A DNA stretch of 64,000 bases from an uncultured virus (IMG/VR IMGVR_UViG_3300009132_000003) (Duplodnaviria > Heunggongvirae > Uroviricota > Caudoviricetes): the IMG/VR virus record IMGVR_UViG_3300009132_000003, one strand, 5' to 3'. The notes beneath the pieces are model-generated. The model was not told the DNA's origin, searched no databases, and worked only from the letters and a program-made list of their open reading frames with translations. A program made the position numbers and the translations under genes. Of this stretch, positions 1-64,000 are shown one piece after another; position 1 is the stretch's first letter, and each line of letters begins with the position of its first letter.

Positions 1-1498
1 CACCTGTAATACTAGTGTTACCACCATCTGCACCAGTCGCGCTTGTTCCACCAACACCACCGCTACCAATATTGAAATTATAAGTTTCTCCTGGAACAAC
101 TTGGAGTATTCTTATAGAAACTCCGCCTCCGCCTCCGCCATAGCTTTGTGATCCTACGCCGCCTGCTCCACCAGCACCTACAGAAACTAAAGCAACATTT
201 CGTAAAATTGAAGAAGACCATGATTGTGATGTCGTATAATGGGATACTGATGTAGGTATTGATGAAAATAATCCAGTATTAACATCAAATGTTGGTAAAG
301 GATCTGTTCCTAAACCAATAACACCATTTAAGATTACATCATCTCTTATGAGTGCCCAACCATCATATAAATTGTTAAAATATTGTACAATAGTTTCATC
401 TTCATTTAACTGTGCTGGATCTAAATCATTTTCACTAGTAACTAAAGCAGAAGTTGTTACGTCAATATTTGTTCTATATTGTGGACCCATATAAGATACT
501 TGGGTTTCATCATAGTTTGCAGCCACAACTCTTAATTTTCTAATATTGGTATATTTATTTGCTTCGGCTAAAAATACATCAAATATCTTATTGCCATCAA
601 TCTTATAACCCATACCAAGATGATCAGTGCCTCTTAAAGAACTAAGTAAGTCTTGTTCATTAAATGTTGGGCCAGAACTTGGTAAACTTGATGGTATTTG
701 TTCTTTAATATAAATGGCTCCCGGTGCACCATTTCCACCATTATTTCCACCACCTACTGCTCCTGCACCACCAGATCCCATTTGGGTTACAACTAAATAT
801 ATTGCTTGACCAGAATAGCTTGATAGATTAATAGTTGCTTCTTTAAAAGTTCCACGTTTACCACCAAAGCCACCGCCACCAGAGCTATCAAAAATTGAAG
901 GATTATCTCCTCCACCGCCTCCGCCGCCGGCACCATAACCAGTCGCACTTGTTCCGCTGCTAGATTCTCGTGGAACACCTCCTGTTCCGATGAATCCATA
1001 TTGAGGATCTGTACTAACTACATTATCACCTGTTCCATCACGAACATGTTGACCAGAACGTCTATATGATTTAGAACTATAATCTACAGTACCACTAGCA
1101 CCACCAGCGCCACCTGATAAATCATAAGCTTTAATTAAAGTTCCGGTTGCAGATCCAGCTCTAAATTCAAATGTTGTTGAGGTTCCATCACCACCTTTAC
1201 GATCTCCGATAGGTCCATATCCATCTTCTCTACCGTGACCACCGCCGCCGCCTCCACCAACTGCTATAAAACTTATAGAATCTCTTGGACCTAAGTTTAC
1301 AATTTCAGTGCTTGTAATTGTTGAAGTACCACCAAACGCTGCCGCAACTTTGGGATCGCTTTGAACAGCTGGTCCACTTGCGCCGGACCAAACTATTTCA
1401 GCAACTACTCTATCGTGAAAGATTTCTTTGAATTTTGCAATTATAGGAAGTTCATCTACTGGATCATTTACACTTCCTATTACATTTCCAGCAACCAT
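1..1498 (-). CDS. Glycine-rich tail fibre / structural protein (3' end runs off the window; missing from the ORF track)
   Basis: Manual translation from ATG at 1498 (MVAGNVIGSVNDPVDELP...) stays open to the window edge; repeated VGGGGGG/GAGG/GGDG motifs typical of phage Gly-rich fibre domains. Confidence 0.75.
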   Translation of the reverse strand, partial: MVAGNVIGSVNDPVDELPIIAKFKEIFHDRVVAEIVWSGASGPAVQSDPKVAAAFGGTSTITSTEIVNLGPRDSISFIAVGGGGGGGHGREDGYGPIGDRKGGDGTSTTFEFRAGSATGTLIKAYDLSGGAGGASGTVDYSSKSYRRSGQHVRDGTGDNVVSTDPQYGFIGTGGVPRESSSGTSATGYGAGGGGGGGDNPSIFDSSGGGGFGGKRGTFKEATINLSSYSGQAIYLVVTQMGSGGAGAVGGGNNGGNGAPGAIYIKEQIPSSLPSSGPTFNEQDLLSSLRGTDHLGMGYKIDGNKIFDVFLAEANKYTNIRKLRVVAANYDETQVSYMGPQYRTNIDVTTSALVTSENDLDPAQLNEDETIVQYFNNLYDGWALIRDDVILNGVIGLGTDPLPTFDVNTGLFSSIPTSVSHYTTSQSWSSSILRNVALVSVGAGGAGGVGSQSYGGGGGGVSIRILQVVPGETYNFNIGSGGVGGTSATGADGGNTSITG

Positions 1499-1507
1499 GT
1501 GTTATTC

Positions 1508-2650
1508 CTATACTTTAAGTACGCATTCAACTAATTTTTCTTCTTCAGCTAAATTTGTTTCAAGAGCAATACCCACTAAAGCTGTTGTTTTAAGTGTTGT
1601 ACTAACACCATTTTCAAGTGCGTGAACAGCCTGACCCTTATTAACTGGTCCTTTTACTCTTACTGGAACACGACCTTTTAGACCAACATATTGTCCTTCA
1701 GCTTCACTGTTCATCATTAGTGCAGGTTCTGTAGAAATTACACCAATACAGTAATCAGCCATAGTTGCTTCTCTAACTTCATATTCTTCATTGTTTGAAA
1801 CAGCGACTGCAGTACCCGGAATTAATTCTTCACGTGTTGTATATTTTTCCGCAAGGTCAGCATATAGTGAAGAAGTTGCGACACCATTGAAGGTTGTGGC
1901 ATACATGGTCGCAAATCTATTTGCATTTTCACCTATATCAAAACTATTATTACTTGCAGATAAAACATGATCATTAATCGTAAGATTAGATGACATAGTT
2001 ACACCACCAGCAAATGTTTTATTTCCGCTTATGGTTTGTAAATTAGTAAGAAGAACTGGTCCAGCTGGGTTACTACCATAAAGTGCTTCTTCAAAACCAT
2101 GACCTAATGAATCTAGTTCAAGTAAATCAACTGGTAATGATGGAATATGCTCTAAAGGCAATTCACTTATGATTTTTGATCCACGAGTGTTAGGTATTCT
2201 ATTAGAATCTAAAATTCCTGATGTAATAATACTTGCGGGTAAGTCTGGAACATGAGCTAAACCTAATTTATCTGTAGTGATTTTAGTTGCAGATAAATTA
2301 GGGATGCGTGCTGGATCAAAAGTTCCTGATGTTACTTTACCTGCAGGAAGTGATGGTACTAAACTAGATGTAAGAGCATTCGTAATAAAGGTAAACTCAC
2401 CACTAGTATTATTATACGATAAAGAGGCAAGGGAATTAGGTCCAGATGTGGTTAAAGAAATAAGGCTTTTTGTTTCAGATGAATCTAAAACTTTACCATC
2501 TAGCCAATTAAACGCTGAAACAATGCTTGAATCATAGGGGGCTGATGCGGCAAGATTGTCTAAATCGCCGATATAGTCTCCCATTAAGTTAGTCTTCTGT
2601 CTCCATGCTTCAATGGAGTTACTTAGGTCTACATATACTTGCCTTGCCAT
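1508..2650 (-). CDS. Tail fibre protein with ~18-aa repeats and a C-terminal intramolecular-chaperone-like domain
   Basis: LPA.KITSG..D..RIP repeats; C-terminal YADLAEKY...GVISTEPA..MN...GRVPVRVKG motif. Confidence 0.7.
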   Translation of the reverse strand: MARQVYVDLSNSIEAWRQKTNLMGDYIGDLDNLAASAPYDSSIVSAFNWLDGKVLDSSETKSLISLTTSGPNSLASLSYNNTSGEFTFITNALTSSLVPSLPAGKVTSGTFDPARIPNLSATKITTDKLGLAHVPDLPASIITSGILDSNRIPNTRGSKIISELPLEHIPSLPVDLLELDSLGHGFEEALYGSNPAGPVLLTNLQTISGNKTFAGGVTMSSNLTINDHVLSASNNSFDIGENANRFATMYATTFNGVATSSLYADLAEKYTTREELIPGTAVAVSNNEEYEVREATMADYCIGVISTEPALMMNSEAEGQYVGLKGRVPVRVKGPVNKGQAVHALENGVSTTLKTTALVGIALETNLAEEEKLVECVLKV

Positions 2651-2871
2651 TAATCACCTATTTTATTTAAAAGTGTTGAAAGCAGTTCTTTAATTTCTGC
2701 AACATCATCTTTTAATTTTGCTAATTCCTGTTTTTCTTTTCTTTTCTTTTTCAAAATCTGCCTTGATCTAATCAGAGCTTCTTCATCATTAATTAATACT
2801 GCCCCGGTTTCTAAATCTCTTTTATAACCGGGATAATTGTCCACTTTAGCATATCTATTCTGATCTTCCAA
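2650..2871 (-). CDS. Conserved small hypothetical protein of T4-like phages
   Basis: KRDLETGAVLIN...LKDDVAEIKELL; probable TTG start at 2871 just after the VrlC-like stop. Confidence 0.6.
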   Translation of the reverse strand: MEDQNRYAKVDNYPGYKRDLETGAVLINDEEALIRSRQILKKKRKEKQELAKLKDDVAEIKELLSTLLNKIGD

Positions 2872-2872
2872 C

Positions 2873-5800
2873 CTAGTCTCCCAGCGCAATCACTCTTAAA
2901 TCATTTAGTTTAGGCACTTTAGTCTGATTAGTAGACCTCATAACAATTTTTAATTGAAACTGAGTAAACTCATCACTGGTACCATCAACAGCACCAACTA
3001 AATAGCGATACTCTCTGAAGATACTTGTATCATCATCGGTTTGGATTGGTTTTTCTGAGTCAATTCTTTTCCAAGTTGTTCCAACAAGCGTATCAGCCTT
3101 TGACGCTCTATAGTACATATCAATAAATGTATCAGATGGTCTATTAGCACCCATAATAATTTGTAATCCAACAGCAGAAGCCGCTAAACGAACAGGTTTA
3201 GTAACGTGTTTTGCAGAAGCTGGTCCGTTTTCTCTAGTTTCACCAAATAGTGGATCATAATAAGCTGTATAGTTGGTTGTACCCATAATATCATTTACGG
3301 TATCACTATCTAATGCATGTGACCATTCAATTGGTTTATTTTGAGTTGTACTTTGAACATTACTTGGGTTATCAATAAGATTTGCGACAAGGGTTGCAGA
3401 TGTTCTTTGAAGATCAATAACCGGTGTTACATAAACGTTGCTAGATTTCATTTCAGCTTCTAAAACCATAGATGTTGCAAGTTTAGAATTAGGTGATACT
3501 CTTTTCATAACACCAAGTTCGTTATTTTGATTCGGTGCAACAATAGTCGCAGTAGTATCTAAAATATCTGCATTATTAATAGCATTAGAACTATTATCAG
3601 CATATGATTTACCAGCTGCCATTTTAATATTATAATCCAACCTAGTTGAAGGTGGCTCAATAGACTGAACCGATGGCCAAATTGTACTATAATTATATGC
3701 CTGTTCAACACTCACTAAACTACCACCAGTTATAGAATTATAATATGGCGACGGTGAAGTAAGAGTTGGAACATTAATTACAAATCCTGTAGGATCAACT
3801 TCAGTAATTGTGTATGAATTATTATTTAAATCACTATCTACTGATGTTCCAGTAATACCCTTTAAATTAACAGTATCACCTACATACATTCCGTGAAGAG
3901 GATTTCTAATATAAACATCTGAGAAATCTGAACTATCTCTAAAGAACAATTCTACTGGATCATTTTGAAGCATTCTTCTTGGAATTGGAACATTTTTAAA
4001 TATAGCTTTGGTTGCTAGATTTGCATTAAACTCAGCTTTATATAATGTGAACTTAAGATCAGTCATTTGATCTGGTTCCCATGTTCTGTTATTCTGAGAT
4101 TTAAAGAATGAACCAAGATATGGTTGAGTATTAATTTTTTCGGTTGTAGAACCTATTTTAAATTCGCCCATCTTAGAAACATATGCTTCATATGCATCAC
4201 TATTAGAAATAATAACAATTGCATATTCAGTAAATGGTTTTAAATATACTGGTTCTTTAAATACAGCCTTTGTTTCTGCTGAAGCATCTGATGAGACAAC
4301 AACATCACTTGCTGGAATTGTAACAATAGATCCTGCAAGAGAAAGATCAGAAGATGGATGACCATTTACAGTAGGTCTAATTTGAATAGTTACCGGGAAT
4401 GGTTGTTCACTTGTATCTTTCTTAGCAAAGAATAAACCAACCTCTGTTAAAAATACACCATTTGGTTCTTTAACAAAGAAGGACTGTGCAATCGGATCGA
4501 AGAAACAAATATCTTTAACAAAGTTTACAACATCTTTTACTACACCAACTGCATCGCTGACCAAATCACCAGCAGCATTTGCAACACCGCTTACAGCTGA
4601 CGTTACTCCACCAATTAAGTCACCTTGAAGCACTTCTCCAATACCATTGGCAATACCTTTACCAACAGTTCCAATAGCACCAAGAATATCAATTCCACCA
4701 CCAGAAGAAGAAACATTAATCGTTTCAGTAGAGGTAGAACTTGAGCCAACAATCTGAAGTACTCTTGTTGATAGAACATCTTCTTGTCTTGTTGTAAGTG
4801 TACCAGTTGAACTAAAGACTGCACTTGCTGCACATGATGCATTCTTTTTATTATATGATGTAATATCTAATAAAGCAAATTCTAAATCACCGGTTCTAAA
4901 ACTTGTTGAACCTGCGGTACGAGTACCAGATGATGGAATAAAGAATGAACCTTGAACCTTCCCTTGACCGTCTGTATAGAGTTTTGTCTTACCTCCAGCT
5001 AAAGGATATTCAGTTGAAGATTTGTATAGATTGCTCACATCTGTTTGTTTTGTAGTATTAACACCACTAAATGATTCTTGTCTCACCCAGTTAGCAACTG
5101 ATTTACCATCAAAGTATGCAAATACTTGAGTATTAGGTGCAAGACCTTCAGCTTGGAATTTTACAAGTTTAGATCGCATAAATGGAATAAATGCAACATC
5201 TACAATTCTATCATCAATAATTTCTCGTACCGTTTCTGAAGCAACAACCCTATTAACAACTGTTTCTTTTGTTACATCAGTTCCAGTTGTTGTTTTTCTA
5301 TTCCAGAAAAATCCTTTTCTTTCTTTCCAGTTATTGCGTGCAATCTCTGAAGTAATTGATTGTTCATCACCAACATTAAGATTGTTAACGTCAGTTCCGC
5401 CCCAGTTCCATTCATGTTCGTTCCACTGGTGTGCCATATTAGTATCAAGTAATGTACCACCTGGAATTATTTTTTCAGGTTGATAATCTGTTTCATACCA
5501 ATCATCAGATGCTGGAGAAAGAGTCATCGCACCATTATAAAATAAATTTAAATATGGATTAACATTTACACTAGATGAAGCTATATCTTGAACAATATAA
5601 GGTGTTGTATTATACGTTGTATATACATTATCACCTTTTAAAATCGTGTTTGTAGATGCATTTGAATCGTAATAAAGACCAATATTATTTGTAATTGATC
5701 TTGGTCTAATTAATTTATTTCTTGGATCAATTGCTGCAGCATATGCTGGATGTGTAATATCTGAGAAATATTGATTCTCAAAATTATCTGCCATAAATCC

Positions 5801-8395
5801 AGATTTTGTTCTATTTCTATTATCAGAATCTAATACATCAATATTAGCTGTATCCATTTCTAATAATGTAAGAGATGTCACTTCTGCAAGATCATCAATC
5901 TTTTTCTCTAATTTTCCAATATCTCTCATAGTATAACGCTTATTATCAAGCATAGAGAATGTTAAATCATCTGGACCAAATGTGCCGGCATTTAATTTAA
6001 TTCTATGAAGCTCCATAGCACCATCAGGAACCGAAGGAAACTTAGGGCTTATAGATGGATTACCTTTAATATATTGAAATTCACCTTGTTGTGTTAAAAT
6101 TAACTTATCATATCTTGGTTCATAATATGTAATATCAGCAACAATTGTTGAACCCTGTTTAGGTAAAATAAATACTTCTGCATCGGTCGTAGAGAATGTT
6201 CCACTACTTCCTTTTGATGATCTAAAGTCAAGATAATTTTTTAAATCTACATAACGACCATTTGCTAATTTGTAATTAGGAATATCTTGATAATCAATTG
6301 TTGAATAAGAACTAGGACCAAAGAAATCACCAGCACCATGAGCAAAATAAGAAAATTTAACAAATAATTGGAGAGTTGTATTTTGGTAATTACCAGTAAT
6401 AGTTCTACCCGGTTTAATTGTAATTGAACCCTTTTCATAAGAGTTATCTCTTTGACCACCATCTACTTCAAATTTATCAGTAACAAGATTTCCATTAGAT
6501 GCTAATAATCTAATTTCTTCTACGCCTATAACATCGGAATATGGTAACTGTGCAACACCGGTACTTGGATTAAATGAGACAAGTGCTGTAGTTGTAACTT
6601 TTGTTTTAGATGCAACAGAACACGTGCCTTTAAATGTATAAGCATATATTTCAAATTGATCAAAACCTGTAGCAATTACTCCACCATTTTTAGAACTAAC
6701 TAATCCTGTAATAGTAACACTTGATGTACCAACTCCAGTATATGTAGGAGATTGTCCAGTTGTTAATCCTCCTGGATCAGAAATAATCCAATTAGTGCTA
6801 TCTGTAAATACTTCTCCTGCTGAAGCAGTTATGGTCATTGAACCATTAGAAGCAGCTGTACCTCTATATCTTTTTGCAAGAGTCATAGAAATATCTGAAA
6901 CCGCACTTGGTCTATTACCCGGAATTTTAAAGAACAACTCATTAGCTTGAGTTTCATATATTGTCACTTTATTATTAGATCTGACAAGTCTCATTTCTTG
7001 TCTTTCACAACTACAAGCGCCACTGTCTAAGCCAATTGCTCGAGCATCTCTATTAAATATTTTTCCTTCATTCATTTCAATGTCAAATACATACACTTTA
7101 AATGTATTTGACCCAGGTTCACCAGGATCTATACCTCTAATTCTTAGTGTACCAATTTTATCATTAACATCAAACGCTGCCGTACCTGTGGTATCGTCGC
7201 TAATATCTACTCTTTCAAAAATATTAACATCTGGAATTCCAAAGAAACCTGCATCCACAAGTATATAATTACCATATGTTCCAGAAATACCTTTATTTTC
7301 TGCTGTAACTGTAGTAGTTGATCTTGGTATATCTATCGTACTAGCAGATGCTTTATTAACTCTGTAACCATTTACATATGCTGTACCGCTACTAATACTT
7401 AAAGATAATTTTGTATTATCTGATGAATGATCATTCCAAGAAAGTCTAAATGGTTTTACGGTATAATTACCAGATTCTTCTTTTGTACGAACAGCCATAA
7501 TATCATTAATTTTATTATATTGTTCGTAACCAGTAACAGCTTCAACCAAGAAACCATGTTCAATTTTAGCATAATAAATGAATGTTTCATCTGCTTGAAT
7601 AGTATTTTTATTTACGAGTTCTAAATTAATTGTATATCTGTCTGCGCCAGGAGCTGTATAGTTTGGAAGATCACCCTGATTGTCATATAAAGAATCATCA
7701 TCATCTGCTGTAGTAACCACCTGAGTAAGTTTAAAACCAATAGTAGCAGTTGGATTAGAAAAGTATTTTGCAACAATTAAACTTTGTTTTGGGCTATGTA
7801 CAAAATGGCCTTCAGCAAAGAAAGATGCTGGGCCAGTAGAAATTCTAAAACCATAACCAGTTGCTGGATCTGCAGTAGTATTAGTTGTTTGAACAACCAA
7901 AACAACAGAACCATCTTTTTCAAGTAGTTCTTCACCAGGTGTTACAGAAGCTGGTTCTGTTCCAGATGTTCCATTTAGAGTATCCAAATATTGTACATAA
8001 ATTGTATCAGGATCAGATCCTGTAGCTTTTACTACCTCAATAACCTTTACGGAAATGCCGGATAATTGTCCAACAAAAACTTTATCTTTAAAGTCAGAAA
8101 CATCAGTTGGTAAAGAAACACCAGGAGTTGTAGCATCGGTTGGATCAGTATTAAGTTTAATATATCTGTAACGATTATTAAAAGTAAGAGCAGCAGACTC
8201 AAGTGAAGCACCTTCTTTAAAAAGATTAGTGCCAAGTCTTTTCATTTCTTCTTGTATAATAGATTGAAGCTGATTCAGTTCTCTACTTTGAAGTGCTTTA
8301 CCGCTTTTAAATAATACTTTGTGAAATCCTTTATCGGGATCAAAGTCGTCTTTATAAACCTGGGATTCTAAATTTTTAGTGTAGTTAAGGGTCAT
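2873..8395 (-). CDS. Large VrlC-like (DUF4815-type) baseplate/virion structural protein
   Basis: N-terminal YKDDFDP.KGFHKVLF..GKALQSRELNQLQS, RT.EESGNY, KRYTMRDIGKLE, DPIAQSF motifs; ATGA overlap with gp8 stop. Confidence 0.85.
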   Translation of the reverse strand: MTLNYTKNLESQVYKDDFDPDKGFHKVLFKSGKALQSRELNQLQSIIQEEMKRLGTNLFKEGASLESAALTFNNRYRYIKLNTDPTDATTPGVSLPTDVSDFKDKVFVGQLSGISVKVIEVVKATGSDPDTIYVQYLDTLNGTSGTEPASVTPGEELLEKDGSVVLVVQTTNTTADPATGYGFRISTGPASFFAEGHFVHSPKQSLIVAKYFSNPTATIGFKLTQVVTTADDDDSLYDNQGDLPNYTAPGADRYTINLELVNKNTIQADETFIYYAKIEHGFLVEAVTGYEQYNKINDIMAVRTKEESGNYTVKPFRLSWNDHSSDNTKLSLSISSGTAYVNGYRVNKASASTIDIPRSTTTVTAENKGISGTYGNYILVDAGFFGIPDVNIFERVDISDDTTGTAAFDVNDKIGTLRIRGIDPGEPGSNTFKVYVFDIEMNEGKIFNRDARAIGLDSGACSCERQEMRLVRSNNKVTIYETQANELFFKIPGNRPSAVSDISMTLAKRYRGTAASNGSMTITASAGEVFTDSTNWIISDPGGLTTGQSPTYTGVGTSSVTITGLVSSKNGGVIATGFDQFEIYAYTFKGTCSVASKTKVTTTALVSFNPSTGVAQLPYSDVIGVEEIRLLASNGNLVTDKFEVDGGQRDNSYEKGSITIKPGRTITGNYQNTTLQLFVKFSYFAHGAGDFFGPSSYSTIDYQDIPNYKLANGRYVDLKNYLDFRSSKGSSGTFSTTDAEVFILPKQGSTIVADITYYEPRYDKLILTQQGEFQYIKGNPSISPKFPSVPDGAMELHRIKLNAGTFGPDDLTFSMLDNKRYTMRDIGKLEKKIDDLAEVTSLTLLEMDTANIDVLDSDNRNRTKSGFMADNFENQYFSDITHPAYAAAIDPRNKLIRPRSITNNIGLYYDSNASTNTILKGDNVYTTYNTTPYIVQDIASSSVNVNPYLNLFYNGAMTLSPASDDWYETDYQPEKIIPGGTLLDTNMAHQWNEHEWNWGGTDVNNLNVGDEQSITSEIARNNWKERKGFFWNRKTTTGTDVTKETVVNRVVASETVREIIDDRIVDVAFIPFMRSKLVKFQAEGLAPNTQVFAYFDGKSVANWVRQESFSGVNTTKQTDVSNLYKSSTEYPLAGGKTKLYTDGQGKVQGSFFIPSSGTRTAGSTSFRTGDLEFALLDITSYNKKNASCAASAVFSSTGTLTTRQEDVLSTRVLQIVGSSSTSTETINVSSSGGGIDILGAIGTVGKGIANGIGEVLQGDLIGGVTSAVSGVANAAGDLVSDAVGVVKDVVNFVKDICFFDPIAQSFFVKEPNGVFLTEVGLFFAKKDTSEQPFPVTIQIRPTVNGHPSSDLSLAGSIVTIPASDVVVSSDASAETKAVFKEPVYLKPFTEYAIVIISNSDAYEAYVSKMGEFKIGSTTEKINTQPYLGSFFKSQNNRTWEPDQMTDLKFTLYKAEFNANLATKAIFKNVPIPRRMLQNDPVELFFRDSSDFSDVYIRNPLHGMYVGDTVNLKGITGTSVDSDLNNNSYTITEVDPTGFVINVPTLTSPSPYYNSITGGSLVSVEQAYNYSTIWPSVQSIEPPSTRLDYNIKMAAGKSYADNSSNAINNADILDTTATIVAPNQNNELGVMKRVSPNSKLATSMVLEAEMKSSNVYVTPVIDLQRTSATLVANLIDNPSNVQSTTQNKPIEWSHALDSDTVNDIMGTTNYTAYYDPLFGETRENGPASAKHVTKPVRLAASAVGLQIIMGANRPSDTFIDMYYRASKADTLVGTTWKRIDSEKPIQTDDDTSIFREYRYLVGAVDGTSDEFTQFQLKIVMRSTNQTKVPKLNDLRVIALGD

Positions 8396-9753
8396 GAACA
8401 CTCATCCAATTGAATAACTATTTTAATATCTTCTGTCTGATTTGCAACTCTAGTTACTGCAGACCTATTATCTATATACAGTATTTCACCTGTAAATGGG
8501 TCGACTTCTGATGATATAAGTGGAGTACCAACTGTACCTTCACCAGCACCTGTCATTTCTGTTAAAGTTTCGTTTGCTACAAATCCGACATAACCGGTTG
8601 AATCATTTTGATGGTACAGAATTGTATTACCATTAGTTTGATCAACATATGCTTTTGCACCACTTGTAGCACCAACAATAACTTCATCTGTTGTAAATGC
8701 AACTGTTTGTGTTGAAAGAGTCATAGACTGTAAAGCACCACCAGTAAGATTAGTCCATTGAGAACCTTGTGCAGAATCTTTAATTCCTCTAATAATACCA
8801 ATTTGTCTATAATCTTGATTAAGTAACCAGTCAGATGTATTACCATCAACTCTTACGCCAATCATCATAGAACCACTTTTAAGATCAGATGATGCATCTC
8901 CACCAATACCTAATCCACTTGACATAACAGCTCTTACTTCGCCATTAGTACCATTAGAATCGGTAAGTGTTACTTGAGCACCTCTTAATCCATGCACATA
9001 ATTTAAAGTAGTACCTGATGAATCAGGATTATATTCGGCTTTTACAATAGCACCAGAATTTAACGTAAAATCTACAAGATCTGGATAATTGACACCATTA
9101 ATATTAATTGATGGATTAGAATAACCAGAACCGCCTGCTGTTACTTCAAATGATGTAATCATCCCAGGCTTTGCTGCATTTTGAACTTCATATTGTTTAA
9201 TTTCATTGCCAGTAGAATTTGAATCTGTGGCTAAAATGCGATCAATAGGCATATGATCATTGGTCATAAATAGAGTAGCATCTAATGCACTAATAGTGTA
9301 AAGAAACTTCCAAACATATCCATCAGAAGTTTCAAATGGATCATTATTAGAACCTGTAGGTTCAACTGTTGAAGCTACCGCAGTACCAGTTGCATCTTTA
9401 CCTTGTCTTAAACAAATATATACATCATGATTACTGTTTGCAGTATAGAAAAAATCAGACCCATAGTCTGCCAAATCTTTTTTATCGTCATATGCAACAT
9501 AAGTTGTACCGGTGGCCCATGATTTACGAGGAACAACTAACGAAGCTGCTGCAACTCGATGAATCGATTGAAGACCGTTTCGGAATTCGTTTTGAATCCT
9601 AATATTATCTTTAGCTGTTGGTGCTGAATCTGCAGCATTCCATGGATTAGATCGAGACACGCCAATATAATAGTTCTCTGTAGTATTGTTAATACTACGA
9701 ATGGTCCCAATCATGAGTTCCTTCTTAAAGTTTTGTGTTACAATTGTCGACAT
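8392..9753 (-). CDS. gp8: Baseplate wedge subunit gp8
   Basis: VYICL...STVEPT...DGYVWKFLYTI, DYRQIGII, GEILYIDNR..V.R...QTEDIKIVI. Confidence 0.9.
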   Translation of the reverse strand: MSTIVTQNFKKELMIGTIRSINNTTENYYIGVSRSNPWNAADSAPTAKDNIRIQNEFRNGLQSIHRVAAASLVVPRKSWATGTTYVAYDDKKDLADYGSDFFYTANSNHDVYICLRQGKDATGTAVASTVEPTGSNNDPFETSDGYVWKFLYTISALDATLFMTNDHMPIDRILATDSNSTGNEIKQYEVQNAAKPGMITSFEVTAGGSGYSNPSININGVNYPDLVDFTLNSGAIVKAEYNPDSSGTTLNYVHGLRGAQVTLTDSNGTNGEVRAVMSSGLGIGGDASSDLKSGSMMIGVRVDGNTSDWLLNQDYRQIGIIRGIKDSAQGSQWTNLTGGALQSMTLSTQTVAFTTDEVIVGATSGAKAYVDQTNGNTILYHQNDSTGYVGFVANETLTEMTGAGEGTVGTPLISSEVDPFTGEILYIDNRSAVTRVANQTEDIKIVIQLDECS

Positions 9754-9763
9754 GCTCTACCTA

Positions 9764-11311
9764 TTAAATTATTGCGTCCTTTAAATATAACATATTCTTA
9801 TTTTTCAATTCTTGAATTGTTACATTTCTCATACTTTGGTTGTCACCATAATTAAAACTATTTATATCAAAAACTGCATTAGAATCATACTTAATCCATT
9901 CATATATGCTGTTAAACTTATGAGAAAGATTAAATTTTACACTAATAGCACCAGTTCCAGTCTTTTTAATGTTTATATCTAACATACCATTGGAATCTAA
10001 TATATTATCAATTCTTAATACTGGCGCAGAAGCAGATACAACTGCTGAAGAATGATTTGCAGCATCGGAATCTGAACCAATACAGAAATGATCACCACCA
10101 AAAGAATCGCCTAATCCGGGAAGAGCGATGTCAAGTTTAGTTGATGAATAATCACCAGTTAAATACATTCTTGAAATATATGTTTTACTATCACCTCTTA
10201 TAATTTGTTCAAGAGTTTTATTCAATTCCTGTGGAACATTTATTTGAGTTAAAGCCGAAGTGGTTGTAGGCGTTATGGTGTTTAAAGTTTTAATTTCTGC
10301 CGGTGCCGCTTCAAATATTGTATATTGTTCTCCCGGAACCTCGGTAAGACCCGGCTGATATTTTGTATTTTCGCTTTTTAATGTTGGTGCCAAATCAATA
10401 GCCGCAACATGAATTTCTTTATTGCTATATAATCCAGCATCTACAGAATTTTTAACAGAAAGTCCCGGACCTTCAATTGCTCGGCCAAAACTATCTTCAA
10501 TAAACCATCCTTCACTATCAGCATAATCTAATACATTTGCGTATTGGAATCTTCTAGTATCTGAACCACATGCATATTCTTTAAATCCATCCATTACTAA
10601 AATATCAATATTACCCATATCAGTTTTACTAATAATTCGAGTATCAACCGCTACTCTTGGTTCTGCACTATCAGTTTCAACTCTTAAATTTAAAGCTGTA
10701 TTATCTGAAAGAGTACCAACAGGCTTATATGTTGGATTAGTATAAAGCTGCGCTTCAGCATGTAAATAAAATCCAGCTGGATGTACAAACTTTTTATATA
10801 ACTGTTCCCAGTCTTTTAATGGTACAGTTGTTTTTACTAAATGTGATAGGACTTGGTGTAACTTACCATCCTGCATTTTCTTTGAAGATTTTGGTCCAAG
10901 TATTGATAAAGGATCATCTAATGTAAAAATTTTATCCTTTGGATATTCGACCTCTGAGGTTGTATCAAAAAATCCTCTAAAGAAACCTTCAGCTGAATAA
11001 AGAGATCCTTTTACTCTAAAAAATTTAGCAAGGTTTTTTAGTATTTCTCTTGGATTAGAAACAAATTGAGATGATAGGCTAAGACCAATTTCATCAAATA
11101 AATTATCAAGATATTTTAAATCGGTTTTTCCAATATCTCGTATTTCATATAAGTCTTTTATTGTATCGCCAAAATTACCATCACTATCTAAGGCGTCATA
11201 GTAAGTTTCTAAAAACTGAATAAGATTAGGATATTCTGATGCAAAATATTCTGGCAGAATATCTCTTACATAGTCAGCTTTAAGCGATGTATTATTTCTA
11301 TCTTCAGACAT
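9764..11311 (-). CDS. gp7: Baseplate wedge protein gp7-like
   Basis: LPEYF..EYP..IQFLETYY, KGS..S...FFR, KKFVHPAGF; lies between gp6 and gp8. Confidence 0.75.
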   Translation of the reverse strand: MSEDRNNTSLKADYVRDILPEYFASEYPNLIQFLETYYDALDSDGNFGDTIKDLYEIRDIGKTDLKYLDNLFDEIGLSLSSQFVSNPREILKNLAKFFRVKGSLYSAEGFFRGFFDTTSEVEYPKDKIFTLDDPLSILGPKSSKKMQDGKLHQVLSHLVKTTVPLKDWEQLYKKFVHPAGFYLHAEAQLYTNPTYKPVGTLSDNTALNLRVETDSAEPRVAVDTRIISKTDMGNIDILVMDGFKEYACGSDTRRFQYANVLDYADSEGWFIEDSFGRAIEGPGLSVKNSVDAGLYSNKEIHVAAIDLAPTLKSENTKYQPGLTEVPGEQYTIFEAAPAEIKTLNTITPTTTSALTQINVPQELNKTLEQIIRGDSKTYISRMYLTGDYSSTKLDIALPGLGDSFGGDHFCIGSDSDAANHSSAVVSASAPVLRIDNILDSNGMLDINIKKTGTGAISVKFNLSHKFNSIYEWIKYDSNAVFDINSFNYGDNQSMRNVTIQELKNKNMLYLKDAII

Positions 11312-11315
11312 TATA

Positions 11316-13157
11316 TTACAGTGCTACCTTTGTATCTTGCTCGTTTTTTAATGGTTGCATTATTAGTTTAGCAGTGTCTAATCTTAATACATAATTTCTA
11401 AGAGGAGAAATCATACTTTGATCAAGTGGTGATGCACTAAATGTAATATAAGGAGTTCCGGTTGATATAGAAACTGGGGCAAATCCATTTAGTGATGCAC
11501 TACCTTTTTGATAATCATAGCTACCAATATCTTGTACGATAACCTTACCAGTAGTTGATACAATTTGTAATATATTAGAATTTAATTTATTTTTAATAGT
11601 GCAACGAACAGCATCATCTCCATAAGTAAACATTGAAGATTCTATGCTATGATTTTGAGCTTCCGCAGGAATTAACATTACTGGAAAATGCACATTATAA
11701 TTTTTAGCAGAGCCAACTGTTACATTTAATCTCTGCTGTACTTTAATATCCATTTTTGCAGAAAGTATTGCTCTATTTAAATCACTAACTTCTGTTAACA
11801 CTTCTGATCTACTAAAAGAAGAATTAAAACTATTTAAAGTATTTGAAAAATATTCTTGTAAGAAATTAGTAATAGAAGTTTGAATTGCAGAACCAGTATC
11901 ATTAGTTAAACTAGGATCATAATTAAAATTGCCAGTTATTTCTAAATATGTTTCCTCAGGTGTTACATACTTATTTGAAATAGACATGACAGAAAGTTGA
12001 TTTGTAAAATTAGTTTCAATACTATTCTGTGTTGTGGCTTTTACAGCATCTGATGTTCCATCTTGATATTGAAGACTAATGTATACCTTTCCATAATCAA
12101 CGGGTACATTATCTTCTCCACCCCATACTGCAACATCTTTTACCACTGGGAAATTAGCAAGAATCATTGCTCTATAATCTGCAGATGTTACTAATCTTTT
12201 TTGAGATGCAAATTGTAAAGGAGCTAATTTACGAATTGATTCTATTGTTTCTTTTTCATAACCTTCAGTAGAAGATTGCTGTGTTTGCACATTAACAGGA
12301 TAATTTACATTATTAATTACTACATTACGAGTGCTTAAAAATCCAGTACAACCATTTGCTTCTGTACCATTAGAAGAAAAATATGTAACTACAACTTTAC
12401 TACCAACTGCAGGAGATTTACCAAAGCTTTTTCCATCACCAAAATTAATTTCATAATAACCATTTGGTGCTTCTTTTATATCAAAGAATGTAGTAGTTGC
12501 ATCTACTGTAAGAGCAGTATCTAAGAAATAGTATGAAGTAAATTTAGTTGATGTTGGAGAATCATATACATTAATAGTCACTTTAGATGTATCTAAGGTT
12601 TCATCTGGGATAACATATATTTGATTTTCAGCAGAGTCATCTACTATAAATGTTTTTGTTTTATAAGATCCTTCATAAACCGATATTTGATTATTATCAT
12701 CAGTATCTGTAAATGAGTATATGCCATTTCCATCGTCTGTGGCTGTATAATTTTTAGTAGTAATAAATGAATATGTTGTTGTTTCATTTGATGCACTAAA
12801 AGTCCATTCAGCAGGAAGTAAAATAGATGAAGGTCTGTTTGCAACACCTGCTAAATTTACAAATAATGTAAGTGCAGATGATGATGGTGTTCTTGATCTT
12901 GGTCTATAGCCTAATGCCTCAGCATGAGATACAACGGATGATCTTAATTGTGCTGTATTAAGAAAGGCTTCATTGGTCGCAAAGTTTGCGGTAAGCCCAT
13001 TAAAGTGTGTATTATAAGCTAAAACATCTAATACGTTTGAAAGACCTGATGCCTCAAAATTATAGTCAGAAAATTCTGGCTGCTGTGCAAAATAGGTTTT
13101 TAAACTATTTCTTATCGTATCAAAATCTAAAGCTGTTGACGTGATATTTGTGGCCAT
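11316..13157 (-). CDS. gp6: Baseplate wedge subunit gp6
   Basis: LDFDTIRNSLK, DYNFEASGLS..LDVLAYNTH, AQLRSSVVSHA..LGY.P, Q.RLVT..DY, VWGGEDN. Confidence 0.95.
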   Translation of the reverse strand: MATNITSTALDFDTIRNSLKTYFAQQPEFSDYNFEASGLSNVLDVLAYNTHFNGLTANFATNEAFLNTAQLRSSVVSHAEALGYRPRSRTPSSSALTLFVNLAGVANRPSSILLPAEWTFSASNETTTYSFITTKNYTATDDGNGIYSFTDTDDNNQISVYEGSYKTKTFIVDDSAENQIYVIPDETLDTSKVTINVYDSPTSTKFTSYYFLDTALTVDATTTFFDIKEAPNGYYEINFGDGKSFGKSPAVGSKVVVTYFSSNGTEANGCTGFLSTRNVVINNVNYPVNVQTQQSSTEGYEKETIESIRKLAPLQFASQKRLVTSADYRAMILANFPVVKDVAVWGGEDNVPVDYGKVYISLQYQDGTSDAVKATTQNSIETNFTNQLSVMSISNKYVTPEETYLEITGNFNYDPSLTNDTGSAIQTSITNFLQEYFSNTLNSFNSSFSRSEVLTEVSDLNRAILSAKMDIKVQQRLNVTVGSAKNYNVHFPVMLIPAEAQNHSIESSMFTYGDDAVRCTIKNKLNSNILQIVSTTGKVIVQDIGSYDYQKGSASLNGFAPVSISTGTPYITFSASPLDQSMISPLRNYVLRLDTAKLIMQPLKNEQDTKVAL

Positions 13158-13603
13158 TATCTCAACCTCGAAATTTCTGTTTCTAGTGTAATTGTTTCAT
13201 TTGTACTTAATATGAGAAATGTTATGGATACATCAAGAGAATTTGCATAATCTCTATAATTAGTAGAAATATCTAGCACCTCTGCTCTTGGTTCATAATT
13301 CTTTATAGCTTGTTTTATTTTTTGTTTTATCTCAAAATCTAAAAACTGATCGCCAAGTTCGAATAACATATCTCTAATATTACTACCAAAGAAAGGAGAA
13401 AACGGTTTTTCATAATGGTTTGTAAGAATTAGATTCTTCACTGCCTGTTTTACGGCATTAGCATCGGTTTTCTTAAAAATGTCACCATTTTTCTTTTTCT
13501 TAAATGATAAGTCAATATCCGAATAAAACCTATCACTGGAAGCAGTTATTTTTGCTCCAGTATCTAGTTTTCTATCTTCAATTGATAACGATCTAGTTGG
13601 CAT
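13157..13603 (-). CDS. gp25: Baseplate wedge subunit gp25
   Basis: AVKQAVKNLILTN..EKPF.P.FGSNI..MLFE, IKNYEPR. Confidence 0.92.
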   Translation of the reverse strand: MPTRSLSIEDRKLDTGAKITASSDRFYSDIDLSFKKKKNGDIFKKTDANAVKQAVKNLILTNHYEKPFSPFFGSNIRDMLFELGDQFLDFEIKQKIKQAIKNYEPRAEVLDISTNYRDYANSLDVSITFLILSTNETITLETEISRLR

Positions 13604-13627
13604 GCTTTTCTCTTATTTTATTGTTAT

Positions 13628-13635
13628 TATTTATA
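13628..13635 (-). promoter_or_regulatory. T4-type late promoter (TATAAATA) for the gp25-gp6 operon
   Basis: Exact TATAAATA on minus strand 25 nt upstream of gp25. Confidence 0.8.
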
Positions 13636-13641
13636 ATGATT

Positions 13642-15684
13642 TTAAGTGGATAAGACTTCAATTAGGTCTGTAGATGTCTGTAGCTGACCATTATATACTG
13701 TTTCTACACTCTTATTGAAAAATGCTGTATAGTTTTCTGGTATATTCGGCATTAAAACACCAACTTGAGAATGCAGAGAAGCATCAGTATTATAATTATC
13801 ATAATAAAGGCTTATCTTTTCATAGTTAGTATTGTCTTTTAAGTACACCGCAAAATCAAAAGCTTTTGTGTTTGATATTTTTCCAGTAAAGGAATCATAT
13901 ACTTCATAAACCACAAACTTACCTTCTGTTGCAGCTTGCTTTACTCCATCAGCTGTTAGTGTTTCTTCTGGACCTTTTTTATACAATCCTTCTGCAACCA
14001 CTAAATTATATCCTTGGAATTGATCAAGCTGATAAAATATATTAATTATTTCTGATTGAGGGTATAGGTTTCGTGCTATTGTTTTTCTTTGTTCAATACC
14101 AGTAGTATGATCTAAATTAATAGGATCTTTTGCTGATGAAATAAACTTAGCAATAGGAATACCAGAACCCAACATTGTAGACATAGTAATATCAGAAAAA
14201 TTATTAGGATCAAATTGTGCAGGTGGTGTAATAATTCTTTCAACACCACGTGAAGAAGATTCTCTGAGTGTATATTTTTTAGTAACAGCTTGTTGTAGAC
14301 GACCACCAATTGGTGTATAACCAGTTCTAGCGGTTTGTGCCATACCTTTGATTCTACCAATTTCAGATGGAGTAATAGCCGCGAAGCCTGTATTCAATAC
14401 ACCATTTGCACATTGACTTTGTAAAAATTTATTATTTTGCAAATTAGAAGATTCTTTTAGTTTTGATCTTACTTGTCCAGTGTCTAATTTCTTATCAGTT
14501 ACACCACCAGAATTTTTAGTTTGATTAATACCATCTAATATTCCATCATCTCTATCAATTCTAATTTCTCTTATACCTCTATCTTCATTTGATAGAAATG
14601 CATTTACAAGAGTATCTGTTGGTCTATATTTCTTACCCTGTGCGACTGGATCTTCTTTACTATGAGATGTAGTATCAACTCTTCCAGAGTGTGATGCACC
14701 TAGTGATGCAGTACCAGCTTTAAGTGCACCTTTTGCAGTACCATTTAAGCTGCCATGAAATACTTTTGCTTTCATAGTTTTCTTTGCTTCAACTTCACTT
14801 GCATGTAGTGTTCTATCCACATAACTATTTTGTGAAAACATTGTTACATTTCCACCACCTATAGTTCCATCATTTCCAAATACTGATATATCTGAAGCAC
14901 CAATAGTAATATTTTTAGATGACATATTAATTTCAGTTTCAGAAGTCATAAATGTATTACCACTATGCACATACTCTGCGGTACCATCAACCTCATTAAA
15001 GTATTCACCTTTTGTATGTGTACTAAAGCCATTTAAATAAGAGTTTGCAACTTTTTGTAATATTGTAGACGTTTTTGTTTTATGTATTACTTCATTAAAT
15101 AAACCAACAATATTTTTACGATAGTTGCCTATCACGTTTAAAATATTATTTCCTCCAACCTTCACATTATAATCGCCTTTTACATCTAAGTTGTAATCTC
15201 CTTGAACAGTAAGATTTAAATTACCATAATATGTAACTGAGCCATTACCTTCAACAGCCATAGCATGATTTTCAGATACTAAATCGACTCTATTACCAAG
15301 ACTATTGACAATTACAGAACCATCAGGTTTTATCTCAACACCAGCACCATCTTTATGTTTAATAAGTATTCTTTCTCCGCCAGGAGTATCGTTCACTTCT
15401 ATTATATGACCTGATGGAGATTCACTTACTTGATTTAATGTATAAAGTGCAGGCGGTTGTTCGGGTATTGATGTCTCAGTACCTAATACACCATTCTTAA
15501 TTTTTAAATTATGAATCTCGGAACCACGTGCAGCTTTATTTGTAGATGATTCACCTACATACTGAGGCTTTGGGTGTTTTACGTCAGGATCTTTAAATCC
15601 ATCTGTAGGAACACCTTCACTATTAACTCGACCTTTTCCGTCTGTCGCAATTCTTTCAGTTATGCTATCATTTTCGGTTGTCAT
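13642..15684 (-). CDS. gp5: gp5 C-terminal part (beta-helix spike) with an extra C-terminal domain
   Basis: DP...HP, Y.LNQVSESPSGHIIEVNDTPGGERILIKH, V.GDYNL.V.G beta-helix repeats. Confidence 0.8.
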   Translation of the reverse strand: MTTENDSITERIATDGKGRVNSEGVPTDGFKDPDVKHPKPQYVGESSTNKAARGSEIHNLKIKNGVLGTETSIPEQPPALYTLNQVSESPSGHIIEVNDTPGGERILIKHKDGAGVEIKPDGSVIVNSLGNRVDLVSENHAMAVEGNGSVTYYGNLNLTVQGDYNLDVKGDYNVKVGGNNILNVIGNYRKNIVGLFNEVIHKTKTSTILQKVANSYLNGFSTHTKGEYFNEVDGTAEYVHSGNTFMTSETEINMSSKNITIGASDISVFGNDGTIGGGNVTMFSQNSYVDRTLHASEVEAKKTMKAKVFHGSLNGTAKGALKAGTASLGASHSGRVDTTSHSKEDPVAQGKKYRPTDTLVNAFLSNEDRGIREIRIDRDDGILDGINQTKNSGGVTDKKLDTGQVRSKLKESSNLQNNKFLQSQCANGVLNTGFAAITPSEIGRIKGMAQTARTGYTPIGGRLQQAVTKKYTLRESSSRGVERIITPPAQFDPNNFSDITMSTMLGSGIPIAKFISSAKDPINLDHTTGIEQRKTIARNLYPQSEIINIFYQLDQFQGYNLVVAEGLYKKGPEETLTADGVKQAATEGKFVVYEVYDSFTGKISNTKAFDFAVYLKDNTNYEKISLYYDNYNTDASLHSQVGVLMPNIPENYTAFFNKSVETVYNGQLQTSTDLIEVLST

Positions 15685-15687
15685 AAT

Positions 15688-17190
15688 TTATCCTCTATTA
15701 AGTTCAGAAGGAGATAGTGGTGGTAAAGTACCAGATGAAGATTTATTTGTCTTTTTAAATTTACTTTTTACATATTGTTGCATATCAATGCCCGGATCAG
15801 ATTGATTTTCTGGATCTGTATCATTATGACCCCAAACTTGCCCACCGGGCCAAACAACATAAAATGCCTTTAAAAATTGATCAAGTGTTTTCCATTGATC
15901 TGAGGTAATTGATTCTGCACTTATAAACTTATTGTAATTAGGATTTCCGCTATTACAGTTATAACCACCAACCATACCAACACCTATGCTATATCTATTA
16001 TGTCCATTTGCTTTTGCATGAGCACCAACTTTATTTAATGGTCTACCTCTTTGAAGTGACCCATCTCTTTTAATAATATAATGATATGAACAACCAGAAA
16101 ATCCTCGATCAATAGCAATGTTATGACATTCTTCTGCACCAACATGACCTTGATCTATATAGTGTGCAGTCCAATGTACAACGGTTTCTGTAATTTCCCT
16201 ATTAGTACCCCTAAAATCTGCAATGAGTTCTTCAAAGCTATCCACAAACTTAAACTCATAACCATTTACCGAGCCTTTTGCAACCCTACTTGTTGTTGGA
16301 AAGTCTTGCTCATTTGAATTTAATCTTTCAACAACACTTGTTGCAGGCTTCAGTTGTGTAAACTGTGCACCTCTTGATGCAACAACATTAGAAACCGAAG
16401 GATTAATTCTATATACATTTTTTAAAATAATATCAAGATCTGTTCCAGATACTGAATTTTCAAGCGATCTTTGAACTATTGAAACAGCATTTTCTTTTCT
16501 ACCTAAAAGTATTTCCTGCATTGCAGATTTTAAAACAGTATCACCTAATAATCCTTTAGTATCAGAAACTAATTGCGCTCTTAGTACATCTGTTCCTAGC
16601 AATAAAAGATTATTTAAAAGCCCACCTTCATAATTATTTGTAGAACTTAAACGTGATAGTGTAATAGAAGTAAGAGTATCTGCAAAAGTGTTATCTCTTG
16701 TCGTATCTTTAATGTTAGAAATTACTGTATTTCCAGCCATACTTGTAAGTTGATCCATTAAAGAATCATTTGGATCAACGCCTGTAATATTACCAACACT
16801 ACTAAAAATAGAAAATGGAGATGAAGCAATAACATGAGATTTTAGATTACCAAGTGTTGGTGCTCTACCAGTTATAGCTTGAAGTGCTGTACTATTTTGT
16901 GGGCTTGTTGTAAATGCAGACAAATAACCTTGAAGAGGTTTTTTCAATCTTACTGGTCCTACATCTGAAATATTACCATCTTCAAATTTATCACTTAAAG
17001 AAGTGAGAGGTTCAATATTTGCAACTGTTGTCGCTGCATTTTTAGCAACCAACGATGATGTGGTTGATAAACTTGCATTGGCTAAGTCTGTTATTGATGC
17101 AGAAGTTTCTTCAATATTAGTCTGCTCTTTTACTCCATCAAGTATAGAACTAAATTTATCATGACTGATTGAATTTTCTAGTGTTGACAT
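15688..17190 (-). CDS. Baseplate-associated protein with a C-terminal N-acetylmuramoyl-L-alanine amidase (Amidase_2)
   Basis: VVHWTA, YHYIIKRDGSLQRGRP...GAHA..HN..SIGV, WGHND...DPG zinc-amidase motifs. Confidence 0.85.
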   Translation of the reverse strand: MSTLENSISHDKFSSILDGVKEQTNIEETSASITDLANASLSTTSSLVAKNAATTVANIEPLTSLSDKFEDGNISDVGPVRLKKPLQGYLSAFTTSPQNSTALQAITGRAPTLGNLKSHVIASSPFSIFSSVGNITGVDPNDSLMDQLTSMAGNTVISNIKDTTRDNTFADTLTSITLSRLSSTNNYEGGLLNNLLLLGTDVLRAQLVSDTKGLLGDTVLKSAMQEILLGRKENAVSIVQRSLENSVSGTDLDIILKNVYRINPSVSNVVASRGAQFTQLKPATSVVERLNSNEQDFPTTSRVAKGSVNGYEFKFVDSFEELIADFRGTNREITETVVHWTAHYIDQGHVGAEECHNIAIDRGFSGCSYHYIIKRDGSLQRGRPLNKVGAHAKANGHNRYSIGVGMVGGYNCNSGNPNYNKFISAESITSDQWKTLDQFLKAFYVVWPGGQVWGHNDTDPENQSDPGIDMQQYVKSKFKKTNKSSSGTLPPLSPSELNRG

Positions 17191-17203
17191 AAACTAAACT
17201 CCA

Positions 17204-18064
17204 TCAAGAACTACTATACAGATCATATGCTATCTGTGCAAACTTAAATCTTTTATCGAAAGTGCCCGGTCTAGGTCTTTCAAACTTCTTTTCAAATACG
17301 CTTGTTGCTTCAGAAACAGTTGTTGCTTTCTTAAGACTACCATATCCTAACCAAGATTGTGTTTCCAATTCGTGCATCATAAAAGGTAGTTGCGCTTCAA
17401 GTGTTTTATAATCTAATCCATTTTGATTAGAAAAATCAATAAGTGATGTATATCTATCTGCTCTCCATTGTGCAAGACCAAATGCTGGTTTACCAACATC
17501 ATTAGGATTCAGTGCAGCTGGATTTAAATTAGATTCAGCACTAAGATTACCTATAACACCTGCAGCCTGTTCATCCGTTAATCCTTGTTTCTTTAAGTAA
17601 TTAAAAATCTTTTCACCATTAGATCCTCCGGGTAAATTTAACGAATCTATTTTTCTTCCTTCGCCATTTTTAACTCCAGTGTTACTCGTTTGTCCATCTA
17701 AAGGAACAGACTGAGTTTTATTATTTTCAGATGTAATATCTTTATCGTTCTCTATATAATGTAAAGAACCCATTACTATAGGAAGCTGTGAACTTTGACC
17801 ATCAGCAAAGAATCCTATTACCTGCGCTCCGGTTTGAATCTGACCCATTTTGCCTATACCGGAAATACCACCTTCAGTTGAGGGGATAACTACCTGGGCC
17901 CAAGGTAAATCATTCGTTGGTATATCATCAATATTAGATGAATGAATGCCTCTAATTCTCACTTTAACACGACCAAGTTTTAATGGATCTTTATTACTTA
18001 CCACAATACCAACAAACCATCTAAAAGAGTCGCCATAATATTCACCTTGAATAGTTTTCATCAT
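17204..18064 (-). CDS. gp5: gp5 N-terminal OB-fold fused to a phage tail lysozyme domain
   Basis: WFVGIV...DPLKLGRVKVRI.G.H...LPWA, VIGFFADG..Q.P.VMGS; then AAGVIGNLSAESNLNP, FGLAQW, FERP. Confidence 0.85.
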   Translation of the reverse strand: MMKTIQGEYYGDSFRWFVGIVVSNKDPLKLGRVKVRIRGIHSSNIDDIPTNDLPWAQVVIPSTEGGISGIGKMGQIQTGAQVIGFFADGQSSQLPIVMGSLHYIENDKDITSENNKTQSVPLDGQTSNTGVKNGEGRKIDSLNLPGGSNGEKIFNYLKKQGLTDEQAAGVIGNLSAESNLNPAALNPNDVGKPAFGLAQWRADRYTSLIDFSNQNGLDYKTLEAQLPFMMHELETQSWLGYGSLKKATTVSEATSVFEKKFERPRPGTFDKRFKFAQIAYDLYSSS

Positions 18065-19401
18065 ATAACTCCTGCCTGAGGCTTATACGCTAATTTAGTG
18101 CATGAAACCACAGCGCTATAAACATCTGCTTGAAATATATGTCGAGTTGCATATATCATATAAGAACCACTTTTTCTTTTATCTAAGTTATTTGACCCAT
18201 CATCATCTGAATAGCTTGTAGTATTAGCTTTAAATGCAATATTAATTAAGTTCCCTATAGAATGATTAACACCTGAGTGTAAGAAATTATTACCTGCCAC
18301 GCTTATTTGTATAGGTGTTTTATGTAAAAAGTGTCTTAGTGCTTTTGATTTCGCCTTTAACATATGAGAATTAGCATCATTAGATTCATAATAATTATAA
18401 TTGCCATCTTCAAAAGTATGAGAAGGTGCAATCTGACTTATTTCACTGGTATCATATTCATGCATTTTTCTATTATTAATCATTGCATTTCCATCATAAA
18501 CCGGAACATTTTGTCTTGGTTCAAAAGATATTCCAGTAAATATCTCATTTGCATCTATTTTACTGGTATGAGATGTATTAGTAATTGTATCTATAAAATT
18601 GTAAGTAGAATTTACAAAACCTCTCCTTGCTAACATTAACTGATCTTCTGCGCCAGCATATGAAAAGTTTTTTATGACATAATTTTGTCTAGGATCTTGA
18701 GCACTTAATCCTCCGCTACTTCCTTGTAAATACACATAATCACATATACCTTCGTTTAGTGGCGTTAATTCTAAAATCTTTTCTAAATCTAAAAATCTAA
18801 TTCTATCATCGCATATTGTAGAAAATAAAAAGAATGGCATACCGTTTTGTGATGATGTTCTATCCTTTATCCAATTAGCAGCATCTAGAGGATTTAAATT
18901 TGGAACTACCACTTTCATATCAGAAGATTCTTTAAATTCATTTCCACTGATATTAAAAAGTTCTCTATTTAAATTATCCATTAGAATATCTTTAATGATA
19001 TCCGCTGGTTTTCCATTATATGATTTTTGTAATCTTGTTAGTCTTGAATAATATCCTATATCTTCTATAAGAGAAAATCCTACAAGTTCAGTTGAATCAT
19101 TTGTTTTAACTGATTTAATGATTTCTGTTATGATAAACTTTTTTTCTATTGTATCTTCAGGTTTTCCGTTATCAGTAGTGATTTCTATTTCAACCACTTC
19201 TGTACCTGAAATCTCAGTTCTTTCAATAATTCTATCGTTATCAGCAAACAATACTTGAGCCGTTAAGTAAGGTTTATCTATATGCTCATAGATATTTACT
19301 TCATTAATGACTGTAGTAATATCATATAAAACAGAAGTATTATTTCTGTCTTTTCTAATTCTTAATTTCTTAATTAGAAATTCAGCGGTATTATCGGACA
19401 T
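18061..19401 (-). CDS. Baseplate hub protein (gp27-like)
   Basis: IYEHIDKPYLTA, GTEVVEI, VPNLNP..A.NWI, SGSYMIYATRHIF; position between gp53 and gp5. Confidence 0.65.
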   Translation of the reverse strand: MSDNTAEFLIKKLRIRKDRNNTSVLYDITTVINEVNIYEHIDKPYLTAQVLFADNDRIIERTEISGTEVVEIEITTDNGKPEDTIEKKFIITEIIKSVKTNDSTELVGFSLIEDIGYYSRLTRLQKSYNGKPADIIKDILMDNLNRELFNISGNEFKESSDMKVVVPNLNPLDAANWIKDRTSSQNGMPFFLFSTICDDRIRFLDLEKILELTPLNEGICDYVYLQGSSGGLSAQDPRQNYVIKNFSYAGAEDQLMLARRGFVNSTYNFIDTITNTSHTSKIDANEIFTGISFEPRQNVPVYDGNAMINNRKMHEYDTSEISQIAPSHTFEDGNYNYYESNDANSHMLKAKSKALRHFLHKTPIQISVAGNNFLHSGVNHSIGNLINIAFKANTTSYSDDDGSNNLDKRKSGSYMIYATRHIFQADVYSAVVSCTKLAYKPQAGVI

Positions 19402-20123
19402 TAGCTATTCTCTCTGAGAGCACTTTTATATGTAGAAAATACACCAGCAATAGATTCAGGTTTAAACGCCTTGATTCTCATATTTAATTCATTTTCTTCT
19501 TGATAGTGTTCAAGATTGGTTACTTCAACTAAACCAGATCCAGGACCTACTGTTGGATCTATATCCACAATGTCAGTGCCAGATTTATAATATCTTACAG
19601 CATTATATTCTAAACTTGAAGAATGTAGAGTAACTGTTTTTGAAGGATCACCAACAAGTTGTATTGTTTCCGAAACAGTAAAAGATGGCGTACCAGCTAT
19701 CGTAATAGTACCAAAATTTGAATTCGTTGCAATTATTTTTCCAACTGCTGTTGAGCCCTGACCAGTAATAGAATCTCCAACTTTAAATTTATCATAGAAA
19801 TAATCACGAGTGGTAAGTGTTGTATTATTATATTTTCTTTTTACATGTGCAGCTAAACTTTTATTTGATAAAGGCCAACCTTTAGTTTTTAAATTATCAT
19901 TAAGTAAAAAGAACGTCCAATAATAATCTGTTGTATCATATAACATTTGAGAAACCTGATCAGGTCTTTCTCCATCATATAAATCATAAAAGGTATATAA
20001 AGATGAATTATCTTTTAATCTATCAATTATGTCGACATATACAGATAAATTTTGAGCACGATTAAAGTCTTTTTCATTACCATATTTGTATACTACTTCT
20101 GGAAATCCTGTAAAAAAAGTCAT
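19401..20123 (-). CDS. gp53: Baseplate wedge protein gp53
   Basis: FF..FP.V.Y, DGERPDQVS..LY....YYWTFFLLN, WPLS, ENE..MRIK. Confidence 0.9.
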   Translation of the reverse strand: MTFFTGFPEVVYKYGNEKDFNRAQNLSVYVDIIDRLKDNSSLYTFYDLYDGERPDQVSQMLYDTTDYYWTFFLLNDNLKTKGWPLSNKSLAAHVKRKYNNTTLTTRDYFYDKFKVGDSITGQGSTAVGKIIATNSNFGTITIAGTPSFTVSETIQLVGDPSKTVTLHSSSLEYNAVRYYKSGTDIVDIDPTVGPGSGLVEVTNLEHYQEENELNMRIKAFKPESIAGVFSTYKSALRENS

Positions 20124-20125
20124 AA

Positions 20126-21205
20126 TTATAATCCTCTATAAACGCCGCGAGCGTGATCTGCTAAAACTGATCTCGTTCTTTGAGCGGCATCGATTTTAGA
20201 TTTTGCAGCTCGATTTGAAGATGCATCCCTTTTATCTAATGTAAATTCTTCTGCAAACGCCACCTGAATATTCACTTCATTAAATTCACCATCTTCATAA
20301 AAACCACCAGTATTGTTATATGAAGCAGAAAAACTTTTAAGATACATATGTTTAAAACTTAAGTTTGGATTTTTTTCACCTAAGTCCCTTCCATCATACA
20401 TCAAGTTTACTTGAAATAGGTTAGGAAACTTATAACCAGCACTTACGGAAGTATCAAATCCTTCAAGTGGAATTGTTTCTGGATAAAGATTTGTTCTAAA
20501 GAATGAAACAATATTTTTTATATGTTGCTGTTCTTCCACACTTGTCGGAACCATTTTAAAATCAAATGAAAATTCACGAATATTGACTGCTCTAAATATC
20601 ATTCGAGTGTTAGGATTAGGTGTTACACGCAAGGCTCCTCTAACGGCGTCTGTTTGGCCTGGAAGACCTGCTGCGACACGACTAGCTAAAAGAGATGCGG
20701 CATCTCCAGATAAATTTCCTTTTAATCCATCAACTAAACTTTTTCCAGCTGATCCTATTGCAGAACCTAGTGCAGCTGCAACACCACCACCTTGCTCCAT
20801 TGCTGTTGCGGTTGTTGCACCTAAAATACCTAAATCTGCATTATTAATACTCACACCATCAGCTATTGTAACCGGTGTTGGCATATATAATGCAACTGAT
20901 TCAGGTAAATATGTTTCAGTTCCCGATTCAAGTTTTGAATCTTTAAAAAAATTAATAAAACCATTTGCGGTTTCAGATAAAACATCTATTCCAGCATCTA
21001 TGGCACCACCTGGAGTTACTACTCTCCGAGTCCCAGGTGGTGGAGAATTGGGAAAACTTATGTCGCTCGATCTAGCATTACTTGCTCTATCAATCGCTCG
21101 CTTTTTCTCGTATGATGGACCTCTCTTTTCAATCGGAGTAAAAAGAATATATGCTTTATACTTATCTCGATTGTTAATTGGGTACATAAATCTTGCTGAT
21201 GTCAT
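20126..21205 (-). CDS. gp48: Baseplate tail-tube cap gp48
   Basis: VALYMP, NPN..MIF.....REFSF.FKMVP.S..E...IK.I, FP..F, F.E. Confidence 0.85.
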   Translation of the reverse strand: MTSARFMYPINNRDKYKAYILFTPIEKRGPSYEKKRAIDRASNARSSDISFPNSPPPGTRRVVTPGGAIDAGIDVLSETANGFINFFKDSKLESGTETYLPESVALYMPTPVTIADGVSINNADLGILGATTATAMEQGGGVAAALGSAIGSAGKSLVDGLKGNLSGDAASLLASRVAAGLPGQTDAVRGALRVTPNPNTRMIFRAVNIREFSFDFKMVPTSVEEQQHIKNIVSFFRTNLYPETIPLEGFDTSVSAGYKFPNLFQVNLMYDGRDLGEKNPNLSFKHMYLKSFSASYNNTGGFYEDGEFNEVNIQVAFAEEFTLDKRDASSNRAAKSKIDAAQRTRSVLADHARGVYRGL

Positions 21206-21240
21206 TCAAAATTTCCTAATAAATAGAATTATCTTATTCT

Positions 21241-21248
21241 TATTTATA
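21241..21248 (-). promoter_or_regulatory. T4-type late promoter for the gp48 operon
   Basis: TATAAATA on minus strand in the gp48/gp4 divergent gap. Confidence 0.75.
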
Positions 21249-21267
21249 TAATTAAAATGAAAGTATT

Positions 21268-21762
21268 ATGAAAACATACCAAGGAAAATATAAAGTAAAA
21301 CATAGGTCCAAATATCGTGGTGATCCAGACAATATAATATATAGATCAATGTGGGAAAGACACTGTTTTAGATGGTGTGATAATAATCCTTCAATAAAAA
21401 ATTGGGCTTCTGAAGAAGTTGTAGTGCCATACTTCTATGAAGTCGATAAAAAATATCATCGTTACTTTGTTGATCTAAAGATAACATTTAAAGATGGTAA
21501 AACTATTATTGTAGAGATTAAACCGGATAGTCAAACAACACCGCCAAAGTTTCCAGGAAGAAAAACTAAAAGATATATTAATGAGGGTATGACTTATGTT
21601 AAGAATATGAATAAATGGAAAGCTGCTAAAAACTTTGCTGAAGACAGAAACTGGGAGTTTCAGATTTGGACAGAAAAAACTCTGCAAAGTATGGGTATAA
21701 TGCCAAAGCAGTCAAAAATGAAGAGTCTTCCGAGAATGAAAAAAATTAAAAAATCATTATAA
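21268..21762 (+). CDS. gp4: Head completion nuclease gp4
   Basis: KYRGDP.NIIYRSMWE, WASEE..VPY, HRYFVD, VEIKP..QT, N..KW.AA. Confidence 0.93.
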   Translation: MKTYQGKYKVKHRSKYRGDPDNIIYRSMWERHCFRWCDNNPSIKNWASEEVVVPYFYEVDKKYHRYFVDLKITFKDGKTIIVEIKPDSQTTPPKFPGRKTKRYINEGMTYVKNMNKWKAAKNFAEDRNWEFQIWTEKTLQSMGIMPKQSKMKSLPRMKKIKKSL

Positions 21763-21765
21763 ATA
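21758..21765 (+). promoter_or_regulatory. T4-type late promoter for gp2-gp54-gp26
   Basis: TATAAATA 5 nt before the gp2 ATG. Confidence 0.75.
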
Positions 21766-21770
21766 CTAAA

Positions 21771-22370
21771 ATGGCAAGTATATTTCAGAATCTTGAGATC
21801 GAAGCGTTTAGAGCAGGTATTAACCCTCGGACAAAAGAATCAAGAGATTGGTTTAGAAGAAGAATTGGTGCACTACGTGGAGGAGCTTTGCGTAGGGTCA
21901 ATAGAAATCAGCTAATGAAAGATGACGAACTGACTTTAGAAAATAGAGCTATTATAGGCAATATGTATATGTTCTTCTATGATCCAAAACATAAAGATAC
22001 ATTACCATATTACGATGGTTTTCCTTTAGTGATACCAATCGGACCTGCAGAAAAAGGTTTTCTGGGTTTAAATTTACATTATCTGCCGCCAGCTTTAAGA
22101 GCAAAACTTCTTGATGGTCTTATGGATACAACAAATAATAAAATTTTTGATGAGTCAACTAAATTTAACGTAAAGTATAAACAATTAAAAACTGCGGCTA
22201 ATCTTAAATATTTTAAACCATGTGTAAAACATTATTTAAATTCACATGTAAGAAGTAGATTTGCAAAGGTTGAATCACCAGAATGGGAGATAGCAACGTT
22301 TCTTCCAACTGCATCTTGGAATAAGGCAAGTGGTTCTGCAGTATATACAGCATCAAGGAAAATGATCTAA
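21771..22370 (+). CDS. gp2: DNA end protector protein gp2
   Basis: MYMFFYDPKHKDTLPYYD.FPLV, GFLGLNLHYLPP, CVKHYL..HVRS. Confidence 0.92.
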   Translation: MASIFQNLEIEAFRAGINPRTKESRDWFRRRIGALRGGALRRVNRNQLMKDDELTLENRAIIGNMYMFFYDPKHKDTLPYYDGFPLVIPIGPAEKGFLGLNLHYLPPALRAKLLDGLMDTTNNKIFDESTKFNVKYKQLKTAANLKYFKPCVKHYLNSHVRSRFAKVESPEWEIATFLPTASWNKASGSAVYTASRKMI

Positions 22371-22918
22371 TGTTAGATATTAATTCATTTCAATCATCAC
22401 TTAAAGCAGGATTAGCAAGGAATAATTTATTTCGTGTTCAGCTTCCCACATTTGCTGATTTACCAGATATTACATCAAGTCAATTAAACTTTATGTGTAG
22501 AAATATTACACTGCCCGGCAGATCAATTAGTGTAAATGAAAGAGTAATTGGCATACCGAAAGCCGAAAAAGTTGCAAATGGATTTTTAATTGATGATATT
22601 AATATAACATTTATGCTCACAAATACGTATGAGGCAAAAAGATATTTTGATTATTGGACTGGTTTATCTATAAACTTTGATACATATGAATTGAAATACA
22701 AATATGGTTCAACAGCTGATGCAGGATATACAAAACAGGTTAAGATATACCAATTAAATAATGTAAATGAAGAAGTTTATGAGTGCACTCTAATAGATGC
22801 CTTTCCAACACTTGTAAACGCAATAGAATTTAGTAATGAACAAGGTGGTTTAAGTGAATTGAATATACAACTCTCTTATAATAACTGGAAAGGTGTTTAT
22901 AAAAACCCTAATAATTGA
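22370..22918 (+). CDS. gp54: Baseplate tail-tube initiator (gp54 / gp19-like)
   Basis: GLARNNLFRV, C....LPG, L.DAFP...IEFS, L.Y..W. Confidence 0.75.
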   Translation: MLDINSFQSSLKAGLARNNLFRVQLPTFADLPDITSSQLNFMCRNITLPGRSISVNERVIGIPKAEKVANGFLIDDINITFMLTNTYEAKRYFDYWTGLSINFDTYELKYKYGSTADAGYTKQVKIYQLNNVNEEVYECTLIDAFPTLVNAIEFSNEQGGLSELNIQLSYNNWKGVYKNPNN

Positions 22919-22937
22919 ATGAAATGAGGATGAAAAC

Positions 22938-23645
22938 ATGGCACTGCCAAAGTTAAATGATAAACCAAAGTATGAACTAGTTATACCTTCGTCTAAACAA
23001 AGTGTGAAATTTAGACCTTATTTGGTTAAAGAAGAAAAAGTATTGATGATGGCTCTTGAATCTCAAGATAAAGCCTCTTCATTGAATGCAGTAGTTGATA
23101 CTATTTCTTCATGTGTACAAGATGATTTTGATGCAAGTAAACTTACATTATTTGATATTGAATATATGTTTATTATGATTCGATCAAAATCTGTAGGTGA
23201 GGTAAGTCAACTCGGTTTATCTTGCAAACACTGTGAAAAAACTAATGAGGTTTCAGTACGACTAGATGATGTTAAAGTAGTACAGGATAATATAGTAGAA
23301 AAAGAAATTGAACTTGAAGAAAATATTACTTTGACTATGAGATACCCAAATTTTAATGATGTAATTAAACTTGAAGATGATAAATTAACTGAAACAGAAA
23401 AAACATTTATGCTTATTAGTAAATGTATGGAATCAATTGAAACTGAAGAAGAAAATATTATGCTTAAAGATGTTTCTGATGCTGAAGTAAATGAATTTAT
23501 CGAATCTTTAAATACTGAACAGTTTACTAAAGTAAGAGAATATGTTGAAAATATGCCAAGAGTTGAAAAAGAAATAAAATTTGTCTGTGGCAGCTGTGAA
23601 ACTGAAAATACAATGGTGTTAAGTGGTATAGATGATTTTTTTTAG
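22938..23645 (+). CDS. gp26: Baseplate hub subunit gp26
   Basis: MALPK...P.YEL..PS....KFRPYLVKEEK, FDIEY.F..IRSKSVGE, two CxxC, G..DFF. Confidence 0.92.
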   Translation: MALPKLNDKPKYELVIPSSKQSVKFRPYLVKEEKVLMMALESQDKASSLNAVVDTISSCVQDDFDASKLTLFDIEYMFIMIRSKSVGEVSQLGLSCKHCEKTNEVSVRLDDVKVVQDNIVEKEIELEENITLTMRYPNFNDVIKLEDDKLTETEKTFMLISKCMESIETEEENIMLKDVSDAEVNEFIESLNTEQFTKVREYVENMPRVEKEIKFVCGSCETENTMVLSGIDDFF

Positions 23646-23830
23646 TGGCTCTTTCTCATGATAATTTGGTAAATTATTATAAAACAAATTTTACAATGAT
23701 GCAAGAACATAAATATTCTTTGACTGAAATTGAAAATATGTTACCGTGGGAAAGAGAAATTTATATAGGTATGTTAGTTGATTATATTGAAAAAGAAAAT
23801 GAACGAATAAAACAACAGAATCAAGGATAA
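23645..23830 (+). CDS. gp51: Baseplate hub assembly protein gp51-like
   Basis: NYYKTNF.MMQ.HKYSLTEIENMLPWEREIY. Confidence 0.8.
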   Translation: MALSHDNLVNYYKTNFTMMQEHKYSLTEIENMLPWEREIYIGMLVDYIEKENERIKQQNQG

Positions 23831-23836
23831 AATCCT

Positions 23837-25585
23837 ATGGCTACATTAAGTAAAGTGATAGACACGCTAAACGAATCAAACGCTGGCGCGCAGCGTCGTC
23901 ATGCGGAAATCAAGATAAGCTTAGAAAAGGGCATATCTGATATATCACAGTCAATTGGTTCAATTCAAAGAGTGGGAATAAGAATCCCCGGTCTTAGTTT
24001 ATTATTGGCAGCTATCACTGATAACCCTATTACAAGAGCGATCGCGGCTATACCAAATAAGATTGTTAGAGCATTCACCGCACCCTTTAGAGCAATTATA
24101 GGTTTGACAAATAAAATTAAAGATACCGTAAGTGGCATTATTGGCGGTTTAGTTAATATATTTAAAGATTTTATAACAGCACCATTAAGTAAAGTATTTG
24201 GATTTTTTAAAGCACTATTTACTACAAACTTTGAAAAGGCAAATAATAAATTACTTGGTAAAATTTTAGATTCAATTAATTCTGTTGATTTAGGCTTGGA
24301 GGCATTTTTAAAATTCCTGAAAATAGATAGATTAGATAAGTTAAAAGGATCAAGTGATGGTGGTGGTGATATATCAACAGATGCGGGTGATAGTCAGCAA
24401 CCAAAAAAGAAAAGAGGTGGATTTTTAGGTGGTTTTAGTAGAGCATTAAAAATTGCTGTAGGGCTTATGACGGGTATTGGTTTAGCTCTTGTCGCAGAAA
24501 TTACAGGTTTTGATAAGTTTCTTAAGGCATTCTTTATATCAGCAAGATTTAAGAATATATTTAAAATACCTGCATCTATTGTAGAAACTATAGGTTCAGC
24601 ATTTCGTTTTCTTGGTAAGAGTGTTAGTGCAGTATTTGATATTATTAAAACAGGTTCGTTTACCCAAGCATTAAAAGGATTAGTGGAACTTTTATTTGGC
24701 GAAAAGATGATTAAAAACCTAAGTGGATTGATTAAAAACCTAAGTGGATTTACAAGAGTCTTTAGCTCTATTGGTCAGTTATTTTCTAGTATGGTTAAAA
24801 TTGCATCTGGAGCATTTAAGATACTTGGAACTATATTTAGGGCGGTAAAATTGTTTGCAAGATTTACTTTCCTTGCTCCACTAATCACGCTATTTGATTT
24901 TATAAAAGGTGCATTTAATGGTTTCGTAGACGCTGAAGGTGGGATATTTAAGAAATTATTGGGTGCTCTTGAAGGTGGTGTCTTAGGTATTATAAAAGGT
25001 ATCACAGCAGGTTTGGATGTTTTAATATTCGGTTTACCAGCATTTCTACTTGAGAAGTTGGGCTTTACTGGATTAGCAGAAAAATTTAGAGGATTCTCTA
25101 TCACAGCACTTGTAGATGATCTGTGGTCTAATATTAAAGGTCTATTTAGTAAACTTAATTTTAAAGAGCTTACAACTAGACTTGCAAACTTTAAAGATAA
25201 GATGCTAATAAATCTTTCAAAGATAAGTTTCTCAATACCAGACATTACAATTCCAATACCTAATTTTCTAGGTGGTGGAGACTTTAGACTTTTAAAAGGC
25301 TTCACGGTTGGTGTTTCTGATACTGGTGCCAGAGAAGCGCAAAGAAGAATTGATCAAAGAAATGCAGCACTTATACAAAGTCGTAATAGTGCTGAACAAG
25401 AATCAAGTGCTAGATTAAATAATGCACAAACACAATTATCAAATACTATTGATAATAGAAATATTAGTGCAGTTCAACAGAACAATGCAATTGACGCTCG
25501 GTCAACACAGAATAATACGACTGTGCTTAACCAAGCGCCTATGCCATCATCTTCTGATGGTTTTGATAGGATGGCTCCTATCTAG
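23837..25585 (+). CDS. Probable tape-measure protein (gp29-like)
   Basis: 582 aa, amphipathic G/F/I/K-rich helical sequence, follows gp26-gp51. Confidence 0.6.
   Translation: MATLSKVIDTLNESNAGAQRRHAEIKISLEKGISDISQSIGSIQRVGIRIPGLSLLLAAITDNPITRAIAAIPNKIVRAFTAPFRAIIGLTNKIKDTVSGIIGGLVNIFKDFITAPLSKVFGFFKALFTTNFEKANNKLLGKILDSINSVDLGLEAFLKFLKIDRLDKLKGSSDGGGDISTDAGDSQQPKKKRGGFLGGFSRALKIAVGLMTGIGLALVAEITGFDKFLKAFFISARFKNIFKIPASIVETIGSAFRFLGKSVSAVFDIIKTGSFTQALKGLVELLFGEKMIKNLSGLIKNLSGFTRVFSSIGQLFSSMVKIASGAFKILGTIFRAVKLFARFTFLAPLITLFDFIKGAFNGFVDAEGGIFKKLLGALEGGVLGIIKGITAGLDVLIFGLPAFLLEKLGFTGLAEKFRGFSITALVDDLWSNIKGLFSKLNFKELTTRLANFKDKMLINLSKISFSIPDITIPIPNFLGGGDFRLLKGFTVGVSDTGAREAQRRIDQRNAALIQSRNSAEQESSARLNNAQTQLSNTIDNRNISAVQQNNAIDARSTQNNTTVLNQAPMPSSSDGFDRMAPI
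24708..24750 (+). repeat. Perfect 21-bp tandem duplication (IKNLSG x2) in the tape-measure gene
   Basis: tgattaaaaacctaagtggat at 24708-24728 and 24729-24749. Confidence 0.9.
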
Positions 25586-26499
25586 TCTTCATTTACAAGA
25601 TTTGCAAAGTGTTTCATGATGTCATCATCTTCTTCTGAAGTTGATGCTGAAGCCATCTCTGCAGTCTCCATTTGAACAGGCTCTGCTGTTCTCATTGGTG
25701 GTGCTGGCTGTGGTTCTCCCAAAGATTCTTCTTGCTTCATTGTTGGTGCTCCAACGGAAGCTTGCTCTCCAAGAACAGCCATAAGTTTAGCTTGTAGTTC
25801 ATCATATGTTTTATAATTCTTCGGATCAGTGTATTCACGCAGATCATGAAGTTGATTATAAATTTCTTCAAGATAAGTATCGTCTGAAGATAGTTCAGTC
25901 TGAGCAGCAAACTCTGACTTATCATAATTACGATACCCTTCTACATCACGAATTTTCAATTTAAAGTTAGCACCACTCCAAAAATCAAATGGATTGATAG
26001 GATCTTCATCTTGAAATTCTGGTTGCATAGCATCCATCAATTTATCAAAGATTTTCTTTCCATACTGGAATAAGAATACCTTACCTTCATTAGCTGGATT
26101 GCCTGGATCTGAAACAACTAGAATATTTGAAACATGATGTAAGCGTCGTTTTTGTTTACGAGCAATTTCTTTATCTGATTCAATACCAGAGTTCCATAGT
26201 TTACTGTTTAATTCGCCTACTGGATCGTTTTGTCCAATAGAAGTAAGAGAACGCTCAATATACCAACGACCTGTTGGGCCTTTAAAACCATGATCCCAAT
26301 AACGGTTCCATGGGAGTTCTGATCCTTCAGATGCTGGGAGAAAGCGGATAACTGCATAACCATTATTAGATTTATCTACAGTTGGTTTCCAAATTCGATC
26401 ATCAGTGTATTTATTGCCCTGATTTGTATTAGTAGCCTCTGCTGCTTTTACAAGTTGATCGATTGCGTTACGATTGCGTTTTAGATTTGCGAATGACAT
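25582..26499 (-). CDS. gp32: Single-stranded DNA-binding protein gp32
   Basis: DDRIWKP..DK..NGYAVIRFLPA, HGF.GP.G.WYIE, GKKIFDK, NFKLKI...GYRNYDKSEF, acidic tail. Confidence 0.95.
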   Translation of the reverse strand: MSFANLKRNRNAIDQLVKAAEATNTNQGNKYTDDRIWKPTVDKSNNGYAVIRFLPASEGSELPWNRYWDHGFKGPTGRWYIERSLTSIGQNDPVGELNSKLWNSGIESDKEIARKQKRRLHHVSNILVVSDPGNPANEGKVFLFQYGKKIFDKLMDAMQPEFQDEDPINPFDFWSGANFKLKIRDVEGYRNYDKSEFAAQTELSSDDTYLEEIYNQLHDLREYTDPKNYKTYDELQAKLMAVLGEQASVGAPTMKQEESLGEPQPAPPMRTAEPVQMETAEMASASTSEEDDDIMKHFANLVNED

Positions 26500-26545
26500 A
26501 TTTTGTTTTCCTTATACTGAAATATATTTTTGTATGTACTGTAAT

Positions 26546-26574
26546 ATTATACAACATTTTGACTTTGTTGTACA
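26546..26574 (-). promoter_or_regulatory. Sigma70-type promoter for gp32 overlapped by an inverted repeat
   Basis: TGTACA-17-TATAAT; TACAACA-N9-TGTTGTA at 26550-26572. Confidence 0.6.
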
Positions 26575-26580
26575 GAGTAT

Positions 26581-26817
26581 TTATTCAAAAAGAAGCTCAT
26601 TTTGCCTTGGTAAAAAATTTAATTTCATTGCTTCAGCTTCAATCTTCTCTTTGATTAGAGGCGAGATATACTTTTTTACATCTTCTGGATCTATATTAGT
26701 AATCTCACATGCTTCTACTACGGCATCAATGTACCCTAGTTTTTTTACTAGAACCTGTTCCTCTATAAGTTTTGTAAACTTAGCACGGTTCATAAAGTTT
26801 GTTTTTTCTTCGATCAT
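26581..26817 (-). CDS. gp33: Late transcription co-activator gp33
   Basis: F...IE..V......YIDAV...CE...ID.E.V.K.IS..IKEKIEAEA..LNFL. Confidence 0.9.
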   Translation of the reverse strand: MIEEKTNFMNRAKFTKLIEEQVLVKKLGYIDAVVEACEITNIDPEDVKKYISPLIKEKIEAEAMKLNFLPRQNELLFE

Positions 26818-27920
26818 CTATCGAGTGCCCTTAATATAATAGTGTCTTTATTGATCCTTCCATTTGCTTTTCCGGATTTAGTAGTAAGTTTACCCCACTC
26901 TTTGTTAATTTGATTAGGGGTCTTTTTAAGAGCCAAAGGTAAAAACTCCTCTGGTTTTCTTAATCTGATATTGCGTGATACATCTTCATCTATTCCCTTA
27001 ATAGTAGTACCACTCACTTCAAAGCCTTGTGCTAATCTACAAACTAATTCTGTAATTAGCCTTGACTTTACATTAAACAAATATATCCTATTAGCGCCTA
27101 CAACATTAGTAGGATTAATAGAAACTAATTTATGCTCCTTTGACTCCTTAAGATAAGTTAATCTTGCAACTTGTTTATCTGCAGTTTTAACTTTAGGGGT
27201 TCTTGTTTTTCTCTGTGCTTTCTTAGAAGCCATATAGCGTTCTGCATCAGTAACAATATCTTCTAAGAATTTCATATATGCCTTCTTTTCTTTAGCAGTC
27301 ATATGTCTATATGCTTCTACTAAATCCTCTGGCTTCTTTGTAATTAATTCTTGCATCTCTTTTAATTGAGGAAGATAATACTCATAAATTCCTCTAGCTG
27401 TATTATTAGGAGCATCTATCTTTTTTAATTCGTCATAAACAGATAATCCAGATACTTCTGGGAAGGCATCTATCTTTTCTTCTATACCAGCAATAAAATC
27501 AGAAGTGCGTTCTTTTACAATATCTGCAATAGTACGCTTAGGGGCAGTATCAACTTCTTCTTCTTCTTTTAATTCTGCTTTCTTTCTGCCTTTTTCTAAA
27601 ATCTCTGCAACTCTTTTTCTAATTACTTCTTCTCCATTCCAATCAGATGGAAAAGGATTACCTAAATTTTTCCAAGCAATAGTTGCAGATAAATATGGTA
27701 GTGAAGTAAAAGCCCATTCTGGTGCTTTCAGCGCAAGTTGAGCATCTGCTTTCTTAAGATGTTTACGGATATAATCTTTTATGACCTGAGTCAATTCTTT
27801 CTTGTCTACCTCTAAACGAAGGTAATCATTAAAGTGACGAAAGTTGTTCGTTGGAGCAGCAGCAATACCTGTACGTGCTCTACGAGAATAAACTTTTTTG
27901 ATCTTTGCTCTTTTAGCCAT
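26814..27920 (-). CDS. Conserved hypothetical protein of marine T4-like phages
   Basis: 368-aa basic ORF with LVSINP..VVGA, GFEVSGTTI, LRKPEE, NGRIN.DTIIL; good promoter upstream. Confidence 0.7.
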   Translation of the reverse strand: MAKRAKIKKVYSRRARTGIAAAPTNNFRHFNDYLRLEVDKKELTQVIKDYIRKHLKKADAQLALKAPEWAFTSLPYLSATIAWKNLGNPFPSDWNGEEVIRKRVAEILEKGRKKAELKEEEEVDTAPKRTIADIVKERTSDFIAGIEEKIDAFPEVSGLSVYDELKKIDAPNNTARGIYEYYLPQLKEMQELITKKPEDLVEAYRHMTAKEKKAYMKFLEDIVTDAERYMASKKAQRKTRTPKVKTADKQVARLTYLKESKEHKLVSINPTNVVGANRIYLFNVKSRLITELVCRLAQGFEVSGTTIKGIDEDVSRNIRLRKPEEFLPLALKKTPNQINKEWGKLTTKSGKANGRINKDTIILRALDR

Positions 27921-27948
27921 GATACAATAATTCCTCTATGATAATATT

Positions 27949-27977
27949 ATTATATCATAGTTAAAAGGCTTTGTAAA
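27949..27977 (-). promoter_or_regulatory. Early sigma70-type promoter
   Basis: TTTACA-17-TATAAT with extended -10 TG and an A-rich UP element. Confidence 0.8.
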
Positions 27978-27987
27978 CCTTTTTTTA

Positions 27988-28197
27988 TTAAAATTCTTCG
28001 TTAAGTTTAATTAATTCTATCTCTCCATCGCGATCACGACGATGTTTTAGATAGCCTTCGTGACACAGATACAACATAGTTTGTTCTATTAGTTGATCGT
28101 CTTTTTGTTTACTATGATTACGACCAATAGAGTACGAACAATAAAATACTCCAAAAAGGCCTATTGCTAAAATGATTTCTGGATCTATACCAAACAT
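27988..28197 (-). CDS. Small membrane protein
   Basis: N-terminal hydrophobic segment; SD and TATAAATA (28220-28227) upstream. Confidence 0.6.
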   Translation of the reverse strand: MFGIDPEIILAIGLFGVFYCSYSIGRNHSKQKDDQLIEQTMLYLCHEGYLKHRRDRDGEIELIKLNEEF

Positions 28198-28218
28198 GTT
28201 ATTCCTTTATTATTTAAA

Positions 28219-28461
28219 TTATTTATATGCGTCTGATAGTGCTTCTGTTACATATACACCTTCAGCGCACTTCATAGATGCAAGTATTTCATTAAACATA
28301 AATGGCGATAATGCTATAACATCATATCTTCCAGTCTTAGCATTAAACTGTCTCACATATACATATTCATCAGTCATAATGACTTGAACATCTTCTTGTT
28401 TTGCATCATTATCTACTACAGTAATTATAGTGTGATCGAATTCATTTTCAATACTAAACAT
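28219..28461 (-). CDS. Hypothetical protein
   Basis: 80-aa ORF coupled to the upstream stop. Confidence 0.6.
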   Translation of the reverse strand: MFSIENEFDHTIITVVDNDAKQEDVQVIMTDEYVYVRQFNAKTGRYDVIALSPFMFNEILASMKCAEGVYVTEALSDAYK

Positions 28462-28808
28462 TACCGGCGCATACTTGCAGCATCTACTGCAGCCTGTTTA
28501 TTATCTTTACGAATCGGCATTAGATTAGATTTATGAGTAACTACAATACCAGCAATTTCATCACCTGTATATTTTGTGCTTTCTTTGCGAGTGCCATTAC
28601 TACAAATTTTATCTGAAGTTGAAATTCTAGGGCTATTTTCACGATAGTTTGGAATATCTGAACGATAGTCTGATTTTTTACCAGTTACACCCATACGCTT
28701 TAGAAATTCATCGTGCTCTTGAAGTGTATTCTTCCAGCCGGGTTTCTTTTTTATTTTACGCTTCTTAGTATTTAAAGAAGACATTCCGCGTACTAAATGC
28801 ATAGTCAT
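28461..28808 (-). CDS. Conserved hypothetical basic protein
   Basis: KYTG..I.GI...HKSNL.PI......A.D.ASMRR; AGGAG SD. Confidence 0.65.
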   Translation of the reverse strand: MTMHLVRGMSSLNTKKRKIKKKPGWKNTLQEHDEFLKRMGVTGKKSDYRSDIPNYRENSPRISTSDKICSNGTRKESTKYTGDEIAGIVVTHKSNLMPIRKDNKQAAVDAASMRR

Positions 28809-28862
28809 TTGGTTAACTCCTTTTATAGTATTTATCTACTTTAGGATGCAGCAACTATTTTA

Positions 28863-29177
28863 TCAATCAAACTGATAATCTTTTAGCGCATCTTTCAATG
28901 CACGAGCTTTTTCATTACACACAAAGCTAATTACACTGTCCACTCTAAAAGACCGCCAACCTTCAGCATTTACATCCCACACAGGAATAACCTCTTCGTT
29001 AATAGATCGAACTTTCTTTTGAGAAAGAGGATCTTCTTTCTTAGCAGGAGGAATGATATTTGGTTGAAGAGTACATACCATATCACGTTCTTCACCATTT
29101 GTTTTCTTAAAAATTACACGACACTCCGATTGTAGCAATCGAGTCATCATATAATCACGTGTCATTTCTTCAGTCAT
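28863..29177 (-). CDS. SH3/Sm-like (WYL_2/DUF2693-like) protein
   Basis: VIFKK.NGEER.M.CTL, VWDV...GWRSFR.DSV; start reassigned to ATG 29177 downstream of the promoter. Confidence 0.65.
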   Translation of the reverse strand: MTEEMTRDYMMTRLLQSECRVIFKKTNGEERDMVCTLQPNIIPPAKKEDPLSQKKVRSINEEVIPVWDVNAEGWRSFRVDSVISFVCNEKARALKDALKDYQFD

Positions 29178-29217
29178 TTTATTCGTCTCTTTCTTTTTGA
29201 TTATTAATTGCATATAT

Positions 29218-29246
29218 AATATAGCGTGATTCGCTGTATCTGTCAA
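29218..29246 (-). promoter_or_regulatory. Early sigma70-type promoter with a GANTC site in the spacer
   Basis: TTGACA-17-TATATT; TGATTCG at 29227-29233 (+ strand). Confidence 0.75.
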
Positions 29247-29249
29247 CCA

Positions 29250-29429
29250 CTACTTGATCAAAATCATTAGTGGATAGTCATTGCCACCGATGGTGTCCAG
29301 AGTGAAGTCAGCATAGTCTTCGCCCCACCCGCATCCGGTTTCAACAAATTCCCTGCGAACTTCAACAGTGGCAGGATCCCTACCGTCGCACAACATTTCC
29401 AGTTCCTTGATCATATCAGCTACAGTCAT
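29250..29429 (-). CDS. Small hypothetical protein (59 aa, not in track)
   Basis: MTVADMIKELEMLCDGRDP...; ATGA overlap with upstream gene; locally higher GC. Confidence 0.55.
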   Translation of the reverse strand: MTVADMIKELEMLCDGRDPATVEVRREFVETGCGWGEDYADFTLDTIGGNDYPLMILIK

Positions 29430-29605
29430 TTTGTTACCTTTTCTTTATGAATTCTTGTTAATGGCGGATCAATTGATTTATCAATCTTTTTCATTTTTGA
29501 TTTTAAATGATCCTGATATAGATACCACATTGCAACAACAATATACACTGCTAATATTAAAAATCCAAAAATAACAACATCAAAAATATATTCATCAGCT
29601 GGCAT
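29426..29605 (-). CDS. Small membrane protein
   Basis: One hydrophobic helix; start MPADEY. Confidence 0.5.
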   Translation of the reverse strand: MPADEYIFDVVIFGFLILAVYIVVAMWYLYQDHLKSKMKKIDKSIDPPLTRIHKEKVTK

Positions 29606-29807
29606 TTTCTGTTTCTCCGTTTTTTGATAGAGGAATAGTCTTTGTTTCAAATTTATTTTCTGTTTTTTCTACTACAGGAATATTTTTTAACATCTCAATA
29701 TAAGGTTTCCATTCCTCAATAGTAGCTTCAGCGTTTGTTAATCGGCGATCTAAATAACTAAGGTATGTATAACTAACCATCAATAAAATCCAAATAACAA
29801 TATCCAA
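29595..29807 (-). CDS. Small hypothetical (membrane-anchored) protein
   Basis: ORF track, N-terminal hydrophobic stretch. Confidence 0.5.
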   Translation of the reverse strand: MDIVIWILLMVSYTYLSYLDRRLTNAEATIEEWKPYIEMLKNIPVVEKTENKFETKTIPLSKNGETENAS

Positions 29808-29913
29808 ATTCAGAACGAGACTTATGAGAGTCTAAATCAAGTTTACATTTTTCCATACGACGAAGTACGGCTAGTGTCGGGCGACCTTTACGATCTACTT
29901 TAACTGCCCACAT
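29773..29913 (-). CDS. Small hypothetical protein (46 aa, not in track)
   Basis: AGGAG SD then MWAVKVDRKGRP... Confidence 0.5.
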   Translation of the reverse strand: MWAVKVDRKGRPTLAVLRRMEKCKLDLDSHKSRSEFGYCYLDFIDG

Positions 29914-29924
29914 TTTATTCTCCT

Positions 29925-30140
29925 TTACAATTCTTCTAAAATACCCAGAAATTCAGCCAACGTTAAAGATACGCCGGTGAAAATTATTAAATAGCCAACA
30001 TGATCTGGAAATTCATATTGATACTCATGAATACTTATCATAAATCCAGCCAATGTTAAAGATACACTAGCAGCAATTCTAATAAAACTTTTAAATAGAC
30101 TAATGATAAAGTGTTTTCTGCTTGGATCTACTGGTTCCAT
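29925..30140 (-). CDS. Small two-helix membrane protein
   Basis: H..IS..KS.IRI...LAE.LGILEEL pattern with two hydrophobic helices. Confidence 0.6.
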   Translation of the reverse strand: MEPVDPSRKHFIISLFKSFIRIAASVSLTLAGFMISIHEYQYEFPDHVGYLIIFTGVSLTLAEFLGILEEL

Positions 30141-30343
30141 TATACTTTGTCTCCTTTTTCTACATCTTCAATAAGAGGAAGACATTCTATCTTTCTCGTG
30201 GAAGTTTCATCCATATATAACGCTAACAACCAAGTCCCAGGAACTATTAGTATAAGAAGTATTAAAGATACTATATACATTGCATCTTTAAAGCCATTTA
30301 AATGCGATATCCTTTTAATCCTTGTAATTTCATCATAATCCAT
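30140..30343 (-). CDS. Small membrane protein
   Basis: Single hydrophobic helix; coupled to neighbours. Confidence 0.55.
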   Translation of the reverse strand: MDYDEITRIKRISHLNGFKDAMYIVSLILLILIVPGTWLLALYMDETSTRKIECLPLIEDVEKGDKV

Positions 30344-30575
30344 TTATATTCTCCAAACCTATCATTTTTTTAATTTCGTCATAAGTTTCTAGTGTTTTAA
30401 CAATATAATTGTGTACACTAATTTTAGTTTTAGGATGATATTCTAGCGCATCATCATGCCAGTAAATAGGTTGGATAAGTATAATCTTACTTACATCAAT
30501 TACCGCTTCAGTATTATCATGAAGATGTACTTCAATAAATTTAGATTTATTGGATTTATTTTGCCAAAATTTCAT
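30333..30575 (-). CDS. Hypothetical protein
   Basis: FIEVH...IDVSKI...V.ETYDEIKKMI; overlaps neighbours. Confidence 0.55.
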   Translation of the reverse strand: MKFWQNKSNKSKFIEVHLHDNTEAVIDVSKIILIQPIYWHDDALEYHPKTKISVHNYIVKTLETYDEIKKMIGLENINGL

Positions 30576-30955
30576 TTTAATTCTTTTTTATAATTAAGAA
30601 CTGATTTACTTATATACATTGGTCGACGGTACAACCTAGGACCATAGAATTCAAGTCCTTCTGTTATAAGATATTCAATTAGTGCGCCTGTCTCTGTATT
30701 TGTAGCCGTCCACTTTAAGGCACGGCGCGTTTTGTGTACCACAACTTCAACAGGCTTTGTTTCAATTCTTACTTCAACATTAGCACCAGATGAACATTCA
30801 TAAATAATGTCTCCAACTTCAAACTCAAAAATTTCATTAAATGATATTGTCATTATTTCACCATAATACTGAATAAGTTGATCAGCAGAGAAACGCTTAG
30901 TTCCAAGAAACTGTGCCATTTCTTCATTTAGCTTTTGGATAGTACGTTTTAACAC
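30572..30955 (-). CDS. Hypothetical protein
   Basis: 127-aa ORF in a tight operon. Confidence 0.55.
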   Translation of the reverse strand: MLKRTIQKLNEEMAQFLGTKRFSADQLIQYYGEIMTISFNEIFEFEVGDIIYECSSGANVEVRIETKPVEVVVHKTRRALKWTATNTETGALIEYLITEGLEFYGPRLYRRPMYISKSVLNYKKELK

Positions 30956-31221
30956 TCATCAGATGATATCTCCGCGGTCATTGCATCTTTCATACTCAAA
31001 GTTTTAAGACGGGTTGCCTCATCAGATGATTCATCCCAATAATACTTGGATTCCTCATTACTTTCCAATACTGCAAGATCTTTTGTTAACCTGTTAAGAG
31101 TCTCCTCAAACGAAGCAGCTGTATCTCTTAAATTATGAATCAGATGAACAGTCATCTCGATTTCACGCTTAAGTGTTTCTATCCTGTTGTTCATTTTGCT
31201 GGTGGTATTAACTGTCATCAT
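30949..31221 (-). CDS. Hypothetical coiled-coil protein
   Basis: 90-aa ORF in the operon. Confidence 0.55.
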   Translation of the reverse strand: MMTVNTTSKMNNRIETLKREIEMTVHLIHNLRDTAASFEETLNRLTKDLAVLESNEESKYYWDESSDEATRLKTLSMKDAMTAEISSDEC

Positions 31222-31233
31222 TAATTCTCTTTG

Positions 31234-31401
31234 TTAATAGGTTTCATGAACACGGAAGATTGTACTTATCGGGTACTTATAAACCATACGAACGTCACCA
31301 TCCATCCACTCTACACAAAACATATCACCTTTTTGATAAGTTGATTTTGCGTTAATTATCATAGGTTGTGATAGGCGATCAGCCCAAATCATTACTTTCA
31401 T
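31234..31401 (-). CDS. Small hypothetical protein (55 aa, not in track)
   Basis: AGGAG SD, MKVMIWADRLSQP..., directly downstream of an early promoter. Confidence 0.6.
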   Translation of the reverse strand: MKVMIWADRLSQPMIINAKSTYQKGDMFCVEWMDGDVRMVYKYPISTIFRVHETY

Positions 31402-31439
31402 CTATTATCTCCTTTAGATTTAAGACTGTATATTATTCT

Positions 31440-31468
31440 ATTATATACTATTTTTTAAAGAATGTAAA
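31440..31468 (-). promoter_or_regulatory. Early sigma70-type promoter
   Basis: TTTACA-17-TATAAT. Confidence 0.8.
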
Positions 31469-31546
31469 CTATTTTTTTTAATACTTTCACATCCTTCATA
31501 AATTTATCTTCAATAGGACAATAACTCATAGCGTTTCCTTTATCTA

Positions 31547-31903
31547 TCATCGAACTCTTTGTCCATCCCAAAGTGATCGATTGGCATGTTGGGCTTCGAT
31601 CTGTTGATATTCTCTTTCTTCGAGTAAGAGTTCCATCATGATCAAAGCTGAGGATATTTTATCGCTGTCTTCAGTAACGAGTGCGGTCTGTACTGCTTTC
31701 AACGCTTCAATTTCGCCAATTACCCAAGTTTTAACATGAAACTGGTCACCGCAAGCATCAATCTCTGCTTGTGGGTATCCTTCGTCGACTAACCATGATA
31801 ATAAATTAAAATCGTCGCCAAGTGTATGATATTCTTCATGTGCAGGCTTAGGAAATCCATATCGCCCTCCGTTTGGTGGATCAATCATTGTTATCTTAAA
31901 CAT
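31547..31903 (-). CDS. Hypothetical protein
   Basis: IDPP.G.RYGFPKP...WLVDEGYPQ motif; AGGAG SD. Confidence 0.6.
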   Translation of the reverse strand: MFKITMIDPPNGGRYGFPKPAHEEYHTLGDDFNLLSWLVDEGYPQAEIDACGDQFHVKTWVIGEIEALKAVQTALVTEDSDKISSALIMMELLLEEREYQQIEAQHANRSLWDGQRVR

Positions 31904-31905
31904 GG

Positions 31906-32586
31906 CTATTCTCCTTTTTCATATTTTTTTCTTGCATCTAAAAATGCAGGAAGATAATCATGAGTATTAACTTTAAAGACCTGAGGTTCTGCATCATCTA
32001 CTGTAATAATGATAACGCCTTGTTTAATAGGAATTTCAGTTCTTTCATAGAAAGCCGCAGCATAGAATGCCGCTTGGATAAAATAGTTTGTAATCCATTC
32101 TTTCTTCTTTGTTCGACGAGATGTCTTAAAATCTACAATAGATAGTTGACCATCAAACTCAGCAATACAGTCAACTTGCCCTGCCGTCTTTAATAGATCA
32201 CTATATAAAAATTCTTCTTGAAACCAAATGTTATTTAATCTTTCATCTATAATACCTTTAATATGATTAAAAGCAAATAGATTATGAGGCATTACATTGT
32301 TTTTCCATTCGGGAACATTATCAATATAATCTTCTGCTAATTTGTGTACAGCAGTTCCTCTAGTAGCAGCACGCCGAGATATTTTATTGGCTTCTTCTTC
32401 ACCAACCCTCTTTCTCCATGCTAAGAGGCCATCTTTATTTAAGGCGCCTAAAACCGTTGTAATAGAAGGATAGGCTTTACCTTCAGGTGTAAAGTATTTA
32501 CGACCAGCTTCAGTGGTCTTTCTTTCTATTTTAGGTAGAATTATACCGTGATCAACATGATTAAACAATGTGTTCCTCTCGGTCAT
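31906..32586 (-). CDS. PD-(D/E)XK exonuclease
   Basis: YPSITTVL, RGTAVH...E, AGQVDCIAEFDG.LSIVDFKTS, YFIQ..FY. Confidence 0.88.
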   Translation of the reverse strand: MTERNTLFNHVDHGIILPKIERKTTEAGRKYFTPEGKAYPSITTVLGALNKDGLLAWRKRVGEEEANKISRRAATRGTAVHKLAEDYIDNVPEWKNNVMPHNLFAFNHIKGIIDERLNNIWFQEEFLYSDLLKTAGQVDCIAEFDGQLSIVDFKTSRRTKKKEWITNYFIQAAFYAAAFYERTEIPIKQGVIIITVDDAEPQVFKVNTHDYLPAFLDARKKYEKGE

Positions 32587-32824
32587 TTTCCCAGATGCTT
32601 ATACAATTATAAAGACCTGAGGCTAAAATTTTATCATATTCTAGCATTTCTTCCCATTGTTCAATAACTTCATCAAGTTGTTCACGTGATAATTCTTCAG
32701 GACCTTCTACACCAAAGTGATTTTGGATTAACTCTAAGGCCCATTCGGTTACCTGGTTCTCAATCCAATCGGACATCTTATGTGCTTTATGTATTTTAAA
32801 TTTATTCATCAATACAACTTTCAA
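32561..32824 (-). CDS. Acidic hypothetical protein
   Basis: ORF in the operon; start probably MNKFKI. Confidence 0.55.
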   Translation of the reverse strand: MKVVLMNKFKIHKAHKMSDWIENQVTEWALELIQNHFGVEGPEELSREQLDEVIEQWEEMLEYDKILASGLYNCISIWENDREEHIV

Positions 32825-33092
32825 TTCTAAAGAGATTACCAGGACGATTTTTTCCTCGACTATACTCTTTTTTATAACCCAATTTTACCATTTTTTTACC
32901 AAAAGGTTTTAGTAAATTATTACGATAGATATTTGACACAGCGTGAAATACAAAATCATCAAATTCATTATTATCTGTTTCTAAGCCTAAATCAATAATT
33001 ATACTTCCGCTTGTTCCAATCCAACCCTCTGATGTATTCTTAAGTTTATCAATTACAAGAGTTTCTGTCATTTTTTTGATATCATTTACCAT
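32802..33092 (-). CDS. Hypothetical protein
   Basis: ORF in the operon. Confidence 0.5.
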   Translation of the reverse strand: MVNDIKKMTETLVIDKLKNTSEGWIGTSGSIIIDLGLETDNNEFDDFVFHAVSNIYRNNLLKPFGKKMVKLGYKKEYSRGKNRPGNLFRIESCIDE

Positions 33093-33366
33093 CTATTAAG
33101 GTACTCCACTTTTTAAGTTTTTCTTTTTTAGCAGAGCTTCTAGCATAGATATGTTTCCAATCTAATACATTATGCTCACACATTAAATCAATCATGCAAT
33201 AAACATCGCCAACTTCTTCAAGAAGTTTATTTCTTTGATCATCTTCTATTTCCGAAAACTGTTCATATTTACGGATAATTTTACTACATCTCTGAGTAAG
33301 TTCCCCACATTCTTCTGCAGTAATAACCATTAACTGTTGAAGTTTATTAATTGGATTATTTTTCAT
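33082..33366 (-). CDS. MazG-like nucleotide pyrophosphohydrolase
   Basis: EECGEL...LLEEVGDV: ExxE...ExxD motif of all-alpha NTP pyrophosphatases. Confidence 0.8.
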   Translation of the reverse strand: MKNNPINKLQQLMVITAEECGELTQRCSKIIRKYEQFSEIEDDQRNKLLEEVGDVYCMIDLMCEHNVLDWKHIYARSSAKKEKLKKWSTLIDGK

Positions 33367-33370
33367 AATA

Positions 33371-33529
33371 AAACTCCTTTACTCAACGCCCCTAGTAATT
33401 TTTTATTTCCTAGCATCTCCACGTTTTCACGACACTGATATTTCACAGGCGAATTATTCTCGCGAGATGTTGCTTTCAAGCCCGGTTCTCTCTGCACGGA
33501 CGTTGAGTAAAAGAGTCTAAAGACTCTTA
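33371..33529 (-). ncRNA. Structured cis-regulatory RNA candidate in the 5' leader of the MazG-like gene
   Basis: 21-bp closing stem (33498-33518 with 33371-33391; 3 G-U pairs fix the strand), internal four-way junction, GAAA tetraloop, SD inside the stem. Confidence 0.7.
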
Positions 33530-33641
33530 TTTTGTTAACATTCTCATACATGTGAAAATAGAATTTTCATTTAAACAATCTGTCCATATATGAATAAAAT
33601 ACCAAGCGGCTAAAACTAACACTAAAATTAGTATTAGCACT

Positions 33642-33944
33642 TTAATCCCACTCGTTATCATACCTTGTTGTTTCATACAAAGTTTCTCCATAATAAGTTT
33701 TAGCATACTTAGCTTGATCGGTATATTGATTTATATTTTCACCATCTTTTACGTTTAGTGCTGCAAGAGGATCTTTACGTTTCTTGCGTGCTTGTAACAT
33801 TGCAGACCGAGCTTTTTTGGCTTTCTCTTTAATTTCATACATTTTAATCTGACGAGCACGTTCAGCTTTCTTTTCTGCTTTACGACGCTCTGCGATTTCT
33901 TTGATAAGAGCAAGACGGTCATTCTGTGTTTTAGCAATAGTCAT
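33642..33944 (-). CDS. Basic early hypothetical protein
   Basis: Directly downstream of promoter/RBS repeat copy 1. Confidence 0.65.
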   Translation of the reverse strand: MTIAKTQNDRLALIKEIAERRKAEKKAERARQIKMYEIKEKAKKARSAMLQARKKRKDPLAALNVKDGENINQYTDQAKYAKTYYGETLYETTRYDNEWD

Positions 33945-33952
33945 TTTATATT

Positions 33953-34020
33953 CTTTCCGATTCTTTTTACATTACTAACATAGCATATTTTTAACAGCTT
34001 GTAAACCCCTAAAATGCATT
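33953..34020 (-). repeat. Early promoter-RBS cassette, copy 1 (68 bp)
   Basis: Identical to 34558-34625; TTTACA-17-TATGTT then AAGAATCGGAAAG. Confidence 0.92.
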
Positions 34021-34252
34021 AACCCCAATCTTTTCTATCATCTTCATTATCGTAGCCATAGTTATAAGCGCTGATTTCTCCCCAAGTCATTTCATCTTCT
34101 CCCACTCTTCTTGAAGTAATAGAATTGCCAACATAGTAGTGTGGAGACAAAGGGCGTCCATAATAAGCATCAGCGCTGCCACGATCCTGAGGAGAACCAT
34201 GACGTGGTGACTTTACGATTTTTCCATCCATTGATCTGTCAGTCTTTTGCAT
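34019..34252 (-). CDS. Conserved small early hypothetical protein
   Basis: RHGSP.DRGSADAYYGRP..PHYY...EI.AY..GY. Confidence 0.65.
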   Translation of the reverse strand: MQKTDRSMDGKIVKSPRHGSPQDRGSADAYYGRPLSPHYYVGNSITSRRVGEDEMTWGEISAYNYGYDNEDDRKDWG

Positions 34253-34554
34253 TATTTCACCTCATATCCTAAAACTTCTTTGACAAACTCTGATCCGCAA
34301 TCTTCTTTAAATGCAAGAACTAATTGATCACGAGCAATAGTATCAAGAAAATATACATGATGAGATAGACCTTCAGGATCAGCCCGACGAAAAAGATTAA
34401 TAGCCAATTTAAAATCTTTAAGATCATCTGCATAACATTTTTTCTTGTAGTTTGTTTCAGATTCGATTGAATAGCTGAAAGTCCGATCACAAAGTTTTTC
34501 AACGTTGAAAAGAGGGTTTTCGAACCAATATGTTACAGCTTGTTTCATATTCAT
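34252..34554 (-). CDS. Early hypothetical protein
   Basis: Start reassigned to ATG 34554 after the repeat copy 2 RBS. Confidence 0.65.
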   Translation of the reverse strand: MNMKQAVTYWFENPLFNVEKLCDRTFSYSIESETNYKKKCYADDLKDFKLAINLFRRADPEGLSHHVYFLDTIARDQLVLAFKEDCGSEFVKEVLGYEVK

Positions 34555-34557
34555 ATC

Positions 34558-34625
34558 CTTTCCGATTCTTTTTACATTACTAACATAGCATATTTTTAAC
34601 AGCTTGTAAACCCCTAAAATGCATT
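34558..34625 (-). repeat. Early promoter-RBS cassette, copy 2 (68 bp)
   Basis: Identical to 33953-34020. Confidence 0.92.
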
Positions 34626-34834
34626 TAATAATATCTGCTAACATCGTTAATAGAATAGGGATTGCTGTGTCCAAAAAACTTTACTATTATAAAATCAGCA
34701 TAGTCTGGAAATCCGCCAGATTTGCACCAAGCATTGAAGTCTTCTTCCATCATTTCTTCAAGGCTACTGAGTACCGGCACGGCGTTTATCCGCCGTACCT
34801 CTTCTGCGATAAATTCTTTATCTTTCTCATCCAT
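34625..34834 (-). CDS. Small hypothetical protein
   Basis: TAATG coupling with upstream gene; stop abuts repeat copy 2. Confidence 0.55.
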   Translation of the reverse strand: MDEKDKEFIAEEVRRINAVPVLSSLEEMMEEDFNAWCKSGGFPDYADFIIVKFFGHSNPYSINDVSRYY

Positions 34835-35202
34835 TAAACAAGTCCTTGTTCTTTGGCAGCAGCCATTACGATTGGAGTGAATTTTTCCTCAACAAGTTCT
34901 TCGACTTGATCCCAATTGCCGGGCCAGTATCCTTGACTACCATAGTATGTTGGTAGTGCAAGATCAGATTTAGTCAAACCGTTAAGTGCAAAGCGACACT
35001 GACGAGCACGATTACATAAACCATTATTGAAGATGTCATAGACAACATTTTGTGCTTTACGAAACTTTTCAAGAGCAGGGTTGTTTTTCTTATCTTCAAC
35101 TTCACCTTGAAGTGGAAAGCTGTCAAGATTTGTAAGCTTTGCCGCAAGCTCTTTTGTTACTTTAGTGCAACCCCATTCAGCATTATTTGGATTCCAGCTC
35201 AT
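34834..35202 (-). CDS. Early hypothetical protein
   Basis: LEKFRKAQNVVYDIFNNGLCN motif. Confidence 0.65.
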   Translation of the reverse strand: MSWNPNNAEWGCTKVTKELAAKLTNLDSFPLQGEVEDKKNNPALEKFRKAQNVVYDIFNNGLCNRARQCRFALNGLTKSDLALPTYYGSQGYWPGNWDQVEELVEEKFTPIVMAAAKEQGLV

Positions 35203-35204
35203 GA

Positions 35205-35360
35205 TTATACTAACTCCATTTCAATTTGACGTTCCATGAATGCTTCAGCTTCTGCTTTGCGTTCAACCCACTTATTAACGATTTCTTCAAAACCGGGGCT
35301 ATCTGTGCCAAAGACTTCGATTGACTCAAGGTCTTCTACAATTTCAAAAAGATCATTCAT
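35205..35360 (-). CDS. Small acidic early protein (51 aa, not in track)
   Basis: MNDLFEIVEDLESIE...; follows the repeat copy 3 RBS. Confidence 0.6.
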   Translation of the reverse strand: MNDLFEIVEDLESIEVFGTDSPGFEEIVNKWVERKAEAEAFMERQIEMELV

Positions 35361-35367
35361 TTTAGTT

Positions 35368-35435
35368 CCTTCCGATTCTCTTTATACTACTAATATAATA
35401 TATTTTAAATGAAATGTAAACCCCTAAAATGCATT
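35368..35435 (-). repeat. Early promoter-RBS cassette, copy 3 (diverged)
   Basis: 55/68 identical to copies 1 and 2 by manual alignment; TTTACA-17-TATATT. Confidence 0.85.
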
Positions 35436-35441
35436 TTATGT

Positions 35442-35469
35442 AAAAAAAAGAGGTCACCGAAGTGACCCC
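35442..35469 (-). terminator. Intrinsic terminator with a C(UUCG)G tetraloop
   Basis: GGGUCAC-UUCG-GUGACCU followed by a U8 tract. Confidence 0.9.
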
Positions 35470-35474
35470 TAATA

Positions 35475-35642
35475 TTATTTTCTTATATCATCATACTCAT
35501 CTTGTATAACATACTCAACCGTTTTCCCCTGTATTCGCCTATCTTTTTCAACAGATTTAATCTTATTGTCTCTATTAATTGATAGTTTTTTATTGCGATC
35601 TTTCTTTTTATTCTTAGGGTCAAACCTACTAAATTTGGCCAT
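35475..35642 (-). CDS. Small basic protein (55 aa, not in track)
   Basis: MAKFSRFDPKNKKKDRNKK...; GAGG SD inside the endolysin 3' end. Confidence 0.6.
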   Translation of the reverse strand: MAKFSRFDPKNKKKDRNKKLSINRDNKIKSVEKDRRIQGKTVEYVIQDEYDDIRK

Positions 35643-35643
35643 C

Positions 35644-36537
35644 TTAGTCCTCTAATAGTTTTCCAAATGTTGCTGGACCAGCTACACCATCGGCTGTTAA
35701 ACCGTTAGATGCTTGCCACTCTTTTAATGCTCTTTCAGTCCCTGGACCGAATACTCCATCAGCTCCGATACCAAGTGCTTCTTGCATGATCTTAACGCCT
35801 TCTCCACGAGAACCCTTACGCAATACACCAATATCATCAATGATTTCTTCAATATCATCGTCTTCGTCATCTGCTACCATTTCGGCAGACATGCCTAAAA
35901 CTTCCATGGCATTTGTATATCGTTCTTGTCTATCTTCAAGCCCGATTTTACCACCATTAATTTTCTTGGTCATTTTAACTACATTATCAGTATCGGCAAT
36001 ATCGTTTAGATTATTAGCATCCCAGAACCAACATGCTGACTCAACAGCACCCTTTTCTGTTGCTACATATTCAGCTGCTTCTTCTGCAGACATATCTACA
36101 GATTTACCAAATCGTGTATAGTTTTCACGACCAGTAAGCTGTTTTAGCCCACGACCTCTAAATAGCCAACCATCACCTTCTTCTGTATTGCCCATTTTAT
36201 ATTTACGGAACTCGTCCATATAAACATAATTAGCAATCATCTCTGGTTGACGATGATATTCATCTGCATCTCTCTTAGGTGCATCACCAAAGTAACGACC
36301 AAAAACAGCACGTAATGCTTTTGCAGAATAGTTTAAGTTTTCTTCAAGTCGTTTAAAGTTACCGCTTTCATGAGCACATTGACTCAAAAAATGGGCAACT
36401 CTTCGCTCAGTGGTGATACCATATCTTGGTAGAATATCACATAAAGCTTCATACCAATCTCCTACTTTGTTATTACCCGGAATAATTTTAGCAAGATGGT
36501 CTTCGGTGAAGTCAAAATCAAATGACATTTTCTCCAT
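35644..36537 (-). CDS. GH19 endolysin with a C-terminal peptidoglycan-binding domain
   Basis: AHFLSQCAHES, ENLNYS, FRGRGLKQLTGRENY, TKKINGG; PG_binding_1 LRKGSRG..VK.MQ.AL, ADGVAGP.T. Confidence 0.92.
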   Translation of the reverse strand: MEKMSFDFDFTEDHLAKIIPGNNKVGDWYEALCDILPRYGITTERRVAHFLSQCAHESGNFKRLEENLNYSAKALRAVFGRYFGDAPKRDADEYHRQPEMIANYVYMDEFRKYKMGNTEEGDGWLFRGRGLKQLTGRENYTRFGKSVDMSAEEAAEYVATEKGAVESACWFWDANNLNDIADTDNVVKMTKKINGGKIGLEDRQERYTNAMEVLGMSAEMVADDEDDDIEEIIDDIGVLRKGSRGEGVKIMQEALGIGADGVFGPGTERALKEWQASNGLTADGVAGPATFGKLLED

Positions 36538-36769
36538 AGCCTCCTATAGTGTTTTCTATTTCTGTTGCAAAATTTTCGTAAGTTCCAATCACTCTCTCAT
36601 ACCAAATTATTTGTGGCACAGTTTTTGCTCCTGGGAATTTTTCTACAAATTCTTCAAGATATTCAAGTTGTGACACATTTCTATATTCATAATCTAACTT
36701 ATAATCAATACATAGTTTCTTTGCTTTTTCACAATAAATGCAATTACTTTTCCCATATATGATTACCAT
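36518..36769 (-). CDS. nrdC: Glutaredoxin
   Basis: IYGK.NCIYCEKAK, TVPQI. Confidence 0.88.
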   Translation of the reverse strand: MVIIYGKSNCIYCEKAKKLCIDYKLDYEYRNVSQLEYLEEFVEKFPGAKTVPQIIWYERVIGTYENFATEIENTIGGYGENVI

Positions 36770-36774
36770 AGGGT

Positions 36775-36936
36775 TTATTCCTCTTTCCATATCGTCCAAG
36801 CTCCATATGCAATTGCTAAACCAGCAGCAATCTTTGCAAGAGGAGCTAAGAATAAGACAAGAAGACCTAGACCAATAAGAGCAATGCCATTCCAGCTTGT
36901 TCTTTCAGCCAATCTATTTTTAATCCAGTTTGTCAT
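36775..36936 (-). CDS. Small two-TM membrane protein (53 aa, holin candidate; not in track)
   Basis: MTNWIKNRLAERTSWNGIALIGLGLLVLFLAPLAKIAAGLAIAYGAWTIWKEE. Confidence 0.6.
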   Translation of the reverse strand: MTNWIKNRLAERTSWNGIALIGLGLLVLFLAPLAKIAAGLAIAYGAWTIWKEE

Positions 36937-37138
36937 TTTTTTCTTTCTCCATTAATTTTTTCCATTCTATTTCAAATTCTTCTTCATAATCATACAATGG
37001 TGCACCATTGCAACCATCTAACCATAACCTTTTAAAATATCCATTTTGAGAAGAAAGAACAGTTTCCTCAGTAGTATTTAAATGGCCTTTTACCATATAC
37101 CATAACTTCCAAGCTTCCTTATTCTCATGTTTAGGCAT
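36920..37138 (-). CDS. Hypothetical protein
   Basis: ORF in the operon. Confidence 0.55.
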   Translation of the reverse strand: MPKHENKEAWKLWYMVKGHLNTTEETVLSSQNGYFKRLWLDGCNGAPLYDYEEEFEIEWKKLMEKEKNDKLD

Positions 37139-37140
37139 AT

Positions 37141-37827
37141 TTAGCTCATATTCAACATTTCTTTAGTCATTATATAATCTCTGACAAGATCTGATCTTAC
37201 AATATCTTCCCAACCAAAGTTAACAACTCTAAAGAATCTCATCTGTTCTACAATACTTATAAACTTTATAATCCCATCTTTATCATCATTATATTTAAAA
37301 TCAGACTGTAAATAATCTCCACAAAAAATAATTTTACAATCATTTCCCACACGAGTAATTACAGAATCAAGTTCGTGAAAGTTTAAGTTTTGCATTTCAT
37401 CTACTACTATAATAGTCTGATCAAACGTAGCACCACGAATATATGAAGTTGTTTCAAATGTCAATTTATTTGCAGTAGTTAATTTACCATACGCACCTTT
37501 ATATCCAAATATCTCATCACAAATATTTCTATATGGCACTTTATATGGATCTTCTTTTTCTTCCTTTGTTCCAGGCAAATGACCAGCATCTCGAGTAGGA
37601 ACCATTGACCTCATAATCATAATTTTTCGATACAAGTGTGGCTTGTCTAACATCTCTTTAAAAGCATTATATAAAGCAATAAATGTTTTACCAGTTCCTG
37701 CACTACCAGTTAGTATTAAATTATATCCTTTATCCCAAGATTCAAATGCTTTCTTTTGATTATCAGTAATAGGTTCAATTTTTTCAAGTTCATCAAGTGA
37801 AACAGTTAACGAATTATTCTTTTTCAT
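37141..37827 (-). CDS. phoH: PhoH-like ATPase
   Basis: GSAGTGKT, GHLPG...EK, IRGATFD, VDEMQN, TRVG...KIIFCGD..QSD, DIVRS.LV. Confidence 0.93.
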   Translation of the reverse strand: MKKNNSLTVSLDELEKIEPITDNQKKAFESWDKGYNLILTGSAGTGKTFIALYNAFKEMLDKPHLYRKIMIMRSMVPTRDAGHLPGTKEEKEDPYKVPYRNICDEIFGYKGAYGKLTTANKLTFETTSYIRGATFDQTIIVVDEMQNLNFHELDSVITRVGNDCKIIFCGDYLQSDFKYNDDKDGIIKFISIVEQMRFFRVVNFGWEDIVRSDLVRDYIMTKEMLNMS

Positions 37828-38057
37828 TTTCTAATAGTATTACCCTTAGCTGATCCTTTTTTTACTCTACTTAAAACATCTTTAAATCCATCAGGCACTT
37901 TACTATGTAAATTACCAATTCCAGATACTATTTTAGGTGCTGTTATAACTTGAGTAAGATTCTTGTCATCTTCTAACTGTTTCTGTAGATCAGACCAAGT
38001 ACAAAATACTTCAAAGTGTTCTTCCGTTTCTTTATTTTTTAGAACGTAAGTTGGCAT
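37824..38057 (-). CDS. Conserved hypothetical protein (MPTY... family, upstream of phoH)
   Basis: MPTY...N.ET.E, AP.IVSG, PDGFKDVL. Confidence 0.65.
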   Translation of the reverse strand: MPTYVLKNKETEEHFEVFCTWSDLQKQLEDDKNLTQVITAPKIVSGIGNLHSKVPDGFKDVLSRVKKGSAKGNTIRK

Positions 38058-38235
38058 AATTTTTCCACCATTCCCAATTTTCTTCAACATTATATCTATA
38101 CATTAGACACCATCTTTTTGATAGATCAGACCATCTGTGTATTTGCTTATTACCCTTTACCGATTCCATTAGTCTTAAATGCATATCTTTACCCCAAGAT
38201 ATTTCTTCAATGCATTTTAAATTATGCTGCAACAT
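38032..38235 (-). CDS. Hypothetical protein
   Basis: Start reassigned to MLQHNL at 38235. Confidence 0.5.
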   Translation of the reverse strand: MLQHNLKCIEEISWGKDMHLRLMESVKGNKQIHRWSDLSKRWCLMYRYNVEENWEWWKNYANLRSKK

Positions 38236-38791
38236 TATATTTAAACCACTCCGGAATATCTCTCTTTGACCAAACCATTTTAAATCTGTCTTGCTTTGTT
38301 TGATAATATTCTTGGTATGAACGAACAGGTTCGTCTTTATGAATACACTGTGGTTCATGTTGCATAGCAAGAGCAAAGGGAGTAAGCCCTTTATGATAAT
38401 TTAAGTTTTTAGGTGGAATAGATAAGATTTCTTCAAGCTTAGTTTGAGTGCTATGTACTTTATTATAACGATATTGGTATTCAATACATAGAGCACAGAA
38501 ATGTTCATAATGCCACGCATAGTTTGCTATTGACTGCATAGTCCATACTGTGCACGGGTGAGCATGATGAACAGCTTTATACAAAGTGTTCTCCATATGA
38601 GTGTCTGGATGGACCCAGTAGTTTATCATTCTCTTACCAGATTTTGATGGACGCTTCTCTACATAACCATCTAACATTCTATGGGCAGTAGATAGCATCT
38701 GAGCAGATTCAACTATCATTTTAACAACGTGTTTATCACATTGCAGTTGAGCTGATTTGATAGGATCACTATCAAGTACAAAAATATTCAT
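38222..38791 (-). CDS. Pyrimidine-dimer DNA glycosylase / endonuclease V-like protein
   Basis: MNIFVLD.DP...A...CDKHVVKMIVE.AQMLSTAH, HPCTVW, EY..RY.K.H. Confidence 0.8.
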   Translation of the reverse strand: MNIFVLDSDPIKSAQLQCDKHVVKMIVESAQMLSTAHRMLDGYVEKRPSKSGKRMINYWVHPDTHMENTLYKAVHHAHPCTVWTMQSIANYAWHYEHFCALCIEYQYRYNKVHSTQTKLEEILSIPPKNLNYHKGLTPFALAMQHEPQCIHKDEPVRSYQEYYQTKQDRFKMVWSKRDIPEWFKYNVAA

Positions 38792-38819
38792 TGGTAACTC
38801 CAAATAAGATTATATAACT

Positions 38820-38848
38820 ATAATACTATATTTTTAGGGATTTGTAAA
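38820..38848 (-). promoter_or_regulatory. Early sigma70-type promoter
   Basis: TTTACA-17-TATTAT. Confidence 0.65.
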
Positions 38849-38873
38849 CAGTTAAGTTTACAATTTTTTAATA

Positions 38874-39038
38874 TTATGCAGCCACCTCCATGACTAACGA
38901 TATGTGATTGTCTAAAAACTTTTTCTTTGCTTCAATTTTCTTTACAAGTTCTGTTTCACCTTCTTCAAGTAATATTCCTGCAAAGTTATCTAGTTCTTCT
39001 GAATCTTTGCGTAATCTCTGTAATTGGTGTTCGGACAT
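38874..39038 (-). CDS. Small hypothetical protein
   Basis: AAGGAG SD before MSEHQL at 39038. Confidence 0.55.
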   Translation of the reverse strand: MSEHQLQRLRKDSEELDNFAGILLEEGETELVKKIEAKKKFLDNHISLVMEVAA

Positions 39039-39053
39039 TATTATCTCCTTTAG

Positions 39054-39093
39054 AAAAGTAAAAGCTGACCACCCCTTTTGAGGGTAATCAGCT
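39054..39093 (-). terminator. Intrinsic terminator
   Basis: AGCUGAUUACCCU-CAAAA-GGGGUGGUCAGCU then UUUACUUUU. Confidence 0.75.
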
Positions 39094-39124
39094 ACAAAGT
39101 TTTTAGTTTTATTATTATGCATTA

Positions 39125-39544
39125 TCAACCTTTTTGTATTAAACCTGGGTAAGCCTCCTGTACTACTGCTTTAGTTATACCTTTAATAGATTTTTTACTA
39201 ACCATGTTTATTACAATCTTTGCATCTAATGGGTGAATTGATTCGAGTAACCTAATGTAAATATTTTCACGTTTAGCTTTTAATACGCCTCTAGAATCTG
39301 GTGTGTCAACAAGATACCTAAACTGAGTATTTTGTCTAGTAAGATTAGAGGGTGTGCTTTCTTCTTTATTGGGTGTATATGGGGGTGCCCCTTCAGGAAT
39401 TAACCATTGGACAGAATCATCATATGTTCCTCTAAGAATATCTTTTAGGGCCCAAGATTCATTGTTCTTTAAGCATTCAATTTTTTCAGCCTTTGATCTT
39501 TTCTTTCCGGCTTCTTCAAGTACTTCATAAATTAATTTTGCCAT
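39125..39544 (-). CDS. Conserved hypothetical protein of T4-like phages
   Basis: W.IPEG.PPY, KRE..YI.LLE.IHP.DA, KGIT..VV..AYP; TATAAATA at 39650-39657. Confidence 0.7.
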   Translation of the reverse strand: MAKLIYEVLEEAGKKRSKAEKIECLKNNESWALKDILRGTYDDSVQWLIPEGAPPYTPNKEESTPSNLTRQNTQFRYLVDTPDSRGVLKAKRENIYIRLLESIHPLDAKIVINMVSKKSIKGITKAVVQEAYPGLIQKG

Positions 39545-39545
39545 T

Positions 39546-40397
39546 CTAAATAAACTCCTGTACATTCTCTAGCAATAATTTACATCTTTTTTGAACAAGA
39601 AAGGGAAAAACTTTACCTTTGTTTTTATATTGATCTTGCTCTATAAAAGTATTTATAATTTCTTGTTTTATACTTTCAGGACATTCTGAACTTTCTGTTA
39701 AATCAATCATTTTTTTATTGCGTAAATAATTTCTATAAACGTCATCACCTAAAGCTTTGGGGTCTTCAAGTAAAGCTTCTTTCTTTTTCTTTGAAAGAAC
39801 ATTCTGGCGGCGACCTTCAACTAAACATTTATCATCAGATAGAACATTAGGAACGCCATCGCCGCCATCACCCTTTAAAATGTGTTCTGCAAGAAATAAT
39901 CTAGGGTTAGGCTCATCTACAAATTTCTTTGTAATATTAGAATACTGTCTTACGTTATTATATTTCTGAAGTTGTTTAAAATCTTTATCTGCTGATACAA
40001 TCATGACTTCCTCATGATTACCAAATTCTTGTGTCCACTTTACAAGTTCGGCAATAGTATCATCGGCTTCACAGCCCCACTGGTGAATAACCTTGTAGGG
40101 AAAGTTATCTCTTAGCTCGTCACGAACCATACCAATAATGCGGAAGGCTTCTTCCCAATTAATCTTAGACTCTTCACGATTTTTAGAACGGTTGCCTTTA
40201 TATTCGGGATATACGTCTTTACGCCAGTTACCGCCACCATCCGCAACAATAACTATTTCGCCATACTTATCTTTAAATTTATTTCTATACATTCTAATAG
40301 AATTTAGAATCATATGACGAATTAAGTTTTCATCTACGCCGGCATGGCCCATTGCAATAGGCGCAATGGAGACACCAGAGTAATCAATAATAATCAT
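39546..40397 (-). CDS. rnh: T4-type RNase H (5'-3' exonuclease)
   Basis: RHMILNSIR, WRK..YP.YK..R, EADD.I, IVSADKDF.QLQ, GD.GDGVPN. Confidence 0.93.
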   Translation of the reverse strand: MIIIDYSGVSIAPIAMGHAGVDENLIRHMILNSIRMYRNKFKDKYGEIVIVADGGGNWRKDVYPEYKGNRSKNREESKINWEEAFRIIGMVRDELRDNFPYKVIHQWGCEADDTIAELVKWTQEFGNHEEVMIVSADKDFKQLQKYNNVRQYSNITKKFVDEPNPRLFLAEHILKGDGGDGVPNVLSDDKCLVEGRRQNVLSKKKKEALLEDPKALGDDVYRNYLRNKKMIDLTESSECPESIKQEIINTFIEQDQYKNKGKVFPFLVQKRCKLLLENVQEFI

Positions 40398-40428
40398 AAT
40401 AATATATTCCTTTTTATAACTAAAATAA

Positions 40429-40683
40429 TTATATATTATTTTTTGGAAAAAGTAAACTATAAATGTTTGAGTGAGGCAATTTAAGTTGATCTGCTAATTC
40501 TTGGATATAATCTAAGTTTTTAGATTGAAATGTAACAGCTGATAATAGCCCTAGTGATTTTAATCGTTTAGTTTGAATTTGTTTAATAGAACAGCCGTGT
40601 TCTATTGCGAATTGATTGATTTCATCTTTAGTTGTAGTATAAGGTATATCTGCTGTGATAGTATAGATCATACTTTTCTCCAT
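40429..40683 (-). CDS. Hypothetical protein
   Basis: ORF track. Confidence 0.5.
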   Translation of the reverse strand: MEKSMIYTITADIPYTTTKDEINQFAIEHGCSIKQIQTKRLKSLGLLSAVTFQSKNLDYIQELADQLKLPHSNIYSLLFPKNNI

Positions 40684-40717
40684 TATGTTAACTAGTACAG
40701 TCTATAATATTTTTAAA

Positions 40718-41062
40718 TCAAAGTAAACTGATCAAAAGTATAACAGCAAGGATCATTAGTATTATAGGTAATCCAAAAATAATAAACATTGTTAACCAAA
40801 AAATTCTTCTCTGTGTTTTAGGAGGCAAAGACCTATTCCAATAAATATATTTTTTTAAATAATATTTTACACTATCAACAATAAACTCAAGAAAGAAGTG
40901 GCGAGCTAATCTCACTACAATAAGTATTGGAGAATATAAAACTTCAAATACAACAAGAAAAGCATCGACACATATGTCGACCATACTATCAACTGTCCAT
41001 AAATCTCGCCACTTTCTTCTTAGTTTAGCGAGCTTTCTTTTTGTTTTCCATTTCAGCTTCAT
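40718..41062 (-). CDS. Membrane protein
   Basis: Two hydrophobic helices, basic N-terminus. Confidence 0.55.
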   Translation of the reverse strand: MKLKWKTKRKLAKLRRKWRDLWTVDSMVDICVDAFLVVFEVLYSPILIVVRLARHFFLEFIVDSVKYYLKKYIYWNRSLPPKTQRRIFWLTMFIIFGLPIILMILAVILLISLL

Positions 41063-41498
41063 CCACCTGTTGTTGTGTTACAACACCTTCGCTAATTAAT
41101 TTTGCTCTATTATTCATATGTTGTGCTTGGACCTCTTCCTTTGATCCACCGAAATATGGAACACAATGTCCCTCACTAATCATTACTTCAGTAGCCATTC
41201 TTCCATCTTCTGTTACAAAGTCTCCAAGAACCCTACCAAACTTGCCTTTCATATCTTCACCATTTTTATTAATTTGTGTTTTTAGTATAGCAACCTTGCC
41301 CAGTAATGATTCAAGTCTATGCTTACTTGCTTTACCGAAAAGCTTTTCTACTTTATCTCTAGTGCGTGATTCTGGAGTGTCAATACCCATGATACGAACT
41401 CTTTCATCTGATAGTACTATTCCAAAACCTAAATCAATATCAACATCTACAGTATCTCCATCAACCACTCTTAGTACCTTGCATTTATATTCATACAT
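41025..41498 (-). CDS. Staphylococcal-nuclease-like (thermonuclease) protein
   Basis: RVVDGDT, VRIMGIDTPE, GKFGRVLG. Confidence 0.88.
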   Translation of the reverse strand: MYEYKCKVLRVVDGDTVDVDIDLGFGIVLSDERVRIMGIDTPESRTRDKVEKLFGKASKHRLESLLGKVAILKTQINKNGEDMKGKFGRVLGDFVTEDGRMATEVMISEGHCVPYFGGSKEEVQAQHMNNRAKLISEGVVTQQQVDEAEMENKKKAR

Positions 41499-41913
41499 TT
41501 GCTATTCCTTTAACGTGTTTAGAATGAATTTTTCCTCCTATAAACTCATTATAATATTCGTCACTAAATAGCACTTCACGATCAATCTGCTCTTTCATTT
41601 CAAAGTAAGACATTTCGCCTTTACTTCTGCAGAGTCGGAGTATTTCTCTTTTAAATCTTTCCGATCCATGATTTTCAACAAGAAGTTTTACCTCTTCATT
41701 GGATCCATGGTAATCTCGCCAGTCGGATTCTTTCTTAACAATTCTATTTCTAGTTTTGCCTTTTAGAGGTTTTAGTTTTCTTCTTGACCAAAACCCTTTT
41801 TTACCTATATATTTTTTATTGTTACTTAAATCTGTTATACAATAAACAAACCCAACTAAGTTATCAAAATCAAACTCAGCTGGGTTAAATTCGTTACCAT
41901 TAAAAATCCACAT
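41491..41913 (-). CDS. Stand-alone GIY-YIG nuclease domain protein
   Basis: GFVYCIT...KKYIGKK, Y.GS, F.REIL, YYN. Confidence 0.8.
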   Translation of the reverse strand: MWIFNGNEFNPAEFDFDNLVGFVYCITDLSNNKKYIGKKGFWSRRKLKPLKGKTRNRIVKKESDWRDYHGSNEEVKLLVENHGSERFKREILRLCRSKGEMSYFEMKEQIDREVLFSDEYYNEFIGGKIHSKHVKGIANV

Positions 41914-41957
41914 AATATTACTTAACCCTAGTTGTAAGTAATACTATTTAGTAGTAT

Positions 41958-42104
41958 TTAATCGGAGTCTTCCTCTTCATCTAAAAAGTTTGCCATTGTG
42001 ACATTTCCACACATAGGGCAGAACTCTGGTTCTGGAGAAGAATTTTCTACTGTTACCTGGGACTGCTCGTCACAGATTTCACACTCAATATAATAGTATT
42101 TCAT
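41958..42104 (-). CDS. Small zinc-ribbon protein (48 aa, not in track)
   Basis: CEIC...CPMCG. Confidence 0.65.
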   Translation of the reverse strand: MKYYYIECEICDEQSQVTVENSSPEPEFCPMCGNVTMANFLDEEEDSD

Positions 42105-42110
42105 TTATTA

Positions 42111-43766
42111 TTATCCTTCGCAAGCCGCACAATTCATAATATCACGTACCAACTCTTGTGCTGGATTAGCACTGCGTTGATAATAGAAAGTTTTAACTCC
42201 TAGTTTCCACCCCTCAATAAGCAAAGCATTTACATCTTTAGCTGGAACATCTGGGTGAATTAGAATATTTAAACTCTGTGACTGATCTATATATTTCTGA
42301 CGTGCGCCAGCTTGTTGAACAATAGATAGAGGTGTAATTTCACTAAATGTTTTAAATACGTCTTTTTCATTTTGTGTTAAAAACTCAAGGTGTTGTACTG
42401 AACCACCATGCTTTAGAATGTCAACCCACGTTTCTTCATTATCTTTATTGTGCTCAGCTAAACAATCTTTTAGATATGGATTACGGTATGTAAACTTACC
42501 TTTTGCTAAATCTTTTGTGAAGTAATTAGATGCTAAAGGTTCAATAGATGGAGATACTTGTCCAAGAATAAAGGATGAAGATGTAGTTGGAGCAACAGCA
42601 GTTCTTGTTAGGTTTCGTTCGCCTGTTCCTAACATACCTTCTGGTTCACCATACTCAATAGCTAATTCTTTTGAAGCCTCAAGAGAACGATCATCAATAA
42701 ACTTACTAATCTTTGCTGATAGTAGATGTGCATCAAATGATTCAAATGCAATCATTTTAGATTGTAAATAAGAATGCCAACCAAGCTGACCTAAACCTAA
42801 TGCTCTCCAACGTTTTGCAAAATTATTAGCAGACTGCATGAATTGTATATCAGCTGTCTTCTCAATATATTCTTCCATTACTGCATCAAGAAACCAGATC
42901 ATTGTTTCTACAGCATCTGTTTCCATCCACTCGTCTGCTTTTAGCAAATTCATAGATGCTAGATTACACACAAAGGATTCATCTTCTGATGATGGTAGAC
43001 AAATTTCTGAACAAAGATTGGATGCCCAAATCCAAATATCATTCTGTCTTAGTACACGCGGTCTATTTTTATTTACGGTATCTTTAAAGAACAGATATGG
43101 ATAGCCAGATTCACGACGTTTACGGAGAACACGAGCCCAAACAGTTCTCTTATCGGGATCGCCGTCAATCATTTCTTGCATCCAATCATCACCAATACAC
43201 ACACCAAGTGACATATTAATAATAGATGAACCTTCTTCACGAGCGTCAAGAAACTCCATAATATCAGGTGATGAAATATCAAGGTATGCAGCAAAGGATC
43301 CTCTACGGACATTACCTTGAGCTACAACATCTACTGTAGTTTCTGTTAGATTCATAAAGTGTACTGGACCATCTGCTGTTCCACCACTCTTAATTGGTTC
43401 ACCTCTTGCTCTTAGTGCACCATAATAACCAGAAGTACCCGCACCCATTTTAGTTTGCATTCCAACTTCTGCTGTTTTCTTTAAGATAGATTCCATATTA
43501 TCATTAATAAAAACACCATTACAAGAAATTGGTAGGCCTTTTTTAGTTCCAAAGTTAGACCATACTGGTGAAGATAAAGAATAAAATCCTCTACTCATAT
43601 AATCATAAAACTTATCAGCAAAGCCTTCTCTATCTAAAATTTTCTCTGCTGTCCATGCAATAATCCTTACACGTTCTTCAACAGTCATATTTCCATCTAT
43701 ATACCCTCTACTTAAAAAAGTACGAGAGTCCTCATTTGCCCATTCAAACCCCATAATATTCTCCAT
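42111..43766 (-). CDS. nrdA: Class I ribonucleotide reductase alpha subunit (short, no ATP cone)
   Basis: LPISC, RRGSFAAY, SNLCSEI, CNLAS, APT.SSS, KTFYY, C-terminal CAACEG. Confidence 0.95.
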   Translation of the reverse strand: MENIMGFEWANEDSRTFLSRGYIDGNMTVEERVRIIAWTAEKILDREGFADKFYDYMSRGFYSLSSPVWSNFGTKKGLPISCNGVFINDNMESILKKTAEVGMQTKMGAGTSGYYGALRARGEPIKSGGTADGPVHFMNLTETTVDVVAQGNVRRGSFAAYLDISSPDIMEFLDAREEGSSIINMSLGVCIGDDWMQEMIDGDPDKRTVWARVLRKRRESGYPYLFFKDTVNKNRPRVLRQNDIWIWASNLCSEICLPSSEDESFVCNLASMNLLKADEWMETDAVETMIWFLDAVMEEYIEKTADIQFMQSANNFAKRWRALGLGQLGWHSYLQSKMIAFESFDAHLLSAKISKFIDDRSLEASKELAIEYGEPEGMLGTGERNLTRTAVAPTTSSSFILGQVSPSIEPLASNYFTKDLAKGKFTYRNPYLKDCLAEHNKDNEETWVDILKHGGSVQHLEFLTQNEKDVFKTFSEITPLSIVQQAGARQKYIDQSQSLNILIHPDVPAKDVNALLIEGWKLGVKTFYYQRSANPAQELVRDIMNCAACEG

Positions 43767-44743
43767 TAAAATAAATCGTCTGCAGATATGCCCTGACCTT
43801 TTGCATACTCAACAGGTCTTTTCTGAAAGAAATCAGTCATATTTGCACCATACAGTTCTTCATCAAACCAGAAAGTTTCATCTATATATTCCTGATTATA
43901 TACAATCTCACTACTATCAAACCCGATCTGATCTAAAGAATCTGCCATTCTTTTCGCAATAAAAGATTTAAGAATATCTGCACTTAATCCCTTTACTTCA
44001 TAATCTCCCATAATCCAATCAATAACTTTACTTTCTGCTTTTAGTGCATCAATACACTCCTCTTTCACTCTCGCTTCTAATTCTTCATCAAACAAGTCTG
44101 GATATTCTTCACGCAAGGTGTTAATTAGTTTAATGCCTACTTGAGCATGTAACATTTCTTCATTACGTGTATATTGTACTTGTTGTGCACAATCTTTCAT
44201 TACTGCTTTATTTCTATTCATGTGCATAATTATATAGAACTGACTAAACAGACTCACATTTTCCACAAATAATGTAAAGAGCATAATTGAATAAATGTAT
44301 TGCTTCTTATCGTCTGCATAAACTTTATTATTATATTTACGGAGATAATCTACTCTACGTTTAATAACTTCTACATTTAAATTTTCTTCAAATACGTGAG
44401 TTAGGTGTAATACATCAAGAATCTTTTCATAAGCCATATTATGAATTACTTCAGAATTTGCCATAGCAAAACCTAAGTCTTTGATAGATGGGTGCGGCAG
44501 ATTATTACCAACTTCAGCCCAAAACGATTTAACTGCTATTTCAATTTGCCCGATAGCCGACATAGTTCTAACAACTATTTCCTGTTCCTGTGGTGTTAAA
44601 TCTGTTTTAAATTGTGAGTAATCTGATCTAAAGTTAAATTCTTCTGGAGTCCAAAACCCCTTCCAAATTGCTTCAATAAAATCTTTTGTCCAAGGATATA
44701 GGTCTGGTTTTCTGGCTATCTGTTCTTGAAATAACATGGGCAT
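43766..44743 (-). CDS. nrdB: Class I ribonucleotide reductase beta subunit
   Basis: FW.PEE, QIE, EVIHNMAY, VENVSLFSQF, EEMLH, DFFQKRPVEY. Confidence 0.95.
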   Translation of the reverse strand: MPMLFQEQIARKPDLYPWTKDFIEAIWKGFWTPEEFNFRSDYSQFKTDLTPQEQEIVVRTMSAIGQIEIAVKSFWAEVGNNLPHPSIKDLGFAMANSEVIHNMAYEKILDVLHLTHVFEENLNVEVIKRRVDYLRKYNNKVYADDKKQYIYSIMLFTLFVENVSLFSQFYIIMHMNRNKAVMKDCAQQVQYTRNEEMLHAQVGIKLINTLREEYPDLFDEELEARVKEECIDALKAESKVIDWIMGDYEVKGLSADILKSFIAKRMADSLDQIGFDSSEIVYNQEYIDETFWFDEELYGANMTDFFQKRPVEYAKGQGISADDLF

Positions 44744-44846
44744 CTTTCTTTCTCGGAGCACAAAAAATACTATACCATAACTAACTAAAATTATGGTATT
44801 GTAATAACGTGCTGTTTTTTCTGTATTGTTTTTACTGACTGGTACT

Positions 44847-44875
44847 ATTATATAGTATAATTAAAATTTTGTAAA
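44847..44875 (-). promoter_or_regulatory. Sigma70-type promoter for nrdB-nrdA
   Basis: TTTACA-17-TATAAT. Confidence 0.8.
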
Positions 44876-44929
44876 TAGCTATATGAGCTATTTTTTAAAA
44901 AAAAAGTACAAGATGTTGTTATTTTTTTG

Positions 44930-44958
44930 TTTACAACTGTTAAATAAAATAGTATAAT
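44930..44958 (+). promoter_or_regulatory. Sigma70-type promoter with no downstream sense ORF (antisense or origin candidate)
   Basis: GTTTACA-17-TATAAT on the + strand. Confidence 0.7.
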
Positions 44959-44996
44959 AGAAAGAGTACTTTAGTTGAGGAGGGTATATTAGTGCA

Positions 44997-45344
44997 CTAC
45001 TTACCTTTAGTGTAAGCCTGTGCTCCAAAGAATGCCGCAACTAAACCAGCAATAGCTACAAAGTATGTTGGTGCAATATCACCAATAATACCAGCTGCGC
45101 TTTCTACTCCTAGAATAGATGTAACTAAAATAAGAACTGGATATAATAACATACCCCAAAGAGCAAACCATGCCATCGCACGAATCTGATCTTCTTTCTT
45201 ATCTTCGTTTTCCATTTTAGCTTGTTCATGTTCGAACTGAGCTATTTCTTTTGCACGCGCCATTTCTTCATCAGTAATGATTCCATCGCCATCTGCGTCT
45301 AATTCATTAAACTTTGAATCTGCTTGTAACTTCTTAGCTGCCAT
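44997..45344 (-). CDS. EF-hand-containing two-TM membrane protein (holin-like)
   Basis: Canonical loop DADGDGIITDEE; two C-terminal hydrophobic helices. Confidence 0.7.
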   Translation of the reverse strand: MAAKKLQADSKFNELDADGDGIITDEEMARAKEIAQFEHEQAKMENEDKKEDQIRAMAWFALWGMLLYPVLILVTSILGVESAAGIIGDIAPTYFVAIAGLVAAFFGAQAYTKGK

Positions 45345-45387
45345 GTTAAATCCTCTCTATTAGCAGGACATAACAAAAAACATTAAT

Positions 45388-45597
45388 TTATTCAGCGGTT
45401 GCTTCTTCAGCAGCTGCTTCACCTTCAGTCGATTCTTCTTTATTCTTTTCTACAAAAGCCTCAATGATATTATTGAGTTTATCATGTACTACACCAACAG
45501 CACTTAAATCTTGTGCCTTAAATACACCACCACGAGTTGCCGCATCAATGATTGATCTTATTACAGCTAAATCTTGGATTGTAAGTTCATTATTCAT
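45388..45597 (-). CDS. Conserved small protein
   Basis: LTIQDL..IRSIID.ATRGG.FKA.DLS.VG..HDKL; TATAAATA at 45622-45629. Confidence 0.7.
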   Translation of the reverse strand: MNNELTIQDLAVIRSIIDAATRGGVFKAQDLSAVGVVHDKLNNIIEAFVEKNKEESTEGEAAAEEATAE

Positions 45598-45648
45598 TTC
45601 ATTCTCCGTTAAGTTTTCTATTATTTATATATAATCGTTTTATTGTGT

Positions 45649-47940
45649 TTATAATGGAATAACTCTATATAAGTTATCGGTTTTATAAGTTTCTAATGTT
45701 GAATTACCGGATACTATAAACTGACTTCCGTCATTATTCCAACGCATACCTTTGTTGATGCTATTCGATTTGACTGTACCATAATTAATCCCTGGGTCTG
45801 TAGAAGCAGAAAATTGGGAATCAATGTGTATTTCAGCAATTGTTCTATTTGATAATAAAAACATTTTATCCTCTGCTGAATTTGTAACAATACCTTGAAG
45901 ATCTGTTATTAGCGTTGGTGTTGAATACGCCGAATCAAACGTTGCAGAATAAATTTTATCTTTATCTGATAGTATATATTTAAACACATTATTTGTTTGT
46001 GATCCACCTACATATAACGTAGTGCCAGAATTATTAAATATCATCCCAGTAGGTTGGCTATCTTCTGCAATAGTCAGTTCCTTAGATTTAAATGGCTCAG
46101 TTGCAGTACTTAAATTGGAATCTAAATCATATTGATGTATAAAATCAGTTCCATATGCATATAATTTTTGATCACTATCAGAAATAAATATTCCACCATC
46201 AACAGTAATATCTGAAGAAAATAAACTATACGAAGTAACGTATGATACTGAGCTTAAATCAAATGCGGAAGTAACATTATACTCATATACTGTAGTATCA
46301 TTTGTAATGTATAATTTAGTACCATCATTATTAAAAGAAAAATTTCTTACATTACTAGTATCATAGAAACTAGAAGATGCATTAGCATTAGGTATTTGTG
46401 TATAATAAAATTGAGTATCATAACCACCATTAGGATCAACAGTATTAGATGTATTTCTTATTACAGAACCTATTGAAGTTAAATCATGCGCGGTTGTCAT
46501 TACGTGCTGATATATTGAATGTGTATATGTATCTAATAAGAATAATTTGGTGCCATCCGCCGAAATCCTTATACATTGCACGCCATTACTTTTGCCGTTT
46601 ACTTCAAAAGTTTCAGACGTAGATTTTCCTATAGTATGACTTCTACTTTGTGAACCAGTTGCCCCGCCTACTACAGAATTTATATCAAATGGAGTGCTTA
46701 AAGATTGTCTATAAACCTTTCCATCATATGCTGCAAGACCAGTTACCCAATAAACAAAACTTCCATTACTTGAAAAACAATATGAGGTAGGTGGTGCTAT
46801 ATGATTCCATCGACTTACCCATCTATAATAATAGCCACTATATCTTTCTAAACTATAACTTACACCACTATATTGTCTTTCATATGCTGTAGGATAGCGA
46901 TTTTCTTTGCGCTCATATGTATATGTAGTTAATGTTAAATTAGTGGTTGTAGTATTATTCCAAGTTGAAATATTATAGTTTTCTTCTAAATTATAACTTG
47001 TAAGATTAGAAGAATTTTTACTTATCAATTTAGAACCAGCATCAACCAATATAGTATCTTTTAATAGATTTTCTTCATATAAAGTATTATCCCTTTTTAA
47101 TGCCGTTGTTATATCAAAAGGTGTAGTTACATCAAATTCATGTATCTTATTTCCAGATTTATTAGCAAGATATAATTTGTTTCCTGAGTCATTTAAGCAT
47201 AAATCCGATAAATTATAATTATCGTACATATAAGGATCATATTGCTGTTCATTAGTCATTGTTAAAGTATCAAATGGAGAAGTTAAATCATATTGTTTTA
47301 CCGAATTAGCATTATTGACAAATAATTTAGTGCCATCGTTATTAAAATGTAAACCTTCGTTTTGTCCAAAAGGCGCTTCAACTGAATTATTAAAAAAGTT
47401 TACGAGTGGCGATCCTATTGTTACTAATGAATAACCTTTCGGATGATCACTAATAATATTAGCAGAAGAATATGTGAAAGATATATCAACTGTAATTTTT
47501 GATTCGCTATTATATGCAATCTGATCATCACTATCATACATAGAAAACGCAGGAATTGCAGATGTTTCAAATCTAATAATATTAGTTTTATATTGTTCAT
47601 CTGTTTCTTTAGATGGTACTATAGAAAATTGTGGACTAGAGCCAGCAATTTCTACTGTAGCAAATTTATTAACACCACCAACGTTAACGCCATCACCATA
47701 TACTATAGTAGGTGTCCAAGTAATTCCAACTCCATCACTATCAATGTCAGTAAAACTTAAAAATGGTGTTAATCCATTTCTTAATATGTCATAATCTGAA
47801 TCATAATTAATAATTAATTCATTACCGATAACTTCACTGCTTGTAAAACCTGGAGCTACGATGCCGGTTTTCAACCATTGGCTATCAATGAATGAATAAT
47901 AAGATCCATTTATAAATGCGGTTTGATCATACACACTCAT
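45649..47940 (-). CDS. Fibre / receptor-binding protein with beta-propeller repeats
   Basis: Repeated F.NDGTKL...QYDL..PFD..T blades. Confidence 0.7.
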   Translation of the reverse strand: MSVYDQTAFINGSYYSFIDSQWLKTGIVAPGFTSSEVIGNELIINYDSDYDILRNGLTPFLSFTDIDSDGVGITWTPTIVYGDGVNVGGVNKFATVEIAGSSPQFSIVPSKETDEQYKTNIIRFETSAIPAFSMYDSDDQIAYNSESKITVDISFTYSSANIISDHPKGYSLVTIGSPLVNFFNNSVEAPFGQNEGLHFNNDGTKLFVNNANSVKQYDLTSPFDTLTMTNEQQYDPYMYDNYNLSDLCLNDSGNKLYLANKSGNKIHEFDVTTPFDITTALKRDNTLYEENLLKDTILVDAGSKLISKNSSNLTSYNLEENYNISTWNNTTTTNLTLTTYTYERKENRYPTAYERQYSGVSYSLERYSGYYYRWVSRWNHIAPPTSYCFSSNGSFVYWVTGLAAYDGKVYRQSLSTPFDINSVVGGATGSQSRSHTIGKSTSETFEVNGKSNGVQCIRISADGTKLFLLDTYTHSIYQHVMTTAHDLTSIGSVIRNTSNTVDPNGGYDTQFYYTQIPNANASSSFYDTSNVRNFSFNNDGTKLYITNDTTVYEYNVTSAFDLSSVSYVTSYSLFSSDITVDGGIFISDSDQKLYAYGTDFIHQYDLDSNLSTATEPFKSKELTIAEDSQPTGMIFNNSGTTLYVGGSQTNNVFKYILSDKDKIYSATFDSAYSTPTLITDLQGIVTNSAEDKMFLLSNRTIAEIHIDSQFSASTDPGINYGTVKSNSINKGMRWNNDGSQFIVSGNSTLETYKTDNLYRVIPL

Positions 47941-50900
47941 GGTAATGCTCCTATACTATCATATATAGCAAAATCTGATACATCAGAATCAAATGTATAT
48001 TGAGATTCAGTAGCAGTGGAATCTAGTTCGCTTAATGATATAATATTATAATCAAACACAGAAGCACCAAGAATTTTTACTCCAGCCTTATCACATATTA
48101 CTTCTATTGATGATATTGTACTTTTTTCTTCAGATCCAGGCGACGAAAAGAACAATGGTTTAGAAGAATCACTGGAATTTACTTTTTGTGGAGAAAAAGA
48201 TATAACTGCATCATATTCCCCTTGGCTATCATAATGATTTAATATATTGGCATTCTTATGCTTTTTGACTAAATAATCTGTTTCAGTAGAGTCATAGCCT
48301 ATATCAACTCTTTTTCTATGCTGAATGGCTTCGTACTTCCATTTTATTGGTTGATTTGAATCATCAGTATTTTGAAGGGCAATCCGAATTCTATAATCAT
48401 TTCCACTATCAAATAATGTAAGTGCAGAATCATAGATATTTTCAATTATATTATAATCATCTCCAACACCCCTATCATTAAAATTAACAATACTTTGTTG
48501 TGAAGATTGTGTAACAGCCACTGGTTCTTTACTTGTAGTAAACCAGTTTTTATTTTGACCTTCAACTGGACTAAAGTTATTTGATACAATACCAGTTCCA
48601 ATCACATTTACGTCGTTATTAGTTGGTATTGCTACATCATTTGCTGTGAAAACTCTATCTTCTGAAACTCTAACATGATCCGCTGTCGGGACATTTGTTC
48701 CAATAGAATCAGCTAAACGAAAATCTTTAATAATTGTATTAGCTTCAACAGGGTCATCTATAAATGTTCCACTTGATGTTTGAAATATTTTCTTATTTCC
48801 AATTAAAACTTCCATGTTACTGACAGTTTTATTTGTAGGTAAAAAATTACTTATCGTAGCTGAAATAGTATTATCGTTATAATATTCTACATTATTATTA
48901 TCAAATTTTAATCTATGATAAGTCCAATCTTGTTTATCTATAGATCCATTGTATATACGATTATTATTGTGTAATAAATCGCCTTTAGTTGTAACTTCAA
49001 GTATAGTAGGACTTTCACCTGTTGATTTAATTAACAATTCAGTATTAGCACCAACAGCATTAGATGAAAATATAGGACTTCTTTGAGTTGAATCGTTTAT
49101 AGTAAAATTTGAATCATATGCAGCAATGCTTCTTACATGAAAGTTTTTCATATAACCTTTAAAATTCTTTTTAGTTACAGAAAAATCTGTACTACTCATT
49201 TTTATATCTTTTTCAATTAAACCAGTTTTAGTATGACCAAAACTATTACCTTCATCATAGTCATCAGTAAATAAACTACGATTTAATACTACAGTATTTT
49301 GTTGTCCTCTATAGTCTGCAAGAACTGCTCCATCATAATTTGTAAATACACATTCATTAAATATCTTACTCGATGGTTTATATCGGTTATCATAGTTAAA
49401 TGAAAATTTTTCGTTATCAAAATCAAAAATCGTTTTATGACAAGTAAAACCATTTGAGTGATTAGCTATAGCTGTTGCATAATTTTGCATACTACCGCCT
49501 ATGGAATTTCTTTTAAATTTTACAAATGAAATTCCACTATTTTGTGATTGTGATAGACCAAAAATAGGTCTATCTCTTTGTGATGATGTAGGTGTATAAT
49601 TTATTACTACATCATTAGGATTTGAGGTTTTACCGCAAATAAGAAAACTTTTTCCACCAAAAGGATTATATGTGCCATTACCGGAATTTCCATATGTAGG
49701 ATCTTGAATTGAACTTAAAGAATATGTTCCAGAATCTAATAATAAAGCATCTCCATCACTAATAGACGAACCACTTATAAGTGTTGTTAAATCACTATCA
49801 CTATGAGTGATAATAGAACCACCTGTATTTGCAATATATGAATTTGCATATGATGTACCGGTTTCGTTTTCAATATTTAATTGTCTTTCTCCAGTGCCCA
49901 CTGTGATAGATTTATTTTCAAGTTTCTCCATTTTCTTAGGATAGTAACGAAGAGCGTATGGCCAATTATTAGTTTCTTGTGGCCAATTCTGAAAACTAGA
50001 ACTAGAAAGAAATGCACCATCTTCTGGAATTGTAATTCCTAAATAACTAGCATTTGCTCTGTATATTTCCATTGGATCGAAAGCCCAATCGTCTTTATTA
50101 AATACAAATTCCACATTTGCGCTAGCGTCATATGGCTTTAAATTATATCTATCTTCACCCCAGTTTTGTATTGCTATTTTAAAACCACCACCAGCAACTG
50201 GAGCACTAAAGCCCGTAAACGCACTTGAGAGGTTTCTTCTTACATGACGACCATCTTGGAAAACAACAATTTTATTGTTTCTAGTATCAATAAAATAACT
50301 ATATATCCTACCGTCGGTGTGACCTCCATACCACTGGGTTTTATTTAGCACCGGCGCTAAATATATACCTCCATTAGACGATGTTGGCCTAATATTAGAA
50401 TTTCTAATATATTCTCCTCTCCAATTCGTTTCATAAGTATATTCAGTATCATTAGGTGAAGTAGGTAAGCCATCCCAACCTGCGTCTACAATAGATACTC
50501 CAGCATCTGTATTAGGATATGGATCTGTTGAAGATCCTTGTGTTCTCCCACCTATCCATTTTGATTCAAAATAATAAATTTTATTTTGTGTTGTGTCTAT
50601 AAGATCACCACCAGTAATTACGAAATAAGACCATCTATTATTAAGACTAGTATTCATTCTAATGTTACCACTAGGTGTTATTGTAGTAGCATCTTGAAGA
50701 GTCTCATGATTAGCAGCTGAAATATTATAATGATATGGCTGATATGTTATATCTCCTGAGGATATAGGATATTCTGAAATATATTCATTAGTTCCTTGAT
50801 CAGCCCAATCCGTAAAGCCTGAAGCAGCCGAATCAACTCCTACAAAGACGTTATCAATAAATAATTTTATAGTTCCGGCGGTATTATCATAGATCCATGA

Positions 50901-51881
50901 AACAACATGATAATCACTATCACTTGGAATTGCAGTAGTTGAAACACTCAAATTATCTTTAGTCAATGTTAAAGCTGGATGTGTTGGTGCATTAACCATA
51001 CTTAAGGTAGTTTGATTACCAGTCTTACCCAGTGAAAAAAGATCAGCATTTACGGGAGTTGAAGGGAAAAATACTTTTGCTTGAAATGTTGCATCTTTAT
51101 TTGTTTCAAAATTATTTAAATATAAACTACCAGCTTGGTGTATATAATTATTATCCATAACTATATCTTTTTCAATACCATTATGGAAATACTTATGATC
51201 CCACCCATCGTATGATAATGCGTTGTGTTCCCATGTATCATTAGAAAAATTATTAGGTGTTGTAAATTTAAAATTCACATCGTTAAAAATAATACCTTCA
51301 TTAGACCATCTTAAACACCCAGGTATGTCAGTTATAGTTTGGTTACCTACTGGATTTTGAATAGTATTAGTCCAAGCTTCAATTGTATATGGTATAAATT
51401 CTTGCGCAAAATTAACTAAAGATTGTCCAGCCGCTGATGTTATTGAAGAATTGTGCCCTGGAAAATGGATACTTGCTGCATTAGCTTCTGGATTATTTAG
51501 TGTTTCCAAAGGTGTAAATGTATATGCAGCAATTGAATCAGATATAGTTAATGGAACAGGAAATGTTGAACCGTCAACTATCGATGAAACATTACTATCT
51601 AAATAAAAACTTAATAGAGAACTACCAGATGGAGAATCAACTGAATAGCTAAAAAAGGATATACTAAAATCATCATTTACATTATTTGAAAGATGACTAA
51701 TATTTGTAGAATCAACATTTAAATATGAAAATCCATCAAAACTATACGAGTATGAAGAAAGTGTACTTAAATCTAAAAACTGTTTTGTTTCACCTGTTTC
51801 TCGCACAAATGCAATATCATCAATATTTGCATTAATTGGCGCTGGTAAACTATCAAGATTATTATATATTGCTAAAGTCAT
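47937..51881 (-). CDS. Large fibre protein with LamG/ConA-like lectin domains
   Basis: YTIEAW, W.H.A..YDG...YF.NG, F.GYM.NF motifs; TATAAATA at 52021-52028. Confidence 0.65.
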   Translation of the reverse strand: MTLAIYNNLDSLPAPINANIDDIAFVRETGETKQFLDLSTLSSYSYSFDGFSYLNVDSTNISHLSNNVNDDFSISFFSYSVDSPSGSSLLSFYLDSNVSSIVDGSTFPVPLTISDSIAAYTFTPLETLNNPEANAASIHFPGHNSSITSAAGQSLVNFAQEFIPYTIEAWTNTIQNPVGNQTITDIPGCLRWSNEGIIFNDVNFKFTTPNNFSNDTWEHNALSYDGWDHKYFHNGIEKDIVMDNNYIHQAGSLYLNNFETNKDATFQAKVFFPSTPVNADLFSLGKTGNQTTLSMVNAPTHPALTLTKDNLSVSTTAIPSDSDYHVVSWIYDNTAGTIKLFIDNVFVGVDSAASGFTDWADQGTNEYISEYPISSGDITYQPYHYNISAANHETLQDATTITPSGNIRMNTSLNNRWSYFVITGGDLIDTTQNKIYYFESKWIGGRTQGSSTDPYPNTDAGVSIVDAGWDGLPTSPNDTEYTYETNWRGEYIRNSNIRPTSSNGGIYLAPVLNKTQWYGGHTDGRIYSYFIDTRNNKIVVFQDGRHVRRNLSSAFTGFSAPVAGGGFKIAIQNWGEDRYNLKPYDASANVEFVFNKDDWAFDPMEIYRANASYLGITIPEDGAFLSSSSFQNWPQETNNWPYALRYYPKKMEKLENKSITVGTGERQLNIENETGTSYANSYIANTGGSIITHSDSDLTTLISGSSISDGDALLLDSGTYSLSSIQDPTYGNSGNGTYNPFGGKSFLICGKTSNPNDVVINYTPTSSQRDRPIFGLSQSQNSGISFVKFKRNSIGGSMQNYATAIANHSNGFTCHKTIFDFDNEKFSFNYDNRYKPSSKIFNECVFTNYDGAVLADYRGQQNTVVLNRSLFTDDYDEGNSFGHTKTGLIEKDIKMSSTDFSVTKKNFKGYMKNFHVRSIAAYDSNFTINDSTQRSPIFSSNAVGANTELLIKSTGESPTILEVTTKGDLLHNNNRIYNGSIDKQDWTYHRLKFDNNNVEYYNDNTISATISNFLPTNKTVSNMEVLIGNKKIFQTSSGTFIDDPVEANTIIKDFRLADSIGTNVPTADHVRVSEDRVFTANDVAIPTNNDVNVIGTGIVSNNFSPVEGQNKNWFTTSKEPVAVTQSSQQSIVNFNDRGVGDDYNIIENIYDSALTLFDSGNDYRIRIALQNTDDSNQPIKWKYEAIQHRKRVDIGYDSTETDYLVKKHKNANILNHYDSQGEYDAVISFSPQKVNSSDSSKPLFFSSPGSEEKSTISSIEVICDKAGVKILGASVFDYNIISLSELDSTATESQYTFDSDVSDFAIYDSIGALP

Positions 51882-52019
51882 AATATTTTAAATCAACCTT
51901 TGATCAACAATGAACGTATAGTTAAATCATAAGAAGAAACATATGAAACAGCTAATTTTTTTGTCTGAAAAAGTATTTTCCTTGCCATGCCATTTATCCT
52001 ATAGATTTAAAGCTTAGTA

Positions 52020-52295
52020 CTATTTATACTTTTTTTCTAAATCGTCTAAACGGCTTTCAATAGCATCAATCTTTTTAGTGATTTTTGGATATTTCTTACG
52101 CCAAGCATCTTCTGGTTGTTCTAGCCAAGTAAGACCCCATCGTTCAATGAGATAATCTAAAAACAGATCAAGCTTTGCATAAGCCCAAAGACCAGCTCTT
52201 GTTTCTTTAAAATAAGCCAAAAAAGCAGCACCAAGTACTGCTCCTGCTATTGATGTATAAATCCAAAGTGTATCTGCAAATAATCTTTCTAACAT
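52020..52295 (-). CDS. Small membrane protein downstream of the spanins
   Basis: N-terminal TM, C-terminal coiled coil. Confidence 0.6.
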   Translation of the reverse strand: MLERLFADTLWIYTSIAGAVLGAAFLAYFKETRAGLWAYAKLDLFLDYLIERWGLTWLEQPEDAWRKKYPKITKKIDAIESRLDDLEKKYK

Positions 52296-52302
52296 ATTAT
52301 CC

Positions 52303-52698
52303 CTATTCTATTGTGACTGCTTCGTCTAATTTTTTCTCTGCTTCTTGATAATATGTTTCATAGCCAGCAATAATTTGCTGTTGCTGTTGTACCATTGCTC
52401 TAATATCACTAAAGTTCAATGCAAGATTTTCATAGCCTTTACCAGTAAGAGCAAATAATCCTACAGTTTGACCAGATTCTTTAATTTTTTGTATTTCTTC
52501 TTCAACGTTTTCTTCGTTAAGAACAATCCATTCAATTGCTCTAATATTTATTTGATCTACCTTTGGTAAAACTAATTTAGGTTTATCAATTGGTTTCGTC
52601 GATATCGCTATTTCCTGTATCGGTTGGTTCTGTGAGCAAGCCCCTAGACTTATAATCATCATAAAGCCAAGGGCACTCACGGTTAAAGTCTTTAGCAT
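52303..52698 (-). CDS. Outer-membrane spanin (Rz1-like lipoprotein)
   Basis: Signal peptide with lipobox LGAC; overlaps the i-spanin 3' end. Confidence 0.75.
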   Translation of the reverse strand: MLKTLTVSALGFMMIISLGACSQNQPIQEIAISTKPIDKPKLVLPKVDQINIRAIEWIVLNEENVEEEIQKIKESGQTVGLFALTGKGYENLALNFSDIRAMVQQQQQIIAGYETYYQEAEKKLDEAVTIE

Positions 52699-53104
52699 TT
52701 TCTGCTCCTTTTTCCTTATCAGTTAATTCTGCGCCACTTAATAATTCAAAACACCTTCCAGCGTTTGCAGATCCTCTATTTACTTTAAACTCTATATCAT
52801 CAGGATCTCGTGCTGCCATTACACTAAGATCAATACCCGCAAGTTTACCTGATAAAACATTGTTTTGTTGTCTTATACGAGCAAACTCTGTATTGACTCT
52901 TGTTAATTCTTCATTTGCTTTTTGAAAATCTGCTTGTAATGATGCCATTGCTTCCTCTTGTTGAGCAGTAGCATCTTTCAATTGTTGATTTTGTGATGAG
53001 AGTAAGATAATTTTATTTTGCATATCTGTATATGTTTTATATGCAATAAATCCACCTCCACCAATAGTACCAATAACAAATATTAAAAGATATAATCTAA
53101 GCAT
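52586..53104 (-). CDS. Inner-membrane spanin (Rz-like)
   Basis: N-terminal TM, long coiled coil, two C-terminal Cys. Confidence 0.75.
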   Translation of the reverse strand: MLRLYLLIFVIGTIGGGGFIAYKTYTDMQNKIILLSSQNQQLKDATAQQEEAMASLQADFQKANEELTRVNTEFARIRQQNNVLSGKLAGIDLSVMAARDPDDIEFKVNRGSANAGRCFELLSGAELTDKEKGAENAKDFNRECPWLYDDYKSRGLLTEPTDTGNSDIDETN

Positions 53105-53732
53105 TATCTTTCATAAAACCGCGGAATCTTTTGAGAACAACCGGAGGTTTATCCTTTCTACGTCTTTTATCCGTCACATTAACAGGTTTAAACATTGCTG
53201 TTGGTGGCATTGCAACACTTCCAGTTGTAGTTGATTCGGTTTTTCCCATATTTTGAAGTTTAGTGCGGAGATTAATATTTCCTTTAGAATCTAAACCAGG
53301 GTGGTGTTTCTTAATCATCTTTGATAAATGATTATTAGCTCTTGTTACCCTGGCTTTATTTCCTCTATAGTTATAGTCTGAAGCCATATCATCAGCCGCT
53401 AATGTTTTCTTATATGCTTTAACAACATCAGGGTGTGGTTTAATATCTTCATTTACTGATTCAAATTTAAATGTGCTTGAATAATCGGCAACTTTTTTAC
53501 CGTTTTTATATTGACCTAGTTTCATAGCCATTTCTTTGGCATATGCTTTAGGGCTATATGTATCTGCCCACTCCCATTCTTTACTACGAGTATCCCATTC
53601 CATTACTTTCCACTCACCTTTATGACGAATATTATGATCATATTGTTTTTCAACTTTAAAACGACGACCGGTAGGAAATTTAATTTCTACTTCTCCATCA
53701 GGACCCGCTCTTTTCCAACTAGGTGGTTTCAT
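53097..53732 (-). CDS. Putative internal head protein (modular)
   Basis: Basic modules separated by FESVNE / TES Glu sites. Confidence 0.5.
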   Translation of the reverse strand: MKPPSWKRAGPDGEVEIKFPTGRRFKVEKQYDHNIRHKGEWKVMEWDTRSKEWEWADTYSPKAYAKEMAMKLGQYKNGKKVADYSSTFKFESVNEDIKPHPDVVKAYKKTLAADDMASDYNYRGNKARVTRANNHLSKMIKKHHPGLDSKGNINLRTKLQNMGKTESTTTGSVAMPPTAMFKPVNVTDKRRRKDKPPVVLKRFRGFMKDNA

Positions 53733-54316
53733 CGGATAAGTTCCTCTATAGTAAGATATATCTTTTGTTTAGTACGAATATGTTCTGCTTCATAAATGTG
53801 TAAACCGAATATTTCACCAACAGGATAAGATTCTGGTAATACTCTTATCTGATCTTTTGTTTTTACAAGCTCTTCAATTGTACTATTTACAACTTTATCA
53901 TATTTTAGTCTATATACACCCGGAGACAACATATAGTCTTCTAATAAAAACCATTGACTATCTTCATTTAAAAAGTCAAATGGATTATGGCCAGTTTCTT
54001 TTATGATTTTTTTAATTGAAGCATCAGATAAATCTAGTTTTTCTTTTATAAGATATAGAGCGGCAGCATAAGAGGCCACGGATGATTTACCTCCAGGAGC
54101 TTTTGCAATTAATTTTTTTACATTGAAAACTAATCTATGGAAAGGTGTATATGCGCCTTTCTTTTCTCTATCATCTAACTTAACAGATTTAATTCTTTTT
54201 CCGTTTTCATCTATAATACCAAGCTCAAATGCTTTAGTTTTTTCAAATGGTGTCACAAGAAGCGTGAGAAACCGAAATGTATAAATTAAGTCACCGGCTC
54301 TTTGAAGCATACCCAT
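53729..54316 (-). CDS. Conserved hypothetical protein of T4-like phages
   Basis: LVTPF.KT.AFELGIIDE.G, AYTPFHRLVFNVK, SYAAALYLIKE. Confidence 0.7.
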   Translation of the reverse strand: MGMLQRAGDLIYTFRFLTLLVTPFEKTKAFELGIIDENGKRIKSVKLDDREKKGAYTPFHRLVFNVKKLIAKAPGGKSSVASYAAALYLIKEKLDLSDASIKKIIKETGHNPFDFLNEDSQWFLLEDYMLSPGVYRLKYDKVVNSTIEELVKTKDQIRVLPESYPVGEIFGLHIYEAEHIRTKQKIYLTIEELIR

Positions 54317-54318
54317 AA

Positions 54319-55245
54319 TTAAATATCCTTAAATTTTCGTGATGCTTTAGGTTGAATTGCAAATCTGGCACCCTTAACACCAAAATTATTTCTATCGCCC
54401 TTGTATATTGCCATAAATACTGGCGCATAATCTCCAGTCATAATATCACCATTTACGGATGTATGATTAGACTCTAGTTCATAATAGGTTTTAGATTTTA
54501 CTAACTTTACGGGACCTTGTAAAAGAATGGTTACATTTTGTCTGCCTAATACTCCAGTTTTATATTTGTTCCCATATACTGACATACCCATAAGATTTTT
54601 ATCTTTTACTGGTCTTCCAACAGTAGTTGCTCTTGGCATAACTCCACCAAATTCTTTTTTTACATCATTAATAAATTCCTGTGTTTCTGAGTGTGAAGCT
54701 ATAAGTGGTTCGGCTCTAGCACTCATTCCACCCCACTGTTGAAAATCTTTTGCTTTAGATCCATCTTTATGTGATATCCAAACAACTTCAACACCCTTAT
54801 TATTTAAAAGATGAAAATCTGATTTAGGTGTTCCTGGTGTTGTAGCTGCTCCAGAAACAGCATAATACTTATTACCAATTTTAAGTTTTAATTCCATTAA
54901 ATTGGTTTTAGATAATTCATCTTCTATTTGTTTTTGTAATGAAGCTAATTGTGCATCTTCTTTTGCTGTTCCCCCAACACCAGATCCAGGTTCTGGTTTT
55001 ACAAATAATAAAATTCCTCCAACAAATTCTACTACGGGTTTTCCTGCATTATTTCCGGTCGAAACTAAAGCACCACCTAGTCTTGATGCTATTTTATCGG
55101 CAACTTTCATTCTATTTTTTGCTGGAACAAAAATTTTAAATCTTTTAGCTGATATATTTTTTAGATTTCTATAGCCCATTCTAATTATAGACTGCCTATA
55201 ATCTTCTGCTGTTTCTTCTTTAAGAAATGTTGAAAATCTTAACAT
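54319..55245 (-). CDS. PD-(D/E)XK restriction-endonuclease-like protein with a capsid-targeting-like N-terminus
   Basis: MLRFSTFLKEE; E...TPKSDF...WISHK. Confidence 0.55.
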   Translation of the reverse strand: MLRFSTFLKEETAEDYRQSIIRMGYRNLKNISAKRFKIFVPAKNRMKVADKIASRLGGALVSTGNNAGKPVVEFVGGILLFVKPEPGSGVGGTAKEDAQLASLQKQIEDELSKTNLMELKLKIGNKYYAVSGAATTPGTPKSDFHLLNNKGVEVVWISHKDGSKAKDFQQWGGMSARAEPLIASHSETQEFINDVKKEFGGVMPRATTVGRPVKDKNLMGMSVYGNKYKTGVLGRQNVTILLQGPVKLVKSKTYYELESNHTSVNGDIMTGDYAPVFMAIYKGDRNNFGVKGARFAIQPKASRKFKDI

Positions 55246-55613
55246 TATATTTTCCTTAATGCTTCTACTACTTTTTCATCCATACTAATACCCGTATATT
55301 GATCATTCTTAATATGACGTAGAAAAACTAAAAAGGGTTTAATCACGCTCCAATGTCTATCATCTAATTTATATTCTAATAGTTTCAGAGATGCTTCAAT
55401 ATCAAATGCATTAAAAATAACAATAAGATGATTTAGTATCAATCTTTCAGATAATTTACCACTATCTAAATATCTATTCACTAATCTCTTAACATATTTA
55501 AACCTATTTAAGTCTTCATAAAATTCTTCAACATCAATACACTTCGGGTTATAGTAATTCTTTATTGCATATAACATAAATGTTTCTTCATTCAATTCAT
55601 TAAAAAGTTTCAT
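55245..55613 (-). CDS. Conserved hypothetical protein of T4-like phages
   Basis: F.LYAIK.Y.NP.C....EFYEDL.RFKY.KRL, ERLILNH..V.FN.F. Confidence 0.7.
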   Translation of the reverse strand: MKLFNELNEETFMLYAIKNYYNPKCIDVEEFYEDLNRFKYVKRLVNRYLDSGKLSERLILNHLIVIFNAFDIEASLKLLEYKLDDRHWSVIKPFLVFLRHIKNDQYTGISMDEKVVEALRKI

Positions 55614-55626
55614 AGAATATTGTTAT

Positions 55627-57552
55627 TTACTTTCCATCATTTTTAGGCACTGTTTTATCGCCTGGTGCATCGTTAGTCTTTCCACCGCCCGCTTTTACTC
55701 CTGATGTAAATGCAGCAAAAGTTTTTGGTAAAACTCTATTTACATCTGCATACTCTGGAGTTTCAACGTCGTGCATATCTACAAAATCTTTTTCGCCTTT
55801 ACGTGTTGCAAGTTGTTTGTCATATGTATCACGAGTTGCATCATCAGACTTATGATTACCTGTAGGTGTTGATGTTTTGGTTTTAGCATCTTCTGCTTCT
55901 TGTAATTTTTTAGCTTGTAAAGCATCTAACCAATTTTCACGATTTACGCTTTCATAAGCTGCTGCTGTTCGTTTTGTCACTGGTTCCATCCTTGTTACTG
56001 TTTTACCATCTACGTTTACATTCACAGGCCTTTTATCTGCACTACGAACTGTTTTCTTGCCGCCTTTTGGTGCAGGTAAAGTGTTTTCCTTTTTATCCCA
56101 AGGTGCTTTTGGTAGTGTTGGTTTTTTCTTAGGTGGTTTAATACTAGCAAGAGCCCTCTTAATATCTTTTTGACTTAGATATTTTTTCTTTTCTTCCACT
56201 GATTCTTTTTTCATTGAAGCTTTATATAAATCAACTGCTTGGGCAATCTTTGGATTTTTCATCATGCGCTTTGATTCAGCAGCATCTGGATTATCACATA
56301 TCATACGAACAGTTGGTTCGTCTACATTATTCTTTTTAACAAATTTCTTATATGCATCAAACTTTTTAGAATCTACAGTTCCGTGGCCAAATTTATTTCT
56401 CATTGGAGTCATACTACGAGAAATTTCATTTATAGATTCATTTTGTTCAACTGATTCTTTTTTAGTTGAGTTATGAAGACCATGTTTATATTCGCCGCGC
56501 GCTAGAGCATCTTTTGCTTTTTGTTGATAACCCTGTTGATGCGGCTGACCGACACCTCTATGAAATACGGGAAGCTTATGATAATCGTGACCGTCTTTTT
56601 TAGCTAAATGCTTAGCAAGTTGATGTGTATAGTAGGCACCGCCATCATCTTCTTTGATAGCATCAATAGATGCAGCCATATCACCCACAGCAAATGTTAC
56701 TTTACCATCTCTATTATAAAGAAATCTCTTCACGCTTGTAGGACTATCTTTTCTTGCGAGTGTAATTTTTTCAACACCATTTCTTAGTGTATTTTTTGAT
56801 TTAACAATATATTCAATAAAATCCTTACCTTTTTCTAAGGTAGAACTGTGTTTTATTTTTACCGTAGCTTTTGGTTTTAGTTTATTAAAAACCTTTAATA
56901 GTTTAGGGTCATTCATTTTAAGTTCACTCAGTTCATCAAGTTCTACTGATTCATTTTTCAGTCTTTTCTTTATTGTGGCTTGAACACGATCATCTTCTTT
57001 GTCTAGTGCTTTGTGTGGATTATAAATTTTTGGGTTACGATTTTTTGATCCACGACCTTTTACAGGTTTATCTGGCGATGGATTTGCTCTCGCTGCCTTT
57101 ATTTTATCGTAAAGACTCGTTTCATCAACTTGCGCTGATTCTTTTCTGCTTTTCTTACCATCACCGTCACAAGATGATTCCACTTTACTTATATGATACC
57201 CTTTATCATCACAGTGAGCACAACCTTTTCCTTCACACTTAGGACATGGAACTTTTTTCATACCCGCTTCTTTTTCATCATTACCATCTACTTCAGTAGA
57301 AGCTTCTGGTTCATCTTCTTTAGCTTCTTTTTGTGTATCTGAATTAATTGCTTTAGCAGCATCTTTTTTCATAGTAACTGGATATTTCTTTCCACCAAAA
57401 TCAAAATGTGATTTACCCGCTTTATGTGCAGCTGCAGCTGCTCCATGAAATGCGGTTCTTTCGTTTGCCGGCACATCTTCAGGAATAATAAAATCATATC
57501 CTTCTAATACACTTAAGTAGGCGCTGGCCAATGTTTTAAAATTAAGTTCCAT
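55627..57552 (-). CDS. Putative internal head polyprotein
   Basis: Highly charged; repeated K/N-E-S-V-E motifs; CPKC.GKGCAHC zinc finger. Confidence 0.55.
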   Translation of the reverse strand: MELNFKTLASAYLSVLEGYDFIIPEDVPANERTAFHGAAAAAHKAGKSHFDFGGKKYPVTMKKDAAKAINSDTQKEAKEDEPEASTEVDGNDEKEAGMKKVPCPKCEGKGCAHCDDKGYHISKVESSCDGDGKKSRKESAQVDETSLYDKIKAARANPSPDKPVKGRGSKNRNPKIYNPHKALDKEDDRVQATIKKRLKNESVELDELSELKMNDPKLLKVFNKLKPKATVKIKHSSTLEKGKDFIEYIVKSKNTLRNGVEKITLARKDSPTSVKRFLYNRDGKVTFAVGDMAASIDAIKEDDGGAYYTHQLAKHLAKKDGHDYHKLPVFHRGVGQPHQQGYQQKAKDALARGEYKHGLHNSTKKESVEQNESINEISRSMTPMRNKFGHGTVDSKKFDAYKKFVKKNNVDEPTVRMICDNPDAAESKRMMKNPKIAQAVDLYKASMKKESVEEKKKYLSQKDIKRALASIKPPKKKPTLPKAPWDKKENTLPAPKGGKKTVRSADKRPVNVNVDGKTVTRMEPVTKRTAAAYESVNRENWLDALQAKKLQEAEDAKTKTSTPTGNHKSDDATRDTYDKQLATRKGEKDFVDMHDVETPEYADVNRVLPKTFAAFTSGVKAGGGKTNDAPGDKTVPKNDGK

Positions 57553-57565
57553 CTGTGTTATCTCC

Positions 57566-57844
57566 TTACATCCAGATCTGAGTGGCTATAGCGCCAGCTG
57601 CCGCCACAATCGCGACCCAAAATAATTTGTTTATAATTCTAACAGTATGGGCATTTTCATCTACTTTCTTTTCAATAGCATCCAGTTTTTCAGAAAACTT
57701 ATTCATTCTAGCCCAAGAATCATCTCGGTACTTATTATAAGTTTCCATTTTTTCTTCTACTCGAGCAAGAGTGACAAGTGCTTCTGCCATCTTGTCCATC
57801 TTATTTTCTATACGTTCTAAACGTGTTGTAGTATTTTCTGCCAT
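57566..57844 (-). CDS. Coiled-coil protein with a C-terminal TM helix
   Basis: RLERIENKMDK...LARVEEK; TATAAATA at 57886-57893. Confidence 0.6.
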   Translation of the reverse strand: MAENTTTRLERIENKMDKMAEALVTLARVEEKMETYNKYRDDSWARMNKFSEKLDAIEKKVDENAHTVRIINKLFWVAIVAAAGAIATQIWM

Positions 57845-57914
57845 TGATCATTTTGCCCATACAATTTAGTAAAAGTAATTAGTTATATTTATATAAAAAA
57901 AACATTGAAGTATA

Positions 57915-59747
57915 TTAGCTAGTTGCTTTATAAACATGAAATGATCCTTTATGACTAAAGGACTGACCAGAGTGTGCAGTAGCCAAATATTCTCCAACTA
58001 TGATGTGGTAGCCGTCCGCTGATATACCAATATCGGTTCCAAAATCTTCTTGGCTACTTGTTGGATCAGGCTGTAAAACTTCTTTCCATTCCCAGTTACC
58101 GCTTGTAGTATTTTTTCTAAAAATGTAAACAGAGCCCATTCGATTAAGATAGCTGGATTGATATGATTGTGCTGATGCTACTATTGTTTTACCATCACCA
58201 TTAATTCCTACTGCTCTACCAAAGTGACGTGAGTTAGACCATTGCCCTTTTTCAGAACTTGACATTTGAGACCATCTGATAACTTGCGTCGGTGTCATTG
58301 ATTGTGCAGATGGAAGGGTTGTTATATCAAAAACATTTACTTCACCATCCGCTGGATCATAATTTCCACCGGCGATCATAGTGTTACCATCTGCGGAAAT
58401 AGCGACATCCATGCCGTTCCAGTTACCGCTTTCCTGATAATATTTAATTTGTGATGTTGTATTAGACCAGTTGGTGGAAGTATCGGGACGAGTTATTAAG
58501 TAAGCTCTAGCCTGTGAACCACTGCTATAATTAGGACAACCAACCACTAATCGTGTGCCGATTTCATCCATTTCCATTGCACCTCTATAGTTAGATTTAG
58601 TGCCTCGTCCTCTTCCTAGATATGAGTTTGTGGAATTTAAACTGCTTATGTCGGCCATATCATATGATTCAGTAAAGCTTGTATTTTTATCTGCTCTTGA
58701 ATGAAATTTTATTCCGCCTCTATTGCTGTAAAAAGTAGGTCTGGCAACCGCTAATACTAATCCGTCACCTGAAATAGCAATAGACATACCGAACTGGTTA
58801 GATCCAGAAATAGTTTGATCTAGCGACCAAGATGTTCCAGATCTTTTATAAATCTTTACTTCATTATTATTTGGATCACCAATAGCCACTGTAATGCCTT
58901 CGTCATCTATAGCCAAATCAGTTCCAAAATGCTGAGATCCACTGGTAAATTCTGCTTGCTTAGACCAGTTACCGTTTCCTGTTGAATCATACCAAATTTG
59001 AACCCATGCAAGAGTCGCCTGGCTATAACCCGTTGAGATTACGGCGTAGGTGCCGTCTTTATTTATTTCAGTCATAGATCCCCATTCTCTATTACTTTGA
59101 TAATAGGGCATATCTTGAAGATTATCAGCAGTTTTATTATATGAATCCCACTCAGGGCTAGGAGCTATAAAGGTAAGAGTAAAACTAGAAACATATGGTA
59201 GAATATTAACACCATCTGTTGCTCTAAAAGTAATTGTACCAGTATGAGGACCAGCTTGACTATCCAACTGTGCTTCAGTTTTTGGAGTAATCGTAAATAC
59301 ACTTGAATCTTGAGTTATTGTTGCCATACTGTCCATTGAACCACCTATAATATGCGAATAAGTTATAGGTATGCCTTCTGGATCAGTTGCTGCAAGACTA
59401 ACAGTAGTAGCAACACCCGAACTAGTGGCATCTAATTCATATGTTGCAAGAGGTGAGGTATCCCATGTTGGTGTCGTATTAATCAAAGCAATATTGTACC
59501 AACCTTGACCATTCCAAATATAAAGCCTATTTGTGCCTTCAATAAAAGCTTGATCACCTTGCGAATTTCCAGCTGCTGGTAAATCATCTACTGATGAATA
59601 TGAAAAATTAGCATCAACCTCATCAGTTCCAGAGTCTATTGCAGAAACCACAGAAGTTGGAACAGTAACAGAAGGAGTGCTAATAACTTCAGATAATATT
59701 GTATTATCTACTAAAGCTTTGGCTAATTGTCTTGCTTTACTTGGCAT
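57915..59747 (-). CDS. Fibre / receptor-binding protein with an FG-GAP-like beta-propeller
   Basis: FG.D.AIS.DG...V.G repeats; ATDPEG Ig-like segment. Confidence 0.7.
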   Translation of the reverse strand: MPSKARQLAKALVDNTILSEVISTPSVTVPTSVVSAIDSGTDEVDANFSYSSVDDLPAAGNSQGDQAFIEGTNRLYIWNGQGWYNIALINTTPTWDTSPLATYELDATSSGVATTVSLAATDPEGIPITYSHIIGGSMDSMATITQDSSVFTITPKTEAQLDSQAGPHTGTITFRATDGVNILPYVSSFTLTFIAPSPEWDSYNKTADNLQDMPYYQSNREWGSMTEINKDGTYAVISTGYSQATLAWVQIWYDSTGNGNWSKQAEFTSGSQHFGTDLAIDDEGITVAIGDPNNNEVKIYKRSGTSWSLDQTISGSNQFGMSIAISGDGLVLAVARPTFYSNRGGIKFHSRADKNTSFTESYDMADISSLNSTNSYLGRGRGTKSNYRGAMEMDEIGTRLVVGCPNYSSGSQARAYLITRPDTSTNWSNTTSQIKYYQESGNWNGMDVAISADGNTMIAGGNYDPADGEVNVFDITTLPSAQSMTPTQVIRWSQMSSSEKGQWSNSRHFGRAVGINGDGKTIVASAQSYQSSYLNRMGSVYIFRKNTTSGNWEWKEVLQPDPTSSQEDFGTDIGISADGYHIIVGEYLATAHSGQSFSHKGSFHVYKATS

Positions 59748-59750
59748 TCG

Positions 59751-60053
59751 TCATTCCTTAATTTTTACTACATTCTGTTTGGTTTTTTTATGAAGTTTAA
59801 TTTTCAAATTATCATATCCTTTTAGTAATCGATGATATTCACCTTCTGGTATTTCAAATCTCATTTTTTCTCTTAAAAGAAACGGCAGAGAATTTTCAAA
59901 TTGTAATTGCCAACCTTGTCCTTCTAAAACTTCAATAACTCGATCTTCTCTATCTCTATGCCAAACATATTCTTCAGCAGGTTGATTAACATCGAAGATT
60001 CTAATATCTCCATCATCTATATAAGGTTTACCAGAAATAATTTCCACCACCAC
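59751..60053 (-). CDS. Cupin-like protein
   Basis: VWHRD.EDR, GW.LQ.EN.LP, IP....HRL.KG. Confidence 0.65.
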   Translation of the reverse strand: MVVEIISGKPYIDDGDIRIFDVNQPAEEYVWHRDREDRVIEVLEGQGWQLQFENSLPFLLREKMRFEIPEGEYHRLLKGYDNLKIKLHKKTKQNVVKIKE

Positions 60054-60390
60054 TCAATCCTAACTGTTTTGCATAACGAGGTAATCTACATGACCAATAA
60101 CCAGCTGTCATTTTATCTGTTTTCATATCGCAATTATGACGACTAGCAAAATTTCTAGCAGCTTCTCTATCATTAATTTTAGAAGTTAAACCGCCTTTTT
60201 CGTCACCAAATTCAATCTTTCTAACGTTACCGGTTTTTCTATCTTTTACATATACTACATATTTCTTTTTACCACTTGAGCGTTTAGGGCTATTTAGCTC
60301 TGGACCATCAGCTGCTTCAAGCATTGGTGTTTCCAAAGGAACTTGTGTGCCCTCATAAAGCCCAAATACAAATGTCTTAAATTTATCCAC
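60028..60390 (-). CDS. Conserved hypothetical protein (possible internal head protein)
   Basis: KKYVVYVK...GNV.KI.FG, F.SRHNC..K.DK..AGYWSC; TATAAATA at 60462-60469. Confidence 0.7.
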   Translation of the reverse strand: MDKFKTFVFGLYEGTQVPLETPMLEAADGPELNSPKRSSGKKKYVVYVKDRKTGNVRKIEFGDEKGGLTSKINDREAARNFASRHNCDMKTDKMTAGYWSCRLPRYAKQLGLSGGGNYFW

Positions 60391-60417
60391 CGAACTCGTG
60401 CCCCGCTACTCTTTTCA

Positions 60418-63400
60418 TTATTGTGCCCTAATCTTCATATTTCCATTTATCAGCGACTTAATATTTATAGTTGATGCATTTGGAAATTCTGCGACGTAAT
60501 CTGTACCACCAATCGCTTCTCTTACTATAGCTTCTGCATCATAATTAATTGTTACACCGTCTGAAATAGGTGAGGAACCTGAAGCTGCATAAGGAGCAAT
60601 CATAAGATCCAATGTGTCTGCACTGTCTTGGCTAAAGTGATATCCGTCAGCCACGGCATCAAGTTGAGCTTTGTTCATACGATTAAATGCTTGAGCTCCT
60701 AGTGCTTGCTGTAGTGTTGCGTGTTCATTATTAGTAGTGCCATTGGCCCATGTCTGATTAGTGTTATAGTTAATAGTTGTTCCACCAGTTGAAAATTCCA
60801 TTATTCTCTGAGCCGGTGATGTTGAGCTATTTTGACTAACTATTGTATACATCTTAGATCCATCGGAGTTAAAGTTAACTGCATTTGGTGACCAATTAAG
60901 GTGTGCTCCGTTCTGATCTACTTGTTTTATGTTTTCTAAGTATGTAATTGTACTACTTATGTCCCAAGCAGTACTTAAACTAAATTTTGCAACACCTTTC
61001 AGAATATCGATGTGCGAATTTGCTGCCACAGGGTTGCCTGTATTAAAGTGAGGCAAAAAGAAATAGGTTCCGTCACTACTGAACCAAATATCATTCCCTG
61101 CAAGTGCCACCCCTTGGTTTGACACACCTTGATCTGACGGAAGGTTTACGGTATAATCAAGACTAGCAGTAGTTACATCCCATGCGGTAGACATGGAAAA
61201 CTGTTTGAGTTCTCTTCCAGTTCCATCATCTATATTATAGAATTTTGTTCCATCTGGTTTAAAGAATATTCCAGATGATGAAGTACTCATATTATACTCA
61301 CCATAGGCCGATTGCGCCGTAGAAATATTCCATGCGGTATTCATGTTTAATTGACGTATGTAGTTATTGCGATCACTTATATATGCTCTAGTTCCATCTG
61401 GTTTAAAGAAAAATCCTCGAGACTGGGTTGATGTACTAAAGGACTTGGATCTTCCATACGAAACTGTGCTTAAATCAAACGCAGTTCCTATATCATACTC
61501 AAAGATAGTATCAGAAGTTTGACCACCGACCCAGACTTTAGTTCCGTCTGGCTTCAAGTGCATATACATATAGCCTTCATTTTGTGAAAGATGAGAAGAC
61601 AGGGTTGTAAAAGATCCGTTCGCTAAGTCATAACCTATAGTCACTGTAGTGCCGGGCGCGTTATTATACTGCCAAGTTCCAGAATTGTTTCTTGCAATCT
61701 TTCTAACACCATCTGAACCTTTAGCCACTCCCCAGCTTGTCCGATTATCGGTAGACACAGCATAGAAAATATCGCCGTCATTTTTAGTTTCATCTGCAGC
61801 CATTGAGTTAATATCCTGCCAAGTAGATGAATTGATTTGACCATTGGATGAATTTGTAAGAGCTGGATAATATTGAGAGTATGGATGTGTATACGAAACA
61901 CCAGTTCCAGATGTGTACTGTTTATATCTAGGATTTGCAGCACTTGAGTTATCACCTAGATATACATAATGTCCACTAGGACTAAAGCTTATTCCCCAAA
62001 CATTTGTAAGCCCACTATTCCATGTAGCACCTGAATCAAGGGTTGCACTTGTAATATCATATGCAGGAGATAGATTATAGGTTTCTGTTGGTCCGGCGCT
62101 GCGTTGTACAAATACTTTTGTTCCATCGCTATTAAATCTCATGCCCATACAATCGGTGGTGGATAACTGTCCAGAAGTTACACTATCATAAGATGCAGTA
62201 CTTATATCAAAACCGGTTGTTAAACCATATTGATAAATATTTCCATTATAATCCATAATGTAAAGTTTTGTTCCATCGGAATTAAAATCCATAGCATTTG
62301 GCTGAGTTGATTGATTTCCAACATATAAAGAAGTCGAAACTAATGTAACACCACTACTAAGATCCCATGCGGAACTAAGATTCCACTGATAAACTCTGTC
62401 CGAACTAGTGCCAACTACCATAAAGCTCGTACCATCCTCTTTAACCCATATACTTCTAGGATTTCCGTTTTGGCTAGTAACGGGATAAGATATCACATTA
62501 CTTATCGTGGAAACATTAAATGGTGTTGATAGAGTAGCATGATATACAGCATCATTACCATTTCTTAGATAAAAACATTTAGTTCCATCAGTGCTAAAAC
62601 CAATTTCTGTTGGATACACAACGCTGCTCCATGTATATTCACCAACGAAAGATGGAGAAGATAAGTTATATACATCACTTGTTGTAAAACCGCTTAATTC
62701 AATACCAGAACCATCAGCCTTACCTTGAGCACCAAACAGTTGCCAAGAAGAAATAGCAGACGTATCAGCGAAGGCAGTGACCGATTTATATGCACCAGCA
62801 GTAGATGTAATAATAGCAGATCCAGAATTACCTACAACTTTCTTACCTACGTCTGTAGATGAAAATGCTGTGATAGACCCAGAAATCCATTCAGTTACAT
62901 TATTTGCTGATCTTGTCAAATATAATCTGGTACCACTACTACCAAAGAAAACATGACCATTAGCATATCCAGATTGACTTCCATCACTTACCCAATCCCA
63001 TAAAACGCTATCATAAGTAGCAGTAGTAATGTCATAAGCAGTAGACAGAGAATATTGTCTTAATTCATAATCTGAATTTACTGTTCGACCCATAATAAAC
63101 ATTTTAGTTCCATCGGAATTTAAACTAACTCCATAAGGAATATTAAAAACGGAACTAATATCAAAATTAGAAACATTACTTGCTGTACTAATATCCCAAG
63201 CAGTTGTTAAATCCCAACGATATACTCTATCATTACTTGAACCAGTACAGAAAAAACTAGTTCCATCAGATTTCCAATGCATAATACTAGAACCTGGATC
63301 AACACCTGAAAAGCTTACACTTTTATTACTATAACTTGCAGTAGTTACATCCCAAGCAGTACTTAATGTATATTGATAATATCTATCGTTCATCATACCA

Positions 63401-64000
63401 CCCACATACATTATAGTGCCAACAGAATTAAAAGCTGGTCCTCTAATATTTGTATCTTGAGATCCAACAGCAAAATTTCCAGTTGTACTTCCTACAGTTG
63501 AAAGATCCCAAGCAGTAGTTAAAGGATATTGTATAATAGTATCAGCCTGATTATCATGTATGTACATAACAGTTCCATCAGATTTAAACCACGTACCATT
63601 GGCTGTAACACTGACAGTAGATATGTCAAAGGTATTATTTAGAGATAGAGATGAAATATCATATGTTGATGATGTAGCAGTTGAACTTGTGAAAGTACCA
63701 TCACCTGTCGCACTAGGTGTTAATGTTGTACTTGAATAAGAAATTGGTTTTTCATCAAAGAACTCGTAATTAGTGGCATTAGCATTAACATCCCAGTTAC
63801 CTTTACTGCTTACTCCAGGTTGAGGTACTTCTTTAAACACGGACACAAGAGGGCTAACTGAACTAATACTGTCAGTCAAATTAAAATCTATAGTTTGATT
63901 AGAATCAAACGATTGAGTAAGAGTATTATTAGATGTAATATTTTTAGCACTAACACTAATAACGCCATCATTACTAATGGTTGCTGTTTTAGTTTCTACA
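60418..64000 (-). CDS. Large fibre protein with three beta-propeller modules (5' end beyond the window)
   Basis: Frame stays open from 63879 to the window edge (VETKTATISNDG...); F..DGT and Y.L.TAWD.ST repeats. Confidence 0.75.
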   Translation of the reverse strand, partial: VETKTATISNDGVISVSAKNITSNNTLTQSFDSNQTIDFNLTDSISSVSPLVSVFKEVPQPGVSSKGNWDVNANATNYEFFDEKPISYSSTTLTPSATGDGTFTSSTATSSTYDISSLSLNNTFDISTVSVTANGTWFKSDGTVMYIHDNQADTIIQYPLTTAWDLSTVGSTTGNFAVGSQDTNIRGPAFNSVGTIMYVGGMMNDRYYQYTLSTAWDVTTASYSNKSVSFSGVDPGSSIMHWKSDGTSFFCTGSSNDRVYRWDLTTAWDISTASNVSNFDISSVFNIPYGVSLNSDGTKMFIMGRTVNSDYELRQYSLSTAYDITTATYDSVLWDWVSDGSQSGYANGHVFFGSSGTRLYLTRSANNVTEWISGSITAFSSTDVGKKVVGNSGSAIITSTAGAYKSVTAFADTSAISSWQLFGAQGKADGSGIELSGFTTSDVYNLSSPSFVGEYTWSSVVYPTEIGFSTDGTKCFYLRNGNDAVYHATLSTPFNVSTISNVISYPVTSQNGNPRSIWVKEDGTSFMVVGTSSDRVYQWNLSSAWDLSSGVTLVSTSLYVGNQSTQPNAMDFNSDGTKLYIMDYNGNIYQYGLTTGFDISTASYDSVTSGQLSTTDCMGMRFNSDGTKVFVQRSAGPTETYNLSPAYDITSATLDSGATWNSGLTNVWGISFSPSGHYVYLGDNSSAANPRYKQYTSGTGVSYTHPYSQYYPALTNSSNGQINSSTWQDINSMAADETKNDGDIFYAVSTDNRTSWGVAKGSDGVRKIARNNSGTWQYNNAPGTTVTIGYDLANGSFTTLSSHLSQNEGYMYMHLKPDGTKVWVGGQTSDTIFEYDIGTAFDLSTVSYGRSKSFSTSTQSRGFFFKPDGTRAYISDRNNYIRQLNMNTAWNISTAQSAYGEYNMSTSSSGIFFKPDGTKFYNIDDGTGRELKQFSMSTAWDVTTASLDYTVNLPSDQGVSNQGVALAGNDIWFSSDGTYFFLPHFNTGNPVAANSHIDILKGVAKFSLSTAWDISSTITYLENIKQVDQNGAHLNWSPNAVNFNSDGSKMYTIVSQNSSTSPAQRIMEFSTGGTTINYNTNQTWANGTTNNEHATLQQALGAQAFNRMNKAQLDAVADGYHFSQDSADTLDLMIAPYAASGSSPISDGVTINYDAEAIVREAIGGTDYVAEFPNASTINIKSLINGNMKIRAQ

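Follow-up and report, generated by a model that had tools for sequence, protein, structure and literature searches.

The intergenic fold on the minus strand of the 64,000-nt window (the whole stretch of viral DNA analysed) is a short variant copy of a family of small structured non-coding RNAs found in uncultured marine T4-like myoviruses. The fold is real, its strand is fixed, and it is built of modules that do not depend on one neighbouring gene. The explanation judged probable is that this is a small phage RNA, modular and probably self-dimerising, and that its closing stem, in the window, doubles as a lock on the Shine-Dalgarno (SD) sequence of the next gene, encoding a MazG-like NTP pyrophosphohydrolase. 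According to the same explanation, and with the same confidence, the covering of the MazG-like start signal would be a secondary, local effect of the placement of the RNA and not its purpose. The first-pass annotation of this DNA had seen here a riboswitch-like RNA for the MazG-like gene and, as one option, a new class of phage RNA. The second suggestion is borne out by covariation in marine phage contigs and by absence from Rfam 15; the label 'MazG riboswitch' should not be used when the fold is annotated.

The copy of the RNA in the window

The window was assigned to a T4-like myovirus by its genes for gp5, gp6, gp8, gp25, gp32, RNase H, PhoH, RNR and SegE. In a comparison of gp32 its closest cultured relatives were Kyanoviridae (53-58% identity), and a tRNA search of the 64 kb found none. 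The G+C content of the element is 0.40-0.45 as opposed to 0.28-0.33 in the flanks, as had been noticed before.

The closing stem, P1, is formed by a 21-nt 5' arm (33498..33518, minus strand), supported by the computed fold and by family covariation, and a 3' arm at 33371..33391 (minus strand), supported by the fold and the partition function. The 21-bp stem reported in the first-pass annotation is all there, with exactly three G-U pairs. The 3' arm carries the SD AAGGAG (33379-33374) of the MazG-like gene, whose ATG is at 33366, and in the partition-function ensemble each of the SD bases is unpaired with a probability below 1%, so the SD is indeed buried in the stem. The orientation had been deduced from the G-U pairs. 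Folding energy alone cannot fix the strand since both strands fold about equally well: the 181-nt stretch has an MFE of -50.1 kcal/mol (z = -3.8) on the minus strand, and the plus strand folded likewise gives z = -3.87. The strand is fixed by the conservation of G-U pairs across the family alignment A2 (described below), where columns 22/227 and 32/45 are G-U in 69 of 69 sequences each and columns 153/197 in 54.

P1 encloses three further parts, all on the minus strand. P2 (33470..33497) consists of two helices, the outer one being GUGC/GCA, on either side of a conserved internal loop (GAG / UGAAA side). A GCU-UGAA-AGC hairpin and an unpaired purine-rich strand had been drawn in its place; the relatives give P2 instead, with GUGC/GCA and GAG/CUU helices and the loop AACCGGG, in which CCGG at 33485-33482 is the proposed kissing-loop palindrome. 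P3 (33414..33469) is a CAUCUC/GAGAUG helix closing three hairpins (GCGAG/UUCGC, CUG/CAG and CGU/ACG) and is optional in the family, and P4 (33392..33413) is a stub composed of a CUAG/CUAG helix with a 14-nt A-rich loop. Both the CAUCUC/GAGAUG helix around its three hairpins and the CUAG/CUAG helix, already described, were found in the computed fold. The CGU-GAAA-ACG hairpin fared worse: it showed zero covariation and is broken in 6 of the 24 sequences having it.

Immediately upstream lies a competing hairpin, here called the SD-mimic hairpin 'a-b' (33511..33528, minus strand), formed by AAGAGUC (33528-33522), the loop UUUA and GACUCUU (33517-33511). All seven pairs are standard and the hairpin alone has -7.5 kcal/mol. 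Its existence had been recognized correctly, its position being 33528-33511 and not 33529-33512 as first given. The P1 5' arm contributes its anti-SD part as the 3' arm of this hairpin, whose own 5' arm is overlapped by the TAA (33529-33527) of the upstream gene. This stop codon had been ascribed to a possible uORF; it is the end of a conserved gene for a small hydrophobic membrane protein (33527..33706, minus strand), homologues of which are present in L014 and L073. The likely start of this protein, judged by homology, is ATG 33661, which would give 44 aa.

The RNA family and its covariation

Viral contigs were scanned twice with patterns, yielding 39 and 96 stretches, which de-duplication reduced to 69 distinct members of 80-220 nt. 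The alignment A2 comprises these 69 distinct sequences, 60 pairs and 3,656 cells; the covariance model R1 is the family model trimmed by 12 nt at both ends and has an effective sequence number of 1.6. In A2 96.6% of cells are standard pairs as compared with 40-47% in slid-partner controls, a cell count that overstates independent events because many sequences are close kin. Both-sided compensatory changes occur in 27 of the 60 pairs, and none of 500 shuffles reached any of the three measures used. A collection of homologous leaders and a covariation test, of the kind proposed in the first-pass annotation, thus came out in favour of the fold, with 69 relatives from marine viral contigs.

The constant parts of the family are P1 of approximately 22 bp, the junction CGUCYGUGYRGAG, P2 with its conserved internal loop, and the closing GGGCG. 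Compensatory changes affect 12 of the 22 pairs of P1, where pairing extends to 97.8% of cells; the helix is contiguous over 20-26 bp in 41 of 66 members and has one mismatch in the rest.

P3 and P4 vary. P3 is the three-hairpin module in 28 of 69 members, the window being one of them; many others have a plain hairpin of the AUCUC-GAAA-GAGAU type, and elsewhere P3 is absent. In the closing helix of the module four of the six pairs show compensatory change, and the CUG/CAG helix switches from U-A to C-G in 10 of 28 sequences. P4 is in most members a domain that measures about 75 nt and contains an inner hairpin, the P4 helix bearing a further domain of about 55 nt in most relatives; it is reduced or absent in several members, and the window keeps the 4-bp stub with the A-rich loop. 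In the R1 alignment the window has 14 nt at P4 where the consensus has 56.

Database and literature searches

No match was obtained when the 64-kb window was searched by cmscan against Rfam 15 at gathering thresholds, and a permissive search (E up to 10) over 33200-33750 returned noise only (E = 2.4-8.5). In the loci of 14 relatives Rfam detected tRNA and tmRNA only. The models searched in Rfam 15 include manA, wcaG, GOLLD, ROOL, pRNA, Y RNA, 6S and ribozymes, and the threshold was not reached by any. The cmscan check called for earlier therefore left the novelty of the RNA standing. The kinship with manA or wcaG considered at the same time did not emerge at gathering thresholds or with E up to 10; like the family these are orphan structured RNAs of marine T4-like phages (cyanophages in the case of manA and wcaG), but their architecture differs.

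T4 itself encodes two small RNAs, rnaC (species 1) and rnaD (species 2), that lie by the tRNA genes and are made with them, and the window is also T4-like. With filters off R1 gave 8.7 bits (E = 0.23) for rnaC and no match for rnaD. rnaC folds with a tRNA-like T-arm end, whereas a 22-bp closing stem and a palindromic loop characterise the family. Identity with rnaC or rnaD was rejected as there is no similarity of sequence or structure, R1 reaching 8.7 bits at best.

R1 found no match in the cultured Kyanoviridae C48C1, Melnitz-3 and S-M1, relatives by gp32, nor did blastn of the window stretch and a long-form member against GenBank phage records (INPHARED), a set from which records close to the genome of the window may be missing. 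A search of 596 Gb of cellular (prokaryote) genomes produced 35 pattern matches, none of them credible with R1; L243, the sole cellular match to score (23.5 bits), reads like coding sequence and was rejected. No description of the family was found in the literature, of which the 2023 viral RNA catalogue (PMC10690425) was covered in part: six family contig ids are absent from supplementary files 3-6 of this catalogue of 8,495 viral candidate RNAs.

A palindromic loop and a probable homodimer

The centre of the P2 loop, A2 columns 38-41, is self-complementary in all 69 sequences (138 of 138 cells). Column pair 39/40 is GC in 34 sequences, AU in 22, CG in 11 and UA in 2, and column pair 38/41 is GC in 57, CG in 11 and GU in 1, so that four Watson-Crick palindromes, GGCC, GAUC, CCGG and GUAC, cover 68 of the 69 sequences; with sequences so closely related, the four types may stand for only a few switches. 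Among 132 four-column windows of the alignment only 38-41 has four distinct Watson-Crick palindromes, the runner-up having three types in 19% of sequences. Longer forms of the loop are still symmetric (CCGGCCGG, CCGUACGG, UGAUCA and AGGCCU; L120 and L121, being non-members, were left out of this list). An exception is the divergent member L310 (21.6 bits), with an AUA triloop and no palindrome.

Since the palindromes switch, yet adjacent bases cannot pair within one chain, we infer a symmetric P2 kissing-loop homodimer: the RNA probably pairs with a second copy of itself via the palindromic loop. The dimerization initiation site (DIS) of HIV-1 likewise has, in the middle of a hairpin loop, a self-complementary tract with unpaired bases on both sides, and in kissing loops of this type (HIV-1 DIS, OLE L9.3) the palindromes differ between lineages as they do in P2. 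Those are other molecules with other biology, and the P2 dimer is a prediction from sequence.

Kretsch et al. took switching from GGCC to GAUC or AGCU as support for intermolecular bridges in OLE and GOLLD (PMC12286853). The symmetric kissing loops of GOLLD and ROOL have a covarying internal palindrome (PMC12286853); the P2 loop carries the same signature, that is, covariation from palindrome to palindrome. GOLLD and ROOL resemble the family also in being phage-encoded. They are RNAs of the tRNA islands of phages and prophages and form RNA-only homo-oligomers, but have about 500-800+ nt, assemble into cages of 8 to 14 units and are covered by Rfam models of their own, in contrast to the 80-220 nt and one palindromic loop of the family. 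Because this loop is single, a dimer at most is expected. The family RNA is 3-10 times smaller and modular, and about half of its copies lie within mRNA and have an SD as part of the closing stem. Proximity to tRNA genes is seen in part of the family: 9 of 75 copies have a tRNA within 150 nt downstream, and the window is without tRNA. By analogy, the family would work most like GOLLD and ROOL, which is a likeness and not membership.

The closing stem and the Shine-Dalgarno sequence

In a survey of 72 distinct copies, an AGGAG-type SD was present in the outer part of the P1 3' arm in 33, with the start codon 5-10 nt after it. The other 39 copies have no SD in P1; their arms are of the AAUAG or AGUAG type, with compensating changes in the 5' arm. 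An SD-mimic hairpin was scored where the anti-SD strand could form at least 5 bp with the 24 nt upstream, shuffled flanks serving as control. It was found in 29 of the 33 SD-type copies (5.7 expected) as compared with 7 of the 39 non-SD copies (8.2 expected), and its versions track the P1 arm: GAGUC/GACUC, GAGUU/AACUC and GAGAGUUA/UAACUCUU. The arrangement of SD, anti-SD and SD mimic seen earlier in the window is therefore recurrent.

In the window the alternative fold, with the mimic hairpin and a 13-bp P1, has -48.2 kcal/mol as against an MFE of -51.6, i.e. it lies 3.4 kcal/mol higher. The computed cost of freeing the SD in 32 SD-type copies fell from a median of 12.1 to 7.25 kcal/mol once the upstream 24 nt were allowed to pair, and for the window type from 11.7 to 5.9 kcal/mol with the mimic hairpin. 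Since the mimic is enriched and lowers this cost, the three-strand arrangement is considered real and selected. SD-sequestering riboswitches and thermometers are similar in that an SD is paired to an upstream anti-SD, here in 33 of 72 copies and with the mimic as a third strand; unlike them, the family lacks a conserved aptamer, the regulated gene varies and many copies have no SD.

Two derivatives, L297 and L298, possess the a/b/c hairpins only and no core, either because the core was lost precisely or because this is the ancestral condition. The frequency of the SD type (33/72), the selected mimic and these two derivatives mean that a cis-acting SD lock can stand alone, and the lock may be more than a side effect.

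A reading in which the element acts purely in cis, as an SD lock and/or an intercistronic stalk of the RNase III type for processing and mRNA stabilisation, and gives rise to no trans-acting RNA product was weighed, and is considered unlikely although it is the strongest of the alternatives. The mimic hairpin and P1 would then be a two-state translational gate, perhaps worked by the ribosome that ends the upstream gene: the mimic is enriched in SD-type copies only, the two folds of the window are nearly iso-energetic, most copies preceded by an ORF have the stop codon of that ORF 0-16 nt ahead of P1, and the core can be missing, as in L297 and L298. A ribosome halted at this stop codon would, however, cover the mimic arm and not the anti-SD strand, and hence would close the SD, not open it, as far as geometry and general knowledge of ribosome footprints indicate. 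The gate also gives no account of the 39 SD-free copies, of the copies followed by a tRNA (nine) or a terminator-like hairpin (three), where there is no gene to gate, or of the best-conserved parts (junction, P2 internal loop and palindromic loop), which are irrelevant to SD masking.

The stalk is favoured by the length of P1, which is about 22 bp with few exceptions. RNase III stalks, in rRNA operons and at the intercistronic sites of phage T7, are long helices formed from the flanks of an embedded RNA; P1 is similarly a helix of approximately 22 bp made by the two flanks of an RNA within a longer transcript, and by the pairing figures given above it is a nearly uninterrupted helix of about two turns. 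What it encloses is a conserved structured RNA and not, as in those stalks, a mature rRNA or a simple bubble. In the preferred explanation, that of a self-dimerising RNA, the stalk and the lock would both be properties of its closing stem.

Genomic context and the MazG-like gene

Flanks were surveyed for 75 distinct copies. The genes following the RNA have at least seven unrelated N-termini, and the RNA precedes at least six families besides the MazG-like one. In a separate set, 75 loci of an unrelated 68-aa gene, R1 matched at 29. A tRNA lies within 150 nt downstream of nine copies, starting 2-8 nt past P1 in eight, and the ninth is the first element of the L086 tandem, with the tRNA 121 nt away. 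In L101, L168 and L182 the RNA is followed by terminator-like GC-rich hairpins with U runs, and several copies have a sigma-70-like promoter after them, or a separate SD at a greater distance downstream. The element was observed to be present or absent between related phages. Tandem pairs of it occur in L086/L130 and L138, and SD-like direct repeats flank some copies.

Upstream, a gene for a 100-aa basic protein ending in RYDNEWD (33642..33944 in the window, minus strand) is a frequent neighbour in the relatives, with no obligatory link. Linkage to this gene was rejected, as nine more distant homologous loci (42-49% identity) have no R1 match within 900 nt; in L341, L343, L346, L348 and L349 the DNA downstream of the homologue runs on without such an element.

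The MazG-like gene of the window (33082..33366, minus strand; 94 aa) was recognized by PHROG 4856 (E = 1e-18), the Pfam MazG match being below the cut-off with an E of only 0.007. It lies downstream of the RNA and is not its constant partner. From 376 relatives in IMG/VR contigs 80 loci were kept, and R1 matched at 11 of them, the remaining 69 being without such an RNA within 1.5 kb. In 7 of the 11 the RNA is directly upstream of the MazG-like gene; in the other 4 it is about 400 nt upstream, and the SD in the stem serves a small membrane-protein gene. At most MazG-like loci the gene abuts another ORF and the leader is absent.

These counts bear on the proposal that a ligand (NTP, dNTP, ppGpp or a cyclic nucleotide) bound by the RNA controls translation of the MazG-like pyrophosphohydrolase. 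The features that suggested a riboswitch are present, namely a sequestered SD with an alternative hairpin, a multi-branched junction with conserved unpaired purines and a nucleotide-pool enzyme encoded downstream, but the reading is now very improbable. A riboswitch dedicated to one pathway should keep its gene; this RNA is missing from 69 of the 80 MazG-like loci and precedes unrelated genes of at least seven families, tRNAs, promoters and terminators. A riboswitch should likewise keep its core in all members, and only P1, the junction and P2 are constant here. The multi-branched part taken as the aptamer, P3, is missing in 41 of 69 members, which have a GAAA hairpin or nothing instead, and P4 is optional too and missing or reduced in the window. 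No riboswitch family of Rfam was matched even with E up to 10. As for the geometry of an expression platform, with alternative pairing of the SD, it is present in 33 of 72 copies, 29 of them with the mimic hairpin, and absent in 39.

Least probable of all is a MITE-like mobile DNA with the P1 arms as terminal inverted repeats, or a coding or remnant sequence: presence or absence between related phages in several contexts, tandem pairs, SD-like direct repeats and an open 62-codon frame spanning the window copy would fit it, but near-complete genomes carry one copy each (R1 found a single one in the window and in each of two contigs, of 177 kb and 275 kb, not multiple near-identical ones), the arms covary and their G-U pairs would be A-C mismatches on the other strand, the internal helices covary as well, all three frames contain stops in 62 of 69 relatives, which makes the 62-codon frame fortuitous, and the 596 Gb of cellular genomes gave no convincing copy.

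Since the contexts vary, the copy number is low and the cellular genomes searched gave no credible copy, the element is an optional, single-copy, phage-borne RNA gene, neither the leader of one gene nor a proliferating repeat.

Proposed mode of action

In the explanation preferred here, that of a modular self-dimerising RNA, the constant chassis would consist of P1, joining the 5' and 3' ends over approximately 22 bp, the conserved junction and the palindromic P2 hairpin, while the positions of P3 and P4 would take interchangeable or dispensable modules. Two RNA molecules would be joined by the symmetric P2 kissing loop into a homodimer. The RNA would be cut out of polycistronic or tRNA-operon transcripts, with P1 as the presumed stalk that serves for processing or protects the ends. 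In roughly half of the copies, including that of the window, the outer third of P1 is at the same time the SD of the next gene, and competition of the mimic hairpin for the anti-SD would leave the downstream gene with low, tunable translation. After cleavage in P1 the mimic hairpin could release the SD and cap the upstream mRNA.

As to what the dimer does, the best guess, made by analogy, is a small counterpart of GOLLD and ROOL, acting as a scaffold or decoy. A more specific and frankly tentative version is a dimerising chassis with plug-in modules, in which the homodimer shows two copies of its cargo (for example as decoy or scaffold for a factor of host or phage) and the RNA doubles as stalk and gate. 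If this were true, the chassis RNA would be the smallest self-assembling phage RNA and the first in which module swapping is evident.

Until GOLLD, ROOL and OLE were solved, homo-oligomers of natural RNA were considered rare. With its 80-220 nt and its palindrome switching, the present family would be far easier to handle than GOLLD or ROOL. Its covariation is clean, each genome has one copy, and every module is present in some natural variants and missing from others; the family could help to answer what self-pairing RNAs do for phages. It also presents a structured RNA and the ribosome-binding site of its neighbour sharing nucleotides, with a compensating SD-mimic hairpin.

The P3 module is not confined to the family and is found inside other RNAs as well; in the plug-in version, one of the modules is a 45-nt unit of three GUGAAA-type repeats, which is shared with other, larger RNAs of phage tRNA/tmRNA arrays.

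Stalks with other cores or with none

The RNA core was absent from two of the related stretches, mostly IMG/VR viral contigs, that were compared with the window (L297 and L298). What remained, approximately 40 nt 5' of the start of the 68-aa gene (the partner of the RNA in some loci, unrelated to the MazG-like gene), was the SD-mimic hairpin, the upstream competitor for the anti-SD strand, and a 12-bp anti-SD/SD hairpin. The joint in this core-less form corresponds to the exact site occupied by the RNA core in L261 and L185.

A second subfamily was found upstream of the 68-aa gene in L308, L312, L313 and L295, and also at L138:300-405 on the minus strand. It combines a stalk of the same kind with a P2-like hairpin carrying a CCGG loop; its junction and core differ from those of the family, and it was not picked up by R1, the covariance model of the family. 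The same genomic hot spot hosts a third, unrelated core, enclosed in a similar stalk of approximately 17 bp and located about 150 nt 5' of the 68-aa gene in L299, L300 and L306; in some cases tRNA-Trp follows it.

Tandem pairs of family members were present in L086/L130 and L138, the long form being followed by a short or divergent one. In L086 a tRNA-Pro lies directly 3' of the pair.

The three-hairpin module in larger RNAs

The 45-nt three-hairpin module, which forms P3 in part of the family, was also encountered nearly unaltered in larger GC-rich structured RNAs outside it, at approximately position 600 in each of L082, L090, L092, L094/L106, L097/L109, L112 and L117. It comprises three GUGAAA-type repeats and a closing helix, CUGG/CCAG. 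These larger RNAs reside in phage arrays of tRNAs and alpha/permuted tmRNAs, and an Rfam search of the array loci matched tRNAs and tmRNAs only.

The 5' flank of P1

Directly 5' of several family members (L119, L153, L308-L313), 20-30 nt before the P1 closing stem, there is a conserved GC-rich hairpin, GGGGAGRGG ... CUGCAG ... CCYCUCCC, followed by ACGA. It could act as a terminator for the unit before it or as a protective hairpin at the 5' end.

In many copies that are not of the SD type, i.e. without the SD of the next gene inside the 3' arm of P1, AAGGAG or AGGAG abuts the P1 arm on its 5' side (L125, L100, L169, L196, L142, L197, L086), frequently right after the stop codon of the upstream gene, so that SD-like sequences occur on both sides of the element. 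This arrangement could be a remnant of insertion beside an SD, or it could mark a processing site.

Neighbouring genes and the window backbone

In L077 and L078 the MazG-like gene is immediately preceded, at approximately 60-130 nt, by a sequence judged by eye to be tRNA-like. The T4-like backbone of the window encodes a SegE-type GIY-YIG homing endonuclease (41491-41913, minus strand) and a TnsA-like endonuclease N-terminal domain (21268-21762, plus strand). At 33642-33706 a small membrane-protein gene begins, in a different frame, within the final codons of the gene for a 100-aa basic protein, with its likely start at the ATG at 33661 and the stop codon of the latter at 33642-33644.
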